Shown: positions 1 to 64,000 of the stretch, piece after piece
Layout of the letters: the number at the start of each line of letters is the position of its first letter
How positions within the stretch are numbered: the stretch's first letter is position 1
DNA from: Candidatus Hydrogenedentota bacterium
GTDB lineage: Bacteria > Hydrogenedentota > Hydrogenedentia > Hydrogenedentales > SLHB01
Length of the DNA stretch: 64,000 nt
Assembly (NCBI GenBank): GCA_045863335.1
Contig: BTVY01000008.1
Location: 1 to 64,000, forward strand
Reading direction: 5' to 3'
Made by a program: the position numbers and the translations under genes
The notes under the pieces: model-generated
Databases searched by the model: none
What the model was told of the DNA's origin: nothing
The model's input: only the letters and a program-made list of their open reading frames with translations

Positions 1-2
1 GA

Positions 3-86
3 CGCAGAATGTATTTCGAGCGGTACTGCAAGAACTGCACCCCTTCAAAGGGGGACTTTGAGCAAGACGTCACACAAGATCTTTGA
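3..86 (+). CDS. Probable 3' end of a CDS entering from outside the window (RRMYFERYCKNCTPSKGDFEQDVTQDL*)
   Basis: Frame is open from the window edge to TGA at 84-86, contains CxxC and converges on the next gene. Confidence 0.35.
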   Translation, partial: RRMYFERYCKNCTPSKGDFEQDVTQDL

Positions 87-131
87 GAAGGAACTTAGGG
101 TTCAGGACACTAGTCCAGCGTGGCCGAACGA

Positions 132-1139
132 TTACCGTGAGGCGGGGCCGGGTTGCATGGCTTCGGGGGCGCGGAAGATCTTTCGTGCCGTATCCGTCGC
201 GGGAAACTCCACATTCGATTTCACGTACGAGACATGCCCGTCCATGTATCCCACGTTGATGCCGTCCCGGGTGTCCACAGGAGTTTCGAAGAAGATGGGG
301 ATCTCCGATTGGGCGCTCGCCGATCCGGCGGGATTGTTGATGTCGGTGATGAAGAATCGCTCAATACCTTCTCGCGGACGGTAAAGTATCCCCGCTTCGG
401 TTTCAATCGAATCGCCCAGGTCGGCGCGCGCCAATTTCTTTAGGGTCGAATCCAGCGCCGTCGCTTCCTCGTCATTCTTGACGACCCAGCCGGGGTACGC
501 GTAGCTCATCGCGGCGATCCGGGTCACTTCGCGCCAGTCGACTGGATCTTGCGCAACCAGCTCATTGAGCCGCTCCTGGAGTTCCCGCGCGTCCGGGCGG
601 CTGGGGTTCACGAGGACCGAGAGATCCGAGAGGTACTTGGGGTACACGCGTTCGATGTCGAACATCCAAAGCCCCTCGTATGGCGTAAGCGGGGGAAAGG
701 CCTCGCCGGGACTTTCATTCGCATACATCTTCATGACGATACCCAATTGCTTGAGGTTGTTCTGGCTCGATGCACGGCGTGAGGCTTCGCGGGACCGGGA
801 TAGCGCCGGCATCAGGATGGCCGCGACGATCAGCGCTACCGCGAGCATTACAGACGCCTGCACCCAAAAGGCTTGCGACCTCCGGCGTTGCGACAGTTCG
901 AGATCCCGCTCTTCACGAATCGTGGCCAGCGTGCGCGTGGCCAGGCCTGGTGGCGCTTCAGCCTCCGGCAACGCATCCAGAAGGGCCAACGCGTCCCGCT
1001 CGCGGACCAGATCTTCCTGCCAGGCGGGGTCGGCCGCAAGCATGGCTTCCACGTGGGCATGTTGCTCCTCGGACAAGGTACCGAGCAGATACCCGCGGAG
1101 CAGCTCGAACCGTTCGCTATGGGAATCTCGTTCCGTCAT
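132..1139 (-). CDS. Putative anti-sigma factor: N-terminal anti-sigma-like domain fused to TM helix and DUF1559/H-X9-DG pilin-like domain
   Basis: N-terminus LLRGYLLGTLSEEQHAHVEAML...APPGLATRTL; then ILMPALSRSREASRRASSQNNLKQLG and C-terminal GINVGYMDGHV; 4-bp overlap with the upstream ECF sigma gene. Confidence 0.8.
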   Translation of the reverse strand: MTERDSHSERFELLRGYLLGTLSEEQHAHVEAMLAADPAWQEDLVRERDALALLDALPEAEAPPGLATRTLATIREERDLELSQRRRSQAFWVQASVMLAVALIVAAILMPALSRSREASRRASSQNNLKQLGIVMKMYANESPGEAFPPLTPYEGLWMFDIERVYPKYLSDLSVLVNPSRPDARELQERLNELVAQDPVDWREVTRIAAMSYAYPGWVVKNDEEATALDSTLKKLARADLGDSIETEAGILYRPREGIERFFITDINNPAGSASAQSEIPIFFETPVDTRDGINVGYMDGHVSYVKSNVEFPATDTARKIFRAPEAMQPGPASR

Positions 1140-1747
1140 TCCACAAACTCTCGCAATTCATCCATGAGGAGGCGTACCGCCTTGTTCATGCGCGATTTCA
1201 CCGTGCCCACGGGAATGCCGAGGCACTCGCCAATCGCGTCATACGGCATGCCCTCGTGCCGGGCCATCAAGAACACCGCACGATGCCGCATGGGGAGACG
1301 TGCAATCGCCGCCTCGAGCCGTTCGCGCAACTCGGATTCACGCGCGCTTGCGTCGGCGCTGGCGTGTGCGTCGGGAATCCGTTCCGCCAGTGGAGGGCCG
1401 TCACTTTCTGCGCCGCCAAAGCGATCCAGCGATACGGCCAAGCGGCGACGCAGGTACCGCAGCCGATCGCAACTGCAGTTCGTGGCGATCCGGTACAACC
1501 ACGGCCTCAGGGGAGAAGACGGATCGTAGCGGTCCCGGGAGCGGTACAATCGCAGCATCGTTTCCTGAAACACGTCCTCCGCCTCGGCGGCGTTGCCGGT
1601 CATCCGCCGGAGATAAGTGAACAGTGGCGCTTCGTACCGGCGAACCAGCCGGCCAAACGCTTCCATGTCGCCATCACGCGCGGCGGCCATGAGGGTTTCA
1701 TCCGAGTCCCCATGGGGGCGCTCTTCTATTGGATACGCGCTATCCAT
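1136..1747 (-). CDS. ECF sigma-70 family RNA polymerase sigma factor
   Basis: Region 2 (AEDVFQET, PWLYRIATN) and region 4 (LPMRHRAVFLM, GIPVGTVKSRMNKA). Confidence 0.95.
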   Translation of the reverse strand: MDSAYPIEERPHGDSDETLMAAARDGDMEAFGRLVRRYEAPLFTYLRRMTGNAAEAEDVFQETMLRLYRSRDRYDPSSPLRPWLYRIATNCSCDRLRYLRRRLAVSLDRFGGAESDGPPLAERIPDAHASADASARESELRERLEAAIARLPMRHRAVFLMARHEGMPYDAIGECLGIPVGTVKSRMNKAVRLLMDELREFVE

Positions 1748-1756
1748 CGTTCCGGT

Positions 1757-2218
1757 TCATTTGGAATTACGCACGTGCTCATTGGGGAGTACGGCCAAGG
1801 TCACCGTCGCCCGCGCGATGAGTTTCTCCCTATCTCCAGTGCGGGAATACACATCCGATTGAACGACGATCAACCGCCGCCCGTTCCGAACGACTTCGGC
1901 GCGGCAGCGCAGTGCGTGGCCGGAACCCGGCCGGAGCAGGCTGATCGAATAGCCCACGCTCAATACAATCTCGTCCTCTGCAATTAAGGTCGTGCCCGCA
2001 GACCCGGCGGTGTGGTCCGCGAGGGTAGCCACGGCGCCACCGTGGACGACATCGTTCTGCTGCAAATGGTGGTCGCGCAAGGGCATGGTGGCTTCGCACC
2101 ATCCCGGACCCGCGCTGTGATACGTGATGCCCAGGTGGTGAACGAACTTCGCCTTCTGAAACGTGCTCTCAACGCGCTCCATATAGTCTGAGTCGCGTGG
2201 CTTGAATTCCTCACTCAT
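1757..2218 (-). CDS. PaaI family hotdog-fold thioesterase
   Basis: VHGGAVATLADHTAG motif; ATG at 2218 with upstream AAGGA. Confidence 0.9.
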   Translation of the reverse strand: MSEEFKPRDSDYMERVESTFQKAKFVHHLGITYHSAGPGWCEATMPLRDHHLQQNDVVHGGAVATLADHTAGSAGTTLIAEDEIVLSVGYSISLLRPGSGHALRCRAEVVRNGRRLIVVQSDVYSRTGDREKLIARATVTLAVLPNEHVRNSK

Positions 2219-2334
2219 ACCAAATCCTTCCTTCCGCAACGGCCAACCCTTGCGTACAATAGCGCGGTTTGGGCCTCGGTTTCACGTTTTGAGCTATAGC
2301 ATTGACGTATCACGGGAATCCCCCGTAGCATAGA

Positions 2335-3579
2335 GTGGTGAACAGCCGCACACGATATTTCCGCCTTTGTACGCGCGATTCGGTCAGCGGGCGTGCGCGC
2401 CGGTGCATGACTGTGATTGCTCTGGCCGTGTGTCTGGCCGGCTGCCCTCCGAGTGAGAAGGCATCGCCACTCGTCACCGTTTCCCCATGGAGCATTGACC
2501 TCGCAAATAAGTCCGTAGAAAGCGTTGTCACGATCTCTGCGGCGTCCCCGGATGGCGCAGGAAAACGATTCACGGTCGAAACCAGCGCCCCATGGCTTAC
2601 CGCCATTCCTAAGACGGGAGTCGTTCCCGCGGAAGCGGCGCACACGTCCATTGCGCTGCGCGCGACCCGGGCCTTCATGAAGCCTGGCGCGAACCAGGGA
2701 ACTGTGGCGGTCGCGGTGGACGGAGTCGAACGGCACGTTATTACGGTTCGGGCAGAAGCGACGCTCGTGGCGGATTTCACCGCATCGCAAACGGTCGTCA
2801 CCGCGAATGACCCCGTTTCGTTCAGCGACGCGTCAACGGTCCTGACCGGCGCAGCGCCCGTTTCCCACTGGCACTGGGATTTTGGAGACGGAACTACCAG
2901 CGACGAGCAGAATCCCGTACACGCATACACCGATCGTGGGCGGTATACCGTGCAGCTCGAAGTGCGGTCGTCAGACCACATCGATCTGCGGCGGCGGCAG
3001 GGATACATTCACGTAAGCGAACCCCAGGGGCCCATGGCGGATTTCGTCGCGGCAACGACCCAGCCGGTTGTTGGGGTTCCGCTTCAGTTCACGTCGACGG
3101 CGCTTCCCGGCACCGCGCCCATTACGTCGTGGTTGTGGGACTTCGGCGACGGCAACCAGAGCGCCATGCCAAATCCCGTTCACGTGTACGCGGCGGCGTC
3201 GGTCTACGATGTCTATCTCACGGTGACAACACGATTGAGTTCCGACACGGAAATCAAACTCGGATATATCGATGTGCGGGAGGCGCCGCCAGTCGCAGAG
3301 TTCGCAACGCGCCATCGCACGCCCTTTGCCGGGGAACCGTTGGAATTCACGGATTTCTCTACAAGCCCCGGTGGTCCGATCGTGCGCTGGTTGTGGGACT
3401 TTGGCGACGGCACCCAAAGCATGGAATCGAATCCCATCCACATCTATACGGCTGCGGAAGTCTACTCCGTGAGCCTCACGGTGGAAACGCCGGGTGGGAG
3501 GGATTCGGAGCGGAAGCCAGACCACGTCGTAGTACAACCCCGCCCCGGTGAGACGCCCTTTCGCGTGGTCATTCCGTAG
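2335..3579 (+). CDS. Putative lipoprotein with BACON-like domain and three PKD repeats
   Basis: LAGC lipobox, three W-x-WDFGDG...NPxHxY repeats; alternative start at 2407. Confidence 0.85.
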   Translation: MVNSRTRYFRLCTRDSVSGRARRCMTVIALAVCLAGCPPSEKASPLVTVSPWSIDLANKSVESVVTISAASPDGAGKRFTVETSAPWLTAIPKTGVVPAEAAHTSIALRATRAFMKPGANQGTVAVAVDGVERHVITVRAEATLVADFTASQTVVTANDPVSFSDASTVLTGAAPVSHWHWDFGDGTTSDEQNPVHAYTDRGRYTVQLEVRSSDHIDLRRRQGYIHVSEPQGPMADFVAATTQPVVGVPLQFTSTALPGTAPITSWLWDFGDGNQSAMPNPVHVYAAASVYDVYLTVTTRLSSDTEIKLGYIDVREAPPVAEFATRHRTPFAGEPLEFTDFSTSPGGPIVRWLWDFGDGTQSMESNPIHIYTAAEVYSVSLTVETPGGRDSERKPDHVVVQPRPGETPFRVVIP

Positions 3580-3600
3580 ATCACGACGAATCCAAACCGG

Positions 3601-5517
3601 TTACAGACTGCGGAGTTCCTCGGCGTACCCGAGCATCTGCCGTGCCCGGGCCGATGCGGTGTGGTGCTGCAGAAAGACATCATGCCCCCGGCGCGCGATG
3701 GCGGCGGTCTCTTCCGGGCGTGCGAGATAGTGGTCGAGCTTCTCCTCCATGTCGCGCAAGTCATCAAAAAACACCGCCGACTCGCCGTCCACGAAGTTGT
3801 GCGGGATGCAGATGGGCAGGCGCTCTGAAAAGATCATGCATCCGTGCGCGGCCAACTCCCAGTAGCGTACGGTGTCGAAACCAAACCCGAATAGATTGAG
3901 ACCGATTCGGCTCGCCTGAAGCGCCTCGGTGTATTCATGCTGGTTGTACGTGCGATCCAGTGCCGTTCCCAATCGCTGCTCCAGACGCTCCACGTACAGT
4001 CGCCGAGTGCCGAACTGGCGATGGCCCGCCCAAAACAACGGGATGTTGCGATCTTCGCGAATGCCCGCGGGCACCTTGCGATCCGCATACGCGAAAGGTA
4101 GTGGCCGCGCCAGTTCCCCGTAATCCCAACACGCCAACAACTCGCGCTTGAAGTAACCGCAAACCGAATCGCATCCCATGAAAGCCAGAGTCTCGGAAAA
4201 GCTGTTGAGTGGATCGTCTTGCTCATCAACGATATAAACCGGCAGGTTTCCCGCCGCGGCGAGAATCGATCGAATCGTCTCGTGACCCACGTGCTGCTCT
4301 ACGTCCCCCATGAGTATCATGTCGAATTCGCCGCGCCCGAGGGCCTCAGTGATCGCCGCCAACGACCACGGCTCGCCGCGCCGGTCAAACGTGCAGGGGT
4401 AATTCGCGAGTTCCCGCGGCACATGTCCGTGGAGGGTATCCTTCCATGGAAAGTCGACCACGTTCTCATCCCCGAGCACGCAGCAAAGCCCTTCATACAG
4501 GACGTCCAGTCCATAGTGGGGCCGGGCCGGAAGAACGAACAGCACACGAGGCAGAGGCTCGGGCGATTGCCACGCCGGCGGAGGATCGACAGCGCATTGC
4601 GGTCGGGTACTTTCGCCCAAGTTTTCGAGCCGGCGATCGATCTCCGCCAGCACCGTCATATGCCGGGCCGTGCGCAAGAGCCGCGCTGCCATGTCGGCAT
4701 CGCCCAGCCGGCGCCAGAATTCGGACTGGCACAGGTAGGGCAGGGGAGCCTCCGGAGCGTTCCACGTGGCTTCGTAGAACATGGATTGGGCATTGAAGAA
4801 GCGGCCCAACCGGCCCGCGGGATCGGCCAGTTTGTCCCACGCGAGCAGGCACAAGAGACGTTCTCCGTAGTACGCGCACCGGAGTCCCGGCTCCTGGACG
4901 AGACGATCCGGCACCAGGTCGAGTACTTCATACGCCCACCCGGGATGACCCTCCTTGAAAAGACGGCGCGCATGCAAGATCGGATTGTAGGTTGGCCGAA
5001 CGGCCCACAGCAGGAATCCGCCGGTGCGCGATTGCGGATCGCGTACATCACGGCATGAGTCGGTTTGCGGCGCGAGTTCATTGGTCGTATAGCATGCGAG
5101 CCCCGCTTCGTCCGCAATCGTTCCGATGGCGAATTCAGAGTGGCGGATGGGCGACCTGGGCGAATGAATCACGACGAATAGCATGAAGCCGTCGTCGGTA
5201 AGCGCGGGAACGTAGCGGCGCGCCAGGGTCCGAATCGCATCATGGTCCAATGGTCCCGTTTCCAGGACGATACCCTCGTACATCGTGCAATCAGGGATTG
5301 CCCCATCGTGATTTCCGGAAGAAACCGCGACGCGCGAGCGCACTGGTTCTTCGTCAAGCGAGTTAGTACACTGAATGCCAGTGACCTCCGCGCCGGACCG
5401 TGCGTGCAGCGCCATTGCCAACGCGTCGCTCGTCAGGCCAACATGAAGTATTCTTCGCGCAAACTGAGGGATGAGCTGAGCCAGGCCATCAACCAGACCC
5501 GAAGCCGCAATATCCAT
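3601..5517 (-). CDS. Glycosyltransferase (C-terminal CgeB/Glyco_trans_1_2-like) with degenerate methyltransferase-like N-terminus
   Basis: YTEALQASRIGLN...RYWELAAHG...FVDGESAVFF...IARRG...HHT..AR. Confidence 0.8.
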   Translation of the reverse strand: MDIAASGLVDGLAQLIPQFARRILHVGLTSDALAMALHARSGAEVTGIQCTNSLDEEPVRSRVAVSSGNHDGAIPDCTMYEGIVLETGPLDHDAIRTLARRYVPALTDDGFMLFVVIHSPRSPIRHSEFAIGTIADEAGLACYTTNELAPQTDSCRDVRDPQSRTGGFLLWAVRPTYNPILHARRLFKEGHPGWAYEVLDLVPDRLVQEPGLRCAYYGERLLCLLAWDKLADPAGRLGRFFNAQSMFYEATWNAPEAPLPYLCQSEFWRRLGDADMAARLLRTARHMTVLAEIDRRLENLGESTRPQCAVDPPPAWQSPEPLPRVLFVLPARPHYGLDVLYEGLCCVLGDENVVDFPWKDTLHGHVPRELANYPCTFDRRGEPWSLAAITEALGRGEFDMILMGDVEQHVGHETIRSILAAAGNLPVYIVDEQDDPLNSFSETLAFMGCDSVCGYFKRELLACWDYGELARPLPFAYADRKVPAGIREDRNIPLFWAGHRQFGTRRLYVERLEQRLGTALDRTYNQHEYTEALQASRIGLNLFGFGFDTVRYWELAAHGCMIFSERLPICIPHNFVDGESAVFFDDLRDMEEKLDHYLARPEETAAIARRGHDVFLQHHTASARARQMLGYAEELRSL

Positions 5518-5711
5518 ACAAAAACGACCTTTCGTCCGATTCTACGGGGTTCACGAGAACCTATCATACGTCGCCCCGATGAGCAAGGGCATTGAACGCC
5601 ATGCTCTTAGCCCAACTCGTCGAAAGCAACCAGATGCAATATTGAAGCCGAAATGATCCGATACATCACGAGTGTTATTGACTATCGTGATGCACCTGCG
5701 AGGATATTCCA

Positions 5712-6743
5712 GTGCCCAAGAACTCCCGGTATAGGCGATTTGGAGCGTTTGTCGGTTCGGGGCCCGCAATGAAGCGCCTGTACGATACGGTGTCGCGCGC
5801 GGCCAAAGTCGATCTTCCCGTACTGATCGTCGGGGAGACCGGCACCGGCAAGGAGTTGGTCGCCCAGGAAATTCACGCCCGCAGTTCCCGGAAGAAGGGC
5901 CCGTTCATTCCGGTTAACATGGGCGCCGTCTCCCGTGAACTCGTCGCCAGCGAACTGTTCGGTCACGTCAAAGGCGCCTTCACTGGCGCCACGGAAAAGA
6001 AGCCGGGCTGCTTCGAGGAGGCCGACAACGGCATTCTGTTCCTCGATGAAATTACGACGATGGACGAGGACATTCAGGTAACGCTTTTACGGGTGCTCGA
6101 AACCAAACAGTATCGTCCCGTCGGATCGGCTCGCGGCTGCGCGAGCAATGCACGCGTAATCGCCGCGACCAACGAGGATTTGCGGACGGCCGTCGAAGCG
6201 GGGACCTTTCGTGAAGATCTGATGCATCGTCTTCAGGTGCTCCAGATCGTTCTGCCCGCGTTACGGGATAACCGCGGAGATATTCCCATGCTGGCGGAAC
6301 ATTTCCTCGACGAATTCGCCAAGGAATACGGGCTTCCCGTGGGAGGCCTGTCTCCGGAGACCCTGCGTATCCTGCAAGCATACGACTGGCCGGGGAACAA
6401 CCGCGAATTGAGGAATGTCATAGCCCAAGCGGCCGTCAATGCCGAATCCACGCCGATTCAGCCCGAACACCTGCCGGAGCGCATTACACAAACGTCGGCG
6501 ACGGCAACGGGAAGCCACTCGGCACCTCCTGACCCGGAGGAAACTTCGTCTGCTTTCGATACTGATAAACCGGGGCACAACGGCGTGTCTCTCCCGCTAG
6601 TCATCCCGTTGGAGGATGTGGAGCGGACCTATATCACGCACGCATTGCAGCACTGTTCGAACAACAAAACGGAAACGGCGAAGCGTCTGGGAATCAGCCG
6701 CAAAGCGCTTTACGACAAACTTAACCGGTGGGGATTGAGTTAA
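5712..6743 (+). CDS. Sigma-54-dependent enhancer-binding protein (AAA+ plus Fis-type HTH) lacking an N-terminal sensory domain
   Basis: GETGTGKE, ELFGHVKGAFTGA, LFLDEI, WPGNNREL, C-terminal NKTETAKRLGISRKALY. Confidence 0.95.
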   Translation: MPKNSRYRRFGAFVGSGPAMKRLYDTVSRAAKVDLPVLIVGETGTGKELVAQEIHARSSRKKGPFIPVNMGAVSRELVASELFGHVKGAFTGATEKKPGCFEEADNGILFLDEITTMDEDIQVTLLRVLETKQYRPVGSARGCASNARVIAATNEDLRTAVEAGTFREDLMHRLQVLQIVLPALRDNRGDIPMLAEHFLDEFAKEYGLPVGGLSPETLRILQAYDWPGNNRELRNVIAQAAVNAESTPIQPEHLPERITQTSATATGSHSAPPDPEETSSAFDTDKPGHNGVSLPLVIPLEDVERTYITHALQHCSNNKTETAKRLGISRKALYDKLNRWGLS

Positions 6744-6775
6744 TCCGAGACGGTGCGCAATACCAATCGTTTAGA

Positions 6776-6795
6776 TCCTTTACACATGTACAGGA
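6776..6795. promoter_or_regulatory. Candidate upstream activator sequence for the sigma-54 activator
   Basis: Imperfect palindrome TCCTTTACACATGTACAGGA (16/20 symmetric) about 65-85 bp upstream of the -24 box. Confidence 0.5.
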
Positions 6796-6859
6796 ACCGT
6801 ATTTTGGCTCGGACCGCCTAACATACTATCAACACTGACTCTACTGGGGACTAGGGGGT

Positions 6860-6875
6860 TGGCACTCGACTTGCT
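6860..6875 (+). promoter_or_regulatory. Sigma-54 (-24/-12) promoter
   Basis: TGGCAC-TCGAC-TTGCT matches consensus TGGCAC-N5-TTGC; 35 bp upstream of the ATG at 6911. Confidence 0.85.
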
Positions 6876-6910
6876 TTTATACTGAACAACGTACCAACTC
6901 TGGAAGTGTT

Positions 6911-7285
6911 ATGAATGGAAACGCGCATACCGCACTGATCGCCTGCTGTCATCAGAAACGCAAGGAGCAGTACACGAAATCAGCGCTTGAAGAAGGTTGG
7001 GATGTCCACACCGTGTCCCACGGCGCCGATGCCTTCGATCTCCTTCACAAGCGCCAGTATGACCTCATCGTTATGGATGAATCGATTGATGACCAATCTC
7101 CCGTGGAGTTCAGCCTCAGTGCCGCTGACATTGCGACCAATCATCCGGCCATTGTCGTCGCGGCCAAACGGTTCACGCCAGTAAAAGCGCTGTGGGACAA
7201 GTGCCGCGTGATCCATGCCGCTCCCTTTGAAGATATCGCCGCCAAACTCCCTCACTTATTGGAACGGGTGGCGGCGTCTACCTAG
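6911..7285 (+). CDS. Atypical stand-alone receiver (REC)-like protein
   Basis: GWDVHTVSHGADAFDLL...YDLIVMD; lacks the acidic pair and the KP lysine. Confidence 0.7.
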   Translation: MNGNAHTALIACCHQKRKEQYTKSALEEGWDVHTVSHGADAFDLLHKRQYDLIVMDESIDDQSPVEFSLSAADIATNHPAIVVAAKRFTPVKALWDKCRVIHAAPFEDIAAKLPHLLERVAAST

Positions 7286-7351
7286 GGTTCTTAGCGTCCC
7301 GCACGTGATGGTGCAGGCGACCGAGTACTGTGCCAAGGCGGGAGGGATATC

Positions 7352-9295
7352 ATGAATCAAAACGTCGCTCGAAAGCTCATCGCCGATCACCTTCTCGAAG
7401 GCGAGATGACTCCGGGAACCGAGATCGCCTTGCGCATCGATCAAACGCTGACCCAGGATGCGACCGGCACGCTGGTGATGCTTGAGTTGCTGGCCATGGG
7501 TTTGGATCGCGCGCACACGGAATTGTCCGCCCAATACGTCGACCACAATCTGCTTCAAGAGGACAGCAAGAATTCCGAAGACCATCTGTTTCTTCTGGGC
7601 GCGTGCCAGCGCTTGGGCATCTGGTACAGCCGCGCAGGCAATGGCGTCAGCCACCCCCTGCATCAGGCCCATTTCGGCAAACCGGGAAAGTCACTCCTTG
7701 GCTCCGACAGTCATACCTGCGCCGCGGGCGCCTTGGGAATGTTGGCCATTGGGGCGGGCGGACTTGAAGTCGCGCTGGCCATCGCAGGCGATCCCTTCCG
7801 CGTCCGCATGCCGGAGATCTTGGGAGTCCAACTTACCGGGTCCTTGCCCGACTGGGTGAGCGCAAAGGACGTTATCCTCGAAATGCTGCGCCGGCACGGG
7901 GTGAAGGGGGGCGTGGGGCGTATTGTGGAATACTACGGACCCGGCGTCGAAACGCTCAGTGTGATGGACCGGCACGTCATCGCCAATATGGGCGCGGAAC
8001 TCGGCGCAACGACGACGGTCTTTCCAGCGGATGAAATGGTCCGCGACTACCTGCGAGATCGCGGACGCGAATCGGATTGGAGCGAGTGGAAAGCGGATGA
8101 CGGTGCCGATTACGACATGCACGACGAGATCGACCTGTCGTCTCTCGTGCCGCTGATCGCAATGCCGACCAGTCCCGGAAACGTTTGCGAGGTTCAAGAA
8201 GTCGCGGGCGAACCGATCTACCAGGCCTATATTGGTTCTTCTGCAAATCCGGGCTACCGGGACTTCGCCATTGCCGCACAAATTGTAAAAAGCCGTCGCG
8301 TGAATTCGAGGGTTTCTCTCGATATCAATCCGACGTCGCGCGAGATTCTCGAGGAACTTGCGCAAGACGGGCGCCTCGTTTCGCTGATTCATAGCGGGGC
8401 CCGCATTCACCAGGCCGGTTGCAACGGGTGCATCGGCATGGGGCAGGCGCCGGTTGCGAATAAGTTGAGTCTACGGACGGTTCCCCGGAACTTTCCCGGC
8501 CGTTCCGGCACGGACGATGATCGGGTTTGTCTCGTGAGCCCGGAAACTGCCGCGGCCTCGGCCTTGACGGGATGCGTAACCGACCCGCGCACGTTGGACT
8601 TTCCGTATCCAAAGGTCTCCGGGCCTGCCAATCCGGTCGTGAACGATGGAATGTTCGTGAAGCCGCTGCCTCCCGAAGACGCCAAGAACGTCACGATAGA
8701 GAAAGGCGGCAACATCGTTGATCTGCCTGAGTGCACGCCGCTGCCGGAATCGCTCGCATTGCCCATTCTCCTGCGTGTAGGCGATGATGTCTCGACGGAT
8801 GAAATCATGCCTGCGGGCAGTCGCGTGCTCCCATTCCGCAGCAATATCCCTCGGATCAGCGATTTCGTTTATCAACGTGTGGACGCCGAATACGTGAAGC
8901 GTGCTAAGGAACAAAAGAAAACGGGCGGGCATCTCATCGTGGGCGGGACGAATTATGGTCAAGGTTCCAGCCGCGAACATGCCGCACTGGCGCCGCGATA
9001 CCTTGGGCTCTCCGTTGTCATCGCGAAGAGTTTCGCGCGAATCCATTGGCAGAACCTGGTGAATTGGGGGATCTTGCCACTGACCTTCGCCGATGAGTCT
9101 GATTACGACCGCTTAGCTCCCGGCGCCGTCGCGCAAATTCGCGAGCTATACAGCCAACTCCGCGCGGGAAACACGGTGGAGGTTCTGTCTGGCGGTAAGC
9201 GAATGAAGATGTGCCACCAGCTTTCACCCAACCAAGTCGAGGTCCTGGAAGCGGGAGGCCTCGTGAACCTGAAACGCAACACGATCGCGAGGTAG
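7352..9295 (+). CDS. acnA: Aconitate hydratase (short, about 650 aa type)
   Basis: QDATG, DHN, GSDSHT, GCNGCIG, RNFPGR, NYGQGSSREHAA, KSFARIH. Confidence 0.9.
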   Translation: MNQNVARKLIADHLLEGEMTPGTEIALRIDQTLTQDATGTLVMLELLAMGLDRAHTELSAQYVDHNLLQEDSKNSEDHLFLLGACQRLGIWYSRAGNGVSHPLHQAHFGKPGKSLLGSDSHTCAAGALGMLAIGAGGLEVALAIAGDPFRVRMPEILGVQLTGSLPDWVSAKDVILEMLRRHGVKGGVGRIVEYYGPGVETLSVMDRHVIANMGAELGATTTVFPADEMVRDYLRDRGRESDWSEWKADDGADYDMHDEIDLSSLVPLIAMPTSPGNVCEVQEVAGEPIYQAYIGSSANPGYRDFAIAAQIVKSRRVNSRVSLDINPTSREILEELAQDGRLVSLIHSGARIHQAGCNGCIGMGQAPVANKLSLRTVPRNFPGRSGTDDDRVCLVSPETAAASALTGCVTDPRTLDFPYPKVSGPANPVVNDGMFVKPLPPEDAKNVTIEKGGNIVDLPECTPLPESLALPILLRVGDDVSTDEIMPAGSRVLPFRSNIPRISDFVYQRVDAEYVKRAKEQKKTGGHLIVGGTNYGQGSSREHAALAPRYLGLSVVIAKSFARIHWQNLVNWGILPLTFADESDYDRLAPGAVAQIRELYSQLRAGNTVEVLSGGKRMKMCHQLSPNQVEVLEAGGLVNLKRNTIAR

Positions 9296-9318
9296 TTTTT
9301 GTCCGGAAGACGAGACGC

Positions 9319-9594
9319 CTATTGCGTAGACGGGTTCTGCCCCATCATGTCGTCCGCCCGTTCCGCGAGGACTTCGCCGGCCTCTTTGGCCTGGTGATCG
9401 GGCACCTGAAGGAGAATATCGCCTCCTTGCATGGGCAATGGAGGCCTCGCTTCCAGGCTCAGGCGGGTTTCTGTCATGTTGCTGCTGGCATCGACCACAC
9501 GCGCATCGATGCCTGAGCCGGTAAGGACTTTCTGCACGACGAACGCGTGATCGGACGTATCGTATCGTATGCGCGTGATGAATTGGGATTCCAT
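9319..9594 (-). CDS. Small DUF2007-like (putative signal transducing) protein
   Basis: AFVVQKVLTGSGI...GGDILLQVP..AKEAGEVL pattern; GAGG RBS. Confidence 0.55.
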   Translation of the reverse strand: MESQFITRIRYDTSDHAFVVQKVLTGSGIDARVVDASSNMTETRLSLEARPPLPMQGGDILLQVPDHQAKEAGEVLAERADDMMGQNPSTQ

Positions 9595-9991
9595 GGCGTA
9601 CACCTCATGCAGATGCAGCACGATCTTCCTGATACCGTCCCGCGGAACCCGTGGGGAACACGGCCAGGGACCCGCACGGAACGGTCAATCACTGTGGCCG
9701 TTCCTGTCCAAATCGTCTCGTTGTTATCCTCTGTTCTTTGGTTTGCGTGGGTTCATGGCCTTGCCTTACCGAGTGAAAAGTAAAGAGTATGCCAGCCCTG
9801 TTGTGCACACGTGGATAACGAGGGTGTAACCGGGCGCCGATTCTTGGTGCAGCGTGCGCTACTCTACAGAAACGAAACGATGTGTAGATGAGTTTTTTTG
9901 CGACAAAAGGTTGCAACACTCCCAGGATTCGGGTAGCGTTGTCGAAGGTGCTTGCATAGTCTGGACGATCAATGAAGGGAGTGCGTGGAGA

Positions 9992-10489
9992 ATGTCAACG
10001 GTCGTGCTTTTGATGCGGTGGGCTCACATCCTGGCGGCGGTGACGGCGGTGGGGGGAGTGCTATTCATACGATTCGTCCTGATGCCCTCGGCGAGCGCTG
10101 TGCTCGACGACGAGACCCACCAGAAACTGCGTGCCGCGATTATGAAGCGGTGGCAACACATTGTGCACACCTGTATTCTGTTATTCCTGGTTAGCGGACT
10201 CTACAACTACCTCGCCGTTACCCGTTTTCTTCACGATAACCAGCCCGCGTACCATATGATCTTCGGGATCAAGTTTCTGCTGGCCATCGTGATATTCGCG
10301 CTCGCCCTGGGATTGACGTCCACCAAGGGGTGGGCCAAGGTCTTCCGGGAAAAGTCCAAGATGTGGACTACACTGCTCGCAGTGCTGGCAATTACGGTCG
10401 TCGCGTTGTCGGGCGTGTTGCGCAACTTGCCCACGAATTCCGCGCGCGTGCCCTTGCAGACGGAGGATGTATCCGCGCAGGACGAATAG
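9992..10489 (+). CDS. Four-TM membrane protein (CopD/DUF4149-like)
   Basis: RWAHILAA..AVGG, SGLYN, YHMIFGIK; GGAG RBS. Confidence 0.7.
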   Translation: MSTVVLLMRWAHILAAVTAVGGVLFIRFVLMPSASAVLDDETHQKLRAAIMKRWQHIVHTCILLFLVSGLYNYLAVTRFLHDNQPAYHMIFGIKFLLAIVIFALALGLTSTKGWAKVFREKSKMWTTLLAVLAITVVALSGVLRNLPTNSARVPLQTEDVSAQDE

Positions 10490-10558
10490 GCCGCACGCAT
10501 TCCAGGAATGGGGGCAGCCGAACAGCGGCCCCTTATGGCCGGAAAGTGAATAGCGCCT

Positions 10559-11041
10559 CTAGTCTTTCCACTCTTCTTCAACGATGTCGTCGGCATCCTC
10601 CAGCGAATCGTCCACGTCGCCGTCATCGCCATCGAAATCATCGCCGTCTTCTTCGTCCAGCTCCTCGCTGGAATCGACGGTTACAACGTCGTCGGTGCTT
10701 TCAGCATCGCCTGAAACCACGACCGTCTCTTCATCTTCATCCTCAACTTCATCGACGTCATCTTCTACATCCGAATCGCCGTCGATCTCTTCAATATCCG
10801 GTACCAGCAACTCGTCGTCGTCCATCGTTGAAACCGCGGCGACCGAACGTTTCACGGGGCGCTTCAGTGTTGGCTTCTTGGCGGGCTTTGCGTCTTCTTG
10901 CATGCCAACGCGAACAAGTTCGATTTCCTCTGGCCGATCGGCAGGGCACCACTCATCTCCAGGGCACTTGAAACCGTACTTCTCGGCGCCCCACTCGGCA
11001 AACCGCCTGCCACATTTCGGACAACTGTATTTCACCGGCAT
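10559..11041 (-). CDS. Zinc-ribbon protein with very acidic C-terminal tail (FYDLN-acid-like)
   Basis: CPKC...CPGDEWC followed by a D/E-rich tail; AGGA RBS. Confidence 0.7.
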   Translation of the reverse strand: MPVKYSCPKCGRRFAEWGAEKYGFKCPGDEWCPADRPEEIELVRVGMQEDAKPAKKPTLKRPVKRSVAAVSTMDDDELLVPDIEEIDGDSDVEDDVDEVEDEDEETVVVSGDAESTDDVVTVDSSEELDEEDGDDFDGDDGDVDDSLEDADDIVEEEWKD

Positions 11042-11250
11042 CTTCGCCAATTCCTTTCCTGAAACCACTCCAAAAAACCACTACCCCTCCCGATGAAGGC
11101 GCCGGATTATAGCAGATGATTCCAGGGAAGTGAAGCCTTCGGAACAAGTCGCTTCGTGGTGCGTAACGTGCATCCGTAGATGCACTTAGGAAATGCGCAC
11201 AGTGTTGGGCTGGTGGGAGGCCTCAGCGACGGGGGTATGTCCCGAACAAC

Positions 11251-11280
11251 AAAAGCGCGGGCCGGAAACTCCGGCCCGCG
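11251..11280 (-). terminator. Rho-independent terminator of the ECF operon
   Basis: Hairpin CGCGGGCCGGA-AAC-TCCGGCCCGCG followed by CTTTT on the minus strand. Confidence 0.7.
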
Positions 11281-11304
11281 GGGTACGTTTTTGGGGAAGT
11301 GAGC

Positions 11305-11718
11305 TTAACTTTGCTTCTGGGGTTGCCGCAGCCGGACGAGTGCCCAGCCGGTGGCGGTCGCCAAACCCGCGAGCAGGGTGGTGGCGCTCAAGGCGATTAC
11401 GATTTCTCCCCAGTACTGGAACGCAAACACGACGAGATAATCGAAATACCCCATGGCGCCCGGGACTGCCTGTACGCCCCACCCCTGGTAAAACGCCAAC
11501 GCCGGAACCCCGACGATGGCCGCTCCCAGGATGGCAAAAACCGCCGCGGTTGCCATCATGCGGAAGCGGAATCCCTGTCGCTCGTTCTGCACCAGGGCCG
11601 TCACATGAAGCCGGTTCGACATCCGCAGGTGAAATCCCTGCGGCACGTTCCGCATGGGCTCGCTCCGGAGCGCTTCCTCAATCATACGGTCCATATCGTC
11701 CATCTCATTGAGGTCCAT
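11305..11718 (-). CDS. Putative membrane anti-sigma factor
   Basis: Overlaps the ECF gene; EPMRNVPQGFHLRMSNRL followed by TM helices. Confidence 0.7.
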   Translation of the reverse strand: MDLNEMDDMDRMIEEALRSEPMRNVPQGFHLRMSNRLHVTALVQNERQGFRFRMMATAAVFAILGAAIVGVPALAFYQGWGVQAVPGAMGYFDYLVVFAFQYWGEIVIALSATTLLAGLATATGWALVRLRQPQKQS

Positions 11719-12304
11719 TCGACTTGATCTCCTTCTCCACGATCTTCCGCAGTTGGTGACGCGCGCGGTGCATCCACGTCTTCAAGGTTCCCATCGGTAT
11801 ATTCAGACTCTCGGCGATTTCTTCGTAGGAAATCTCGTCGAGATAGTACATCGTGACGATTGTCGCATAGCGATCCGGTAACTTCGTAACGCAACGCCGT
11901 ATCAGTTCCGGCGTATCCGTCGTTTCCTCGGGTTCCGTGACGGCATCGCCGGTGTGGTCCGTCGTCAGCGGAACTTCGCCGCGCCGCTTGCGCCGGCTCA
12001 ATTCGGTAAGGCATACGCTCGACGTAACGCGATACAACCACGTCGAGAAACTACAATCCCCACGAAATCCGCTCAACAGGCGATAGGCCTTCAGGAAAGC
12101 CTCCTGGGCCATGTCTTCTGCCAGGGCCGTATCACGCATGAAGCGGTAGGCCAAGTTGTAGACGACACGTTCATGACGCCGCGCCAATTCGGAAAACGCC
12201 TCGATGTCGCCTGCTTTTGTCCGGTTGACGAGGGCCAGATCCGAGTCATCGACCATCTTGACCTTTCCCGTGTTTGGCCAAACAGCCACGTTCGGCGCCG
12301 TCAT
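11705..12304 (-). CDS. ECF sigma factor (SigW/RpoE-like)
   Basis: AEDMAQEAFLKAY, FSTWLYRV, SYEEIAESLNIPMGTLKTWMHRAR. Confidence 0.95.
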   Translation of the reverse strand: MTAPNVAVWPNTGKVKMVDDSDLALVNRTKAGDIEAFSELARRHERVVYNLAYRFMRDTALAEDMAQEAFLKAYRLLSGFRGDCSFSTWLYRVTSSVCLTELSRRKRRGEVPLTTDHTGDAVTEPEETTDTPELIRRCVTKLPDRYATIVTMYYLDEISYEEIAESLNIPMGTLKTWMHRARHQLRKIVEKEIKSNGPQ

Positions 12305-13224
12305 GAGCTACTCCTCGCAATCGAGATGTCCCCGTTGAGGGTTTCCATCGTGATCCTGGCGCGATTCTCACCGTTCCCGACCGTCCCATCAAAGGCTTTC
12401 CGCTGGAGGGTTCCAGAAACGGCGCCCTCTGGCAATTCGGTTCGCACGCTGCCCCGTTCCGTCCTGGCCTGGATCACCGCCGTGCAATCCAGCTCCATTT
12501 CCAGCGATACCCCGCCATTCTGGCTCGAAAGGGCGGCGCCATTCACAGAGGAACCCAAGACGCGCGCGATAATATTGCCGTTCGCCGTCATCGCCTCGAG
12601 ATGCCCGCCGGCCACGTCAGCATAAACATTGCCGTTGACCGTCTTGAGCTGGCCGCCGTCAGGCGCTTCCTGAACCGTGATACGGCCGTTCACGCTCTCG
12701 GCGACCACTGCGCCTTTTGGACCCCGGACATCGATATCGGTGTTTCGGCCTTTTACCGCCACCCGCCCGCAACCGGGTTCCACCCAAACGTTGCCATTGT
12801 TACTCTCAATCTCCACGTTCGTGCCGGCAGGCACCTGCACGTCGTAGACGACGAACAACTCGAAACCGTCGGGACGATTCGACGGTTCGGTCAAGATTCG
12901 AACCTGAGATTCCGAACTCATGATATCCACAAGACTCGCTACGTATTGCCTCAATTCGTCTTGAGACCCGTCCCCGCGGAGAAAAGCCCGGATTTCCGCG
13001 CTGCCTCGAATGGTGGGGGCAGAGTGGGTGGAAACACGCACGAGCCCGTCGGAATTCACCAGCCGGAAACTCTCCGACGCAGGATGACTAAACTGTTTTA
13101 TTTCATGCACATCGGGCCGCCCAACCATAGGTGGCAGCGAAGGCGCGACGATACGCACCATGAACCATACGACCAGAACGGTGATGGCCAGTGCGGTGAT
13201 GATGCTTCGGATGTGCGGCTTCAT
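12301..13224 (-). CDS. DUF4097 family beta-strand repeat (adhesin-like) membrane-anchored protein
   Basis: N-terminal TM; repeated (S/T)xNGxI/V units; first gene of the ECF operon. Confidence 0.85.
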   Translation of the reverse strand: MKPHIRSIITALAITVLVVWFMVRIVAPSLPPMVGRPDVHEIKQFSHPASESFRLVNSDGLVRVSTHSAPTIRGSAEIRAFLRGDGSQDELRQYVASLVDIMSSESQVRILTEPSNRPDGFELFVVYDVQVPAGTNVEIESNNGNVWVEPGCGRVAVKGRNTDIDVRGPKGAVVAESVNGRITVQEAPDGGQLKTVNGNVYADVAGGHLEAMTANGNIIARVLGSSVNGAALSSQNGGVSLEMELDCTAVIQARTERGSVRTELPEGAVSGTLQRKAFDGTVGNGENRARITMETLNGDISIARSSS

Positions 13225-13232
13225 AGTGCAGT

Positions 13233-13262
13233 TTAGACCATCCCCCGGGGTCCTGGGTTTCA
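13233..13262 (-). promoter_or_regulatory. Candidate ECF-dependent promoter of the DUF4097-ECF-antisigma operon
   Basis: TGAAAC-N17-GGTCTAA ending 8 nt before the ATG. Confidence 0.65.
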
Positions 13263-13310
13263 GATAAGTCCAGAGCAGGATTCAGGATATCCGGCAGGCA
13301 CAGGGAGAAA

Positions 13311-13340
13311 TGAAACCCGTCCGAGAAGATGGAGGTCAAA
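13311..13340 (+). promoter_or_regulatory. Candidate ECF-dependent promoter (divergent copy)
   Basis: TGAAAC-N17-GGTCAAA, same architecture as the minus-strand copy. Confidence 0.6.
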
Positions 13341-13578
13341 ATATACGAAAGGCGGGCACGGAATTGGTGCCGCCGGATGGTACAATTCAGATAGAGATGA
13401 TGCCCGGCACGAGGCGGGCGACGGACATAACAGTTTAAGCACAAAGGCCTTAACCGGCGGGACGTACCTCAATCAGGGCCAGATCCAGCGTAAAGTAAAA
13501 GAAAAACCTCCTTTTCTTGTACTCTCTGGAGGACGTCCCGCCGGATCCCTCTTACCAACAAGGGCCCATCCAGCGGAA

Positions 13579-13995
13579 ATGGAATCCTTCCTGATCGTAA
13601 TACCATTAGTTCTCGTGCTTGTTACACTGTTGTACAGTGTGCTCTACGCGATCCTCCGCGCGTGGCTCGACTACCGGGTCCGCATCGCACTCCTCGATAA
13701 ACTTGACGAGAATCCCCGTCTCCTGGAAGACGGAAATGTGCTCGGTCAGGTCGTGCCAGGCACGCCTTCGCAAGACACGTCTCCCCGGCAGAACTATGTG
13801 CTTACCGGGCTTTTGATCGTTGCGATCGGGGTAGGGTGCATCGTCTTCGGCCGCCTGTTACGGGTAGGCGATCTTGCCGTTGGTACCTATTTAGGCGGAT
13901 TCCTGTGCGTACCGATCGGGGCCGTCATCGCCGCACTGGGCGGTATCGTCAAGGTTCTGTCCCGCGATCCCACCGCAGTTTTGCCGCCTAAGTAA
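13579..13995 (+). CDS. Membrane protein, DUF6249-like
   Basis: TM helix, RIALLDKL, then two TM helices; adjacent to an ECF operon. Confidence 0.6.
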   Translation: MESFLIVIPLVLVLVTLLYSVLYAILRAWLDYRVRIALLDKLDENPRLLEDGNVLGQVVPGTPSQDTSPRQNYVLTGLLIVAIGVGCIVFGRLLRVGDLAVGTYLGGFLCVPIGAVIAALGGIVKVLSRDPTAVLPPK

Positions 13996-14074
13996 TTCCC
14001 GTCATTGACAATCCCGGGCACGGGCCGTAGACTCCCTTCCGTAAAGAACGCACCCCGCTGGGGATAGGTCGGAG

Positions 14075-16708
14075 ATGGACAGGGCGCACGCGAAGCTTCA
14101 GATTGCGGAACTCGGGGGGCTTCCGTCCAGCCCGCGAATTCTCCGGCGTATCTTGGAGCGCCACGATTCCGGCACCCAATTGACCGAGCTGATTTCCTGC
14201 GACCCCGTGTTGGCCAGCGAAATCCTGTCGGCAGCCTTCGCCCACAGATCCCTTCCGGCCCTCTCCATCGAGTCTGCTGCCTCCGCTTTGGGCCACGATA
14301 CGGTGCGACGAATTGCAACTGCATGCCTGAACGCCGCGCCCCCGGAATACGTTTACGAATCTTCGCTTGAGTCCATGCGCCGTGAATCGGTGATGACGGC
14401 CGCCGCCGCCGAGTGCGTCTCGAAACGCATCCATGGCGCGAACCCCGGCGAATTCTATCTGCTCGGACTCGTCCACAACATTGGGAAGTGGGTTCTCCAC
14501 GCGATCGATGATAACCAGTTTGCGGTTTGCCGGGGCGATGGCGGCGATAGCCCCGGCGCACTCGAGAAAGAATCATGTACGTTTGGTTTCCATCACGGCG
14601 AAGCGGGTAAGTGGTACGCCGAGTCCCGGCGGTTTCCACAGGCACTCATCGACGCGATCTGGCTCCACCACGTGGACCCTTCGGCGCTCTCCCCGTCTTG
14701 TTTTCCAGCGCGGTCGATCGCGGTCCTCGCGCTCGCGGCCGCCGTGGCGCGCGCGGCCAACACTGCCGAAAACGAAGCGGGAGCGAAGGCAACTGCTTCC
14801 CGGCTGCTTTCGTACCTGGGTCTGGACTCCGCCGGGTTCCCGGAACTTGTGGGTGAATGCGCCGCCGCCGTTGCCGAGCGCGACCGGATGCTGGAGTCCG
14901 AAGTTCAGGTGGAATCCGGGTCAATTCAAGTAGCAGACCAGGACCTGAACAAGGTCGGGACCGCCACCGAAATTGCGATCTTGGAACGTCGCGTCTCGCG
15001 CCTCGAAGTGCTCCAAGATGCGATCCTGATCAACCGAACCGGAATGCCCTTCCCGTCCGTGATTCGCGACTGCGCCACAACCATTCGCGACGGCTTAGGG
15101 GTTGCGCCAGGCATGTGCTTTGCCCCGGACACCGGGGAACGGGAGATTGTCGGCGCATCGTGGAAATCGTTGAACGATCAGGTCACTGGATTCCGTGCGA
15201 GTCTCCAAGACTCGGAAAGCGGCGGCCCTGCCGAACCGGCGCCCGTGCTGCGCGCCATTCGAGAACTTGGCGTCGGCAAGATCGAAGGCGCCTGGCAGTC
15301 TGGAACCGGCGAACCGCGCCGTCAACGAGGCGGCCTGCTCGTCATGCCGCTATGGCATGACGGCTGCAGTCTTGGCCAGATCGTCGTGGATACGAGCACT
15401 ACGGAGTTTGGATCGACCGATCGCGATATTGCCGATCTCTCCATGTACGCGCGCGCGCTTGGCGCCATGCTCGCGTCCTATCATTCCCACGAGTTGACCT
15501 CAACGCGCTGTGAAGCACTTTCGCGAGGACTTGCCGCGATCGAATCTGGCGACGACGCCGGTGAAGACCCGTCTGCGCCGGACGAAGCCGCACATCGAAA
15601 TCACCTCGGCCGTTTCGCCGCGGGCATCGCCCGGTCACTTGACGGCCCCCTCGGCCTGATCTCCAGTCAAGCGCAACGAACACTCGCCAAAGCTAAGGAC
15701 ATCGAGACGCACCGCGTGCTGGATACCATCGTGCGAGAGACACGCCGTCTCAACCGGTTTCGTTCCGACCTCGCCGCACTGGCGCCTCAATCCAAGCCGA
15801 AGTTGGAACCGGCCTTGATAAACTTCCGCCTCCAGCAGTACGTCGCGACCATGCGATCCCGCCTGGAACGCCGCGGGATTCGCGTCGAGGAACGATTCGC
15901 GGAGAACCTGCACCGGGTCATGTTGGATCCTCGGCGAATGGATCACGTGTTTCAGAACCTTCTTTCCCTCGCCGAAGAGGCCATGGACGAGACGGGAGGA
16001 CACCTGACCATCCAAACGGCTCCGTCGCCGGACCGGCAAGCCGTCCTCGTGCAGTTCACGCACGACGGCCGCGGCATTTCGGCAAGTCCTGCGGGCGATG
16101 TCTTCGAACCGTTTAACGAACAGACGGCGCCAGACATCGGCGTGGCGCTTGCCGTGTGCAGGACGATCGTTGCGGAACACGGCGGACGCATCACACTGGA
16201 TCGGGGGCCCAAGGGTGGAGACTCGTTTACGATCGCGTTGCCGGCCGTAATGGCGGACCAAAGCACTGCTGGCCACGATACGGCGTTGCCGGAATCGCCG
16301 GCCTTGCAAACGGTCCTCATCGTGGATGACGATGAGGCGGTACGCACGATCTTGACTCAAGCGCTCCACATGCGAGGATTTAAGGTCCTAACCGCTGTCG
16401 ATGGCGTCGAGGCATTGAAAGCGGTCGAGGACCACTCGTTGGACCTCATCATCCTCGATCTGTTGATGCCCAACCGCGACGGACTGACCGTGCTTCGCGA
16501 TCTACGCGAGATGCCCAGTGCCCCTCCCATCATTTTCATGACGGGGAATGCATCACCGCAGGTCCAGGAGGAGGCCCTCGCGCTGGGAGCGGATCGATTC
16601 CTGCTCAAACCATTCGAACTGCGACAGCTTCTCGATGTGCTGGACGCGGTCTTATCGGTGCGCCAAAACCGACTGGCGCCCTTTCGCACCACCGTGAGGC
16701 CGACGTAG
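14075..16708 (+). CDS. HDOD-GAF-like-degenerate histidine kinase-receiver hybrid protein
   Basis: LPSSP...DPVLA...GLVHNIGK...HH (HDOD); HATPase remnants; VDDD...LDLLMP...LKPF receiver. Confidence 0.85.
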   Translation: MDRAHAKLQIAELGGLPSSPRILRRILERHDSGTQLTELISCDPVLASEILSAAFAHRSLPALSIESAASALGHDTVRRIATACLNAAPPEYVYESSLESMRRESVMTAAAAECVSKRIHGANPGEFYLLGLVHNIGKWVLHAIDDNQFAVCRGDGGDSPGALEKESCTFGFHHGEAGKWYAESRRFPQALIDAIWLHHVDPSALSPSCFPARSIAVLALAAAVARAANTAENEAGAKATASRLLSYLGLDSAGFPELVGECAAAVAERDRMLESEVQVESGSIQVADQDLNKVGTATEIAILERRVSRLEVLQDAILINRTGMPFPSVIRDCATTIRDGLGVAPGMCFAPDTGEREIVGASWKSLNDQVTGFRASLQDSESGGPAEPAPVLRAIRELGVGKIEGAWQSGTGEPRRQRGGLLVMPLWHDGCSLGQIVVDTSTTEFGSTDRDIADLSMYARALGAMLASYHSHELTSTRCEALSRGLAAIESGDDAGEDPSAPDEAAHRNHLGRFAAGIARSLDGPLGLISSQAQRTLAKAKDIETHRVLDTIVRETRRLNRFRSDLAALAPQSKPKLEPALINFRLQQYVATMRSRLERRGIRVEERFAENLHRVMLDPRRMDHVFQNLLSLAEEAMDETGGHLTIQTAPSPDRQAVLVQFTHDGRGISASPAGDVFEPFNEQTAPDIGVALAVCRTIVAEHGGRITLDRGPKGGDSFTIALPAVMADQSTAGHDTALPESPALQTVLIVDDDEAVRTILTQALHMRGFKVLTAVDGVEALKAVEDHSLDLIILDLLMPNRDGLTVLRDLREMPSAPPIIFMTGNASPQVQEEALALGADRFLLKPFELRQLLDVLDAVLSVRQNRLAPFRTTVRPT

Positions 16709-16712
16709 TCTC

Positions 16713-19109
16713 GTGGCGCACCCGCTTCTTGAAGGCGCAGAACCTGCGCCGCTCACGTGGAAAGAATGCTTCATTCAGGGCGCTCTGCTTGCGGCCTTGC
16801 TCGCTGTCGCGTTCCCCACCGTATTCATCGGATCCGAGCAAATCTCCTCTGCCGATATTCTGTATTTGTTGCCACCCTGGAAATCGGTCGCGCCCGAGGG
16901 TTTCGACCGGCCGCAAAACCCCCTGGTCCTGGATCCCATCGCCGCATTCCGGCCGGACTATACCCTCGTCGAGAAACACCTGGAGGAAGGGCAGTGGCCT
17001 CTATGGAATCCGCTGGAGCGCACGGGCGTACCGCTGATGGCCAATGCGCAAAGTACCGTGTTTTATCCGCCGCATCTCATCCGCGCGCTTTTTGACGTCG
17101 ATACGACCGTTACGATCTACGTCTTCTCAAAACTGTGGTTGTGCGGCGCCGTTGCGTACCTGTGCGTTCGCATGATGGGATTGAGTCTATACGCCGCCCG
17201 TTTCTTTTCCATCACCTGGATGCTCGGCGGGTACAACTTCATCTGGGCGCCGTGGCCGTTGCCCGACGTGAGCGCGTGGGTACCCGTACTGGTGCTCGCG
17301 GTTGAATTGCTCGTGCGTGGACGGTACCAGCGCGGTGTGTTTTGCATGGCGCTCGGCGCCGCGTTGATGCTCTTGGCCGGCCACCCCGAGACGGCGTTTA
17401 CCTTCGGCATTGGCGCAGGATTGTACGCGGTCGTGCGAATGGCGACCGCGTCGCTCAAACCCCGGGAAATCGGAAAAGTCGCTACTGCGGCGCTGGCGGG
17501 ATGGGGGATCGCGCTGGGGGTCTACATGGTGCAGCTGTTGCCCCTCACCGAGTTTATCCTCAACAGTCACACGCACGCCGAACGGGTAACAACACCCGAA
17601 GTGTTGTACGATACCGAACCGACAACTGTCGTGACGTTCTGGTTGCCCAGGTTCTACGGGACCATGGCCGAGGATACGTTCTGGGACGAGGGTAAGACCG
17701 ATTCTAACCGCGCTTCCATGCACTATTTCGGCTTGGTCGCGTGGGCCGGTATCGCATTTGTGGGCGCCTTGTGCTTCACGCGAGGCTCGCCTTCTCCGAA
17801 TCGTTCGCAGGTGGGGGCATTCGCATTTGCATCGTTCCTCCTGGTCGCGATGGCGTGTCGGCCAGAGGAACTGTCGTTCGTGGCAGATTGGCCCCTGTTC
17901 AGTTCGGTCCACCCGGTTTACTACGTAACATTCGCGTTGTTTGCCGGCCCCTATTTGGCTGCCCTTGGCCTCGATCATTGGTTGCGGCAGTCGCGAAGGA
18001 TCGGGGAACTGTGGCCCGTGGCCCTACTCGCAATCGCGGTGATGGCGGTTGTTTTTGCGGTTCACTCGATGGATGGCGGCATCATCCGCATCGCGGGCCT
18101 TTTGCCGTATATTCGGAAACAGTACCTGATTGGCGCGTCGGTCGCGACCGCAGCTGTCCTCGTCCTGTTGTTCTACTGCCTCCGCCCAAACCGCGCATTC
18201 GTGTGGAGCGCACTGACGGTCCTCACGGCGGCGGACCTCCTCATCGCCGGGCACGGTATCGTTCCAACCATGCCGCAGGAGCGAATTCTCCCGGAGACCG
18301 AACTCACCCGATTCCTTGGAAATCAAAGCGTGCCCTGCCGGTCCGGCGTTTCGGAGGCCTACATCATCGACGGCGTTTTGCCCAACTACGGGATTGAGGA
18401 GTGGGGAGGCTATGACGGCCTCTATCCAGACCGCATCATGCAGTATCGCGAGAAACTCGGAACCGGGCTTTGGGACACGATGGAACCCGTCGGGGCCGTC
18501 CAATACTACGTGCACGATCCTGCGTACGAACCCGTGTTTCCGCTGGAAGACCTGTTGCGCCAGGGCCGTCTTCGTTTGGCGGCACGATGCGACGGTCTCG
18601 AAGTGTACGAAAACGTTGGCGCCATGCACCGCGCATTTCTGGCCCACGCCGTGGAGACAGTTCCGGACCGGGACCGCCTCTTCGACAGAATGAAAGACCC
18701 CACCTACGACCCCATCGCGACCGTGCTGACGGAACAGGAACTTGCCGGCCCGCTTCCGGTAGCGGCGACGACCGCCGGTTCCGGTAAAGCGACGATTACC
18801 GAGTACACGGCCAATCGTGTCCGGGTCGAATACGAATCCCCGGTTACCGCCGCGCTCGTACTGGCGGACGCGTTTTACCCCGGCTGGGAAGCTTCCGTTG
18901 ATGGCGAGCCTGTCGCACTATTTCCCGCCTGGTACGCGTTTCGCGGGGCCATAGTGCCTGAAGGCCGGCATACGGTTGTATACGAGTACAATCCGCTGAG
19001 TTTTCGGATCGGCCTGTGGATTTCCATCGCTACGATGGCGGGTACGAGCGCGTTTTGCGTGGCGTGCCTCGTACGACGTCGCAGAATCAAGAGTGCTGCG
19101 ATTTCGTAG
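16713..19109 (+). CDS. YfhO family GT-C membrane glycosyltransferase
   Basis: PLWNP...GVPLMAN, LAGHPE, LADAFYPGWEASVDG, FRGAIVPEGRHTVVYEYNP. Confidence 0.9.
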   Translation: MAHPLLEGAEPAPLTWKECFIQGALLAALLAVAFPTVFIGSEQISSADILYLLPPWKSVAPEGFDRPQNPLVLDPIAAFRPDYTLVEKHLEEGQWPLWNPLERTGVPLMANAQSTVFYPPHLIRALFDVDTTVTIYVFSKLWLCGAVAYLCVRMMGLSLYAARFFSITWMLGGYNFIWAPWPLPDVSAWVPVLVLAVELLVRGRYQRGVFCMALGAALMLLAGHPETAFTFGIGAGLYAVVRMATASLKPREIGKVATAALAGWGIALGVYMVQLLPLTEFILNSHTHAERVTTPEVLYDTEPTTVVTFWLPRFYGTMAEDTFWDEGKTDSNRASMHYFGLVAWAGIAFVGALCFTRGSPSPNRSQVGAFAFASFLLVAMACRPEELSFVADWPLFSSVHPVYYVTFALFAGPYLAALGLDHWLRQSRRIGELWPVALLAIAVMAVVFAVHSMDGGIIRIAGLLPYIRKQYLIGASVATAAVLVLLFYCLRPNRAFVWSALTVLTAADLLIAGHGIVPTMPQERILPETELTRFLGNQSVPCRSGVSEAYIIDGVLPNYGIEEWGGYDGLYPDRIMQYREKLGTGLWDTMEPVGAVQYYVHDPAYEPVFPLEDLLRQGRLRLAARCDGLEVYENVGAMHRAFLAHAVETVPDRDRLFDRMKDPTYDPIATVLTEQELAGPLPVAATTAGSGKATITEYTANRVRVEYESPVTAALVLADAFYPGWEASVDGEPVALFPAWYAFRGAIVPEGRHTVVYEYNPLSFRIGLWISIATMAGTSAFCVACLVRRRRIKSAAIS

Positions 19110-19836
19110 AGACGTTTCTCCGGCGAAGAAGGCGCTCCAGTCCGATATACGTCACCACGCCCACGGCCTCGAGCGCGATGCCGAAGCTCATCTTGGAGCG
19201 CCCGTTCTCCCGCTCGCGAAACGTGATGGGGATATCCCGCATGCGGTACCCCAATTGCCACACGCGATAATTGGTCTCGATCTGAAAGCAGTAGCCGTTC
19301 GACTCGATGCCATTGAGATCGAGCGATTCAAGCACTTCGCGCCGAAAGCACTTGTATCCGCCCGTGCAATCGGTGCACGGCAGTCCAGTCAAGAGGCGGG
19401 CATAGAGCGTTCCCATCCGGCTGATGAGTAGCCGGTGGATCGGCCAGTTCATCACGCGGCCCCCTTCAAAATACCGTGAACCGATCACGACGTCGGCCTC
19501 CTGAACGGCTTCGAGCATGGGGAGCAGATACTCCGGATCGTGCGACAGGTCGGCATCCATCTGAATGAAAAACTGGGCCTCCGGCCAGGCATCCAGGGCG
19601 TACCGAAACCCCGCGACGTACGCCGCGCCAAGCCCCTCCTTACCGTTTCGGTGCAGCGCCCGGACTTGACCGGGTTTCCGTTCCGTCCACTCGTCCGCGA
19701 CAGCGCCCGTGCCGTCTGGTGAATTGTCGTCCACGATGAGCACCCCCGCGTCCGGGAGTTGCGCGGAGATGCGTTCGAGCAGAATGGGCAGATTCTCGCG
19801 CTCATTGTAGGTGGGCACGACGAGAACAACTTCCAT
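19087..19836 (-). CDS. Polyprenol monophosphomannose synthase (GT2, DPM1-like)
   Basis: PTYNERENL, VDDNSPDGT, QMDADLSH, DCTGGYKCFR, GRSKM. Confidence 0.92.
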   Translation of the reverse strand: MEVVLVVPTYNERENLPILLERISAQLPDAGVLIVDDNSPDGTGAVADEWTERKPGQVRALHRNGKEGLGAAYVAGFRYALDAWPEAQFFIQMDADLSHDPEYLLPMLEAVQEADVVIGSRYFEGGRVMNWPIHRLLISRMGTLYARLLTGLPCTDCTGGYKCFRREVLESLDLNGIESNGYCFQIETNYRVWQLGYRMRDIPITFRERENGRSKMSFGIALEAVGVVTYIGLERLLRRRNVSTKSQHS

Positions 19837-19982
19837 GGTGGATACCTTTTGATTCGGCTTGGGATGCCGCATCGATAGCGCGAACCGCCACTACCAAAGG
19901 GAACCGGTCGGAACGGTGAAGCGCACGTCCGCATATGCGCTCCACAAGTACCAAATACGCTACAGGATTAACCGAAACTGAC

Positions 19983-20732
19983 TTACGAGCCACCAAGGCT
20001 CTGCAACACCTGGTCGTGAACCAGCCCGTTGCTGCCTACGATGATCGACGGCATCGTCCGCATAACCTTATTGTACCGCAAATCCTTGCCCGTGGCGTCA
20101 GTGAGACGCCCGCCCGCCGCGGCGACGGCACAACTGGCCCACGCGTAGTCGTGTTCTCCCGTGTTCGGCCCGCAACCCAGGATGCACGCATCCAGTTCGC
20201 CGGTGGTGACTTGAAACAAGGCCAGGGCGGGATTCTTGGGCATCCCAGCAGCCGTATGCAAGTGGCTGTGCGCGCGCGATAGTGCAGCGACTTTGGGTTG
20301 TGGAGCTTCCGAGCGTGAGACCGACACCGGCCGTCCGTTGACCTCGGCGCCCTGATCCACGTTGCCGTAGAGGGTCAAGCCCATCCGTGGGAAGTGGGCC
20401 ACAGATTCGACCGCCCTGCCGTCTACACACATCGCCACGAGTATCCCAAATTCGGGCTGCTTTTCTGAGAACGCCACGGTGCCGTCGATGGGATCGACAA
20501 TCCACACCCGCCGCCAGGCCGTCCGCGACGGATTGTCCACAGATTCCTCCGAGAGAATACCGTCATCAGGGAAGCGGCCGTGGATTCGGCCCCGCAGAAA
20601 CCGGTCGATATGGAGGTCCGCGGACGTGACAATCGTGCCGTTTTCCTTATATTTTACGGAAAACCCATGGGCGAGGTACTCATCTGCGATCAGACCGGCT
20701 TCCTTTACGATCTCGATTAACCAATCCTTCAT
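19983..20732 (-). CDS. Inositol monophosphatase/CysQ family phosphatase
   Basis: VTSAD, ILSEE, WIVDPIDGT. Confidence 0.88.
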   Translation of the reverse strand: MKDWLIEIVKEAGLIADEYLAHGFSVKYKENGTIVTSADLHIDRFLRGRIHGRFPDDGILSEESVDNPSRTAWRRVWIVDPIDGTVAFSEKQPEFGILVAMCVDGRAVESVAHFPRMGLTLYGNVDQGAEVNGRPVSVSRSEAPQPKVAALSRAHSHLHTAAGMPKNPALALFQVTTGELDACILGCGPNTGEHDYAWASCAVAAAGGRLTDATGKDLRYNKVMRTMPSIIVGSNGLVHDQVLQSLGGS

Positions 20733-20888
20733 TCCTTACTCCAGATACTCATCATACGGAACAACATCGACTACGGATAGAATTGAGCGCGTCTATTCTT
20801 ACACATCGAGGCCTGGGAAACACTTGGAATGGGTCCGCGGCTTTGTGCTACTATACCGGCCTACAGGGAGTTCATCCCATGTATCAGC

Positions 20889-20964
20889 GCGCCCGTAGCT
20901 CAGTGGATAGAGCACTTGCCTCCGGAGCAAGGGGTCGGACGTTCGAATCGTCTCGGGCGCGCCA
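20889..20964 (+). tRNA. tRNA-Arg(CCG)
   Basis: 76-nt cloverleaf, anticodon arm CTTGC-CTCCGGA-GCAAG, GTTCGAAT T-loop, encoded CCA. Confidence 0.97.
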
Positions 20965-21020
20965 TTTTTTTGTCTTACCGCTTCACACGACCTCAGTTGG
21001 TGTATACTTGTGGAGTGCCG

Positions 21021-22190
21021 ATGACCGAGAAATCCTCTAGTCCCAGCGGACCGGACAGCGCGGGAGACGCGGAACGTCTCGACGCGATCGCTATGGTTGG
21101 ACGCGGGGTCGCCCACGACATCAACAACCTGATGGAATCGGTCCTTGGCAACGCCGCGTTGCTCCGAAGCCGACTCGAGGGCGATCGGGACGCAAAATCC
21201 GCCCTGGACGCCATCGAGATGTCCGCCGAACTCGCGGGCCGTCTGACCGAGCGAATCCTGGCAATCACGCAGGGGGATGAATATCGCTCGGAAATCGTGA
21301 ATGTCAATTCGATCGTGTACCACTTGCTCCTCGTCGAGGAATCCAATCTCGCCCCCCGTATCCGCATCGTGCGACACGTGGACCCCGATCTCTGGAAGGT
21401 GCGTGTTAACCATACCCAGGTCGCCCAAGTGCTCCTGAGCCTCGCGACGAACGCGGTCGAGGCCATCCAGGGCAAGGGACGCGTCACAATCCGTACGAAC
21501 AACATGTTGGTCGATCCCGACACCATTCCCGTGGGCTCGGGATTGGAGCCGGGCCCCTATGTCCTGATCACGATCGAGGACGACGGGGAAGGGATGAGTG
21601 ACGACGTACTCAGCAAGGTTTTCGAACCGGGCTTTACCACGAAGCCCGGCCACGCCGGCAAGGGGCTCGTCAATGTCTTCAGCACCATCCGGAACAACCG
21701 CGGATTCGTGACGGTCAATAGCTTCGTGAAACAAGGCACCGTTTTCCGTGTCTACCTGCCGGCCGTACCCGAGGAAGCCGAGACGCCATCCTCCACGGAA
21801 ATGCCTAAGGGCCGCGAAACAGTTCTTATCGTCGACGACGAACACATGATCGCCAACGCCATGGCGGAAACGCTGAAGCGGCTGGGCTACCGGACGCTCG
21901 TCGCCTACAATGGGAAAGAGGCCGTCGATATCGCGAAGAAGTACGAGGACGCCATCGATTTGGCGCTCCTGGATATGGCGATGCCGGAAATGACCGGAGC
22001 CGATGCCTATCCGCTGCTGAAGAAGGCCCATCCGGAAATGCGGATCATCATCTGCACTGGATTCGAGAAGGAACTCATCACGAGCGATCTGCTGAATGCA
22101 GGCGTCGACGCATTCCTGATGAAGCCGTTCCGCCTGAACATCCTCGCTCAGGAAGTGCGGAAGGTCCTCGACTTGCCCTACCCGGATTAG
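21021..22190 (+). CDS. Cytoplasmic hybrid histidine kinase/receiver (CckA-like) with no sensor domain
   Basis: VAHDINN H-box, DDGEGM, FEPGFTTK, GKGL; VDDE...LDMAMP...KPF; ATG just downstream of the tRNA. Confidence 0.9.
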   Translation: MTEKSSSPSGPDSAGDAERLDAIAMVGRGVAHDINNLMESVLGNAALLRSRLEGDRDAKSALDAIEMSAELAGRLTERILAITQGDEYRSEIVNVNSIVYHLLLVEESNLAPRIRIVRHVDPDLWKVRVNHTQVAQVLLSLATNAVEAIQGKGRVTIRTNNMLVDPDTIPVGSGLEPGPYVLITIEDDGEGMSDDVLSKVFEPGFTTKPGHAGKGLVNVFSTIRNNRGFVTVNSFVKQGTVFRVYLPAVPEEAETPSSTEMPKGRETVLIVDDEHMIANAMAETLKRLGYRTLVAYNGKEAVDIAKKYEDAIDLALLDMAMPEMTGADAYPLLKKAHPEMRIIICTGFEKELITSDLLNAGVDAFLMKPFRLNILAQEVRKVLDLPYPD

Positions 22191-23338
22191 ACCGGCTCGA
22201 CCGTTACCCAACCCCGGGAATCGTTGGATCGCAGGCACGCATCCAGCACGGCCTGCGTTCTTGCGCCATCGTGAATGTCCGGTTCCGCAGGTTTGCCAGC
22301 CACCACACTCGACACGAAATTGTGGATGCAGTGCACGTGGAAGCGTTCCCATCCGATGGTGTTTTTCGGCCCCGGCAGCGCGGCAGGTTTGGGATAGCGC
22401 GCAACGCACTCAATGGCCTTAAACCCCCGGTCGCCGCCGTAAGGCCCTTCCGGCAAGGTGCCGTCGTAGAACTCGAGATAGTTCGGTTGCATGAGGTTAA
22501 ATCGAATCGCGCCCTTGCTGCCGTGCGCTTCAAAACGCACTTCGTCCTGCACGCCCGTCGCCAGTCGCGACGATTCGAGCGTGCCAATCGCGCCATTCGC
22601 CAGCCGGAAGGTGATGATGGACACGTCGTCCACTTCCACCGGCATCTTCTTGGAAGGCTCTTCCTTCAGCGGCCGCTCCTTGATGAAGGTCTTGCCAAGA
22701 TGCAGCACCTCCGTAAAGTCGCCGACCAAGTGGCGGGTGAGGTCGATAACGTGCGCCCCCAGATCGAATAAGGCGCCGCCCCGGCCGCTCTTTTCCACAT
22801 CCAATCTCCAGGAGAACGGGCGGTTCGGGTTTACGTAGCCCGCGTGCAGGTAACATACCCGCGCGGAAAAAAGGTCGCCCAGCGCGCCGCTCTCGATGAG
22901 TTCTTTCGCGCGCAACAGGGCCGGCACGAAACGGTATTGAAAGGTCATCTGCGTGACGCACTTGGGATGCGCCAGGGCCGCTGCCGCCATTTCGCGGGCT
23001 TCGTCGAGGGTATTGCACAGGGGCTTGTCCATGTACACATGCTTGCCGTGCTCCAACGCGGCCAGCAGCACGTCGCGGTGAAGATAGTTCGGGGTGCAGC
23101 AATCGATGATGTCGATGTCGGGTCGCGCGCACAATTCGCGATAGTCGGTCGTGCCAAACTCATATCCCCATTCATCGACGGCGCGCTTCCAACTCGCTTC
23201 GCTCTGCGTTGCCACACCTGCCAGCACAACCTTCGCCGGGGCGGGATCGTAATAGAAGCCGAGCGACCGATAGGCATGCCCGTGCATCTTGCCCATGAAC
23301 CCATGCCCGACCATACCCACTCGCAACGTGCGCGTCAT
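22187..23338 (-). CDS. Gfo/Idh/MocA family oxidoreductase
   Basis: VGHGFMG, GKHVYMDKP, GGALFDLGAH. Confidence 0.92.
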   Translation of the reverse strand: MTRTLRVGMVGHGFMGKMHGHAYRSLGFYYDPAPAKVVLAGVATQSEASWKRAVDEWGYEFGTTDYRELCARPDIDIIDCCTPNYLHRDVLLAALEHGKHVYMDKPLCNTLDEAREMAAAALAHPKCVTQMTFQYRFVPALLRAKELIESGALGDLFSARVCYLHAGYVNPNRPFSWRLDVEKSGRGGALFDLGAHVIDLTRHLVGDFTEVLHLGKTFIKERPLKEEPSKKMPVEVDDVSIITFRLANGAIGTLESSRLATGVQDEVRFEAHGSKGAIRFNLMQPNYLEFYDGTLPEGPYGGDRGFKAIECVARYPKPAALPGPKNTIGWERFHVHCIHNFVSSVVAGKPAEPDIHDGARTQAVLDACLRSNDSRGWVTVEPV

Positions 23339-23358
23339 GAATTTCCTCTCATTTTTTG

Positions 23359-24369
23359 TCAGGTTCCTTTCCCAAGGAGCTTCATTCCACTCCCAAAAAA
23401 CAGAGCCTCCACGAAATCCATCCCCAACCCTAACCGCTCCACCGCATGCTTGATCGCTCGAAGTTCCTCGTACAAGAAACTCGTGAACGCCAGCTTGCCG
23501 TGATCGTCCGATATCGACAATGCCCACGGCGCGGGCGTCACGTAGGTGTATTGGTCATTGATCTCCACGGATTTCCCCGGCGCGAGCGCAATCGGCGCGT
23601 CGGAGCCGTAGAGAATGCGATCCACCGGCACGCGCTGAAACAGATGCTCCATCACTTCCCAATGGTTGACCATGGCCAGGTCAAAATAGAGATTCGGGAT
23701 GTCCCTCAGCGCGTCGAGGTTGCCCAGCACGTTCTTCAGATAGTACGCGCGTCCGATATGCGCTAACACAATCTTTGCACGTGGATAGCTCTCAGCGAGT
23801 TTGACAATCTGGCGCTGATTCAAGGGGTCCGCCAACCGCGCCTTCCGCGGGATGTGCAGCATGATGACGAGGCCCAACGCGTCCGCGATCTCCATCGCCC
23901 AATCGGGAAGCATCTCCCGGATCTCGACGTCATTCACGTTTGCCTTGCGGACATAGTCCGGGTAAGGCTTCAGTCCGCAGAATGCCCCGGACTCCAAAGC
24001 GCGCTGTAGAATCTCGGCGTTGTCCTCGTGCGGATCCAGCAAGCGAAGCGGAAAGAAGCGCTTTCGGTCGCTTTCCCGGGCGAGGTACTCATTGTTCCGC
24101 GCGCGGTCATACCCTACGATGGGCAATCCGAAGCATACGGCATACGTCTCGCGCCCCGGATAGCACTCGGCCAAATCCTGTTCGAGATCGTTGTAGTCAT
24201 AACGCGTCGTCGGATGACCGCCGCAGGAAAAGGGGTTGCTCTCGGGCACAACCCCCTCGTTGTACACGTGCACATGAAAATCGAGAATACGTTCCGGCAG
24301 AAACTCCGCAAACTCTTCCTCGAAGATCCTCCGGTTCCGCTCATGCTTCGTCGTCTCACGCCACATCAA
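23359..24369 (-). CDS. Amidohydrolase family protein (possible lactonase)
   Basis: DFHVH, MLH, LAHIG, YGSD. Confidence 0.85.
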   Translation of the reverse strand: MMWRETTKHERNRRIFEEEFAEFLPERILDFHVHVYNEGVVPESNPFSCGGHPTTRYDYNDLEQDLAECYPGRETYAVCFGLPIVGYDRARNNEYLARESDRKRFFPLRLLDPHEDNAEILQRALESGAFCGLKPYPDYVRKANVNDVEIREMLPDWAMEIADALGLVIMLHIPRKARLADPLNQRQIVKLAESYPRAKIVLAHIGRAYYLKNVLGNLDALRDIPNLYFDLAMVNHWEVMEHLFQRVPVDRILYGSDAPIALAPGKSVEINDQYTYVTPAPWALSISDDHGKLAFTSFLYEELRAIKHAVERLGLGMDFVEALFFGSGMKLLGKGT

Positions 24370-24465
24370 ACTCGATCCTCAAAATTAAGACGGGAATAAT
24401 TCCCGTCCAGTCCAAGCAGCAAGAATATGTTTCATCCCACGCCTTCAAGCCGGAGCCAACGCCGA

Positions 24466-25863
24466 TTAGTCCGCCACCTCGACCGACAACCCCGCATACC
24501 GTCCAAACGCCGCCAATGCGTCCACGTCACCATCCATCACTAACGCGCTATGGTGCGTTCCGCCCAGTTGCGAGTATCGTTCCAACCACTTCGCAATGTC
24601 GCCGTTCTTCGGCCGTATCCATGCGCGAATGACATCCCGCATGCCCGGGTGCGTGCCGTCGCCGAGCGACTCGACCGGCGCCAGAATCAATGTAAAGGTA
24701 TTCTTCGGACCCGGCGCAAGATTCACCAGCACAGCCGGCCCCGGCGCCGTCGCGCAGGTCAACACAGCAGGATTCAATGCGCCCGCCCACGGAAAGTCTT
24801 TCTCGCAGAGACGCGGCACACCGGCAGACGTCTCCGGATTCACTTCGCCCATATGCGACAGGAACAGGGTGTTTCCTTTCCAGTCGGGACAAAAGATCTC
24901 CGTGAACGTCGTTCGTCCGAACGCAGCGTTCAGCGCGCCGACCAGGGACGCGGTTAGCACGTCGCCCTCGCCGGCATAGCCCATCCCGCGCGCCATTGCC
25001 TTGGACGCTTCCAGAAAGGGGACCGTGGCGATGGGGCCTTCGCTGCTGTTGAATGCACCAAAGTTAAAGGAGAAGCTGTCGCATTGATCGATTTCCAGCA
25101 GTCTCCGCAACGCGAGTCCAACGCGAATTGACCGGCAATGCACATGCTCGGGCGCGTTGACCTCGTATCGATCGCGATCGGATTTCAACTCATGGTGAAT
25201 GTAATCTTCACCAATATCCGCGGCAATCGTCGCAAGGTCATCGACGTCCCGCTGCACGACCGTCACGCCGAGCAGCGCTTCCAACAACGAATCCGCCACC
25301 GCAAAGTCGCCCATCCCTGCAAAGGTCTCGCCGATGCGCATCGTGCGCATGGTCCGCAGCAGCCGCGCGGCACACGCGCTCCGCGCAATGGCGCTGGCGC
25401 GATCGAGCACGCGGGAATCGGAAAGGTGTCCCGCGACGATTTCGTAGTGCCGTTCGCATCGCCGCAACACCGAGGCCAAATCCTGCACCCCATGCACGCC
25501 ATGGTTCTGCATGATCCGCGCCGGGTCCACGTCCAACCCAAAGGATACGTCCATCGTTGTGTCGAGCAACAACAGAGGTCGCGGCGAGGCGATTAAGGAG
25601 TCCGCCGTCTCCAACGACGGCGAATAGGCGAGATGCAGCGTCACGATCAGATCAACATCGGCCTCGTCGAACACACCGAGTGCGGAAACGACCTCATTCT
25701 GCACGCGGCATACGTCCGCACAGTGAACCTCAACACCGCGCGTGGTGAACCCGTCTACAAGGTCCTGAATGAACGGCTCAAACTCGGAACGCAGTTCCGG
25801 CATGCGTACGTCGTAGAGCGCGAGATAGAGCGGCAGCAAACCGATGCGCGGTTTCGCAGTCAT
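24466..25863 (-). CDS. L-arabinose isomerase-like sugar isomerase
   Basis: GYAGEGD, FTE, SHMGE, GGTHH match AraA metal/catalytic residues. Confidence 0.8.
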   Translation of the reverse strand: MTAKPRIGLLPLYLALYDVRMPELRSEFEPFIQDLVDGFTTRGVEVHCADVCRVQNEVVSALGVFDEADVDLIVTLHLAYSPSLETADSLIASPRPLLLLDTTMDVSFGLDVDPARIMQNHGVHGVQDLASVLRRCERHYEIVAGHLSDSRVLDRASAIARSACAARLLRTMRTMRIGETFAGMGDFAVADSLLEALLGVTVVQRDVDDLATIAADIGEDYIHHELKSDRDRYEVNAPEHVHCRSIRVGLALRRLLEIDQCDSFSFNFGAFNSSEGPIATVPFLEASKAMARGMGYAGEGDVLTASLVGALNAAFGRTTFTEIFCPDWKGNTLFLSHMGEVNPETSAGVPRLCEKDFPWAGALNPAVLTCATAPGPAVLVNLAPGPKNTFTLILAPVESLGDGTHPGMRDVIRAWIRPKNGDIAKWLERYSQLGGTHHSALVMDGDVDALAAFGRYAGLSVEVAD

Positions 25864-27368
25864 TTGGACTCCTTGCCAATGGAAAACGCGTTGCCCGCGG
25901 GGATATTTCCATACACGCGGTCGAACGCGCGGATGTAGTCGTCGTAACAGGAATCGAACGGTGAAGCCCAGCGTTTCGCCAGCGGCTTACACGCAACTAC
26001 TTTGCCGCGTGCGGCATCCTTACGCAAACCATACAATGTGCCGCGAGCGGCGGCATAGTCTTCGTCCGCCAACCGAAAGACGGGCAGCGGGGCAAAAGCC
26101 GTGGCAATGAGCCGCTGGAAATACGAACCCTTGCTTGCGCCCCCGCAGAGCACGACGCCGTCGCAGAACTTGTGTCGAACGACCGCATCGAACACGCGCC
26201 GAAGTTCACACACCATGCCCGCAGCGACCGCGCGCACCAGGGCTTCGCGGCTCGTAGTTGCGCTCATCCCGAATACCGCCCCAGCGCCGTTCGCATCTAG
26301 GCACATCGGATTCGGCTGCCCGTGCCAGGGGATCGCGGTAAGCCCGCGAGGGGGAAGCGGTTGCTCTGAGAGAGTTTTCTCCGCACGATCGAGCGCCCGG
26401 GTCGGCGTGCCGCCGATCAACGATGCCAATGCCCAGTCCCACGCCGCGTTCCCCGACAGCAGCGGCTGTACTACGAGCCTGCCGTCTCCCGCGGGATTCG
26501 GCAGCACGAGTTGATACGGTGAACCACCGCGAAGCCGCGGAGGCAACACGAAATTACCCACCCAAGCCGTTCCGAGGGAACATTGGAGAGGCCGCTTCAA
26601 CTTGCCCAGGGAGGCGAGGAATCCCGCTTCTTGGTCGATATAGGGACCCGCCACCGGAATTCCTGCGCCAAGCCCCAATCGCTTGGCTACGGAGGAGGAG
26701 AGGGGAGACGTCTCATGCCCATTGCGCAACGGTGCAAAAAACGAGAGGGGGAGCTCCACCAGATCCAGCGGACCCTGCGCGACCGTGCCCTTCGCCGCAT
26801 CATACCCGCCGATCTGAATCGCGTGTCCCGCATCTTGCCGCCACACGCCGGTCAATTGATGCAGCACGTATTCGCCGATCCCGCAGTGGATGTTGCCCCC
26901 GTGATAAAGCTCTCCCCGCGTTTCGCGCAGCCATAGCAAACGGCCCAGTCCGGCCGGTGGCACATCGCGCAGCGCGATCTTGCGCCAATACGCGGAAGAG
27001 GTTTCTTCGGCAATCCGCGCGTTATGCTCGCGGGTGCGTCCGTCGTTCCAAAGTATCATAGGGGTGTGCGCACGTCCGGACACGCGATCCGCGATGATGC
27101 TGCTGCCGCCTTGTGCGGCAACGCCTATCCCCGCGATGCGCGTCCAGTGACGGCCCGCGTTCTCGCGTGACTCCCGTAGTGCGGAAAAGAGCAAACGCAG
27201 GACGGCTTCGGGCGACTGTTCACGCCCACCGTCCTGCGTGGTTTTGGTTTTCAGATTTCGCGACGCGCCGGTAATCAGCGCTCCCGTCGCGCGATCGAAT
27301 ACACCTACTTTCAACACGGTCGTGCCGATGTCGATCCCAAGAAACACCCCGTCGCGCGAAGATTTCAC
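25860..27368 (-). CDS. FGGY family carbohydrate kinase
   Basis: GIDIGTT, ILWNDGR, SLGT, CGGASK. Confidence 0.88.
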   Translation of the reverse strand: MKSSRDGVFLGIDIGTTVLKVGVFDRATGALITGASRNLKTKTTQDGGREQSPEAVLRLLFSALRESRENAGRHWTRIAGIGVAAQGGSSIIADRVSGRAHTPMILWNDGRTREHNARIAEETSSAYWRKIALRDVPPAGLGRLLWLRETRGELYHGGNIHCGIGEYVLHQLTGVWRQDAGHAIQIGGYDAAKGTVAQGPLDLVELPLSFFAPLRNGHETSPLSSSVAKRLGLGAGIPVAGPYIDQEAGFLASLGKLKRPLQCSLGTAWVGNFVLPPRLRGGSPYQLVLPNPAGDGRLVVQPLLSGNAAWDWALASLIGGTPTRALDRAEKTLSEQPLPPRGLTAIPWHGQPNPMCLDANGAGAVFGMSATTSREALVRAVAAGMVCELRRVFDAVVRHKFCDGVVLCGGASKGSYFQRLIATAFAPLPVFRLADEDYAAARGTLYGLRKDAARGKVVACKPLAKRWASPFDSCYDDYIRAFDRVYGNIPAGNAFSIGKESK

Positions 27369-27392
27369 ACGACCCCTTTCAGCACGACCAGA

Positions 27393-28148
27393 CTACGCGG
27401 GCAACGCGCCAAACCGTTCCTCCAATGCGATGAGTGTCCGGGCGAATACCTCATCCGGCTCGCCTTCCGCGGATACCGTGCAAAGCAATCCCTTGCCATC
27501 GTAATACGCGGCGAGCGGCGCGGTGCTTTCCTCGTATGCTTTCAACCGTACGCGGATGGATTCCGCGGTGTCGTCGTCACGCTGGAACAGCTCGCCCCCG
27601 CACTTGTCGCACACGCCCTCGACCTTCGGCGGCTTCGTCTCCACGTGGAACGTGGTCTTGCACGAGCGGCAAGTCCTGCGGCCGCTCAAGCGCTGGATCA
27701 CCGTTTCCACAGGCAGGTCATAATTGAGCACAACATCCAACCCGAGGTCGTGGTCTGCCAACATCTCGTCCAAAGCTTCTGCCTGGGAAACCGTCCGCGG
27801 AAAGCCGTCAAGCATGAAACCGTAACTGCACGTCACGCAGTGTACCCGCTCGCGAACCATGTCGATGACGGTCTCGTCGGACACGAGTTTCCCGGCTTTC
27901 ATGGCCTCCATGGCCTCGCGCATGACGGTCGTGAGCGCTTCGGAACTCGCGCACTTCGCCGCGCGAAACACATCGCCCGTGGATAACTGGCAGGGCCGTA
28001 ACCGGTCCGTCAGCAATTCCGCCTGCGTGCCTTTGCCCGCGCCAGGCGCGCCCAGCAATATGATTCGAAACGGCCGGGGGGGATGCGGGTCGGTGCGCCC
28101 ACAGTGATTCGGATCCCCATCCAGCCAGCCTTGTCGTACATCATCCAT
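27393..28148 (-). CDS. adk: Adenylate kinase with zinc-lid domain and N-terminal extension
   Basis: GAPGAGKGTQ, STGD, LDGFPRT, CRSC...CDKC, QRDDD. Confidence 0.93.
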   Translation of the reverse strand: MDDVRQGWLDGDPNHCGRTDPHPPRPFRIILLGAPGAGKGTQAELLTDRLRPCQLSTGDVFRAAKCASSEALTTVMREAMEAMKAGKLVSDETVIDMVRERVHCVTCSYGFMLDGFPRTVSQAEALDEMLADHDLGLDVVLNYDLPVETVIQRLSGRRTCRSCKTTFHVETKPPKVEGVCDKCGGELFQRDDDTAESIRVRLKAYEESTAPLAAYYDGKGLLCTVSAEGEPDEVFARTLIALEERFGALPA

Positions 28149-28331
28149 GTTTCACATTACCCCCTGTTGTCTCGGACTCCCCCTGGCGGCCCGGGCCCGA
28201 TCTACCGGCGACCCGTGCGAGTCCATCATGCAAAAGCATACCATCTGGAGGTCCGGAATCGCCACTCATGTACAAGATCGAGTCCTGTACGATACACTGC
28301 GCTTACGCGATACCGCGCAGGAGATAGCGCC

Positions 28332-29510
28332 GTGCGAGTTCGTACCATTCCTTTCACGCCAGCCTTCGTTATGGCCATTCTCTTCGGTTTCCCGACGTCG
28401 GGGTGCGGACAGGCACTATCCGTTCCAACTCCCCGTACAACGTCTTCGCTTCAATGGTACGACCCGTTCGGCGGAGCCATCGAAGGGAAAGGTTGGATTG
28501 AGACAGCAAAGCCAACGGATCGTCTTCCCGCGCGGGCCGAAACCACGGTGAGAACACCCGTATGGGAATTGTCGCGTTGCAGCAGCGGTATGTTCGTTCG
28601 CTTCGATTCGGACGCCCGCGAGATCACGGCAAGATGGACCCTGGACCAGCCCATGCGAAGCATCGAACACATGCCCGCCACCGGCATTGCCGGGCTCGAC
28701 TTGTACGCTCGCGATAATGGAACCTGGCGCTGGGTTGGGCTCGCACGCCCCAAGAACGAACTCCAAAACGAGGAGCGAATCCTCGTCGGAATTCCGTCGG
28801 GGATGCATGAATATCTCATGTACCTGCCGCTTTACAGCGGCGTGGAATCGATCCAAATCGGCGTGAACGAAGACGCCTCCATCACGCCGGGCGCGGCGTC
28901 GAACGGATTCGGCACCGGCAAACCGCTGGTCTTCTACGGTACCTCCATTACTCAAGGGGCAAGCGCCTCCCGGCCGGGAATGGCTTACCCGGCAATCCTG
29001 GGACGCCGGTTAAACCGAACCGCTATTAATCTCGGTTTTGCGAGCAACGGCACGATGGATTTGGAGCTGGCCGAACTGATGGGCGAGGTCGACGCGGCGG
29101 CCTACGTGATAGACTGCGTTCCCAACATGACTGTGGAAATGGTCAGGACTCGAAGTGTCCCGTTCGTAGCGCTCCTGCGTGAACGGCGGCCGGAGGTCCC
29201 GATCGTGATCGTTGAATGCATCGACCAGCAAAATGCCTGGTTCCTTCCTGGAATCGCCGAGGGAATCGTCTTACGGAACGAGGCGTTGCGGTCAGCATTC
29301 GAGACGATGGAGGACCGTGGCTTCAATCGACTTGTCTACGTGGAGGGATCCCGGCTCCTGGGAAACGCCACCGATACCGCCGTCGACGGAATTCACCCAA
29401 GCGACCTCGGCAATACTCACATTGCCGACGCCCTGGAACCGGTTTTGGTTCACGCGCTGACTGAATTGAAAGCGAATGATTCCAATGTCGAAGAGGAGTT
29501 CGCGCCATGA
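28332..29510 (+). CDS. SGNH/GDSL hydrolase with GxDLY N-terminal domain
   Basis: GLDLY, YGTSITQG, NLGF, DGIHP; GTG start after AGGAG. Confidence 0.88.
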   Translation: MRVRTIPFTPAFVMAILFGFPTSGCGQALSVPTPRTTSSLQWYDPFGGAIEGKGWIETAKPTDRLPARAETTVRTPVWELSRCSSGMFVRFDSDAREITARWTLDQPMRSIEHMPATGIAGLDLYARDNGTWRWVGLARPKNELQNEERILVGIPSGMHEYLMYLPLYSGVESIQIGVNEDASITPGAASNGFGTGKPLVFYGTSITQGASASRPGMAYPAILGRRLNRTAINLGFASNGTMDLELAELMGEVDAAAYVIDCVPNMTVEMVRTRSVPFVALLRERRPEVPIVIVECIDQQNAWFLPGIAEGIVLRNEALRSAFETMEDRGFNRLVYVEGSRLLGNATDTAVDGIHPSDLGNTHIADALEPVLVHALTELKANDSNVEEEFAP

Positions 29511-32071
29511 CGATCCTGACATCGCTCGCGTTGTGTTGCATCGCCCTGACAGGTTCCCATCAAGACCGATACTATGCCCACGACACCGTCCTGGACTCCC
29601 ATGGCGTCATCGCGCCGTGGTATACCGGTCTAAACGGGCAGTTCGATTTCCGGGTCCGTGTTGCCGCCGAGACCTTAAAGCGTTACCCCTGGGCCGTGCC
29701 GCCCAAGTCTTGTGTTGCCGCGCCGGAGTATGTGTTTAATGGAACCTGGCGCATCAGCCCCGAAGGCGACATCAGCGTTCCCGACCTTCGCGACTGGGAC
29801 AACGGCGATCTGGGCCAGCGCGCGGCGTACATCTTGGGTGGGTTCGTGGACTACTATCGGTATTCCGGCGATCCCGCGGCAATCGCACACATCACGTGCC
29901 AAGCCGACTTCCTGCTCGACCATTGCCAGACGGGACCTGACCACCCCTGGCCGCGATTTCTCATCAGTGTGCCCACAAAAGGCACACCGTATGGTGAGGC
30001 CGACCCCCACGGAATGATGCAACTCGATATTGCGGCGGAGGTCGGGATCGCCTTGTTGCAGGCTTACCAGCTGACCGGGGAATCCCGCTGGTTCGACGCG
30101 TGCAAGAACTGGGGCGACCAGTTGGCATCGCATCGCGATTCCGTTCCGGGGATGTCACCTTGGAACCGCTATGCCAATCCCGAAGATGTCCAATGGGACG
30201 ATCGGATGACCGGCGGCGTCGCGTTCCTCCTCACCTTTTTCGATGAACTCATCGAACTTGGTTACACCGGAAACGATAACGCGATTGTGAAGGCCCGGGA
30301 CGCGGGCCGAACGTATCTCCGTGAAGTTCTTTTGCCGAAGTGGACCGTCGATGACACCTGGGGCCGGAACTATTGGGACTGGCCCGATCCCGTGCAGGCT
30401 GAGAACGTCACGGAATTCGCCGCCCGGTACATTATGGATAACCCGGATGTCTTCCCGAATTGGAAGACCGATGTCCGAAACATTCTAACCCTGTTTCTGA
30501 ATCGGACCGGCGTGTCTCCCGCCAGCAATGGCGACACGTATAGCGGCGCGTGGGCCTTTCCGGAATCATCCGGCTGCTGCCGCCGGTCCCTGTGGTACGG
30601 GCCAATGGAGATTGCCACCGTCCTTGCCGAGTTTGGCGTCCGTGCGGACGCGCCATGGGCCGTCGAAATGGCACGCCGCATGCAGATCCTCGCCACGTAC
30701 GATGTCCACGAAACCGGAGTTGTCGAGGACAACATCGACGGCGGCGCAATCGTGGCTGGAAGCTGGTTCAAGATTACCCATCCCATGCCGCTAAAACACG
30801 TCCTCGGAACCATGGCCTGGCTGCCGGATGTGGAGGGCGCCAATCGGGAGAATCACATTCTTCGGAGTTCGAGGGTGGTAAACGACGTGTCGTACGGTGG
30901 GGGCCGTATCGCGTATTCGACCTTTGACGCCCCTGCCCATTCGATCGACCTGCTCCGCCTTTCATACCGGCCCAACAGAATCGCGGCGGGCGACACGGTG
31001 TTGTTCGAGCGGACCGACCTCGACGTCAACGGCTACACCATTCAGGAGCTATCGAACGGCGACTGCCTTGTCTCGGTTCGGCATGACGGCGCGACGCACG
31101 TCTTCGTGGAAGGTCCGGATCCGCAACATGCCATCGGCGCCGATACTTTTGAGCGTTCTGGCTTGTGGAAAGGAGCGAACGGCGCTACCATCTTCGCGGA
31201 CACCGCGGATGCCTCCGCCGAGTTATCATTCTCCGGAAACCAGGTCCGCGTCATCGGCGGAGTCGGCCCGGATGGCGGATTGGCCAAGGTGTACGTTGAT
31301 GGCGTCGAACAACGTGCACCACTCGATTGCTGGAATCCGCGCCCGCGCTCGGGCCAAGTTCTGTACTACACCAACGGGCTTACCAACGGCGAGCACCGGC
31401 TGAAAGTCATCGTTCAAGGAGTGAAGAATCCGATTTCCGAAGGTACCCGTGTTTGGATCGAAGGAGTCCAGTGGTCCGCCGAGGAAGGGACGTCCGGATT
31501 TGGCGAAGGTGGGGGTTCTACGGAAACTCAGCGGATGATTTTCGGCTACGCCGGTGGCGAGGATTACGTCGACACGGACGGCCATGCGTGGCGGCCGGCC
31601 ACCGAATGGGTCACCCGCCTGGGGCATCTGGCCGATGTGGTCGCGCAAGCGTGGAATTCAAACCCGCAGCGACTGGTCATCGAGGGGACCTCCGATCCCG
31701 AGATTTACCGCTACGGTGCCCGCGCACCGGAGTTCTGGACCAATCTTACCGTTGGTCCCGGTACGTATTACGTTCGCCTCAAGTTTGCCGATACCTTTCA
31801 ACTCATCCCTAAGGATCGTGCGCTTACCATCCTGTTCAATGGAGACGAGGTGGTCACGGACATGGACATCGGCGCTACCGCGGGCGGGCAGAACCGCGCC
31901 GTCGACCTCGTATTCAACGATATCCAACCGCGCAACGGAATCATTGAAGTACGCTTCGTCAATCGCCGCGGCAGAGAAGCCATCGTGCAAGCGCTCGAGA
32001 TCGGGTCCGGCCATGGTGGAGACGGCGCAGTGCCGGTCGCGGCCGCGCCACCCAAAGAACCCGCGAAGTGA
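29507..32071 (+). CDS. Secreted malectin-domain protein, putative glycoside hydrolase-like enzyme
   Basis: Signal peptide; C-terminal YVDTDGHAW...IYR...YYVRLKFAD...ALEI malectin pattern. Confidence 0.7.
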   Translation: MTILTSLALCCIALTGSHQDRYYAHDTVLDSHGVIAPWYTGLNGQFDFRVRVAAETLKRYPWAVPPKSCVAAPEYVFNGTWRISPEGDISVPDLRDWDNGDLGQRAAYILGGFVDYYRYSGDPAAIAHITCQADFLLDHCQTGPDHPWPRFLISVPTKGTPYGEADPHGMMQLDIAAEVGIALLQAYQLTGESRWFDACKNWGDQLASHRDSVPGMSPWNRYANPEDVQWDDRMTGGVAFLLTFFDELIELGYTGNDNAIVKARDAGRTYLREVLLPKWTVDDTWGRNYWDWPDPVQAENVTEFAARYIMDNPDVFPNWKTDVRNILTLFLNRTGVSPASNGDTYSGAWAFPESSGCCRRSLWYGPMEIATVLAEFGVRADAPWAVEMARRMQILATYDVHETGVVEDNIDGGAIVAGSWFKITHPMPLKHVLGTMAWLPDVEGANRENHILRSSRVVNDVSYGGGRIAYSTFDAPAHSIDLLRLSYRPNRIAAGDTVLFERTDLDVNGYTIQELSNGDCLVSVRHDGATHVFVEGPDPQHAIGADTFERSGLWKGANGATIFADTADASAELSFSGNQVRVIGGVGPDGGLAKVYVDGVEQRAPLDCWNPRPRSGQVLYYTNGLTNGEHRLKVIVQGVKNPISEGTRVWIEGVQWSAEEGTSGFGEGGGSTETQRMIFGYAGGEDYVDTDGHAWRPATEWVTRLGHLADVVAQAWNSNPQRLVIEGTSDPEIYRYGARAPEFWTNLTVGPGTYYVRLKFADTFQLIPKDRALTILFNGDEVVTDMDIGATAGGQNRAVDLVFNDIQPRNGIIEVRFVNRRGREAIVQALEIGSGHGGDGAVPVAAAPPKEPAK

Positions 32072-32203
32072 CGACCGTTCGCAATACCGGTAATCAGGTT
32101 GCGGACAGAATTGGTACAGAAGCTTAAGCGCCGCCCCTTCGTAGTGATCGATTTGAAGTCTGGTAGTGCCTTGCGATCCAATCAGACATCGGAGACCGAA
32201 ACC

Positions 32204-33367
32204 ATGAATTGCTTATCACACACGTTACGATTGTTCCTCGGGCTTATTCCGCTGGTCACAGGATCCGCCCCAGCACAAGAAGGTACGTCGACACCAACCG
32301 CCGTTCGCGGCGATATGGTCATGGCCCGTGCGGACCACGCGTGGATGTCGCAACAGATCAACGAACCGTGCATCCTGCCCAACCCCAAAGTGCCAGGAAG
32401 GCTGATCATGTTCTACTCCGCGGTGTCGGCGTCGGATCGCGTCGTCGCGGCGGTGGGCAAGGCGTGGGCGGATGCGAGCGACCCGTTCACCTGGTATCAG
32501 GACGAGGCCAATCCGATCTTCGGTCCCGGCGAGACCGGTTGGGATTCGAGTACGATTCGCATCGATGCGGTTCTTTACATCCCGGAAGAAGACGCCTATT
32601 ACATCTACTATTCCGGAACGACGGGTGGCGTGCAGGATCACATCGGGCTGGCCATCTGTCCGGCCGGAGCCGATGGCTACACCGATGTGACGCCCGGGAA
32701 CATCGTGCGCTACGGCGACGCGCCCGTGCTGGCTCCGGAACCCGCCGCGCCGTACCACGAAGACATGGCGTCCCAGTCCGCCGTCCTGCGGGAATGGAAC
32801 GAGGAGGCAAACCGCTGGGACTGGTACATGTATTACTCCTACCGCGGCAAAGACGGCGTCCTTCCCGGCATTCGCCTCGCCACGTCGCAAGACGGCAAGA
32901 ATTGGACGCGCCACTTCAACGAGAACGATCCACGCGGGATGGGGCAGATCTTCGAATCGGTGCCAAATGCCTATTACGAATGGCACCAGATCTTCAAAGT
33001 CGACAACACCTACGTTCTCTGTATCGAAGTCGGCGTCGAACATGGCGTCCGCTGGCGTCCGGCACTCGCCGTCAGCACCGACCCCATGACAGGGTGGACC
33101 CCGCTCGACGTGGATACGGTGCTGCAAACGAAATGGGAGGGACTCTACCGCGACGACGCCATGTACCACGTCGCCACGCCCGCCTTCTACGAGATCGGCG
33201 GCCAGTGGTATCTCTTCATCCAGGCCTGCGGCCGCCCCGCCAACGACAACTACATCGACGGCGGCTGGGAAATGTGGGGCGTCGAGTGCAACCGGAAGAT
33301 CCCGACCATACCGGGCTGCGCGGATGTGTTTATCCCCGGGCTGCCTTCACCGGCCACCGGTAAATAG
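32204..33367 (+). CDS. Secreted five-bladed beta-propeller glycoside hydrolase-like protein
   Basis: Signal peptide; NPIF..WDS, IGLA, MYYS, IRLATSQDGKNW. Confidence 0.7.
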   Translation: MNCLSHTLRLFLGLIPLVTGSAPAQEGTSTPTAVRGDMVMARADHAWMSQQINEPCILPNPKVPGRLIMFYSAVSASDRVVAAVGKAWADASDPFTWYQDEANPIFGPGETGWDSSTIRIDAVLYIPEEDAYYIYYSGTTGGVQDHIGLAICPAGADGYTDVTPGNIVRYGDAPVLAPEPAAPYHEDMASQSAVLREWNEEANRWDWYMYYSYRGKDGVLPGIRLATSQDGKNWTRHFNENDPRGMGQIFESVPNAYYEWHQIFKVDNTYVLCIEVGVEHGVRWRPALAVSTDPMTGWTPLDVDTVLQTKWEGLYRDDAMYHVATPAFYEIGGQWYLFIQACGRPANDNYIDGGWEMWGVECNRKIPTIPGCADVFIPGLPSPATGK

Positions 33368-33422
33368 CGCGCCTGGCGCAGGGGACCAGAATGCTTGCCG
33401 CCACTCGTTGAGCAAAACAAAC

Positions 33423-33457
33423 GCGAGGCGGAACACGCTCAGAATGTTCCGCCTCGC
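33423..33457 (-). terminator. Rho-independent terminator
   Basis: 13-bp stem GCGAGGCGGAACA/TGTTCCGCCTCGC followed by GTTTGTTTT on the minus strand. Confidence 0.75.
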
Positions 33458-33485
33458 AAGTTCCAATTCTAGCTGTTGTGCCGCT

Positions 33486-34403
33486 CTACTGGTGCATGGT
33501 CCGGCGCAGGGCGATGACGCCCGCACCCAGGCATAGCGTCCCCAGCAAGACTAATCCGACGAGGCCCGAAGCCGGAACCGCGCCAACGTCGACTACGTCC
33601 AAGACGGCGGCATTCGAGGTTACCGACGCCGGCGTCGGAGTAGCCGAATCGGTAACGACGCACGTGTACGATCCCGCATCGCTTAATTGAGCGTTGGTAA
33701 TCGTATATGAGGCCGAATCCGTGCCTACGTCGGTTACGCCCTTCTTCCACTGGTAGTGAAGAGGTGCGGTGCCATTTACGGCCACGACGGTTAGGGTTCG
33801 ATTCTGACCGACAAGGACAGTACCGCCCACCGGGTGGGTTGTGATGGTCAGTACATCCGGCGTCAAGGCATTGGCGACGAATTGTGCCTTGACACCACCA
33901 GCGTTCGTGTACTCCTGGAGGTTGGTGAGTCCGTCACTGTCAGCATCGCCGGTCGTTCCCACCGCGCTTCCGGCGCTGACGGGGGAACCCGGCATCGCAG
34001 CTGCGAGACCGAGGCCGGTCAGCGCTGCCAAGACGTAGGCGTTGTCTCCTCGCGTGAGGCCGCCCGCCAGGATATTCTGCACGGCCGTCCCCGCCTCTGC
34101 GCCGTAAACTCCCGCGACCGCAGCCTGAACCGGGGCCAACGACGCAAGGTTCGTGGTCCACGCCGTCGATACGGCGCCGTTGGTTGGTTCGCCCGTGTCC
34201 GCTAGAATGGCCGCGATCAACGCGTAGGCAACCGAATCAACCATGCCGTCCCCATCATTGTCCGACGTGAGGTTGTACCCCACGAGGCTCAATGTCGGGT
34301 TCGAGAAATACGTGTCAAAATCGACGCTAATCTGTGCGGACGCACCGGGAGCGAAGCCGAGAAAGCAAGCCCCCAACACCACGATTACCAGAGCTTTCTT
34401 CAT
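33486..34403 (-). CDS. Secreted Ig-domain surface protein with C-terminal IPTL/PEP-CTERM-like sorting signal
   Basis: Signal peptide, DxDxDG motifs, YQWKK...DAGSYTC, VPASG followed by TM and RR. Confidence 0.85.
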   Translation of the reverse strand: MKKALVIVVLGACFLGFAPGASAQISVDFDTYFSNPTLSLVGYNLTSDNDGDGMVDSVAYALIAAILADTGEPTNGAVSTAWTTNLASLAPVQAAVAGVYGAEAGTAVQNILAGGLTRGDNAYVLAALTGLGLAAAMPGSPVSAGSAVGTTGDADSDGLTNLQEYTNAGGVKAQFVANALTPDVLTITTHPVGGTVLVGQNRTLTVVAVNGTAPLHYQWKKGVTDVGTDSASYTITNAQLSDAGSYTCVVTDSATPTPASVTSNAAVLDVVDVGAVPASGLVGLVLLGTLCLGAGVIALRRTMHQ

Positions 34404-34773
34404 TTTGGACAACTCCTTCGTTGAACTATTGTGATGCCACTATCCCCAACATTGCTCAGTCCCCTCTAAAACCAAGTCGCACGCAGGCGGGGTTTCCCAA
34501 CCGCCCGCAGCTCTGACTTACGCAATTGCACCCTCGAGCGAGCAGAACGCGCCCTGCGAAACGACAACGACGAATACCCCCGCTTCCGACTCGGCACGAA
34601 CGAATATGCACCTGTCCGGCGTGCACGGAACTACAGCCCTGGATCAAAGGTATTTTGAAACTCCACGCCGCGGTCGAATCCACCCTCTCCCCAAGACGAG
34701 TACTTGGCTTTCAACGCGCTCCCTCTAACCGACCGGTCCTCATTCGCACATAACCCGGTCCGCCAATAGAATC

Positions 34774-34803
34774 ATAATATTCTGGGTTTCCATTTTTTGT
34801 CAA
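34774..34803 (-). promoter_or_regulatory. Sigma-70 promoter
   Basis: TTGACA-N18-TATTAT. Confidence 0.6.
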
Positions 34804-35140
34804 TAGGGCTTTTCGCTTATTTCATGGATACCTCATACTTGGTACTCCAGCCTTGTGGGCCATGATGGGCGATTCGTGGCTCCCGGCCACGCCGGATTGC
34901 GCGGAGACGCGTTTGCAAGGACAATGGGGGGGAATGGCTCCCGGCGGATGGCTAAACCATTTGGAGCTACAAGCACATCCAATGGATTCGGGGCCCGCGA
35001 CAGCCGTTCAAAGGCGAAGGGTCGTCATGCCGGGCGCGACAAGGCGGCAGATTTGCGCGGGAATCCTCGCCGGCCGTGGAGGGCGGGTCAATGCAGCGTA
35101 AGGGCTTTCGCCAAAGGCGATTAGGGGGGAACTCTTGAGT

Positions 35141-35872
35141 ATGAAGCGCGGTATCCCGTTTCTCTGGATCGCCGCCATCTATGGTTCTCTGGCGTTCCTG
35201 CCCCAGACGCCAATCTGGAAACTCCAAAGTGAACTCCACTGGAACTATATCGGTCACATTCTGTTCTTCCTTCCGCCGCTCGCCGGCCTTCTCCTGAACC
35301 GCCGGAAGGTAGATTTGTATGGACTGCGCACGGACCGGTTCGCCGAATCCGCCAAAGTCGGCCTGGTATTCGCCGCCTTGCTGATTACCTTCCCGCTCGC
35401 CGCCGACATCGCCTTCGGCACACTGACCCTGAGGCCCGAACTTCGCGGTCAGGTTGCCCAATCGATCTTCTATTTCCTGGTCATGGTTGGTGTCGCGGAG
35501 GAACTGCTCTTCCGCGGGTACTTTCAGGGCGAACTCAACGCCCAATTCACGAAACGCTACCGGTTCCTCGGCGCATCCATCACGCACGGATTCTGGATCA
35601 CCGTGGTCGCGTTCACCGCATGCCATATGGTTCCCGGCGTTTACATGCCGGAGGCGTGGGAGATGGTGTACGTCTTCGGAGCATCAATCCTGTTTGGTCT
35701 GCTCCGCGAATGGACCCAATCGCTCGCCGCGCCGATCCTGGCCCACTTCGGCCTGCTCGTTCATCGCTACCTCTTCGGTATGAGCCTGCCCGCAGGCCTC
35801 GCCACCGCCATTGCCTGGTTTCTCGCGTTCTGGTTCCTCGCCAAGACACTCGAAAAGCGTCAGACAACTTGA
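35141..35872 (+). CDS. CPBP (Abi/CAAX) family intramembrane metalloprotease
   Basis: EELLFRG, FTACH, PILAH motifs; multiple TM helices. Confidence 0.9.
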   Translation: MKRGIPFLWIAAIYGSLAFLPQTPIWKLQSELHWNYIGHILFFLPPLAGLLLNRRKVDLYGLRTDRFAESAKVGLVFAALLITFPLAADIAFGTLTLRPELRGQVAQSIFYFLVMVGVAEELLFRGYFQGELNAQFTKRYRFLGASITHGFWITVVAFTACHMVPGVYMPEAWEMVYVFGASILFGLLREWTQSLAAPILAHFGLLVHRYLFGMSLPAGLATAIAWFLAFWFLAKTLEKRQTT

Positions 35873-35886
35873 CCCCGCAAATCGTT

Positions 35887-36049
35887 TGGAGTGCAGATTG
35901 CGCTGAGGCGTGACTGCTTATTCATAGGCCAGTTCTCCACAACCTGAGACCCATCGACGATTTGCGTTGCCAGGGGCAGCAATAGAAGATCCGGGCTACT
36001 TCCTCAATTTTGAGAATAGGCAGTCACGCCCCAGCGTGACCGCGCTCCA
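35887..36049. repeat. REP-like inverted doublet
   Basis: TGGAGTGCAGATTGCGCTGAGGCGTGACTGCTTATTC and an inverted copy TGGAGCGCGGTCACGCTGGGGCGTGACTGCCTATTC. Confidence 0.6.
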
Positions 36050-36072
36050 CAATGGGTTATGCGCCGCGCTCG

Positions 36073-36092
36073 CATATTGCGCCATCTTGCCC
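36073..36092 (+). repeat. Direct repeat, left copy (CATATTGCGCCATCTTGCCC)
   Basis: Identical 20-mer at 36708-36727. Confidence 0.85.
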
Positions 36093-36110
36093 GTTTTGCG
36101 ACGCAACGCG

Positions 36111-36404
36111 TCATCGTCGACCGCGCCAATACTCCGGCCGGCGGCTATGGTGGGCAACCGCGAGAATGCGAATGCCATCGTCATGGACCGAGTAGACGAT
36201 TGAGAATGGAAAGTGCTGAAGATTCAAGCGCCGTCTGCCATTACGCCAAAGCGCGCCAAGGCGGGGATGGCGCAACAGCAATTCGACGCAGCGCTCAAAC
36301 TCAGCCAAGAATGCCCTTGAAAAACTTCCTCCTGCATGTTCGCGATAGTACCGCGCTGCGGCCCGGAGATCTTCTTCCGCCTCCGGATGCAACGTGAACT
36401 TCAT
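36111..36404 (-). CDS. ParE/RelE family toxin
   Basis: HPEAEEDL...FPFSIVY...ILAVAHHSRRPEYW. Confidence 0.9.
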   Translation of the reverse strand: MKFTLHPEAEEDLRAAARYYREHAGGSFSRAFLAEFERCVELLLRHPRLGALWRNGRRRLNLQHFPFSIVYSVHDDGIRILAVAHHSRRPEYWRGRR

Positions 36405-36625
36405 TCGAACTCCACCTTGAGCCGCGCCAATGCTTCGGGACCTGAAACCGCCGAAACCGCGCCGCTTTCAATCTCCGCGTTGCGCCGCTCCACCTCGGTT
36501 GCCCAGGCCTCTTCTACTTCGGGATCGACCTCCAGACTCGATATGAGCCGCTCGATGAGGCGAGCCCGATCGTCCTGGGACAGGTTTAGGGCTTCCGCCT
36601 CAATGACCTCGCGTGAAAGTGGCAT
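36401..36625 (-). CDS. Addiction module antitoxin (TIGR02574-like)
   Basis: ALNLSQDDRARLIERLISSL...EAWATEVERR; ATGA overlap with the toxin. Confidence 0.9.
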   Translation of the reverse strand: MPLSREVIEAEALNLSQDDRARLIERLISSLEVDPEVEEAWATEVERRNAEIESGAVSAVSGPEALARLKVEFE

Positions 36626-36707
36626 TTCAATTCACCTCCAACCGGAGCACGAACAGCTCCGCCATGCTCTTCACTTCGCCACTCTTAGATATACCAGATT
36701 TGCCATC

Positions 36708-36727
36708 CATATTGCGCCATCTTGCCC
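36708..36727 (+). repeat. Direct repeat, right copy, overlapping the probable promoter of the downstream gene
   Basis: Identical to 36073-36092; TTGCGC-N18-TATCCC lies upstream of the ATG at 36749. Confidence 0.85.
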
Positions 36728-36748
36728 CGTTCTGCTATCCCTATTCCC

Positions 36749-37837
36749 ATGACCTCGAAGCAACGCGTCGTCGCCGCCTTGAACCGGCAACCCGTCGACC
36801 GGGTTCCGGTGTTCATGTGGTTTCATCCATCCACGACACGGCGCCTCGCCGCCCTCCTCGATATCCCGCCGTACAAAGTGGGGGAGGCCATGGGCAACGA
36901 CATTGTCCAGGCCTGGGTGAACAACAACCACGCCATGGAAGGCATCGTCCACGAACGCGACGGCGAATCCCACATCGACGACTGGGGCATCACCTGGACC
37001 AAGGAAGGCGAGTACAACCAGGTCACTCATTTCCCGCTGGCCGGTCTCGATCGTGACGCGGTGCTCGCTTACGAGTTCCCGAACGACGCGCAGGAATCCC
37101 TTCTGGCCAACATGAACCGCGTGATGCCATACGCGGACGACTTCTACGTCGGCGTCGACGTGTCGCCCTGCGCCTACGAGATGTACTGGCGTCTGCGGGG
37201 TATGGACCACGCGCTCCTCGACCTCGTCGCTGACCCCGAACTCGCCGATACGATGCTCGGCCGTTGCGCCGATTTCGCGGTGGAGTTGTCGGTGAAGGCG
37301 CTGGACCGCATTGCCGTGGATTGGCTGTGGACCGGTGACGACGTGGCAGGGCAGCAATCCATGATGATGAGTCCCGACTGCTGGCGCGACCTCATCCGCC
37401 CGCACCTGCAACGCGTGGTCGACGTGGGCACGGCCAAGGGTCTGCCCGTCGCCTACCACAGTTGCGGCGCGATCCGGCCCATCATCCCCGATCTCATCGA
37501 AATGGGCATCGGCATCCTCAATCCCGTGCAGTGCACCTGCCCCGGCATGGACCCCCTCGAACTCAAGCGCGAATTCGGCGACCACCTCGCCTTCATGGGC
37601 GGTGTCGATACCCAGTACCTCCTGCCCAACGGCACCGCCGGCGAAGTTCGCCGCGCCACCGCCCGCCTCCTCGAAGGCATGACGTCCAACGGCGGCTACA
37701 TCCTCGCAGCCTCCCATACCGTCCCCCCCGAAACCCCGGACGACAACCTCTTCGTCCTGTACGAAGAAGCGGGGATTAGCCGGGAAGAAATCTTAGACCG
37801 CGCGGCTGGCATTCGGAGCAACGTAACCGTGTCGTAG
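36749..37837 (+). CDS. Uroporphyrinogen decarboxylase/methyltransferase (URO-D) family protein
   Basis: VDRVP, LRGM, GDDVA, YHSCG, LNPVQ, GGVDTQ, GGYIL. Confidence 0.9.
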   Translation: MTSKQRVVAALNRQPVDRVPVFMWFHPSTTRRLAALLDIPPYKVGEAMGNDIVQAWVNNNHAMEGIVHERDGESHIDDWGITWTKEGEYNQVTHFPLAGLDRDAVLAYEFPNDAQESLLANMNRVMPYADDFYVGVDVSPCAYEMYWRLRGMDHALLDLVADPELADTMLGRCADFAVELSVKALDRIAVDWLWTGDDVAGQQSMMMSPDCWRDLIRPHLQRVVDVGTAKGLPVAYHSCGAIRPIIPDLIEMGIGILNPVQCTCPGMDPLELKREFGDHLAFMGGVDTQYLLPNGTAGEVRRATARLLEGMTSNGGYILAASHTVPPETPDDNLFVLYEEAGISREEILDRAAGIRSNVTVS

Positions 37838-37875
37838 AGCATGTTTCAGAAGCGCGATATCAACTTCGCAACGGA

Positions 37876-37950
37876 TGTAGCGCAGGCGTCCCCGCCTGCA
37901 TTCTTTGGGGTACAGTCCATGACTTTGCAGGCGGGGACGCCTGCGCTCCA
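37876..37950. repeat. GTAG-type REP inverted doublet
   Basis: TGTAGCGCAGGCGTCCCCGCCTGCA and an inverted copy with 24/25 identity, between convergent genes. Confidence 0.75.
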
Positions 37951-38005
37951 TTCATTCCACATTTCGTGGATTGGTAAAAGCATTTTTGAAGTGCTACAAG
38001 TGCCC

Positions 38006-39544
38006 TCACCGCACACGCAGTATCCGCTTCCCTTCCCAAGTCTGCCCGAACATGTCCGTCGTCCGCACGGTCACCGTGTGCGTCCCCACGGGCGGATTCG
38101 CCGGTAACGTGCCCTTCCACATGTGATTCGTTTCGCTGGGGTAGTCCATCTTCCATCCGAAGACTTCCTCGTTCAGGAACTCGTTTTGCTCGTGCATGCG
38201 CAGGCATTCGGGATCGATGGCGCGGGTTTGCTCCAGCGCATTCCAGTCGCCGTCCTTGCCGAACTGCATCTCCACCGTGGACCGCTCGGACCCCGCGAAC
38301 ACGTTGACGAGGATCTCCGTCTCCGCGGCATTCGCCTGTTCCACGTCGTCGGGCAGGTAGATGTTCATCTGGTAATCGGCCGGACGCCGCGCGGCCTTGA
38401 ACACGACGCGGTACTGATTCCCATCGAAGTGGACGTATGAATACCCGTTCGGCGCGCCGTCGTTCATGGTGGCGTGGGGGATACCCACCTCGTCAAAGGT
38501 CCCGCACCACCAGGAGCCACACACGGTCGCGTGGACGAGATGATGGTGCGGCTCCGGACCCGGCCAGCCCATGTCTTCGCCGAGCAGGAAATTGAACTGC
38601 TCGTGCGCGTGCGCGGAGATGGTGAATGTATGCGGGTGCTCCGCGAGAATCGCGAACATCTCGTCGCGCCCATGGCAGCGCACGATGGGGATGTGCATCG
38701 TCATGACGATGAGCTTGTCCTTGGGAACGGTGGCGAGATAACTTTTCACGAAGGCCAGTTGGTCCTCCGTAAACCGCCCCTCGTACTTGCCGTCCGGTTT
38801 GAAGTACACATCGTCCATGACGAGGTAGCAGACCTTCCCGTATTCGAAGGCGTAGCTGCCGGGACCGTAGAATCGTTCGAAGGTCTCGTCGGAATGGTCG
38901 TCGCCGCCGGACCCGCGGTTGTTGTCGTGGTTCCCGAAGGTGTTGTACCAGGGCACGCCGATCTGCGCGATGCTCCCGTTGATCTCGGCGAAGAGGTTCA
39001 CGTCGTCCGCGACGATATCGCCGAGCGAGATCCCGAATTTCGCATCGGTCCCGATGCATTCCTCCACCACGTCGTGGGTGATGAAGTTCACCTCGCGCAA
39101 TCCCCGCGCCTGAGGATCGCCAAAAAGCAGGATCGAATACTGGTCCGGCTCGTCCCGCTTGTACAGCGGAAAATCAATGGAGGAGGGGAGAAGGCCCGTC
39201 GGCGCAACGCCTTTCGCCTCCAGTTCCGGCGATCCGGCCGGTTTGTGGATGTAGAAGAACTGGGGGATCTGGTCCTCGTTGACCGGCGTCATCCAGTCCT
39301 CCGGCTTCACCACGAACAGGATCGTGTCGTCGTCGACCGGCAGGGTCCAACGCCCCTCGGCGTCCGTCTGAACCACGTCCCGCCCGTTCGACACGCATAC
39401 CCCTGGAATGCCTGTTTCTCCCGCATCGCGCACGGCGTTCCGGTTCGCATCGTCGTACACCACACCCGTCGCACTGTCCTGCGCAGTTGCCGCGAGCGCG
39501 AAACCAACGGCAAGCAATGTCCCCCATATCGCGAGAATCCGCAT
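38006..39544 (-). CDS. Secreted calcineurin-like metallophosphoesterase (MetallophosN/C)
   Basis: GDPQ, LGDIV, GNHD, HIP, AHAH, CGSWW. Confidence 0.92.
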   Translation of the reverse strand: MRILAIWGTLLAVGFALAATAQDSATGVVYDDANRNAVRDAGETGIPGVCVSNGRDVVQTDAEGRWTLPVDDDTILFVVKPEDWMTPVNEDQIPQFFYIHKPAGSPELEAKGVAPTGLLPSSIDFPLYKRDEPDQYSILLFGDPQARGLREVNFITHDVVEECIGTDAKFGISLGDIVADDVNLFAEINGSIAQIGVPWYNTFGNHDNNRGSGGDDHSDETFERFYGPGSYAFEYGKVCYLVMDDVYFKPDGKYEGRFTEDQLAFVKSYLATVPKDKLIVMTMHIPIVRCHGRDEMFAILAEHPHTFTISAHAHEQFNFLLGEDMGWPGPEPHHHLVHATVCGSWWCGTFDEVGIPHATMNDGAPNGYSYVHFDGNQYRVVFKAARRPADYQMNIYLPDDVEQANAAETEILVNVFAGSERSTVEMQFGKDGDWNALEQTRAIDPECLRMHEQNEFLNEEVFGWKMDYPSETNHMWKGTLPANPPVGTHTVTVRTTDMFGQTWEGKRILRVR

Positions 39545-39764
39545 AGCAAACCTCCCTGGATCGGTTGGTCATCTGTCAAGATTTTCAGTCAGTTTAACTC
39601 ATAGCGTCGTAAGCGCTTCTGCGCCCAGCTCCGGACTTGGCGATTGTATCAAGCCCGGCAATTGTGCTCTACTTAGTACGGTACCGTGCGTTTCAAGGCT
39701 GAAGATGGTGACGGATGGCTCTCTGGGACAAGGGGCCTTTCCGTCGATGGCAGGGAGAGGGTCA

Positions 39765-41135
39765 ATGCCCACACAGCGCAAGAAACGGGTCGGAGCCATG
39801 CTGGTTGACGAGGGTCTCATCCGTGAGGATCACCTGATCCAGGCCCTCAATCGGCAGAAGAAGGAAGGCGGCAAGTTCATCCAGAACCTCATCGCCCTGG
39901 AATGCGTCAAAGCCGAGGACGTCACCGATTTCCTGGCGCGCCGGCACCACCATCCGCACATCGAGATCGGACAGTTCGGCGTCCCGGAGGAAGTGCTCTC
40001 ACTCGTTCCTCGCGATTTCGCCATCCGCCACGAGGTCTTTCCCCTCGACCATGCGGGGTCCACGCTCACGCTCGGCATGGTCTGTCCGCTGGATACGGCG
40101 ACCATCGACGAATTGGAGGCACACTCCGGCCTGCACGTCATGCCGGTCCTGTGTTCGGGCGCGGATCTCAAGGCGAGCATCGAACGCTGCTACGGCACGG
40201 AACCAGCGAACGGGCAGGAATTGGCGACGCTGGAACCGGAGGCCATCGGAAGCACCTTGCGTCTCGGCGGCATTCCTACCGTCATCAAACAACTGAGCGC
40301 CTTACCCGCGCTGCCCGTCACGGTCCGGAAAGTCCGCGAGGCCATCGACGACCCGGAAGTCTCCACGCACGACGTCGGCACGATCATCGCCACCGACCCT
40401 ACTCTGGCCGCCAAAGTGCTCAGCATCGCCAATTCGCCGGCCTTTGGTTTCCCCAACCAGGTGACCTCCATCCACCTCGCGGTATCGCTGCTTGGTATGG
40501 AGGAAACGTATTCGGTGGTGCTGTCCGCTTCTGTGGTCGACCTTATGACGGGTTCAAAGGCCTTTGACTATCGGACCTTCTGGGTTCGGTCCATGCTCTG
40601 CGGCACCTTGTGCAAGATTGTGGCGCAACGGGCAGGTTTCGGGACGAAGCCCGGGATCTTCACGGCAGGACTCCTTCTCGACATCGGCCGCCTCGCCTTA
40701 ACAGAAGTTGCCCCGCAACGCTACGCCACCATCGACCGCAGTCTGCGCGGATCGGATCTCGTCGAAGCCGAAGAACAAGTCCTCGGCATCGGCCATCCCG
40801 AAGCGGGGTATCTCCTCGCCTCCGCATGGGACCTGCCCGACGAACTGGGGGAGACTATCCGCCTCCACCACATGCCCGAATACGCAACGCTGAACCGTGA
40901 GGCCGCTGCCATCGCCGCCATCGGAAACACGATGGCCTACCTCGCGCCCGAAGAGTACGAGGACCCCAGCGCCCTTTCTGTACCCTGCGCACGTTACCTG
41001 ACCGATCTGCAGATCGCCGATGAGGCCATCATCGAGATGTTCGACGAGATGAAGCGCATCCTCAAGAGCGAGTTCCTCCTCCAACGCCGCTGGGACGGTG
41101 ACGCGCGTCAAACCGCGGGCAAGGATGCTTCCTAG
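39765..41135 (+). CDS. MshEN/T2SSE_N-HDOD fusion protein
   Basis: RVGAMLVDEGLI...LIQALNRQ; LPALP...DPTLAAKVLSIANSPAFG...WDLP...HH. Confidence 0.88.
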   Translation: MPTQRKKRVGAMLVDEGLIREDHLIQALNRQKKEGGKFIQNLIALECVKAEDVTDFLARRHHHPHIEIGQFGVPEEVLSLVPRDFAIRHEVFPLDHAGSTLTLGMVCPLDTATIDELEAHSGLHVMPVLCSGADLKASIERCYGTEPANGQELATLEPEAIGSTLRLGGIPTVIKQLSALPALPVTVRKVREAIDDPEVSTHDVGTIIATDPTLAAKVLSIANSPAFGFPNQVTSIHLAVSLLGMEETYSVVLSASVVDLMTGSKAFDYRTFWVRSMLCGTLCKIVAQRAGFGTKPGIFTAGLLLDIGRLALTEVAPQRYATIDRSLRGSDLVEAEEQVLGIGHPEAGYLLASAWDLPDELGETIRLHHMPEYATLNREAAAIAAIGNTMAYLAPEEYEDPSALSVPCARYLTDLQIADEAIIEMFDEMKRILKSEFLLQRRWDGDARQTAGKDAS

Positions 41136-41223
41136 ACGACGCCGAAAGGCCGCCGGACCGTCCCCAACCGCCTCGCGAGTGAAATCGGGTATTGACAACC
41201 ACCGTTGACTGTGCTTCAATATG

Positions 41224-41241
41224 ACTGAATTTAGTTTCAGT
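41224..41241. promoter_or_regulatory. Palindromic operator, candidate SOS box
   Basis: ACTGAA-TTTAGT-TTCAGT upstream of the dinB-family gene; related site at recA. Confidence 0.6.
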
Positions 41242-41286
41242 ATTTTGTGGCACTCCAATTCCCCAAACAAGAAAACGAGGTGCGTT

Positions 41287-41781
41287 ATGGCGATTATTGA
41301 CGGCATGATTCAGGAGTTCGAACACGAAGCAGCCGGTACCCGCAAGGTGCTGGAACGGGTCCCGGAGGATAAGCTCGGGTGGAAACCTCACGATAAATCC
41401 ATGTCGCTTGGGGACTTAGCCTGTCATATTTCCGACACGGCCAGTTGGGTGCCCACCACCATGAAAGAGGACGAATTTGCGTTCAGTATGGACGGCTACG
41501 AGCCATACAAGGCGGCGTCCACGAAACAACTCGTAGAGGATTTCGACAAGCGGGTCAAGGAAGCCGTCGACGCGATGAAAGGCACTCCTGACGCGGACTT
41601 GATGAAGACCTGGAAAATGACCATGGACGGACAAACCATCATCGACATGCCGCGGGGCGCCGTGCTCCGGAACTTTATTCTGAACCACGCCGTCCACCAC
41701 CGCGCCCAACTCGGCGTCTACCTCCGCCTGCTGGATGTTCCCCTGCCGCAAGTCTACGGCCCCACCGCCGACGAACAGTAA
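41287..41781 (+). CDS. DinB family protein
   Basis: WKPHDKSMSLGDLACHI, NHAVHHRAQLGVYLRLL, YGPTADE. Confidence 0.92.
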   Translation: MAIIDGMIQEFEHEAAGTRKVLERVPEDKLGWKPHDKSMSLGDLACHISDTASWVPTTMKEDEFAFSMDGYEPYKAASTKQLVEDFDKRVKEAVDAMKGTPDADLMKTWKMTMDGQTIIDMPRGAVLRNFILNHAVHHRAQLGVYLRLLDVPLPQVYGPTADEQ

Positions 41782-41806
41782 GAGAGAGAGCATTCCTCCT
41801 GCCCAA

Positions 41807-41846
41807 CAGCCGTGGAGAGGTCGCCAAACGCCCCTCTCCACGGCTG
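41807..41846 (+). terminator. Stem-loop downstream of the dinB-family gene
   Basis: CAGCCGTGGAGAGG...CCTCTCCACGGCTG, 14-bp stem. Confidence 0.6.
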
Positions 41847-41856
41847 CCCTCATTTT

Positions 41857-41940
41857 GGTATCGCTATCGGGATCGGTATCGCTATCGCTATCGAGTTCGG
41901 AAGGACCTTCGATTCCGATATCGATCCCGATTTCGACAAC
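41857..41940. repeat. Inverted arrays of degenerate hexamers (GNNATC)n...(GATNNC)n
   Basis: About 7 units and 5 complementary units around GAAGGACCTTC. Confidence 0.75.
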
Positions 41941-42010
41941 GCCAAGTCGCCGCAACTGGTGCAACATGATTCGTGGGTCGAGTTCTTGGCAATGCCGTTT
42001 TGAGGTTAAT

Positions 42011-43081
42011 CTACTTTCCGTGGTAGTAGTCGATACTTACCCGACGATTCAGTTTGCGGTTTGCTTCACTATCGTTGGGCACCGCCGGTTGGGTGTCTCC
42101 ATAAGCTTTCGTGGTGATGCGGCTGCCGTCGATACCGTGCTCGATCAGATACGACTTCGCCGCGTCCGCGCGTTGCTGGCTTAGCGCCATATTGAATTCA
42201 GGCGATCCGAGGTCACAGGTGTGACCATTCACAACAACGTAACCAGTGGGATCCTTCTTCAGCATGTCTACGTATCGATCCAGTTCTACCTTACCTTCCG
42301 GCGTGATTACGGCTTTGTCCTTGTAGAACAGGAACTGCGGAAACCAGTCCCAATGACGCACTACTCCAGCGTGTCGTTTCGCCTCTACGGATTTAAAAAA
42401 AATCTCCCGCACCATCGCCGCCATGCCCTCAGGCGAACTCACCTCAGCCGCCTGCCAGGCTTGGCCGCAACTCGTCGACGTCGCCATCTTCTTGAGCAGC
42501 CGTCGGCCGGATTTGCTGTACCCGACGTTCACGGTATAGATGCAGAGCGGCCCGATGTGGGGGTAGGCTGCCGCTTCACAGGCCTCGATCACCCGGTCGT
42601 GAGGATGGGTGCGTCCGTCGGAAAACACGATCAACGCGGCGTTGCCGTCGTGGGTTTCAAACTCGCTCCGGGTCGCCAGCACCGCTTCGTTCAGAGGCGT
42701 CAGACCACCGAGGTAAGTCAGGTTCGCCGCGCAGTCGCCGAGAACACCCAAGTTCCCCTCACCCAGTGACACCTGCGTCCAGTCCGCTTGAGAATATCCG
42801 GCGAACGAATAGAACCCCATCTGGTAATCCATATCCGGCATCGCCGCGACGAAGGCCTCCAACAACGCCTTCTCCTGTTGGAAGATCTCATTCTCGTCCG
42901 TCGACCCCGTCACATCGGCCAGGATCAGCACGTGGTCGACCTTCAGCACTTCGTCGGGCTTGGGCACAACGCGGGTCATCTCGAACGGTTGCACCTGCGT
43001 CGTCACCGTCTGGCACCCGGCCAGAACAAGCGCGGTCACAGCACTGCAGGTTGCACACACAACGCGTTGAACGGAGTTCAT
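42011..43081 (-). CDS. vWA plus OmpA-C lipoprotein (paralog 1)
   Basis: LAGC, DVTGS, FSDG, GHTC...LSQQRA...NRRV. Confidence 0.9.
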   Translation of the reverse strand: MNSVQRVVCATCSAVTALVLAGCQTVTTQVQPFEMTRVVPKPDEVLKVDHVLILADVTGSTDENEIFQQEKALLEAFVAAMPDMDYQMGFYSFAGYSQADWTQVSLGEGNLGVLGDCAANLTYLGGLTPLNEAVLATRSEFETHDGNAALIVFSDGRTHPHDRVIEACEAAAYPHIGPLCIYTVNVGYSKSGRRLLKKMATSTSCGQAWQAAEVSSPEGMAAMVREIFFKSVEAKRHAGVVRHWDWFPQFLFYKDKAVITPEGKVELDRYVDMLKKDPTGYVVVNGHTCDLGSPEFNMALSQQRADAAKSYLIEHGIDGSRITTKAYGDTQPAVPNDSEANRKLNRRVSIDYYHGK

Positions 43082-43317
43082 TTCGCAACCTCCAAAAGTT
43101 GTTTCGACCCTGTTCCCACTGCCACAAAACCGGTGCAAACATCCTCGCATAGTCACACAGCGCGCGACAGCCTCCGGCTCTCCCCGGCCAGAGAAGCGCG
43201 AATGCATAATCGCGGCCGTGGGGATTCCCTTTGACTCTCCCCACGGCCGAGGAATTGTTGAAGTTCACGTGTGGTCACACGCAACCTGTATTGATATGCC
43301 CGTCCAACGTTCTTCGA

Positions 43318-44370
43318 TCAATCGACGAACTTATACCGTATTACCGCGCGGCGGTTCAGTTTCCGGTTGGGTTCCCCGGAGTTTGGAACCGCCGGACGGG
43401 ATTCACCGTAGGCTTCTGTCGTGATGAGACCGCCATCGACACCCTGCTCAATCATGTACGACCGCACGGCATCGGCACGACGCTGGCTCAAATCCATGTT
43501 ATACGCTGCGGCTCCAAGATCGCAGGTGTGCCCTTCGATAACGACATAATCGAGGTTTTGTTTTCGGAACTCCGCAACGGCCCGATCCACCGCGGCTTTG
43601 CCTTCCGGTTTCAGCACGGCCTTGTCCAGGTCGAACAACACCTCGCTCGGCAGCACCATGGTGCGCTCTTCAGGCTCCGGACCGGGGGCGAAGAATATCT
43701 CCCGCACCATCGCCTCCATACCTTCGGGCGTGCTCACTTCGGAAGCCTGCCAGGCATGGCCGCAACCCGTCACTGTTGCCATCTTCTCGAGCAGCGCCTT
43801 ACCGGACTTGCTGTAGCCCACATTCACCGTGTAAATGCACAGCTCGCCCATGTGCCCGTACGCCACTTCCTCGCACGCCTTCAACACGCGCTCGTGCGGA
43901 TGCGTCCGGCCGTCGGAGAACACCAGCAACGCGGCGTGCCCGTCCCGTCCTTCAAACTCGCTCCCCGTAACACGAACGCCCTCATGCAACGGGGTCGTTC
44001 CGCCGAGGTATCGCAGGCCGGCTGCCGCCCCGCCCAGGTCCTCCAGGGTGCCCGTCTGCAGCGGCACATACATCCAGTCCTCCTGGGAGCCGCCCGCGAA
44101 AGACCGGAAGCCCATCTGGTAGTTCAGGTCCGGCATCGCCGCGACAAAGGCTTTAAGCAGACTCTTCTCCTGGCGAAATACATTGCGTTCACTGGTCGAC
44201 CCGGTGACATCCGCCAGGATCATGATGTGGTCAACCTTAAGGACCTCGCCTGGATGCGGCGCTACCCTCGACATCTCAAAGGTTCGGACACGGACGGTCT
44301 GGCAACCGGACATAACCATTGCGGCCAGCGCGCAACCTACGGTACAAAATGCGAGACGTGAGTAGATCAT
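43318..44370 (-). CDS. vWA plus OmpA-C lipoprotein (paralog 2)
   Basis: MSGC, DVTGS, FSDG, GHTC...LSQRRA...NRRA. Confidence 0.9.
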   Translation of the reverse strand: MIYSRLAFCTVGCALAAMVMSGCQTVRVRTFEMSRVAPHPGEVLKVDHIMILADVTGSTSERNVFRQEKSLLKAFVAAMPDLNYQMGFRSFAGGSQEDWMYVPLQTGTLEDLGGAAAGLRYLGGTTPLHEGVRVTGSEFEGRDGHAALLVFSDGRTHPHERVLKACEEVAYGHMGELCIYTVNVGYSKSGKALLEKMATVTGCGHAWQASEVSTPEGMEAMVREIFFAPGPEPEERTMVLPSEVLFDLDKAVLKPEGKAAVDRAVAEFRKQNLDYVVIEGHTCDLGAAAYNMDLSQRRADAVRSYMIEQGVDGGLITTEAYGESRPAVPNSGEPNRKLNRRAVIRYKFVD

Positions 44371-44643
44371 GGCTCCACCTCCAGCAGTTTTTCTGAGGCC
44401 CCTGTCCCTGCTTGCCTTCGACTTGTGGGTGTTTCCTACTCCATGATAACACATAAAACGGGATTTCTGACGAGCCGAGGAGTGGGCCAGATGGGCAATG
44501 CTGCCCCGGTACACCAATCGGACTCGGCACACCGCTCATCCCCAGGCACCGTGACGGACGAAGGAAGAGTCACCTGGGTTGTCCTCTGTAGGGTATTCCG
44601 CTATTCTCGGTTTCGCAGGTTGTCAACGAAGGAATCATCCGCA

Positions 44644-45291
44644 ATGGACATCGTCGCACTGCTGGGCGCCGTCATGGGTTTGGGATTCATCTCGGGCATC
44701 AATCTTTACGCCACCATACTGGCGATCGGCCTCGCCCTGCGGTTCAACCTGTTCACGCCGCCGGAGTATTTGCAGGAGTTGACGGTCCTCGGCCACCCCT
44801 ACGTCCTCATTCCGGCGGGCATCGCATTCGTCGCGGAATTCTTCGCGGACAAGATCCCCTGGGTCGACAGCATGTGGGACTCGTTCCACACCTTCATTCG
44901 GCCCATCGGCGCCGTCGTCATCCTCGCAGCGGGCGTGACGGACCTGCCGCCCGCCGTGGAAGTCGGACTCGTCATCCTCTGCGGAAGCGTGGCCCTCCTC
45001 AGCCACTCCACCAAAGCAGGTACCCGCGTCGTCGCGAACCACAGCCCCGAACCCTTCACCAACACCCTGCTCAGCCTCGCCGAAGACGCCATCACCTTCA
45101 TCGGCGCGTGGCTGCTGTTTTCGCACCCGATACTGCTGTTCTGCATCGTGTTGGTTTTCGTGCTCGCGGCCCTCTGGATACTTCCGAAACTCTACCGGCT
45201 CATCCGCCGCCAGATCGGCCGCGTCCGCGACGTCTTCCGCAACGCCTCCCGCCGGATCCGCGGGCAAGACCCAATCGGCGAGCAGCCGTGA
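44644..45291 (+). CDS. DUF4126 family membrane protein
   Basis: SGINLY, EFFADKIPWVDSMWD, IRPIG, SLAED. Confidence 0.9.
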   Translation: MDIVALLGAVMGLGFISGINLYATILAIGLALRFNLFTPPEYLQELTVLGHPYVLIPAGIAFVAEFFADKIPWVDSMWDSFHTFIRPIGAVVILAAGVTDLPPAVEVGLVILCGSVALLSHSTKAGTRVVANHSPEPFTNTLLSLAEDAITFIGAWLLFSHPILLFCIVLVFVLAALWILPKLYRLIRRQIGRVRDVFRNASRRIRGQDPIGEQP

Positions 45292-45376
45292 ATGCTTATC
45301 GTGGCGGAGCATGACCCCCAAGAAAACTGTGCAGGCGGATAACCAGTCGGTGTAGCGATGATGGTGGATGTGCCAG

Positions 45377-45781
45377 CTATTCGGATGGAGACGTAATCGC
45401 TGGCACGGGAAGGGGACCGGCATCCCAGAAGCCGTTGGTTGACCACCCCGGCTCGTCTCCGCCGAAATCGTACGTCACGTAAGGGCGCTCAGGTCCCCAG
45501 CCGGGACCGGTTCGAATTATGAAGTAGCCGTCCGATCCGTCGCCAGGATTGTAGTAGTCGACGATGGGCTTTTTCGGGAGAAAGTCCGGCACCAAATCTT
45601 CGAGTTTCGCGGGAAGCGCCCCGTGTTGGGACATGTAGTCAAACAAGGCCTGCGCGATGTACTGATGTTCTTCCGCCGCGCGAATATGCTTTTGGTGCCC
45701 ATGCCGGTAGTAAAGGGGCACAAACACGACCGGCAACAAGACCGTCACCACCACTAGCTCGACGACGCGTGCTCTTTTCAC
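45377..45781 (-). CDS. Small pseudopilin-like protein
   Basis: VVELVVVTVLL TM helix, then YMSQHGALPAKLEDLVPDFL; GTGA overlap with vapC. Confidence 0.55.
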   Translation of the reverse strand: MKRARVVELVVVTVLLPVVFVPLYYRHGHQKHIRAAEEHQYIAQALFDYMSQHGALPAKLEDLVPDFLPKKPIVDYYNPGDGSDGYFIIRTGPGWGPERPYVTYDFGGDEPGWSTNGFWDAGPLPVPAITSPSE

Positions 45782-46206
45782 GAAGACGCGTCTTCCGCAT
45801 CGGCCATAGGGTCAACAATTGCGACATCCCCGAAGTAGTCACGCCGAAACCGGCGGTCGCGCGTGAGCAACCGATCGCACTGTACCTTCGCGTGTGCCGC
45901 GATGAGGAAGTCCGCAATCACGCGCTTACGATCCCCACCGCGAGCGCGATACTGGCCCCACAGTTCACCCGCCAGTGTAGCCGCATTGCGGTCCACGGGA
46001 AGAAAGTCGATCCTCATTGAAACCATTTGATCGTACAATGCCTGTCGAGTAGAAAAGAGGGCTGTTAATTCCGCCCACACCACATCGCACACGACCAAAC
46101 GGCCATGCTTGGAACTACGTCTGATCGCTTGGGCGGACTGCAGCCCGTAGCGTTCATCGGCTCGGAAGATGTCGATCAGTACGCTCGTATCCACTGCGGT
46201 AATCAT
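45778..46206 (-). CDS. vapC: VapC PIN-domain toxin
   Basis: VDTSVL, WAEL, ADFLIAAHA, LLTRD. Confidence 0.93.
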   Translation of the reverse strand: MITAVDTSVLIDIFRADERYGLQSAQAIRRSSKHGRLVVCDVVWAELTALFSTRQALYDQMVSMRIDFLPVDRNAATLAGELWGQYRARGGDRKRVIADFLIAAHAKVQCDRLLTRDRRFRRDYFGDVAIVDPMADAEDASS

Positions 46207-46424
46207 ACGTCGCCGCGAAGGTCCGCCAAGATCTCATCAGTGGATTTGTCGAGCTTAAGGCAACCCCAAGCTTTGGAAACCGGGTCTTCCGGCGAAATCT
46301 TCTCCGCGCTAATAACGCCATTCTCTTCCCGAATCTCCAGTACCATTCCGGCAGTAAGCCCTAACCGATCTCGAATTGCCTTAGGTATGGTAATTTGCCC
46401 ACGCTCGCCTACGGTCGTCTTCAT
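46203..46424 (-). CDS. AbrB/MazE/SpoVT family antitoxin
   Basis: GERGQITIPKAIRDRLGL; ATGA overlap with vapC. Confidence 0.92.
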   Translation of the reverse strand: MKTTVGERGQITIPKAIRDRLGLTAGMVLEIREENGVISAEKISPEDPVSKAWGCLKLDKSTDEILADLRGDV

Positions 46425-46439
46425 ACTGTTCACCTCAAG

Positions 46440-46470
46440 GAATATGTATTCTCGCCATGTATTCATATTC
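46440..46470. promoter_or_regulatory. Probable TA autoregulatory operator
   Basis: Inverted repeat GAATATG...CATATTC and two ATGTATTC copies just upstream of the antitoxin. Confidence 0.5.
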
Positions 46471-46641
46471 TAACGCACATACCAGGCTCCGCACAAGACG
46501 GATTTTGGCAGCGAAACTCTTGAGTCCCCCTCCGCAAGTTTGCGGAACGCGCCGCTTTCCGGTATTCTTCTGCCTCCCCAGCGTTTCCTGAACTACTTTA
46601 AAGCCCCGCACTTAGCGGGGTGCGATGCCCAGAACGGAGCG

Positions 46642-48384
46642 ATGACCACCATGCGAATGAGCCATCTCGTTGGAATGCGGTATAAGGAACGGCCTGCGGA
46701 AGCCGTGTTGGAAAGCCACGCCTTTCTCCTGCGCGGCGGATACGCCCGCCAGGTCGCCAACGGCATCTATTCGCTCCTCCCGCCGGGATTCCGGGTCATC
46801 CACAAAATCGAGCAGATCGTCCGTGAAGAGATGGACCGCATCGGCGGCCAGGAAGTCCTCATGCCGGTTGTGCAGCCACGGGAGCTGTGGGACGAATCCG
46901 GCCGCTACACGAGCGTCGGCTCGGAACTCTGCCGCTTCAAGGATCGCACGGGCCACGAGATGGTCTTAGCCATGACCCATGAAGAAGGCGTCGTCCACCT
47001 CTGCCGGAACGAGATCAACAGCCACACCCAGTTGCCGTTCATGGTCTATCAAATCCAGACCAAGTTCCGGGACGAGCCCCGCTCCCGGGGCGGCCTGATC
47101 CGCGTGCGCGAGTTCACGATGAAGGACGGGTATTCGTTCCACCGGACCCAGGAAGACCTCGAACGTTACTACGAGGACTGTTATCAGGCCTACCACCGCA
47201 TCTTCGCGCGGGTCGGGCTGCCGGAAGTGGTCGCCGTCGCGTCGGACACCGGCATGATGGGCGGCAAAGTCGCCCACGAGTTCATCCTGCTGACGGAGGT
47301 GGGGGAGGACACCATCGCCACGTGCCCCGAGGCGGGGTACTACGCCAATCTGGAAGTCGCGGAAGGCGTGATCCAAGGATATCCCGCAGACCCGCTGCCA
47401 CTGGAGAAGGTCCATACCCCCGGCAAGAAGACCATCGAAGAGGTCGCCGGATTCCTGGGCGTCCCCACGCACCAGACCGCCAAGGCCGTGTTCTACGATT
47501 CCGACGCCGACGCCAAGCCGGTCATGGTCATCATCCGCGGCGACCGCGATGTAAACGAGATTAAGCTGGCGAAAGTGCTCCAGGTGATGCCGACGCCGGC
47601 GTCTGACGAACGCATCTCGAAGGCTGGGTCTGTTCCCGGTTACGCGTCACCCATGGGACTCGACCCCACAAAATGGCGCCTCGTGGTCGACCACACCGTG
47701 GCCCAATCCAACAACTTGGTAACCGGCGCCAACGAAGTTGACTACCACTACAAGAACTTCAATCTCGACCGCGACCTGCCCGGCATGAAGACGGTCGACA
47801 TCTGCGCTCTTCAGGACGGCGACGGCCTGCCCGAAGGAAAAGGAACGATTACCCTCCAGCGAGGCATCGAAGTGGGCAACATTTTCCAGTTGGGGACCAA
47901 GTATTCGGAGTCCATGGGAATGACGTACAACGATGAGAACGGCAAATCCTGCGTACCCATTATGGGGTGCTACGGCATTGGTATCGGACGCCTTATGAGT
48001 TCCATCATGGAAGTTCACCGCGACAAGTTCGGCCCCAAATGGCCCATGTCAGTGGCACCATGGCAGGTCCACTTGAACGCCCTGAAAATGGAGGCCCCCG
48101 GCGTCCGTGAAACGTCCGAAAAACTCTACACTGACTTATTGGCCGCCGGGATCGAGGTGCTCTTCGATGACCGGGACGGACGCCCCGGCGCGCAATTCGC
48201 GGATGCGGATCTGCTCGGCGTGCCGATCCGGTTCGTTGTCAGTGAACGCAACCTCGCGGAAGGCAAGGTCGAGTGGAAGCGCCGCGACACCGGCGAATCT
48301 GGGACCGTTGCGGTAGATGATGCGGTGAACGCAGCGAAAGAATGGATCGCCACTGCGTTAAGCGATATCCGGGCAAAGGCGTAG
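46642..48384 (+). CDS. proS: Proline--tRNA ligase with insertion editing domain
   Basis: QTKFRDEPR, RVREF, IEVGNIFQLGTKYS, MGCYGIG. Confidence 0.97.
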   Translation: MTTMRMSHLVGMRYKERPAEAVLESHAFLLRGGYARQVANGIYSLLPPGFRVIHKIEQIVREEMDRIGGQEVLMPVVQPRELWDESGRYTSVGSELCRFKDRTGHEMVLAMTHEEGVVHLCRNEINSHTQLPFMVYQIQTKFRDEPRSRGGLIRVREFTMKDGYSFHRTQEDLERYYEDCYQAYHRIFARVGLPEVVAVASDTGMMGGKVAHEFILLTEVGEDTIATCPEAGYYANLEVAEGVIQGYPADPLPLEKVHTPGKKTIEEVAGFLGVPTHQTAKAVFYDSDADAKPVMVIIRGDRDVNEIKLAKVLQVMPTPASDERISKAGSVPGYASPMGLDPTKWRLVVDHTVAQSNNLVTGANEVDYHYKNFNLDRDLPGMKTVDICALQDGDGLPEGKGTITLQRGIEVGNIFQLGTKYSESMGMTYNDENGKSCVPIMGCYGIGIGRLMSSIMEVHRDKFGPKWPMSVAPWQVHLNALKMEAPGVRETSEKLYTDLLAAGIEVLFDDRDGRPGAQFADADLLGVPIRFVVSERNLAEGKVEWKRRDTGESGTVAVDDAVNAAKEWIATALSDIRAKA

Positions 48385-48433
48385 TCCAACCCCGCCGCGT
48401 AGCAGGTTGCAGCGCGTAAACCTCAACGCGTGC

Positions 48434-49117
48434 TTATAGGAAGTCCTGCAACGTAAGATTCTTGGTTTTTTTTGGCGCGACCGCTTCGCCCTCTGGTGAA
48501 GCGGATACCGAACGCCGAACCGCTGGTCGCCGGGGCGCGTCGTCTTCGAGCGAACGCGGTGGTCCTGCGGGTCGAAGCTGGCGCGCCGTGCCGGGTTTGT
48601 CATCCGCCGCCCTCAGTTCTGCGAGCGTCGGGATTGCGTCAGCCAAGAGGCCCATCACCACGATCAAGTTCGGCTTGTCCTCCAGTTTGACCTCTTCACT
48701 GACAAGCCGTACCAGTTTATTCCCGCTCGCCACTGACACTCTCGACGCGTCGGCACCCAACGTTGTGGTTCCTTCCGGGGCTTGTTTGCCAGCGCTCGTT
48801 ACGAGATAGGCAATGCCGCCATCGCGCTCGTAAAAGCTCCCGGAAGACGCCAACCACTGCGCGACGTGATCCCGGCAAAGGCCGCGCGCCGTATCTGACG
48901 CTACCCGTTCCGCCTTGTTTCTTTCATCTTCCTCGATAGGAACGATGACTTTCACCACGAGAGACTTGAGGGTGCCGTCAGGGTTGGTCTTAACATTGGA
49001 GACTCCGTCCGGAAGCGCGGTCGCCGCGTCCAGGGCGTCGCTGTCCTGAGCCCAGGCTGTCATGCAGAACGCGCTGGCTAACAACACCACACCCAACTGA
49101 AGTACCCGACCGATCAT
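48434..49117 (-). CDS. Hypothetical secreted protein
   Basis: Signal peptide ending AWA-Q; no recognisable motif. Confidence 0.6.
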   Translation of the reverse strand: MIGRVLQLGVVLLASAFCMTAWAQDSDALDAATALPDGVSNVKTNPDGTLKSLVVKVIVPIEEDERNKAERVASDTARGLCRDHVAQWLASSGSFYERDGGIAYLVTSAGKQAPEGTTTLGADASRVSVASGNKLVRLVSEEVKLEDKPNLIVVMGLLADAIPTLAELRAADDKPGTARQLRPAGPPRSLEDDAPRRPAVRRSVSASPEGEAVAPKKTKNLTLQDFL

Positions 49118-49379
49118 TGCACCGCCCCTCCGTTCACGACCCGAATACGATCTCGGTTGATTTGACACCTTGGGTTCTGGAGTTAGTATAAGGGAATTCT
49201 CTGGTTTTGTCATTAGTCGCGACACGCGCACGAATGTCGCCCGGAGACGCAATTTCTCATCCCGTGCCGGCCGGCACCGACCCGCCGATTCGCATTGACA
49301 ACCAAGTCCGTGTTCACTATCTTCGTTTCGGATCACGGGACCTGGGCGGTGAATCCACCTTTGGGGAGAGCTTTACGGT

Positions 49380-52300
49380 ATGCCAATCAAAATAAGGGCG
49401 GGCCTCGTGTGCCTCGTTTTCGTTGCAGCTTCTGCCGCGCATAACATAATTGTTATAGCAGATTTCGAGGGTGCCACCTACGGATCATGGGAGGTAGAAG
49501 GGGAGGCCTTCGGCGCCGGCCCAGCGCGCGGGACGTTGGATGGACAGATGCACGTCTCGGGCTTTCAAGGCCAAGGCTTGGTCAATTCTTTCCTCGGCGG
49601 CGACAGCCCCACGGGGAGGCTCCTGTCACCGCCCTTCTCGGTCCAACACCCGTTCTTGAACTTCCTCATCGGGGGCGGCATGCACCCCGGTGAGACCTGC
49701 ATAAACCTGCTCGTTGACGGCCAGGCCGTTCGCACTGCGACCGGACCCAACGACAAACCCGGCGGGACTGAGGCGCTCAAATGGACCTCCTGGGATGTCG
49801 CGGAGTTTCGCGGTAGGGACGCGCGCATTGAGATCGTCGATGAACGAAGCGATGGCTGGGGCCATATCAACGTCGACTACATCCACCAAAGCGAGCGTTC
49901 CGACCCGGAAGTCGTGCGTCTCTCCCGAACCATCACCGCGGATACGAGGTATCTGAACCTGCCCGTCAAAAACGGCGCGCCACAGCAGGTCGTCACGGTG
50001 GAGGTGGACGGCGCGGTCCAGCGAATGTTTACCATCGAACTCGCGGCCGGAAAACCCGATTTCTGGGTGTTTCTGGAACTGGAACCCTTCCGGGGCAAAA
50101 CAGTCACATACCGTACCGAACGATTCGAATACGAAGAATCGATCGGCAGCGGCTTCGATGCCATCCACGCGTCTGACACGTTTCCTGGCGCCGACTCGCT
50201 GTATCGTGAAACGTATCGGCCCCAGTTCCACTTCTCGTCGCGCCGCGGCTGGAACAACGACCCCAACGGCCTCGTCTACTACGACGGTGAATGGCACCTC
50301 TTCTATCAGCACAATCCTTACGGCTGGAGTTGGGGCAATATGACTTGGGGCCACGCGGTCAGCAGCGATCTTGTCCATTGGACCGAAATCGGCGACGCGA
50401 TTCACCCCGATGAACTCGGCACCATCTTCTCCGGATCCGCAGTCGTCGATACTCACAATACGACGGGATTCAGATCCGGTGACGTAGATCCCATCGTCGC
50501 CGCATACACCTCCGCCGGCGGCACGAACGCCTTCTGGTCCGAAGGCCAGCCTTTCACCCAGTCCATCGCCTACAGCAACGACCGGGGCCGCACCTGGACC
50601 AAGTACGAGGGCAATCCGGTACAAGGGCACATCCGCGGCGACAACCGCGATCCGAAAGTCTTCTGGCACGAGCCTTCCGGGCAATGGGTGATCGTTCTCT
50701 ATCTTGAAGAGAAACGTTTTGGCTTCTTCACGTCGTCCGACCTGAAATCCTGGCAGTTGCAGAGCGAGATCGCGGGGTTCTACGAGTGTCCCGAACTCTT
50801 CGAACTTCCAGTGGACGGCGACCTCGACAACAAGAAGTGGGTCCTGTACGGCGGGGCAGGGGACTACATGATCGGCGACTTCGACGGCAAAACATTTACC
50901 CCGGAATCCGAACTCATTCGCTACAGCAATAGCGACTTCTTCTATGCATCCCAGACCTATAACAACGTGCCAACGGCCGATGGCCGCCGAATTCAAATCG
51001 GTTGGGGACGTATCAACATACCCGGCATGCCGTTCAACCAGATGATGACCTTTCCGGTCGAACTCACGCTCCATTCGACGGACGACGGCATTCGGATGTT
51101 CGCGTTACCCGTTGAGGAAATCGAGCAACTCCGCTCGCGGGTATATCAGTTCGAGAACCAGCCCATCGTGCCGGGCGAGAATCTGCTCAAAGAAATTCAA
51201 GGTGAACTCTTTGACTTGGAAGCGGAGTTTAGGATTGGCGATGCAGATCGAATCACGCTTGTCGTGCGAAACACGCCCATCATATACGACGCGGCCAATG
51301 CCAATCTCACCTGTGGCGATCGCGAAGCGCCCATGCCCGCCGACGACGGGATCATTCGATTGCGCGTTCTCGCTGACCGCACCTCCATCGAGATCTTCGG
51401 CAACGACGGCGCGGTGTACCTGCCGGTCGGAGTGATTCTCGATCCCGGTCAACGCAGCCTCGCACTTGACGCTGTCGGAACCGGCGCGGTAGTGGAATCG
51501 CTATCCGTCTACGAACTGAAATCGGCTTGGCCGATGCCGGAGAGCGCGGCAGAAGCGCCGCGCATCGTGGGACCGGAAACGTATGTGATCCTTGCCGACG
51601 GCGAACGGGTCACCTCGTTGGGGAACGGACATGTGAAACTCGAAGGCAACCTCTTCGTACTATTCGACGGACGAATCGCGCCCCACGAGAACACCTCCGT
51701 CGCGTTGTTTGCCTCAGACACCGGTTCGATCGGCGGCTCGTTCGACAATGTGGTCCTTCCCGACGATTGGTTGTGTGACATCGACTATGTCACCTCACCG
51801 CCCAACGTGGTCTTGAGCAACTTCCGGCCCGCTCGCGCGCCTGCCTTCCCCGGCGCAGAAGGCTTCGGGAAATACACCGTCGGCGGGCGCGGAGGAAAGG
51901 TCATCGAGGTGACCAACCTGAACGACGACGGCCCCGGCAGTTTGCGTGCCGCCTGCGAAGCGGAAGGTCCGCGCACCGTAGTCTTCCGCGTCTCCGGAAC
52001 GATCCCACTGGAATCCGAACTCGAGATCGAGAATCCCTACATCACCATCGCGGGACAGACCGCGCCCGGCGACGGCATCTGCATTAAAAACTACCAAGTC
52101 AAGTTTAGGACGAATCACGTCATCATGCGCTACCTACGTTTCCGTCCCGGCGATGAAGCGGGAGTAGAGCAGGACGCGTTCAGCGGGGAAGGGGATCACA
52201 TCATCATCGATCACTGTTCCGTCAGTTGGGGAGTGGACGAAACGCTTTCCATCAATAAAGCGTCAAACCTCACCGTGCAATGGTGCATGGTCACGGAAAG

Positions 52301-53099
52301 CCTAACCAATTCGATCCACAAGAAAGGCGCCCACGGCTACGGCGGGCTCTGGGGCGGACCCGGCGGGTCGTTCCACCACAACATCCTCGCCCACCACACC
52401 AGCCGAAACCCGCGCGCGTCGGGCAATCGCGACTCCGGATTGCTCGACTTCCGCAACAACGTAATCTACAACTGGGGTTTCAACAGCGCCTACGGCGGCG
52501 AACTCTGGCCACGCAACTGGATCAACAACTACTACAAAAGCGGCCCAGCCACTTCCGAAAACGTGCGCGACCGCATCTTTCTCCAGAAGCATCCACGCGG
52601 CAAAATGTACGCGGACGGAAACTTCGTCCATGGTTTTCCCGAAATCTCGGCCGACAACTGGGCCGGTGGAATCGATTTCGCCGAAGACGGCGAAGCCAGC
52701 GAAGAAACCCTGCGCGTTCGCGACGCCTACACAGTCGCTCCTGTGACGACGCATCCTGCGGCGGAAGCATTCTCGCTGGTACTCGATCAAGCGGGCGCGT
52801 CACTCCGTCGCGATATGGTAGACACCCGTATCGTAGAGGAGATCCGAACCGGTACGGCGCGCTTCGGCGAAACCTACAAGGGTGGGGGAAAGGGGATCAT
52901 CGATTCCCAGTCCGCAGTCGGCGGCTGGCCGGAGCTTCGTTCGGAACCCGCACCCAGCGATGCCGACCATGACGGCTTGCCAGATTCCTGGGAGACATCC
53001 AATGGGCTTGACCCCGCGAATCCAGACGACGGCTCGGCTGACCGCAACAACGACGGCTACACGAATCTTGAAGAGTACCTGAATGGGCTGATTCCCTGA
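49380..53099 (+). CDS. GH32 levanase/fructosidase fused to a PL1-type pectate lyase
   Basis: WNNDPNG, RDP, ECP; AFPGAEGFG...GGRGG, IIDHCS, RNPR. Confidence 0.9.
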   Translation: MPIKIRAGLVCLVFVAASAAHNIIVIADFEGATYGSWEVEGEAFGAGPARGTLDGQMHVSGFQGQGLVNSFLGGDSPTGRLLSPPFSVQHPFLNFLIGGGMHPGETCINLLVDGQAVRTATGPNDKPGGTEALKWTSWDVAEFRGRDARIEIVDERSDGWGHINVDYIHQSERSDPEVVRLSRTITADTRYLNLPVKNGAPQQVVTVEVDGAVQRMFTIELAAGKPDFWVFLELEPFRGKTVTYRTERFEYEESIGSGFDAIHASDTFPGADSLYRETYRPQFHFSSRRGWNNDPNGLVYYDGEWHLFYQHNPYGWSWGNMTWGHAVSSDLVHWTEIGDAIHPDELGTIFSGSAVVDTHNTTGFRSGDVDPIVAAYTSAGGTNAFWSEGQPFTQSIAYSNDRGRTWTKYEGNPVQGHIRGDNRDPKVFWHEPSGQWVIVLYLEEKRFGFFTSSDLKSWQLQSEIAGFYECPELFELPVDGDLDNKKWVLYGGAGDYMIGDFDGKTFTPESELIRYSNSDFFYASQTYNNVPTADGRRIQIGWGRINIPGMPFNQMMTFPVELTLHSTDDGIRMFALPVEEIEQLRSRVYQFENQPIVPGENLLKEIQGELFDLEAEFRIGDADRITLVVRNTPIIYDAANANLTCGDREAPMPADDGIIRLRVLADRTSIEIFGNDGAVYLPVGVILDPGQRSLALDAVGTGAVVESLSVYELKSAWPMPESAAEAPRIVGPETYVILADGERVTSLGNGHVKLEGNLFVLFDGRIAPHENTSVALFASDTGSIGGSFDNVVLPDDWLCDIDYVTSPPNVVLSNFRPARAPAFPGAEGFGKYTVGGRGGKVIEVTNLNDDGPGSLRAACEAEGPRTVVFRVSGTIPLESELEIENPYITIAGQTAPGDGICIKNYQVKFRTNHVIMRYLRFRPGDEAGVEQDAFSGEGDHIIIDHCSVSWGVDETLSINKASNLTVQWCMVTESLTNSIHKKGAHGYGGLWGGPGGSFHHNILAHHTSRNPRASGNRDSGLLDFRNNVIYNWGFNSAYGGELWPRNWINNYYKSGPATSENVRDRIFLQKHPRGKMYADGNFVHGFPEISADNWAGGIDFAEDGEASEETLRVRDAYTVAPVTTHPAAEAFSLVLDQAGASLRRDMVDTRIVEEIRTGTARFGETYKGGGKGIIDSQSAVGGWPELRSEPAPSDADHDGLPDSWETSNGLDPANPDDGSADRNNDGYTNLEEYLNGLIP

Positions 53100-53135
53100 T
53101 CACAGGTCCGTGTGCGTCCATGTCAATAAAAAGAA

Positions 53136-53167
53136 GCGGGAGCCTCACCGCCCGGTGAGACTCCCGC
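53136..53167. terminator. Rho-independent terminator of rpmB
   Basis: GCGGGAG-CCTCACC...GGTGAG-ACTCCCGC flanked by A-runs (U-tract on the minus strand). Confidence 0.75.
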
Positions 53168-53191
53168 AAAAAAATTCAGCTTGGGATGACC

Positions 53192-53446
53192 TTACGAGGC
53201 CTTGCGAACCTTCGCCGGGGCTTTCGTAAACTTGCCTGCCTTGATGTACCGGGCACACACCCGAACGCGGCGCACCGTGCCGTTTTCGTCGACAATGCGG
53301 ATTTTCTGCAAGTTCGGCTTCCAGCGGCGTTTCGAGATGCCGGTAACGTTCTGGCCGATACCACCCTCACGCTTGGCTTTACCGCGCCGAATCACGCGCT
53401 TGCCCACGCGGGGTTTCTTTCCACTGTAATCACAAACTCGAGCCAT
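53192..53446 (-). CDS. rpmB: 50S ribosomal protein L28
   Basis: MARVCDYSGK...KRRWKPNLQ...VCAR. Confidence 0.95.
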   Translation of the reverse strand: MARVCDYSGKKPRVGKRVIRRGKAKREGGIGQNVTGISKRRWKPNLQKIRIVDENGTVRRVRVCARYIKAGKFTKAPAKVRKAS

Positions 53447-53689
53447 GATATTCTCCTGGTCGTTTCACGGGCGCACCCGATGAGTCTTCGAAGAGGTCGT
53501 TGGGGCGCCGGACCGTAGCTTACTCACATGCCAAAGGCCCGTTAGTCTAGCATGTGAAGGGTTCTATTTCAACTTTTCGATGACGCTAAAATCGAACGTC
53601 TCAACGACCTGCAACGCAATGGACCTCGAGGGGATTCACTGTAGTACATCGAGTTTCACGAAGCGGATCGATCTACTCCAAGGAATCAG

Positions 53690-54571
53690 ATGAAACTCCA
53701 CGATTTTCCTGCGCGACTACGATTCGCGGTCCCGGCGGCGCTGCTGGTCGCATGCGTTTCCGGCTGTGCTGGGCTGGGCAACCAGGTCCAGCGCGCACCG
53801 TTGCCCCCCGGCGCGCCCGAGGCCGAGACCATTGTCGAGGCCCTATCCGCCAATGATGCTGCCATGCAGAATTTCCGCGCGGCGGGAACCTTCACCCTTG
53901 AATCCCCGAAACTGGAGGCCGTCGAACGGTTTCCTACGGGCACCATCGCCTTTCGTAAGCCGGATGAGCTATTCGTGGAAGGCCGGCTGGTCGTAGGCAT
54001 CATCGCCTTCCGGCTCGTCTCGATCGGCTCCGAGTTTCTTATCGAGTTCCCGCGCAAACGCGACCCGGACGAACGCTACTTCTACCGCCTCGAAGGCGAG
54101 ACCCTCGAAAGCGTGCCGTTCAGCGTGTCCCCCGCCGACGTGGCCCGGGAAATGTTTACGCCGCCCGATTGGTTCTCTTACGATCGGGGTCAGATCCGGG
54201 TCGTCGCATACGACCAAGAGTCCCAAACGGCTACCCTGGAACTGGGTCCGCGACGGCGGCCGGAGCGGCGGCTCACCGCGCAGGGCCTGCCGTGGGTCAT
54301 CGTGCGAAACCAGCGCCTGGGACCCGACGGGGAAGTCATTTCCGACACGGCGCTCAGCGACTATCACGAAATTGACGGCGTTCGCTTTCCAGCTTCGGTA
54401 GACGCCCAGTTTCCCGGCGAGCAATCCCGAATGACCTTTGAAATGCGTAACGTTAGAATTAACACCGATCAGGTCACCGACGACCTGTTCACGATCAAAT
54501 GGCGGCCCAGCAATGTCGAACAGCCTCTCTCAGATGACGCCGGCGGAAATCGCGGCGTCCTTGAACCTTAA
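53690..54571 (+). CDS. Putative lipoprotein, LolA/LolB-like fold
   Basis: VSGC lipobox; DYHEIDGVRFP...DDLF pattern. Confidence 0.6.
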   Translation: MKLHDFPARLRFAVPAALLVACVSGCAGLGNQVQRAPLPPGAPEAETIVEALSANDAAMQNFRAAGTFTLESPKLEAVERFPTGTIAFRKPDELFVEGRLVVGIIAFRLVSIGSEFLIEFPRKRDPDERYFYRLEGETLESVPFSVSPADVAREMFTPPDWFSYDRGQIRVVAYDQESQTATLELGPRRRPERRLTAQGLPWVIVRNQRLGPDGEVISDTALSDYHEIDGVRFPASVDAQFPGEQSRMTFEMRNVRINTDQVTDDLFTIKWRPSNVEQPLSDDAGGNRGVLEP

Positions 54572-55550
54572 ACCCTTCCAGGGAAAACAGATCTTCCGCT
54601 GGATTCACCAGAAGCGCGTCTTCGATTTTGACCGCATGAGCGATCTGTCCAAAGACTTGCGCGCCCGGCTCGCGGAGGGTTTCTCCGCAAATCAGCTCGA
54701 ACTGGTGCGGGTCTCCGCGTCGCCCCGGTCGGAAGGTACCCGAAAGGCACTCTTCCGTCTGGCCGATGGCGAAACGGTCGAGTCTGTCCTCATCCGGGAT
54801 CGGGAACGCAGCACCATCTGCCTTTCCACTCAGGTGGGCTGCGCCGTCAAATGCAGTTTCTGCGCCACGGGCATGTCGGGCTACTCGCGAAACTTGACGC
54901 CGGGCGAGATCGTGGAGCAGGCCCTCTATCTCCTGCGCGATGAAGACCTGGGGGAGAGGACCCCCAATATTGTCTTCATGGGGATGGGGGAGCCGTTCCG
55001 GAACTATGACGCGACCGTTGCCGCCATCCACTTGTTGATGAACCCCGATGGACTTGGGATTGGCGCGAGGAAGATTACGGTGTCCACTGTCGGCGAGGTC
55101 AAGGGCATCGAACGGTTCAGCCAGGAGGATTGGCAGGTTCGGCTCAGTGTATCGTTACATGCCGCGAACGACGCGACACGAACCAAACTGATTCCCCTCA
55201 ACAAGAAATATCCCCTGGACGTCCTGCTTGCGGCAGTGCGCGCGTACGTGGAACGAACGGGCCGGCAGGTCACGTTTGAGTGGACCCTGCTCGACGGCGT
55301 CAACGACTCACGGAAGGATGCTCAGGAACTCATTGACGTAGTGCGGACCGTAAAAGCCAGCGTTAACCTGATTCCGTACAATCCGGTTGCGGGTCTGGGC
55401 TTTAATCCGCCACCCCTGGACCGTTGTGAAGCATTTCGCGACGCACTGGTCAACGCCGGTGTCACAGCTACGCTTCGCAAGGAGCGGGGACAGGATATTG
55501 ATGCCGCGTGCGGGCAGCTCCGTCGGCAGCACGTTGAACTGGCATCTTGA
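54513..55550 (+). CDS. rlmN: 23S rRNA (A2503-C2)-methyltransferase RlmN
   Basis: CAVKCSFC, MGMGEP, SLHA, IDAACGQL. Confidence 0.95.
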   Translation: MSNSLSQMTPAEIAASLNLKPFQGKQIFRWIHQKRVFDFDRMSDLSKDLRARLAEGFSANQLELVRVSASPRSEGTRKALFRLADGETVESVLIRDRERSTICLSTQVGCAVKCSFCATGMSGYSRNLTPGEIVEQALYLLRDEDLGERTPNIVFMGMGEPFRNYDATVAAIHLLMNPDGLGIGARKITVSTVGEVKGIERFSQEDWQVRLSVSLHAANDATRTKLIPLNKKYPLDVLLAAVRAYVERTGRQVTFEWTLLDGVNDSRKDAQELIDVVRTVKASVNLIPYNPVAGLGFNPPPLDRCEAFRDALVNAGVTATLRKERGQDIDAACGQLRRQHVELAS

Positions 55551-55560
55551 CCCACGCGGC

Positions 55561-56295
55561 TTAGTGCCGCTCCCGATCGGGTGACTGGTCCCATTGGGCG
55601 TCGTCGCCGAGTTCCGTCTCGAGAGCGAGTTGCAACGCATTGAGTTTCCGCTCGACTTCAAGTCGAACGCGCTCAACCTCTTCGGGAGATGCGTCTTGTG
55701 CCGCGGCGATGGGTTCACCAAACGCACAGACGATGTGCGAGAACGGCTTCGGCAGCACCATGCGGTCCCAGGACCGCAAGCGCCAGCACGGGGATACGCC
55801 AAGTACGAGTGGGATGATGGGCGCCCCGGTCCGGCCTGACAATATCGCCACACCCGGCTTCGATTCCCGTCGCGGTCCTCTCGGACCATCCAGGGTGATT
55901 CCGACCGTGACACCCAGTCGTAGCGCCTTTTCCAACTGCTCAAGCGCTTCACGACCCCCGCGGCTGGAGGACCCCCGAACCGCATGGATTCCAAATGGCT
56001 CAATGACGCGTGCCGCAAGCTCACCGTCGTAGCTGTAGCTGGTTAATGTATGGTATCCGGTATTTCGCTGCGTCCAGATCGCAAGGGGAAGCACCTCGTG
56101 CCAGAACGCAATGATCACACCGCCATGGCCCTCTTCCAACTTTTGTAAATTGCCTAAATCCCGTACGTTAACACGACAGGTCAGGCATAGGACTCTGTAG
56201 AAGAAAGAAAAAGCGAACGAGATTATAGATAGAGTAAGTCGCTGCTTTAAGGTAAAACAAACAGGACTTACGTACTCCAGATCGGCATGTCTCAA
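55561..56295 (-). CDS. DUF374 lysophospholipid acyltransferase family protein
   Basis: FWH, SYDGE, RGSSSRGG, DGPRGP, SWDR..LPKPF. Confidence 0.9.
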   Translation of the reverse strand: MRHADLEYVSPVCFTLKQRLTLSIISFAFSFFYRVLCLTCRVNVRDLGNLQKLEEGHGGVIIAFWHEVLPLAIWTQRNTGYHTLTSYSYDGELAARVIEPFGIHAVRGSSSRGGREALEQLEKALRLGVTVGITLDGPRGPRRESKPGVAILSGRTGAPIIPLVLGVSPCWRLRSWDRMVLPKPFSHIVCAFGEPIAAAQDASPEEVERVRLEVERKLNALQLALETELGDDAQWDQSPDRERH

Positions 56296-57167
56296 TGGTA
56301 TTCCATGCCCTTTAAGAGCTGCCAGACAACGCGCGTGCGAGGCGTGGGGAGGGCAGACTGCTGTGCGCGTCGCATGATCTCACCGCTTATGGCGTCAATT
56401 TCGGTGCGTCGCTTGGCTCGAACGTCCTGCAACATGGAAGAGATGTTATCTTTCGTTTCCTCGCAGGTGGCTTCGGCGACTTCGACCAAGCTCTTGTCGA
56501 ATCGGTAACCTTCCGTGCAAGCTACCTTTACGGCTTCAACCACCAAGTCGCGCATGAGTTGGCGCGCTTCCGGAATTTCAAGTATCTTGCCATTCGGAAT
56601 GTCCAACAAACCGGTGATCGGATTGATCCCGGCATTCACCGCCACCTTTTCCCACACGGCCTGGCCAGGAGACTCGGTCAGGTCCAACGCAAAACCCGCC
56701 TTCTCCAATGCGCGAGTAGCCGTGTCGACCGAACAGGAAGTCCAAGCGCCCAGACGCGTCGTTCCCGAGGCGGCATGCCGAACGTGTCCTTCGTCAAGCA
56801 GCGTTGACGCCTCTGTCGTGACGCCAACCAGCAAGTTCGCACTGCCCACCATGGAACAGAGTGTTTCAATGTTACCCAATCCATTTTGAATGGTCAGTAC
56901 AGCACTTCGCCCATTTATTCCTAATGAGCTTGTAGAATATGACTTTACACATACAATGACAAGATCTTGCCCGCCTGGAACACTTGAAACAACCTTGACC
57001 TTCTGCGTCTCCGCACCGGTTGCTGTTTCGACCGTTATCCCCTTAGAATTCAGTCGAGTCGCTCGGTCTGAATGATGATCCACAAGGGTAACATCCACAC
57101 CCGCCTTGGCAAGGCGAGCTGCGTAAAGACATCCCATGGCTCCGGGTCCGATGACTGAGATCTTCAT
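56292..57167 (-). CDS. panE: 2-dehydropantoate 2-reductase
   Basis: GPGAMG, VKS, QNGLG, WEK..VN, SSMLQD, TEIDAISG. Confidence 0.93.
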   Translation of the reverse strand: MKISVIGPGAMGCLYAARLAKAGVDVTLVDHHSDRATRLNSKGITVETATGAETQKVKVVSSVPGGQDLVIVCVKSYSTSSLGINGRSAVLTIQNGLGNIETLCSMVGSANLLVGVTTEASTLLDEGHVRHAASGTTRLGAWTSCSVDTATRALEKAGFALDLTESPGQAVWEKVAVNAGINPITGLLDIPNGKILEIPEARQLMRDLVVEAVKVACTEGYRFDKSLVEVAEATCEETKDNISSMLQDVRAKRRTEIDAISGEIMRRAQQSALPTPRTRVVWQLLKGMEYH

Positions 57168-57204
57168 GGTCTTAATTCCCCACCCCCATGTCGGATTGAG
57201 AGTC

Positions 57205-58071
57205 TCATTCCTCCGCTAGCGATTTGACGAAGCAGTCCTCAAACCCCTTGACCTTCCGCATTGCATCGCGAGCGGACTCTGCCGCCACGCGATCCTTGTA
57301 CTCTCCCACCAACGCGCGGACATGTTTACCATCCGTGGACGGGACGAGATTCACGGTGAAGTCGGTCGCTTTTTCAGTATCATCCTTGAATCGTTTGGCT
57401 CGGTCGAGGTTGTTCGAGTCGAAGGACGCCACTTGAATCGTAAATGGCCCTGCCGCGGAGGTCGTCGCGGGTTGCGACGTTTCCACGGGATCTGCCGGTG
57501 AGGAGGTCTCGGCTGGCGTCGGCTCTGGTTCCGTTGTCGCCGTTTCAGGCGCGGCCGGTTCTACAGGCATAGCCGGGGTAGCCGGCACCGTCGCGGGCTG
57601 GGTCACAGGCGGCGCTTCCTTTGCCGCGGTTTGTGTCGAAGTCTCCGGATTAGGCGTGTCCGGTTTCGTTGACGTAACATCGTTGCGGTCGCGCCGGGGT
57701 GGTGGGGCGGGGATGTACTTTGCATTCGACTCGCTGCGTCTTGCCGACGAACCCGATGCCCCAGTAGAACTTCCAGTCTTCTCCGATTCCGCCGGCAACG
57801 TGACGGGCCGCGGCGCAACCTGTCTGCCTTCGCCCTGGGACGCCGCGGTCCCCGCAGGCACTCGCTCCGGAATCTCAGCGGATTCTGAGTTCGACGCCAC
57901 CGGAGCGGAACCCGAATCGCCGGTGAACCGCTGAACCAGGATGCCCGCGATAAAGAGCGCGCACATCAGCAGCAGCAACGCACAGATCGCCATAACGAGC
58001 TGATAAGAGGAAAGCTGGAGCGCGGGTTGTTCCTTGGAACCCCGCGCGCGATTTCTATTCGGATTGCCCAT
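57205..58071 (-). CDS. SPOR-domain membrane protein (FtsN/DedD-like)
   Basis: TM helix, P/T/A-rich linker, FTIQVASF...VGEY. Confidence 0.85.
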   Translation of the reverse strand: MGNPNRNRARGSKEQPALQLSSYQLVMAICALLLLMCALFIAGILVQRFTGDSGSAPVASNSESAEIPERVPAGTAASQGEGRQVAPRPVTLPAESEKTGSSTGASGSSARRSESNAKYIPAPPPRRDRNDVTSTKPDTPNPETSTQTAAKEAPPVTQPATVPATPAMPVEPAAPETATTEPEPTPAETSSPADPVETSQPATTSAAGPFTIQVASFDSNNLDRAKRFKDDTEKATDFTVNLVPSTDGKHVRALVGEYKDRVAAESARDAMRKVKGFEDCFVKSLAEE

Positions 58072-58618
58072 GTTCGGTCAGCGCCACTTCCTCGGGTTGC
58101 GCGGCCTCTTCGTTCTCAGCCGCCTCCAATGCACTCAACTGCTCAACGAGCCGCGTACGGCCCTGTTCCATTTCCGCAAAGGTGAGATTGGGGTCCCTCA
58201 CTTCGATCAGCCGATTGTTAATACGGTCCGTAAAAAGGGCAACGCGACTGTCTCCATCGCCTTCGGCTGATTCCTTCACATGCCGGAAGACTTTTTGCCG
58301 ACGCAACAACTGGGCGGCGAGAAACGCCTTCGCCAACTCTACCCGATCGGTTGACTCCACCGCATCGTAAAAGAGCTTGCGCAGCGGCGAATACGCCTCT
58401 TCTGGTTCCTGTTCGGCCACGCGGGGATCGATATACTCCGTTTCCCACACGGCCAGGGCGCTGCTCGCCATTTCAGGTTGAAAAGACTCGCGGGCGAAAT
58501 CGAGCCGCACCAAGGCCTGGTTTTCAATCTTCACCATGGACACGACGGTTTCACCATGCTCGAACGACCGTTCGGTCGCCGCGCACTCCCGTCCAGGTTT
58601 GCCAATTCGAATTTCCAT
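58055..58618 (-). CDS. Hypothetical protein
   Basis: Clean ORF tightly coupled within the recA gene string; LAAQLLRRQK motif. Confidence 0.7.
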   Translation of the reverse strand: MEIRIGKPGRECAATERSFEHGETVVSMVKIENQALVRLDFARESFQPEMASSALAVWETEYIDPRVAEQEPEEAYSPLRKLFYDAVESTDRVELAKAFLAAQLLRRQKVFRHVKESAEGDGDSRVALFTDRINNRLIEVRDPNLTFAEMEQGRTRLVEQLSALEAAENEEAAQPEEVALTEHGQSE

Positions 58619-58624
58619 ATGAGA

Positions 58625-61600
58625 CTACTTGCTACTCCCCGATGATGCGGGCTTTCTCGCTCCAACAATACCCCCACCAATTTTAAGCAGATCGACCAGT
58701 ATTTTTCTAGGGGCGTCGATTACGCGAAATGCTTCGTTCGCCGCTTCCAGGGCTCCGCTCACCAACGTTACGTGTACGGGGGGCGTTTCCGCAAGGGAAC
58801 TCACGGGTTTGAACGTAGGCCCGGAAAGCGTAAAGGCCAGTTCGATATCCTGCTGTGCCAGACGATGCCCCTGCACGTTGAAGTTCTCCGCGAGCAGGGG
58901 AATGCGTTCCGCCGCGTCGGGCGTAACGGCAATCTGAATACCGTAGTTCATATCGCCGTCGGTGACGAATTGCCCACTCGCCTGCATGCGCATCGCGTCC
59001 GAGGTCAGTTCGATACGTGGCGTTCGCACCACATCTTTCTCGAACTCCACATCGGCTTCAAGCGACGAAAACTTCAACGAAGGCGGGAGGGAAGAGACCT
59101 CGGAAGATTCCATCTGCTGCTCCAACATGGCCAGCAGGTAGTCGGCACTGAACTGCCCTTCGCCCATCGTGAAGTACCCTTTGCCTTGCAAGGTTCCGGG
59201 ATCGTCGCGATCCTGGGAGTAGGCGATCTTGCCGGACATGTTTCCCCGGAACACGTGGGGCAGGTCCAGCGTATCCATCATGTACGCCGCCGGGATGCCT
59301 TCCCAACTCGCTTCCGACTCGAACGAATTCTGCTTCCGATGGCTTATGTAGGACCCGCTGACGCGGCCCTCGTCAACCACGGCTTCGTAATGGCGCAGCC
59401 CGACTTCGGTCAGCGTGGCGAACCCTTCGCCGTTGAAGTTCGTGCCACGCCACGGCGGGACCGTTAACTGCTCCGCTGCGATCCGGTACGTCCAGCGCCG
59501 ATCCACGGGGGGATACTTCTCGAAATCCCGCTCGAGCGGCGCGAACCACGTTCCACCCCGTATGGGAGGAGTCTCGCCGGATTCCACGTGAATCGTCAAT
59601 TCTCCGGTCTCTTCTGACCCGCTGGCCATCCCGCCTTCGAGACGGACGCCTTTCAGCGCGATAGGAACTTCGCTCGTGTCTGCCTGAAGCGAGATCCGAT
59701 CGATGTCGCAGGTGAACCGGGAACGCCAGCCATCGGGGCTGGCTTCATCCCGCTCCCAGACGTAAGTGCCGTTCGACCCTTTTCCTCCCGTAATGGTGTA
59801 AGGGAGCGGGAGGCATTTGCCTACGGACACCACGTCCACGGACTCCGACCGCGCCTCCGCCTGTTTCAGGCGCCATTTCGCGCCGTCATGATACAGGCTC
59901 GTCGTGCCCGCGAGTTCTGTTCCCGCGATGAGGCCTTGGATCGTGCATTCGACGGACCGGCGAGGAGTGAACGTGCCCGTAACTTGCCCGTTGGCGCCGA
60001 TACCGACGGGCTTGAGAAACCACCAGCGATACCCGATCTCCGTCTGAGTCGCGTCGATATCCGCCTCGAACTCGACTTTCTTTTCGGTGAACTTCACTTT
60101 CGCGTTAATCACGCCGCTTCCCGCGAGTTCCGCGTTGCGAATGGTGCTGGCAAGTTTCGAGTCCTCGATGGCGGTCAACGACCCGGCGACCGTGGCGCTT
60201 CCTGTCTTCGTGTCGAGGTCGTAGCTCCCGGTTAACATCATGGGCTGCCCCATGAACGTGGCATTGAGCGGGTTGACTTGGACCGCGCCCGCTTCAAGCG
60301 TCACCCGCCCGGCCAGCCCCGTTGCCTCCAGCCCCGTGGTCTTGTGCACGATTTTGCCGTCGAGCACAGGGATCGTTCCGCTGGGCTGTTTACTTTCGGA
60401 GTCCCACGCCACCTCAAATCGGCCCAACCGAAGCTCGCCCCCCGGATAGGTTGAATTGGCAGGCCGGAACGTCATCGCCCCGCCTTGCGCAGCGGCCACC
60501 GTCCGGATGACGGGGTTCTCGGTTGTGCCCGTGAGGGTCAACATGCACTCTTCCAGTTCATCGACGGTGTACTCGATTTCGCCAAACTGCTCCAGGCGAT
60601 CTGCCAAAACGGAACTCAGGATTTCGCGTACGGGCAATCGGGAAGATGTGAATGTCAGGTCCAGCACGGGCACCTCATTGCTGAATGCAACGGAGCCACT
60701 GAGGTTTCCTGCCAACGTTTCGGTATCCGCGCTGGCCATACTCAACCGCAGCGTGCGGGTATCCGGGTGGTACGTCCCGTAGGCACTCAGCGCCCCTGTC
60801 ACAGGGGGCAGATAATCGGGCTGGTCGCGCACTTGAAGGTCTTCGAACAATGACTCCAGAGACAGGGAGATCGAGCCATTCTCGTTGCCGGCGAGCCGGG
60901 CAATTGGCGCCGCCGAGCCGGTCCGTACAATGCGCTGGCTGGCGGGCAGGAACACATTCACGTCCTCGGCGGATATCTCATCGCACTGAATCCGCAAGTC
61001 AAAGCTCGTTGCCGACGAGTACTGAACGTCGATGTTGAAGCCCTTGTCCTCGTCGCCGGCCAGATCCCCGTCGATCGTGCCGGTCACCGACGACGACCCG
61101 GTGAGCCTCGCGATGTCGAGATTCAGCGAAGTCAGCTCAAGTCGGGTATCGCGGACTACGTTTTCCACGACGAGGGTACACCCCGAACCGGTCAGTCGAA
61201 AGGGGATTCTTGAACCGGCACGTTCGCTGCCAGACGGTACGTCTGGCGAGAACCAGGGATTGTCCGGGTCTCTACGAACACGAAACGCCGCACCGTCCAA
61301 CCGGATATGCTCGACCGAGATATCACCCGCCAGAAGGTCCAGCAGATCGATGTAGACGACCGCTTCGGGTGCGGTCACGTGGAATTCGCCGTACGAAGCC
61401 GTCGGATATCGCAGTTCAACCCCCTCCGCCCGAAGCCCGCGCAGTCCGAACGCAGTGACCTCTTCGACTTCCAGGTGGGCACCCGTACGGGTGCGAGCCG
61501 TTTCCAGAAGAACACCCCGCAACCCCTCAAGACGGTATTTGGCATACAGGGCGCCACCGGCCACGACCGCAGTCAAGACCAGCAGACCCACTAACCACAG

Positions 61601-61639
61601 TCGGGAATAGCGGGACGTCGCGACGTTCGACTCGTCCAT
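58625..61639 (-). CDS. AsmA-like protein
   Basis: N-terminal TM, long beta-rich body, C-terminal TLSGPTFKP. Confidence 0.75.
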   Translation of the reverse strand: MDESNVATSRYSRLWLVGLLVLTAVVAGGALYAKYRLEGLRGVLLETARTRTGAHLEVEEVTAFGLRGLRAEGVELRYPTASYGEFHVTAPEAVVYIDLLDLLAGDISVEHIRLDGAAFRVRRDPDNPWFSPDVPSGSERAGSRIPFRLTGSGCTLVVENVVRDTRLELTSLNLDIARLTGSSSVTGTIDGDLAGDEDKGFNIDVQYSSATSFDLRIQCDEISAEDVNVFLPASQRIVRTGSAAPIARLAGNENGSISLSLESLFEDLQVRDQPDYLPPVTGALSAYGTYHPDTRTLRLSMASADTETLAGNLSGSVAFSNEVPVLDLTFTSSRLPVREILSSVLADRLEQFGEIEYTVDELEECMLTLTGTTENPVIRTVAAAQGGAMTFRPANSTYPGGELRLGRFEVAWDSESKQPSGTIPVLDGKIVHKTTGLEATGLAGRVTLEAGAVQVNPLNATFMGQPMMLTGSYDLDTKTGSATVAGSLTAIEDSKLASTIRNAELAGSGVINAKVKFTEKKVEFEADIDATQTEIGYRWWFLKPVGIGANGQVTGTFTPRRSVECTIQGLIAGTELAGTTSLYHDGAKWRLKQAEARSESVDVVSVGKCLPLPYTITGGKGSNGTYVWERDEASPDGWRSRFTCDIDRISLQADTSEVPIALKGVRLEGGMASGSEETGELTIHVESGETPPIRGGTWFAPLERDFEKYPPVDRRWTYRIAAEQLTVPPWRGTNFNGEGFATLTEVGLRHYEAVVDEGRVSGSYISHRKQNSFESEASWEGIPAAYMMDTLDLPHVFRGNMSGKIAYSQDRDDPGTLQGKGYFTMGEGQFSADYLLAMLEQQMESSEVSSLPPSLKFSSLEADVEFEKDVVRTPRIELTSDAMRMQASGQFVTDGDMNYGIQIAVTPDAAERIPLLAENFNVQGHRLAQQDIELAFTLSGPTFKPVSSLAETPPVHVTLVSGALEAANEAFRVIDAPRKILVDLLKIGGGIVGARKPASSGSSK

Positions 61640-61652
61640 ACTACGCAGGGAA

Positions 61653-62714
61653 TCAACTGCTGGCGTTCGTTTCGGCCGGAACCTCAGCCGCCGGTTCGTC
61701 CGATTCGATCCAATTGAGCCCCTTCTCCTTGATTATTTGCGTTCGGAGCTTCTCGGAGATTTCCGGGTTGTCCCGCAAGAACTGGCGGGTATTTTCACGC
61801 CCTTGGCCCAGATTCTCACCGTTCATGGAGAACCAGGCGCCGCTCTTTTGAATGAGCTTGCTTTCGACGGCCAGGTCCAGCAGGTCTCCCTCCCGGGAAA
61901 TGCCCTCGTTGAACAGTATATCGAATTCCGCCTGGCGGAAGGGAGGACCCATCTTATTCTTCACGACCTTCGCCCGAACCCGGTTACCGACGTCCTGGTC
62001 TCGCTCCTTGATCGTGGCGATTCGGCGCACGTCGATCCGCATACTCGAGTAGAACTTCAGCGCGCGGCCTCCGGTGGTAGTCTCCGGGCTGCCAAACATG
62101 ACCCCAATCTTCTCACGAATCTGATTGATGAAGATGACCAGGGTCTTGGAACGGCTGATCGACGCCGTGAGTTTCCGCAGGGCCTGCGACATCAGGCGGG
62201 CCTGAAGACCTACGTGGGTATCACCCATTTCGCCCTCGACTTCGGCCTTCGGAACCATCGCCGCTACCGAGTCAATGACGATCACATCCACCGCGTTGCT
62301 CCGCACGAGCGTTTCGCAGATCTCCAGGGCCTGCTCCGCCGTATCCGGCTGCGATACCAAGAGGTTATCGATATCGACGCCTAACCGGGTCGCAAAGGTG
62401 GGGTCCAGCGCATGCTCCGCGTCGATAAAACAGGCGATGCCGCCGGCCTTCTGTGCGTTCGCAACCACATGGAGCGCAAGGGTCGTCTTACCGGACGACT
62501 CCGGGCCAAATACCTCGACCACACGGCCGCGCGGCATCCCGCCCACGCCCGTGGCAATATCCAGCGAAAGACTGCCTGTGGATATGGCAGGTGCGCGCCG
62601 ATCAAAATGATCATCTCCAAGTCGTACCAGCGTGCCGCGACCAAACTGCTTCTCGAGTTGTGAAACCGCGATATCCAAGGCCTTGCCCTTCGGATCGGTC
62701 TTCGTGTCAGCCAT
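61653..62714 (-). CDS. recA: Recombinase A
   Basis: [37 protein letters not shown]. Confidence 0.99.
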
Positions 62715-62734
62715 CGGAGTTCTCCTTCAGAGAT

Positions 62735-62752
62735 ACTGAAAATCTTTTCACT
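62735..62752. promoter_or_regulatory. Palindromic operator at the recA transcription start, candidate SOS box
   Basis: ACTGAA-AATCTT-TTCACT, with perfect core TGAAAA-TC-TTTTCA. Confidence 0.65.
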
Positions 62753-62758
62753 TTCCGT

Positions 62759-62787
62759 ATACTACACACAGCCCCGCGCTCTGTCAA
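62759..62787 (-). promoter_or_regulatory. Sigma-70 promoter of recA
   Basis: TTGACA-N17-TAGTAT. Confidence 0.8.
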
Positions 62788-63543
62788 GTAGTATTCTCAG
62801 CAGGAAATCGAACCCCTCCATTCTAGTCTCTTCCATGACGAAAGTCCAAGCTATTCGTGGTGACCCCATTCGCAACCATTTGCTCGGCCGATATCTGGAA
62901 CTAAGCCCCACAGTTCCGCAATCACGTCATCGGCGCAGCGTGGGAGGGCGGAAGGGCTTACGCGGGCGCTGGGTCATCATACAAACGAGCTAGTTGATGT
63001 GAAATCCCCTCGCAACGTTTGCGTTTCCTTTGTTTCTCTAATCTATTTGCAAAATATCCGTAATTCGTACTCCAAGCTGAAAAAACTGAATCCATGGGTA
63101 TAGTTCACACGACTAACGTTAAAGAAGACGCAGCCCAATCCTTTCCATGAAAGCCGACGTAATTACATGGCAATATTGGGAAACAAAGATGGGTAATGCA
63201 TGAATTACTTTTTCTCGTTTAGGCCCAATAGTAACATGAATCATAATAAGAATCCTCTTCACATAAGTCGAATGACTGAGAAATACCTAGTCAAATATAC
63301 GCTAACGTAAATAAACTACCTTGTAACTCACTATGGCGCTTATTCATGACCCGGGTCAGTATGCAGGTATTCCTTAAGTACGCCATTTACTGGCGTTAAT
63401 TTATCTGATTGCGCACAGACACTTGAGCGGCGTTCTGGCGTCCCGCCCAGAATTGATGCTGCGTCTGGCCGCCCGAAAAACGGGTCCAGGGACGGCAGTG
63501 GTCCTAGTTCGAGGTAATAGCGGCGATTGCGTGAACGGTCCAA

Positions 63544-63572
63544 TTGACACCGCAATAGGGAGGTGATAAAAT
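63544..63572 (+). promoter_or_regulatory. Sigma-70 promoter of tRNA-Gly
   Basis: TTGACA-N17-TAAAAT with extended TG. Confidence 0.8.
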
Positions 63573-63588
63573 ACCGCTTGCCTTACGA

Positions 63589-63664
63589 GCGGGATTAACT
63601 CAGTTGGTAGAGTGCCAGCTTCCCAAGCTGGATGTCGCCGGTTCGAACCCGGTATCCCGCTCCA
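63589..63664 (+). tRNA. tRNA-Gly(CCC)
   Basis: 76-nt cloverleaf, anticodon arm CCAGC-TTCCCAA-GCTGG, GTTCGAAC T-loop, encoded CCA. Confidence 0.97.
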
Positions 63665-64000
63665 TTTCTTCATCTACCAATTCTGTTGCTCCGTAGCCGT
63701 CTCCGCCAAGCGGCGCTCGCGACGCCAGACCCTCCGTATCACGTGACGCATTCAAACAAGCGTCCGGCATAACCCGCCATCGTCTGATCGTCCGACCATG
63801 CGCCGCTATCCTGGGGAGTGGAGGAGATCTGTCGTCGGCCTGACCGCGGGACTTCGAGCCAACCAACGAAGCGCGCATCCACCGCGACGGGACGCAGGCA
63901 ACTCGAGTACGCCAACACCAAGCACGTATTCTCGCGTCACTCCGCGTAAATTATCTCGCACACGCAAAATACGCTGCGCGATGCAAATCATCCGGGAAGA

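Follow-up and report, generated by a model that had tools for sequence, protein, structure and literature searches.

A DUF1559-type sensor domain on a predicted ECF sigma/anti-sigma switch in Hydrogenedentota

Single-pass anti-sigma factors of the ASDI type, such as those of the RsiW-SigW, RskA-SigK, RslA-SigL and MucA-AlgU pairs, combine an N-terminal helical anti-sigma domain with one transmembrane (TM) helix and are encoded by a gene coupled to that of the sigma factor. As a rule, helix 1 of an ASDI contacts sigma4, and helix 4 contacts sigma2 (PMC7406223). Membrane anti-sigma factors with an outer sensor module are also represented by the RsgI proteins of Clostridium thermocellum, partners of SigI, which are described as polysaccharide sensors. 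A further point of comparison is provided by the prepilin-type DUF1559 (PF07596, 'SBP_bac_10') and H-X9-DG proteins of Planctomycetota and Hydrogenedentota. The hallmark of prepilins is a short leader ending in Gly, followed by F/M-T-L-I-E with Glu5; we know of no established function for the DUF1559 family. At least 41 prepilin-motif genes, most with a DUF1559 domain, are reported per Planctomycetales genome (PMC8567305). Our literature searches returned no description of an anti-sigma factor fused to a DUF1559/pilin-like domain, although supplementary tables of ECF and ASDI surveys may list such proteins; the main text of the ECF re-classification paper mentions neither pilin, prepilin, N_methyl and pilus nor Hydrogenedentes.

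We analysed a 64,000-nucleotide stretch of Candidatus Hydrogenedentota DNA (the window), in which an ECF (group 4) sigma-70 gene (positions 1136-1747, minus strand; longest ORF 203 aa) is followed by a gene for a fused anti-sigma/DUF1559 protein (132-1139, minus strand; 335 aa, stop codon at 132-134). The TGA of the former and the ATG of the latter overlap as ATGA, the 4-bp overlap noticed in the first-pass annotation, whose overall description of an ECF sigma factor with a co-translated membrane anti-sigma factor carrying a non-cleavable DUF1559/pilin-family ectodomain is upheld by domain profiles, hydropathy and alignment. On the same strand, the fused gene encodes a cytoplasmic class-I-type anti-sigma domain of four helices and no Zn motif (residues 1-88, positions 876-1139), a single TM helix identified by hydropathy and aligned with the pilin alpha1N of paralogues (residues 89-111, 807-875), an alpha1C helix with the DUF1559 signature SRSREASRRASSQNNLKQ...KMYANE of PF07596 (residues 112-142, 714-806), and a periplasmic globular DUF1559-like domain with an invariant REGIERFFITDINNP block and DGH (residues 143-335, 135-713). 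A single hydrophobic segment spans about residues 90-113, and the ectodomain comprises ~225 aa. A hotdog-fold thioesterase gene (1757-2239, minus strand; PF03061 4.3e-12, TIGR00369 5.3e-20) lies 9 nt upstream of the sigma ORF and may be co-transcribed with it; by synteny this linkage is confined to the window and its close relative L002.

The sigma factor is recognised by Pfam through Sigma70_r2 (PF04542, E 3.9e-20) and Sigma70_r4_2 (PF08281, E 7.7e-13), and by the sigma70-ECF model TIGR02937 with 104.6 bits against a cut-off of 42.9. With sigma2 and sigma4 domains only, in about 200 aa, it has the composition that defines ECF sigma factors. No named ECF equivalog model of NCBIfam reaches its cut-off on this protein, and the nearest models, all below their cut-offs, include the SigW and RpoE types.

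In the N-terminal part of the fused protein, the NCBIfam model NF052375 ('anti-sigma factor') matches residues 13-123 with an E of 8.5e-14, but its 52.1 bits lie below the curated cut-off of 100, and zf-HC2 (PF13490) gives no match at E up to 1 in the window protein. The HxxxCxxC Zn motif is absent from the window copy, which has no Cys at all; zf-HC2 is retained in the L004 orthologue (24.3 bits, cut-off 22.2), and a copy cut by a contig end, L007a, scores 19.3 bits. In the predicted structure the helices span residues 4-19, 24-36 and 38-55, with a fourth starting at 66. A Foldseek comparison of the whole model with the PDB finds relatives for the anti-sigma domain only, namely RsiW, RslA, RskA and MucA (probability 0.69-0.95, E about 1; best chains 5wuq_D, 4nqw_B, 3hug_D and 6in7_A). 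In a phmmer search of PDB sequences the top match is RskA (E 0.19), and the sole other match is the N-terminal helix of geopilin (E 0.38).

Co-folding of the sigma factor with residues 1-88 gave ipSAE values of 0.80, 0.81 and 0.80 against 0.09 for the best of three controls, with at least 96% agreement of the contacts and a partner pLDDT of at least 88. Of 80 solved complexes, 58 pass the mark applied to such models, as do 2 of 110 mismatched pairs; these counts are only a rough guide because our own four-row alignments were used. The contacts fall on sigma residues 28-69 and 137-203; residues 15-21 touch sigma 184-191 and residues 66-78 touch sigma 35 and 60-64, in keeping with the helix 1-sigma4/helix 4-sigma2 rule (PMC7406223). 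The N-terminal domain is thereby predicted to bind the sigma factor, as the first-pass annotation had supposed, and the pass may reflect memory of, or likeness to, solved complexes, this being a textbook pair. The window protein differs from the single-pass ASDI pairs in its DUF1559/pilin-family ectodomain and in having no HxxxCxxC in the window copy.

The DUF1559 character of the ectodomain is seen in a PF07596 match (E 2.1e-6; 28.4 bits, above the cut-off of 23.3) that is limited to residues 116-141, profile positions 3-28 of 268, and in an identity of 36-45% (about 40%) to 60 prepilin-type DUF1559 paralogues of Candidatus Hydrogenedentota. With phmmer E values down to about 1e-40, the likeness is far beyond chance. 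By sequence, the sensor domain is a descendant of the expanded pilin-like family of Hydrogenedentota. An Atlas model of the fused protein aligns over residues 88-319 with a DUF1559+N_methyl cluster at a TM value of 0.64. The structure models, with pLDDT of 91.7 and 92.4, show a long alpha1 helix and C-terminal strands; when the ectodomain alone was compared with the PDB by Foldseek, neither a pilin nor any other chain matched at E up to 0.001 (best E 1.6, probability 0.03), and the structure comparison yields no functional lead. A tblastn search with the ectodomain revealed no second DUF1559 paralogue in the 64-kb window.

The window protein shares with the prepilin-type DUF1559 proteins the alpha1C signature, the whole globular domain and the N-in, C-out topology. 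It differs from them in having an 88-aa anti-sigma domain in place of the short leader, in its linkage to a sigma gene, and in the loss of Gly-1, Glu5, the position-14 Gly, both Cys and the His; in effect, the prepilin leader has given way to an anti-sigma domain while the membrane topology stayed the same. The alignment places Gln89 at Gly-1 and Gln94 at Glu5, in agreement with the earlier statement that the prepilin cleavage site is absent, and retains Pro111 at the position of pilin Pro22; no N_methyl match was found by Pfam at E up to 1, and the protein has no prepilin leader. The Cys before NNLKQ and the Cys of CPSD, each at least 90% conserved in the paralogues, correspond to Ser125, the Ser that had been noted, and to Asn178; both these Cys and a Cys-bearing insertion are lost in all six fused or related rows. 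The two sequence strings quoted in the first-pass annotation are present at residues 109-133 and 293-303. The H-X9-DG model TIGR04294 matches residues 293-307 with an E of 0.041 and 13.7 bits, below the cut-off of 19. The replacement of His by Thr holds by counting, in that X9 back from Asp300-Gly301 is Thr290; where the aligned paralogues have their 'NH' segment with the His, the window protein shows a gap. The DG(H) itself is present and invariant.

Among the best 80 of 517 genome matches, the same fused gene is found in three other genomes (L002, L003 and L004), and two more fused copies are cut by contig ends. Within this sample, all four copies with upstream DNA, that of the window included, are coupled to an ECF sigma gene by ATGA, which supports the first-pass reading. 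Identities to the window are 58% (L002), 43% (L003) and 36-37% (L004) for the anti-sigma factors and 71%, 44% and 48%, respectively, for the sigma factors. In a sensor-domain tree built by a quick search, the six fused rows together with L007b are separated from all 77 prepilin rows by a branch with an SH-aLRT of 99, a well-supported branch that suggests a single origin of the fused sensor domains; their nearest branches are TM-anchored or otherwise non-prepilin DUF1559 members. Locus L008 was rejected as a fused system, its 461-aa 'sigma' ORF being an artefact that joins a sigma ORF with a PheS ORF and is convergent with a canonical prepilin gene.

Conservation is uneven along the fused protein. 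Pairwise identity among the orthologues is 0.57 for alpha1C, 0.53 for residues 241-312 and 0.26 for the TM/alpha1N segment, the least conserved of all, in which 1 of 23 positions, Pro111, is invariant; the alpha1N of the 60 prepilin rows, by contrast, hardly varies. The four full-length orthologues have Gln, Glu (L002), Ala and Ala at position +5, and none of them has Gly at -1. The REGIERFFITDINNP block, DGH and alpha1C, which are invariant in the free paralogues, are still invariant in the fused clade; invariant residues include Glu260, Arg261, Asp266, Asn268 and Asp300-His302.

A promoter-like motif, TGAACC-N16-CGTA, which presumably is akin to SigW-type promoters, occurs at the same place upstream of the sigma genes in all four loci. 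In the window it lies at 1734-1759 (minus strand); the thioesterase stop codon and the -35 part overlap, and the annotated sigma ATG falls within the spacer. In L003 the motif leaves Met16 as the sole usable sigma start, and the D-E-x-L residues before Met16 look conserved as codons. Because the motif covers the annotated ATG while D-E-x-L is conserved, the motif and the start-codon call cannot both be right; an invariant Met20 codon may be the true sigma start. A second, weaker motif, TGAAAC-N16-CTAT (2259-2284, minus strand), lies upstream of the thioesterase gene and is common only to the window and L002.

An N15 variant of the first motif precedes a gene for a ~770-aa secreted protein in 4 of 4 loci with this gene; wherever the sequence extends far enough, the gene is followed by one for a TM-anchored, non-prepilin DUF1559 paralogue. 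The ~770-aa protein carries the same 41-residue REGIERFFITDINNP module as the anti-sigma sensor and is assigned to no named family by Pfam (L003 and L006 copies) or by the Atlas (L006 copy). Its operon is not in the window and does not occur in the 4-5 kb that flank L001 and L002; a near-identical genome (MAG HYD1) has it on a separate contig, L073, with a motif at 2206. Counting both strands, the motif has 11 matches in 553,680 bp, where shuffled sequence gives 3.75 on average, and 7 of the 11 are the sites just described; a looser pattern has a shuffle mean of 1.08 per window (about 1). Window matches at 20017, 36443 and 51634, the last inside a GH32 gene, have neighbouring genes without evident link to the locus and were treated as chance. 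The candidate regulon is defined by this short motif in four loci, with spacers that differ between the sigma genes (N16) and the big-protein genes (N15). The idea that DUF1559/pilin genes belong to the regulon fits in so far as the putative regulon has a DUF1559 paralogue, but the motif is present in none of the 300-nt regions upstream of the 77 canonical prepilin DUF1559 genes.

We consider it probable that the locus encodes a conventional ECF sigma/class I anti-sigma switch with an unconventional, DUF1559-type sensor. Through the predicted contacts of helix 1 with sigma4 and of helix 4 with sigma2, the sigma factor would be held at the membrane. The ectodomain, having neither the peptidase site nor Glu5 nor the disulfide Cys, and joined to a poorly conserved TM helix, would no longer be pilin-like and may serve as a periplasmic binding module, an assumption, as it has no solved structural relative. 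Its alpha1C and REGIERFFITDINNP/DGH surfaces may recognise the same partner or ligand as the free paralogues. On a cue, the anti-sigma factor would lose its activity, most probably through regulated proteolysis of the kind that other single-pass class I anti-sigma factors undergo, and the freed sigma factor would transcribe, from TGAACC-N15/16-CGTA promoters, its own gene and the operon of the ~770-aa secreted protein and the TM-anchored DUF1559 paralogue. A more specific version, which we regard as unlikely, makes the anti-sigma sensor a decoy paralogue of the sigma-induced TM-anchored DUF1559 protein: both would bind the co-induced ~770-aa protein, and titration of this periplasmic partner would set sigma activity. 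If true, this would be a product-sensing feedback loop made from pilin-derived parts, and the large DUF1559 family would gain its first assigned partner.

Other readings of the ectodomain were weighed against the binding-module switch. It could be a ligand-free folded plug of a generic envelope-stress switch, whose unfolding or clipping starts anti-sigma proteolysis and which, having lost its disulfides, would be a labile indicator of the folding or redox state of the periplasm. The Cys losses in all six rows, the SigW and RpoE types among the nearest sigma models and the presumed SigW-like motif agree with this; however, a plug should drift more freely than the invariant REGIERFFITDINNP, DGH and alpha1C allow, and what the candidate regulon contains is a specific operon for a secreted protein and a DUF1559 protein, with no recognisable envelope-repair genes, so we hold this reading to be unlikely. 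The first-pass annotation had proposed the sensing of pseudopilus assembly or of a ligand. For assembly sensing, an uncleavable pilin mimic in the inner-membrane pilin pool, or docked on the assembly platform via alpha1, would inform the sigma factor of the size of the pool or the state of assembly. Pilin-reading membrane sensors do exist, as described for PilS-PilA, FimS with minor pilins and PleC-PilA (PMC6058289, PMC5979040, PMC7196804), and every column of the TM helix aligns with prepilin alpha1N, Pro111 kept and Glu retained at +5 in L002. PilS and related kinases resemble the window protein in coupling a membrane signalling protein to pilin biology, but PilS reads the conserved alpha1N of the pilin, whereas the helix of pilin origin in the window protein is part of the sensor itself and is poorly conserved. 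This low conservation of the TM/alpha1N segment argues against the sensing of pilus assembly. Against it stand also the residues at +5 and -1, the prepilin genes that are free of the motif, and the machinery: no prepilin peptidase, secretin, GspE/F or PilMNO was detected by the Pfam scan of the window or beside the five other fused copies. Altogether, assembly sensing is improbable. As for a fusion that has decayed or arose by accident and regulates nothing, the lost Zn motif of the window copy and the short Pfam DUF1559 match would suit it; full-length open frames in four genomes at 36-58% identity, the preserved ATGA coupling, a fold predicted with high confidence and the conserved upstream motif make it scarcely credible.

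The outer modules of RsgI are shared with the enzymes that SigI regulates, and the logic proposed for the window is similar, with an anti-sigma sensor module from the same family as the putative sigma-regulated proteins. SigI, however, is not an ECF sigma factor, RsgI begins with another kind of domain and relies on autoproteolysis for signalling, and the window locus shows no evidence of carbohydrate binding. What is new, in our judgement, is the DUF1559-type sensor variant on an otherwise ordinary ECF/anti-sigma switch, by which the range of known anti-sigma sensors grows by one type. The locus may offer a way to study the DUF1559 family, that is, what the domain binds and what it controls, and the sigma pair, promoter motif and small candidate regulon could make heterologous reporters usable despite the uncultured host. 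As a separate observation, over residues 111-172 each anti-sigma factor is closest to the TM-anchored paralogue of its own genome in 4 of 4 cases among four such paralogues (likeness 0.68, 0.58, 0.68 and 0.65), with small margins and, for the window, a canonical row tied at 0.68.

The fused gene (132-1139, minus strand; 335 aa) lies 3' of an ORF for a 203-aa ECF sigma factor (1136-1747, minus strand), and the stop codon of the latter and the start codon of the former share an ATGA, the 4-bp overlap described in the first-pass annotation. The sigma factor matches Pfam Sigma70_r2 (3.9e-20) and Sigma70_r4_2 (7.7e-13) and scores 104.6 bits against TIGR02937 (cut-off 42.9); no named ECF equivalog was matched at its cut-off, leaving the ECF group unassigned. 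A genome scan matched 599 stretches, 517 of which encode relatives, and the best 80 of these 517 (79 loci) were analysed. As a phmmer query against the kept loci, the window sigma retrieved five ORFs: three orthologues that adjoin fused genes directly upstream, in loci L002 (E 2e-92), L003 (3.3e-51) and L004 (1.6e-51), and two unrelated sigmas in L044 and L008. The ATGA overlap recurs at all four sigma/fused-gene junctions (window, L002, L003 and L004), and thus the proposed survey of linkage found an ECF gene coupled to each of the four fused genes with readable upstream DNA among the best 80 of 517 relatives; L001, L006 and L007a reach contig edges and fall outside this count. L001, on a Candidatus Hydrogenedentota MAG contig, matches the window at 99.9% identity across 1125 nt, which places the window in Hydrogenedentota. 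This match stops at window position 40, positions 1-39 being unaligned by blastn, and L001 runs on for 3.9 kb past the match end, with a convergent PhoPQ_related gene that is also found in L002.

Residues 1-88 of the fused protein match the NCBIfam 'anti-sigma factor' model NF052375 (E 8.5e-14), but under its curated cut-off, and are followed by a single hydrophobic TM helix (residues ~90-113). The best match among PDB sequences for residues 1-88 was RskA (E 0.19). No Cys occurs in the entire 335 residues of the window protein; the fused copy of L004 scores 24.3 bits against zf-HC2 (cut-off 22.2), a match that places the fused family, on sequence grounds, in the ZAS-type class I anti-sigma lineage, with the Cys ligands apparently lost from the window copy. 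The AlphaFold2 model of the fused protein, built with alignment A1 (pLDDT 91.7, pTM 0.71), has helices at 4-19, 24-36 and 38-55, a single long helix from 66 to 142 and a globular alpha/beta domain ending at about residue 321. Foldseek against the PDB matched it to RsiW (5wuq_D, probability 0.95), RslA, RskA and MucA, with E about 1 throughout and all matches confined to the anti-sigma domain. Co-folding of the sigma factor with residues 1-88 gave scores of 0.80, 0.81 and 0.80, whereas the best-scoring of three controls reached 0.09; contact agreement was at least 96% and partner pLDDT at least 88. Of solved complexes, 58 of 80 pass the mark used, as do 2 of 110 mismatched pairs, counts that are approximate here, where our own alignments were used. 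Helix 1 contacts sigma4 and helix 4 contacts sigma2, the arrangement that PMC7406223 gives as the rule for class I anti-sigma domains. The contact that the first-pass annotation had proposed to check is thus predicted; because like complexes are already solved, this prediction expresses likeness to them rather than demonstrated binding by the window copy. Altogether, the assignment of residues 1-88 as a class I-type anti-sigma domain is supported, with scores below the curated thresholds.

For the ectodomain, PF07596 (DUF1559) exceeds its cut-off on the first helix (28.4 bits versus 23.3, limited to residues 116-141), and at the other end the DG of H-X9-DG is present, where TIGR04294 (E 0.041), like NF052375, stays under its cut-off. 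The fused protein is, by this sequence match, a DUF1559 member at the Pfam level, and it fails both the prepilin and the H-X9-DG definitions. Of 77 well-formed prepilin paralogues (canonical DUF1559 proteins with a G-FTLIE-type N-terminus), 60 were aligned with the window ectodomain (alignments A1 and A4), which is 36-45% identical to them. Invariant positions include Pro111, Arg115, Arg117, Glu118, residues Gly258 to Asn269 (the REGIERFFITDINN block) and Asp300-Gly301-His302. Each column of the TM helix falls opposite one of alpha1N, the N-terminal half of the pilin-type first helix: Gln89 is paired with Gly-1, Gln94 with Glu5, Leu103 with the conserved Gly and Pro111 with the conserved Pro, positions that define prepilins. 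The G|FTLIE site is accordingly absent, as had been read from the sequence. The Cys before NNLKQ, the loss of which had also been noted, and the Cys of CPSD, each at least 90% conserved in prepilin rows, are missing from all six fused or related rows, as is a ten-residue Cys-bearing insertion (at least 90% in prepilin rows); the paralogues' His-bearing 'NH' aligns with a gap in the window protein. The original description of the feature (anti-sigma-like N-terminus, TM helix, DUF1559 signature, DG end) was right in every particular. The membrane topology is that of prepilins, the anti-sigma domain in effect taking the place of the cytoplasmic prepilin leader. Modelled alone, the ectodomain (pLDDT 92.4, pTM 0.88) has no relative in the PDB by Foldseek (best E 1.6, probability 0.03); the Atlas model of the fused protein matches a DUF1559+N_methyl cluster with TM 0.64 over residues 88-319.

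The ectodomain matched 106 ORFs in the 79 loci by phmmer, 86 of them with a G-FTLIE-type prepilin motif (our own pattern). The other 20 comprise three copies of the ~770-aa protein described below, two ORFs without an N-terminus, one canonical gene truncated at a contig end and 14 real non-prepilin forms. One of these 14 is the copy in the window itself (L001), and three are full-length fused orthologues (L002, 58% identity; L003, 43%; L004, 36-37%). Two further fused copies have lost their 5' ends at contig ends (L006 and L007a, of which L007a has an HxxxCxxC domain), and L007b is a tandem copy with the TM only. The remainder are three TM-anchored proteins (L003c, L006c, L073c); two zinc-ribbon fusions, one also with DUF4190 (L005 3455-4711 and 4737-5627); and two CarboxypepD_reg fusions, one also with AhpC/TSA (L010 1-2181 and 2192-4648). 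The DUF1559-like ectodomain is used as a portable module, fused to varied N-termini. The domain scan covered one copy of each L005 and L010 pair. Both L005 copies begin with a zinc-ribbon-like CPNC...CGGC, and the scanned one has DUF4190 TM helices too; the 818-aa L010 copy carries CarboxypepD_reg repeats and AhpC/TSA with no TM helix before the DUF1559-like domain, and its 726-aa neighbour is similar in appearance. In L007, a zf-HC2-type fused anti-sigma gene (2-994), cut at its 5' end and containing an N run, is followed by a tandem sister copy (939-1829) with a short cytoplasmic tail and TM helix instead of the anti-sigma domain. A tree of 89 ectodomains, from a quick maximum-likelihood search with the root unplaced, L005b omitted as too gappy and L073c not in, has a branch (SH-aLRT 99) that separates the six fused rows and L007b from all 77 prepilin rows; the other non-prepilin forms attach beside this branch. 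This pattern fits a single origin of the fusion. Paralogues from MAGs titled Nitrospiraceae, Nitrospirales and Bathyarchaeia (L003, L007-L009, L022, L036 and others) interleave with Hydrogenedentota ones, and these labels look wrong, or the bins mixed.

In 4/4 loci, the sigma ORF has a candidate promoter, TGAACC-N16-CGTA, at its 5' edge (window minus strand 1759; L002 +3378; L003 +3309; L004 +3357), 40-46 nt upstream of the Met20 codon, which is invariant across the four sigma orthologues. The annotated start codon falls within the motif spacer (window 1727-1747, minus strand), and a transcript from this site could be translated only from Met20 (Met16 in L003). At odds with such a downstream start, the D-E-x-L codons preceding Met20/Met16 show codon-like variation; the conserved CGGAYGAR before the Met20 codon can be read as codons or, alternatively, as a ribosome-binding site. 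A second motif, TGAAAC-N16-CTAT, upstream of a thioesterase gene, is common only to the window and its close relative L002. When the spacer is relaxed to 15-17 nt, TGAACC/CGTA elements also precede the gene for a ~770-aa signal-peptide protein in all four loci that have it: L003 4937-7276 (motif +4931), L004 from 8305 (+8233), L006 930-3230 (+852) and L073 2281-4582 (+2206). In L004, L006 and L073, the motif is 72, 78 and 75 nt ahead of the ATG, respectively; L073 and L001 belong to one MAG. The spacer is N15 at these genes versus N16 at the sigma genes. Over both strands of 553,680 bp of loci, the relaxed motif has 11 matches versus a shuffle mean of 3.75; seven of the 11 matches are the sites at the sigma and ~770-aa protein genes. 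Neither a Pfam family nor a named Atlas neighbour was found for the ~770-aa protein; a 41-residue stretch of it shares 59% identity with REGIERFFITDINNP, the invariant block of the DUF1559-like family (hhalign probability 98.7). A TM-anchored non-prepilin DUF1559 paralogue, with Cys retained, comes after this gene in L003, L006 and L073. From the motif sites, we infer a candidate regulon made up of the sigma's own gene and the pair of ~770-aa protein and TM-anchored paralogue. Of the DUF1559 or pilin genes that the first-pass annotation proposed to look for in the regulon, the candidate set takes in that paralogue; the looser motif occurs within 300 nt upstream of 0/77 canonical prepilin genes. 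Over residues 111-172, which span alpha1C and the first globular segment, the anti-sigma was in 4/4 cases (L073, L003, L006, L007) closest, by small margins, to its own genome's TM-anchored paralogue among the four, with shared local indels in L006; this could reflect gene conversion or co-evolution.

The first-pass annotation had proposed that an uncleavable pilin mimic senses pseudopilus assembly or a ligand and frees the sigma factor. Among the four full-length orthologues, mean pairwise identity is 0.42 in the anti-sigma domain, 0.26 in the TM helix (1/23 positions invariant), 0.57 in alpha1C, the C-terminal half of the first helix, and 0.53 in residues 241-312; in contrast to the fused TM helix, alpha1N is nearly invariant in prepilin rows. 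Neither the window nor the flanking ORFs scanned beside other fused copies showed a gene for a prepilin peptidase, a secretin or an assembly ATPase/platform protein. The sole pilus-related match in the window, 38 kb off, is an HDOD signalling protein with MshEN and without the ATPase domain (39408-41135, plus strand). This conservation pattern and the lack of assembly genes in the regions scanned speak against sensing of pseudopilus assembly, and argue that periplasmic surfaces sense, rather than intramembrane pilin contacts.

The window pair shares its working scheme with the single-pass class I anti-sigma/ECF switch, and it passes the tests of ECF sigma and gene coupling. Its closest conceptual parallel is RsgI/SigI of Clostridium thermocellum, in which the regulated proteins contain modules of the kind that serves as the sensor. 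We found no published account of a DUF1559 or pilin-derived anti-sigma; supplementary tables of ECF/ASDI surveys may list one. The switch is ordinary; its sensor domain and candidate regulon offer an experimental route into the uncharacterised, heavily expanded DUF1559 family.

Elsewhere in the window there is a second, conventional ECF sigma (11705-12304, minus strand; r2 1.2e-17, r4_2 1.5e-16). The 137-aa ORF after it (11305-11718, minus strand) is hydrophobic in its C-terminal half and is probably its anti-sigma; the 307-aa ORF before it (12301-13224, minus strand) matches no Pfam family up to an E of 1e-4. Another signalling protein, an HDOD hybrid histidine kinase/receiver, is encoded at 14075-16708 (plus strand), and tandem paralogous OmpA-family proteins of ~400 aa at 42011-43207 and 43318-44532 (minus strand).
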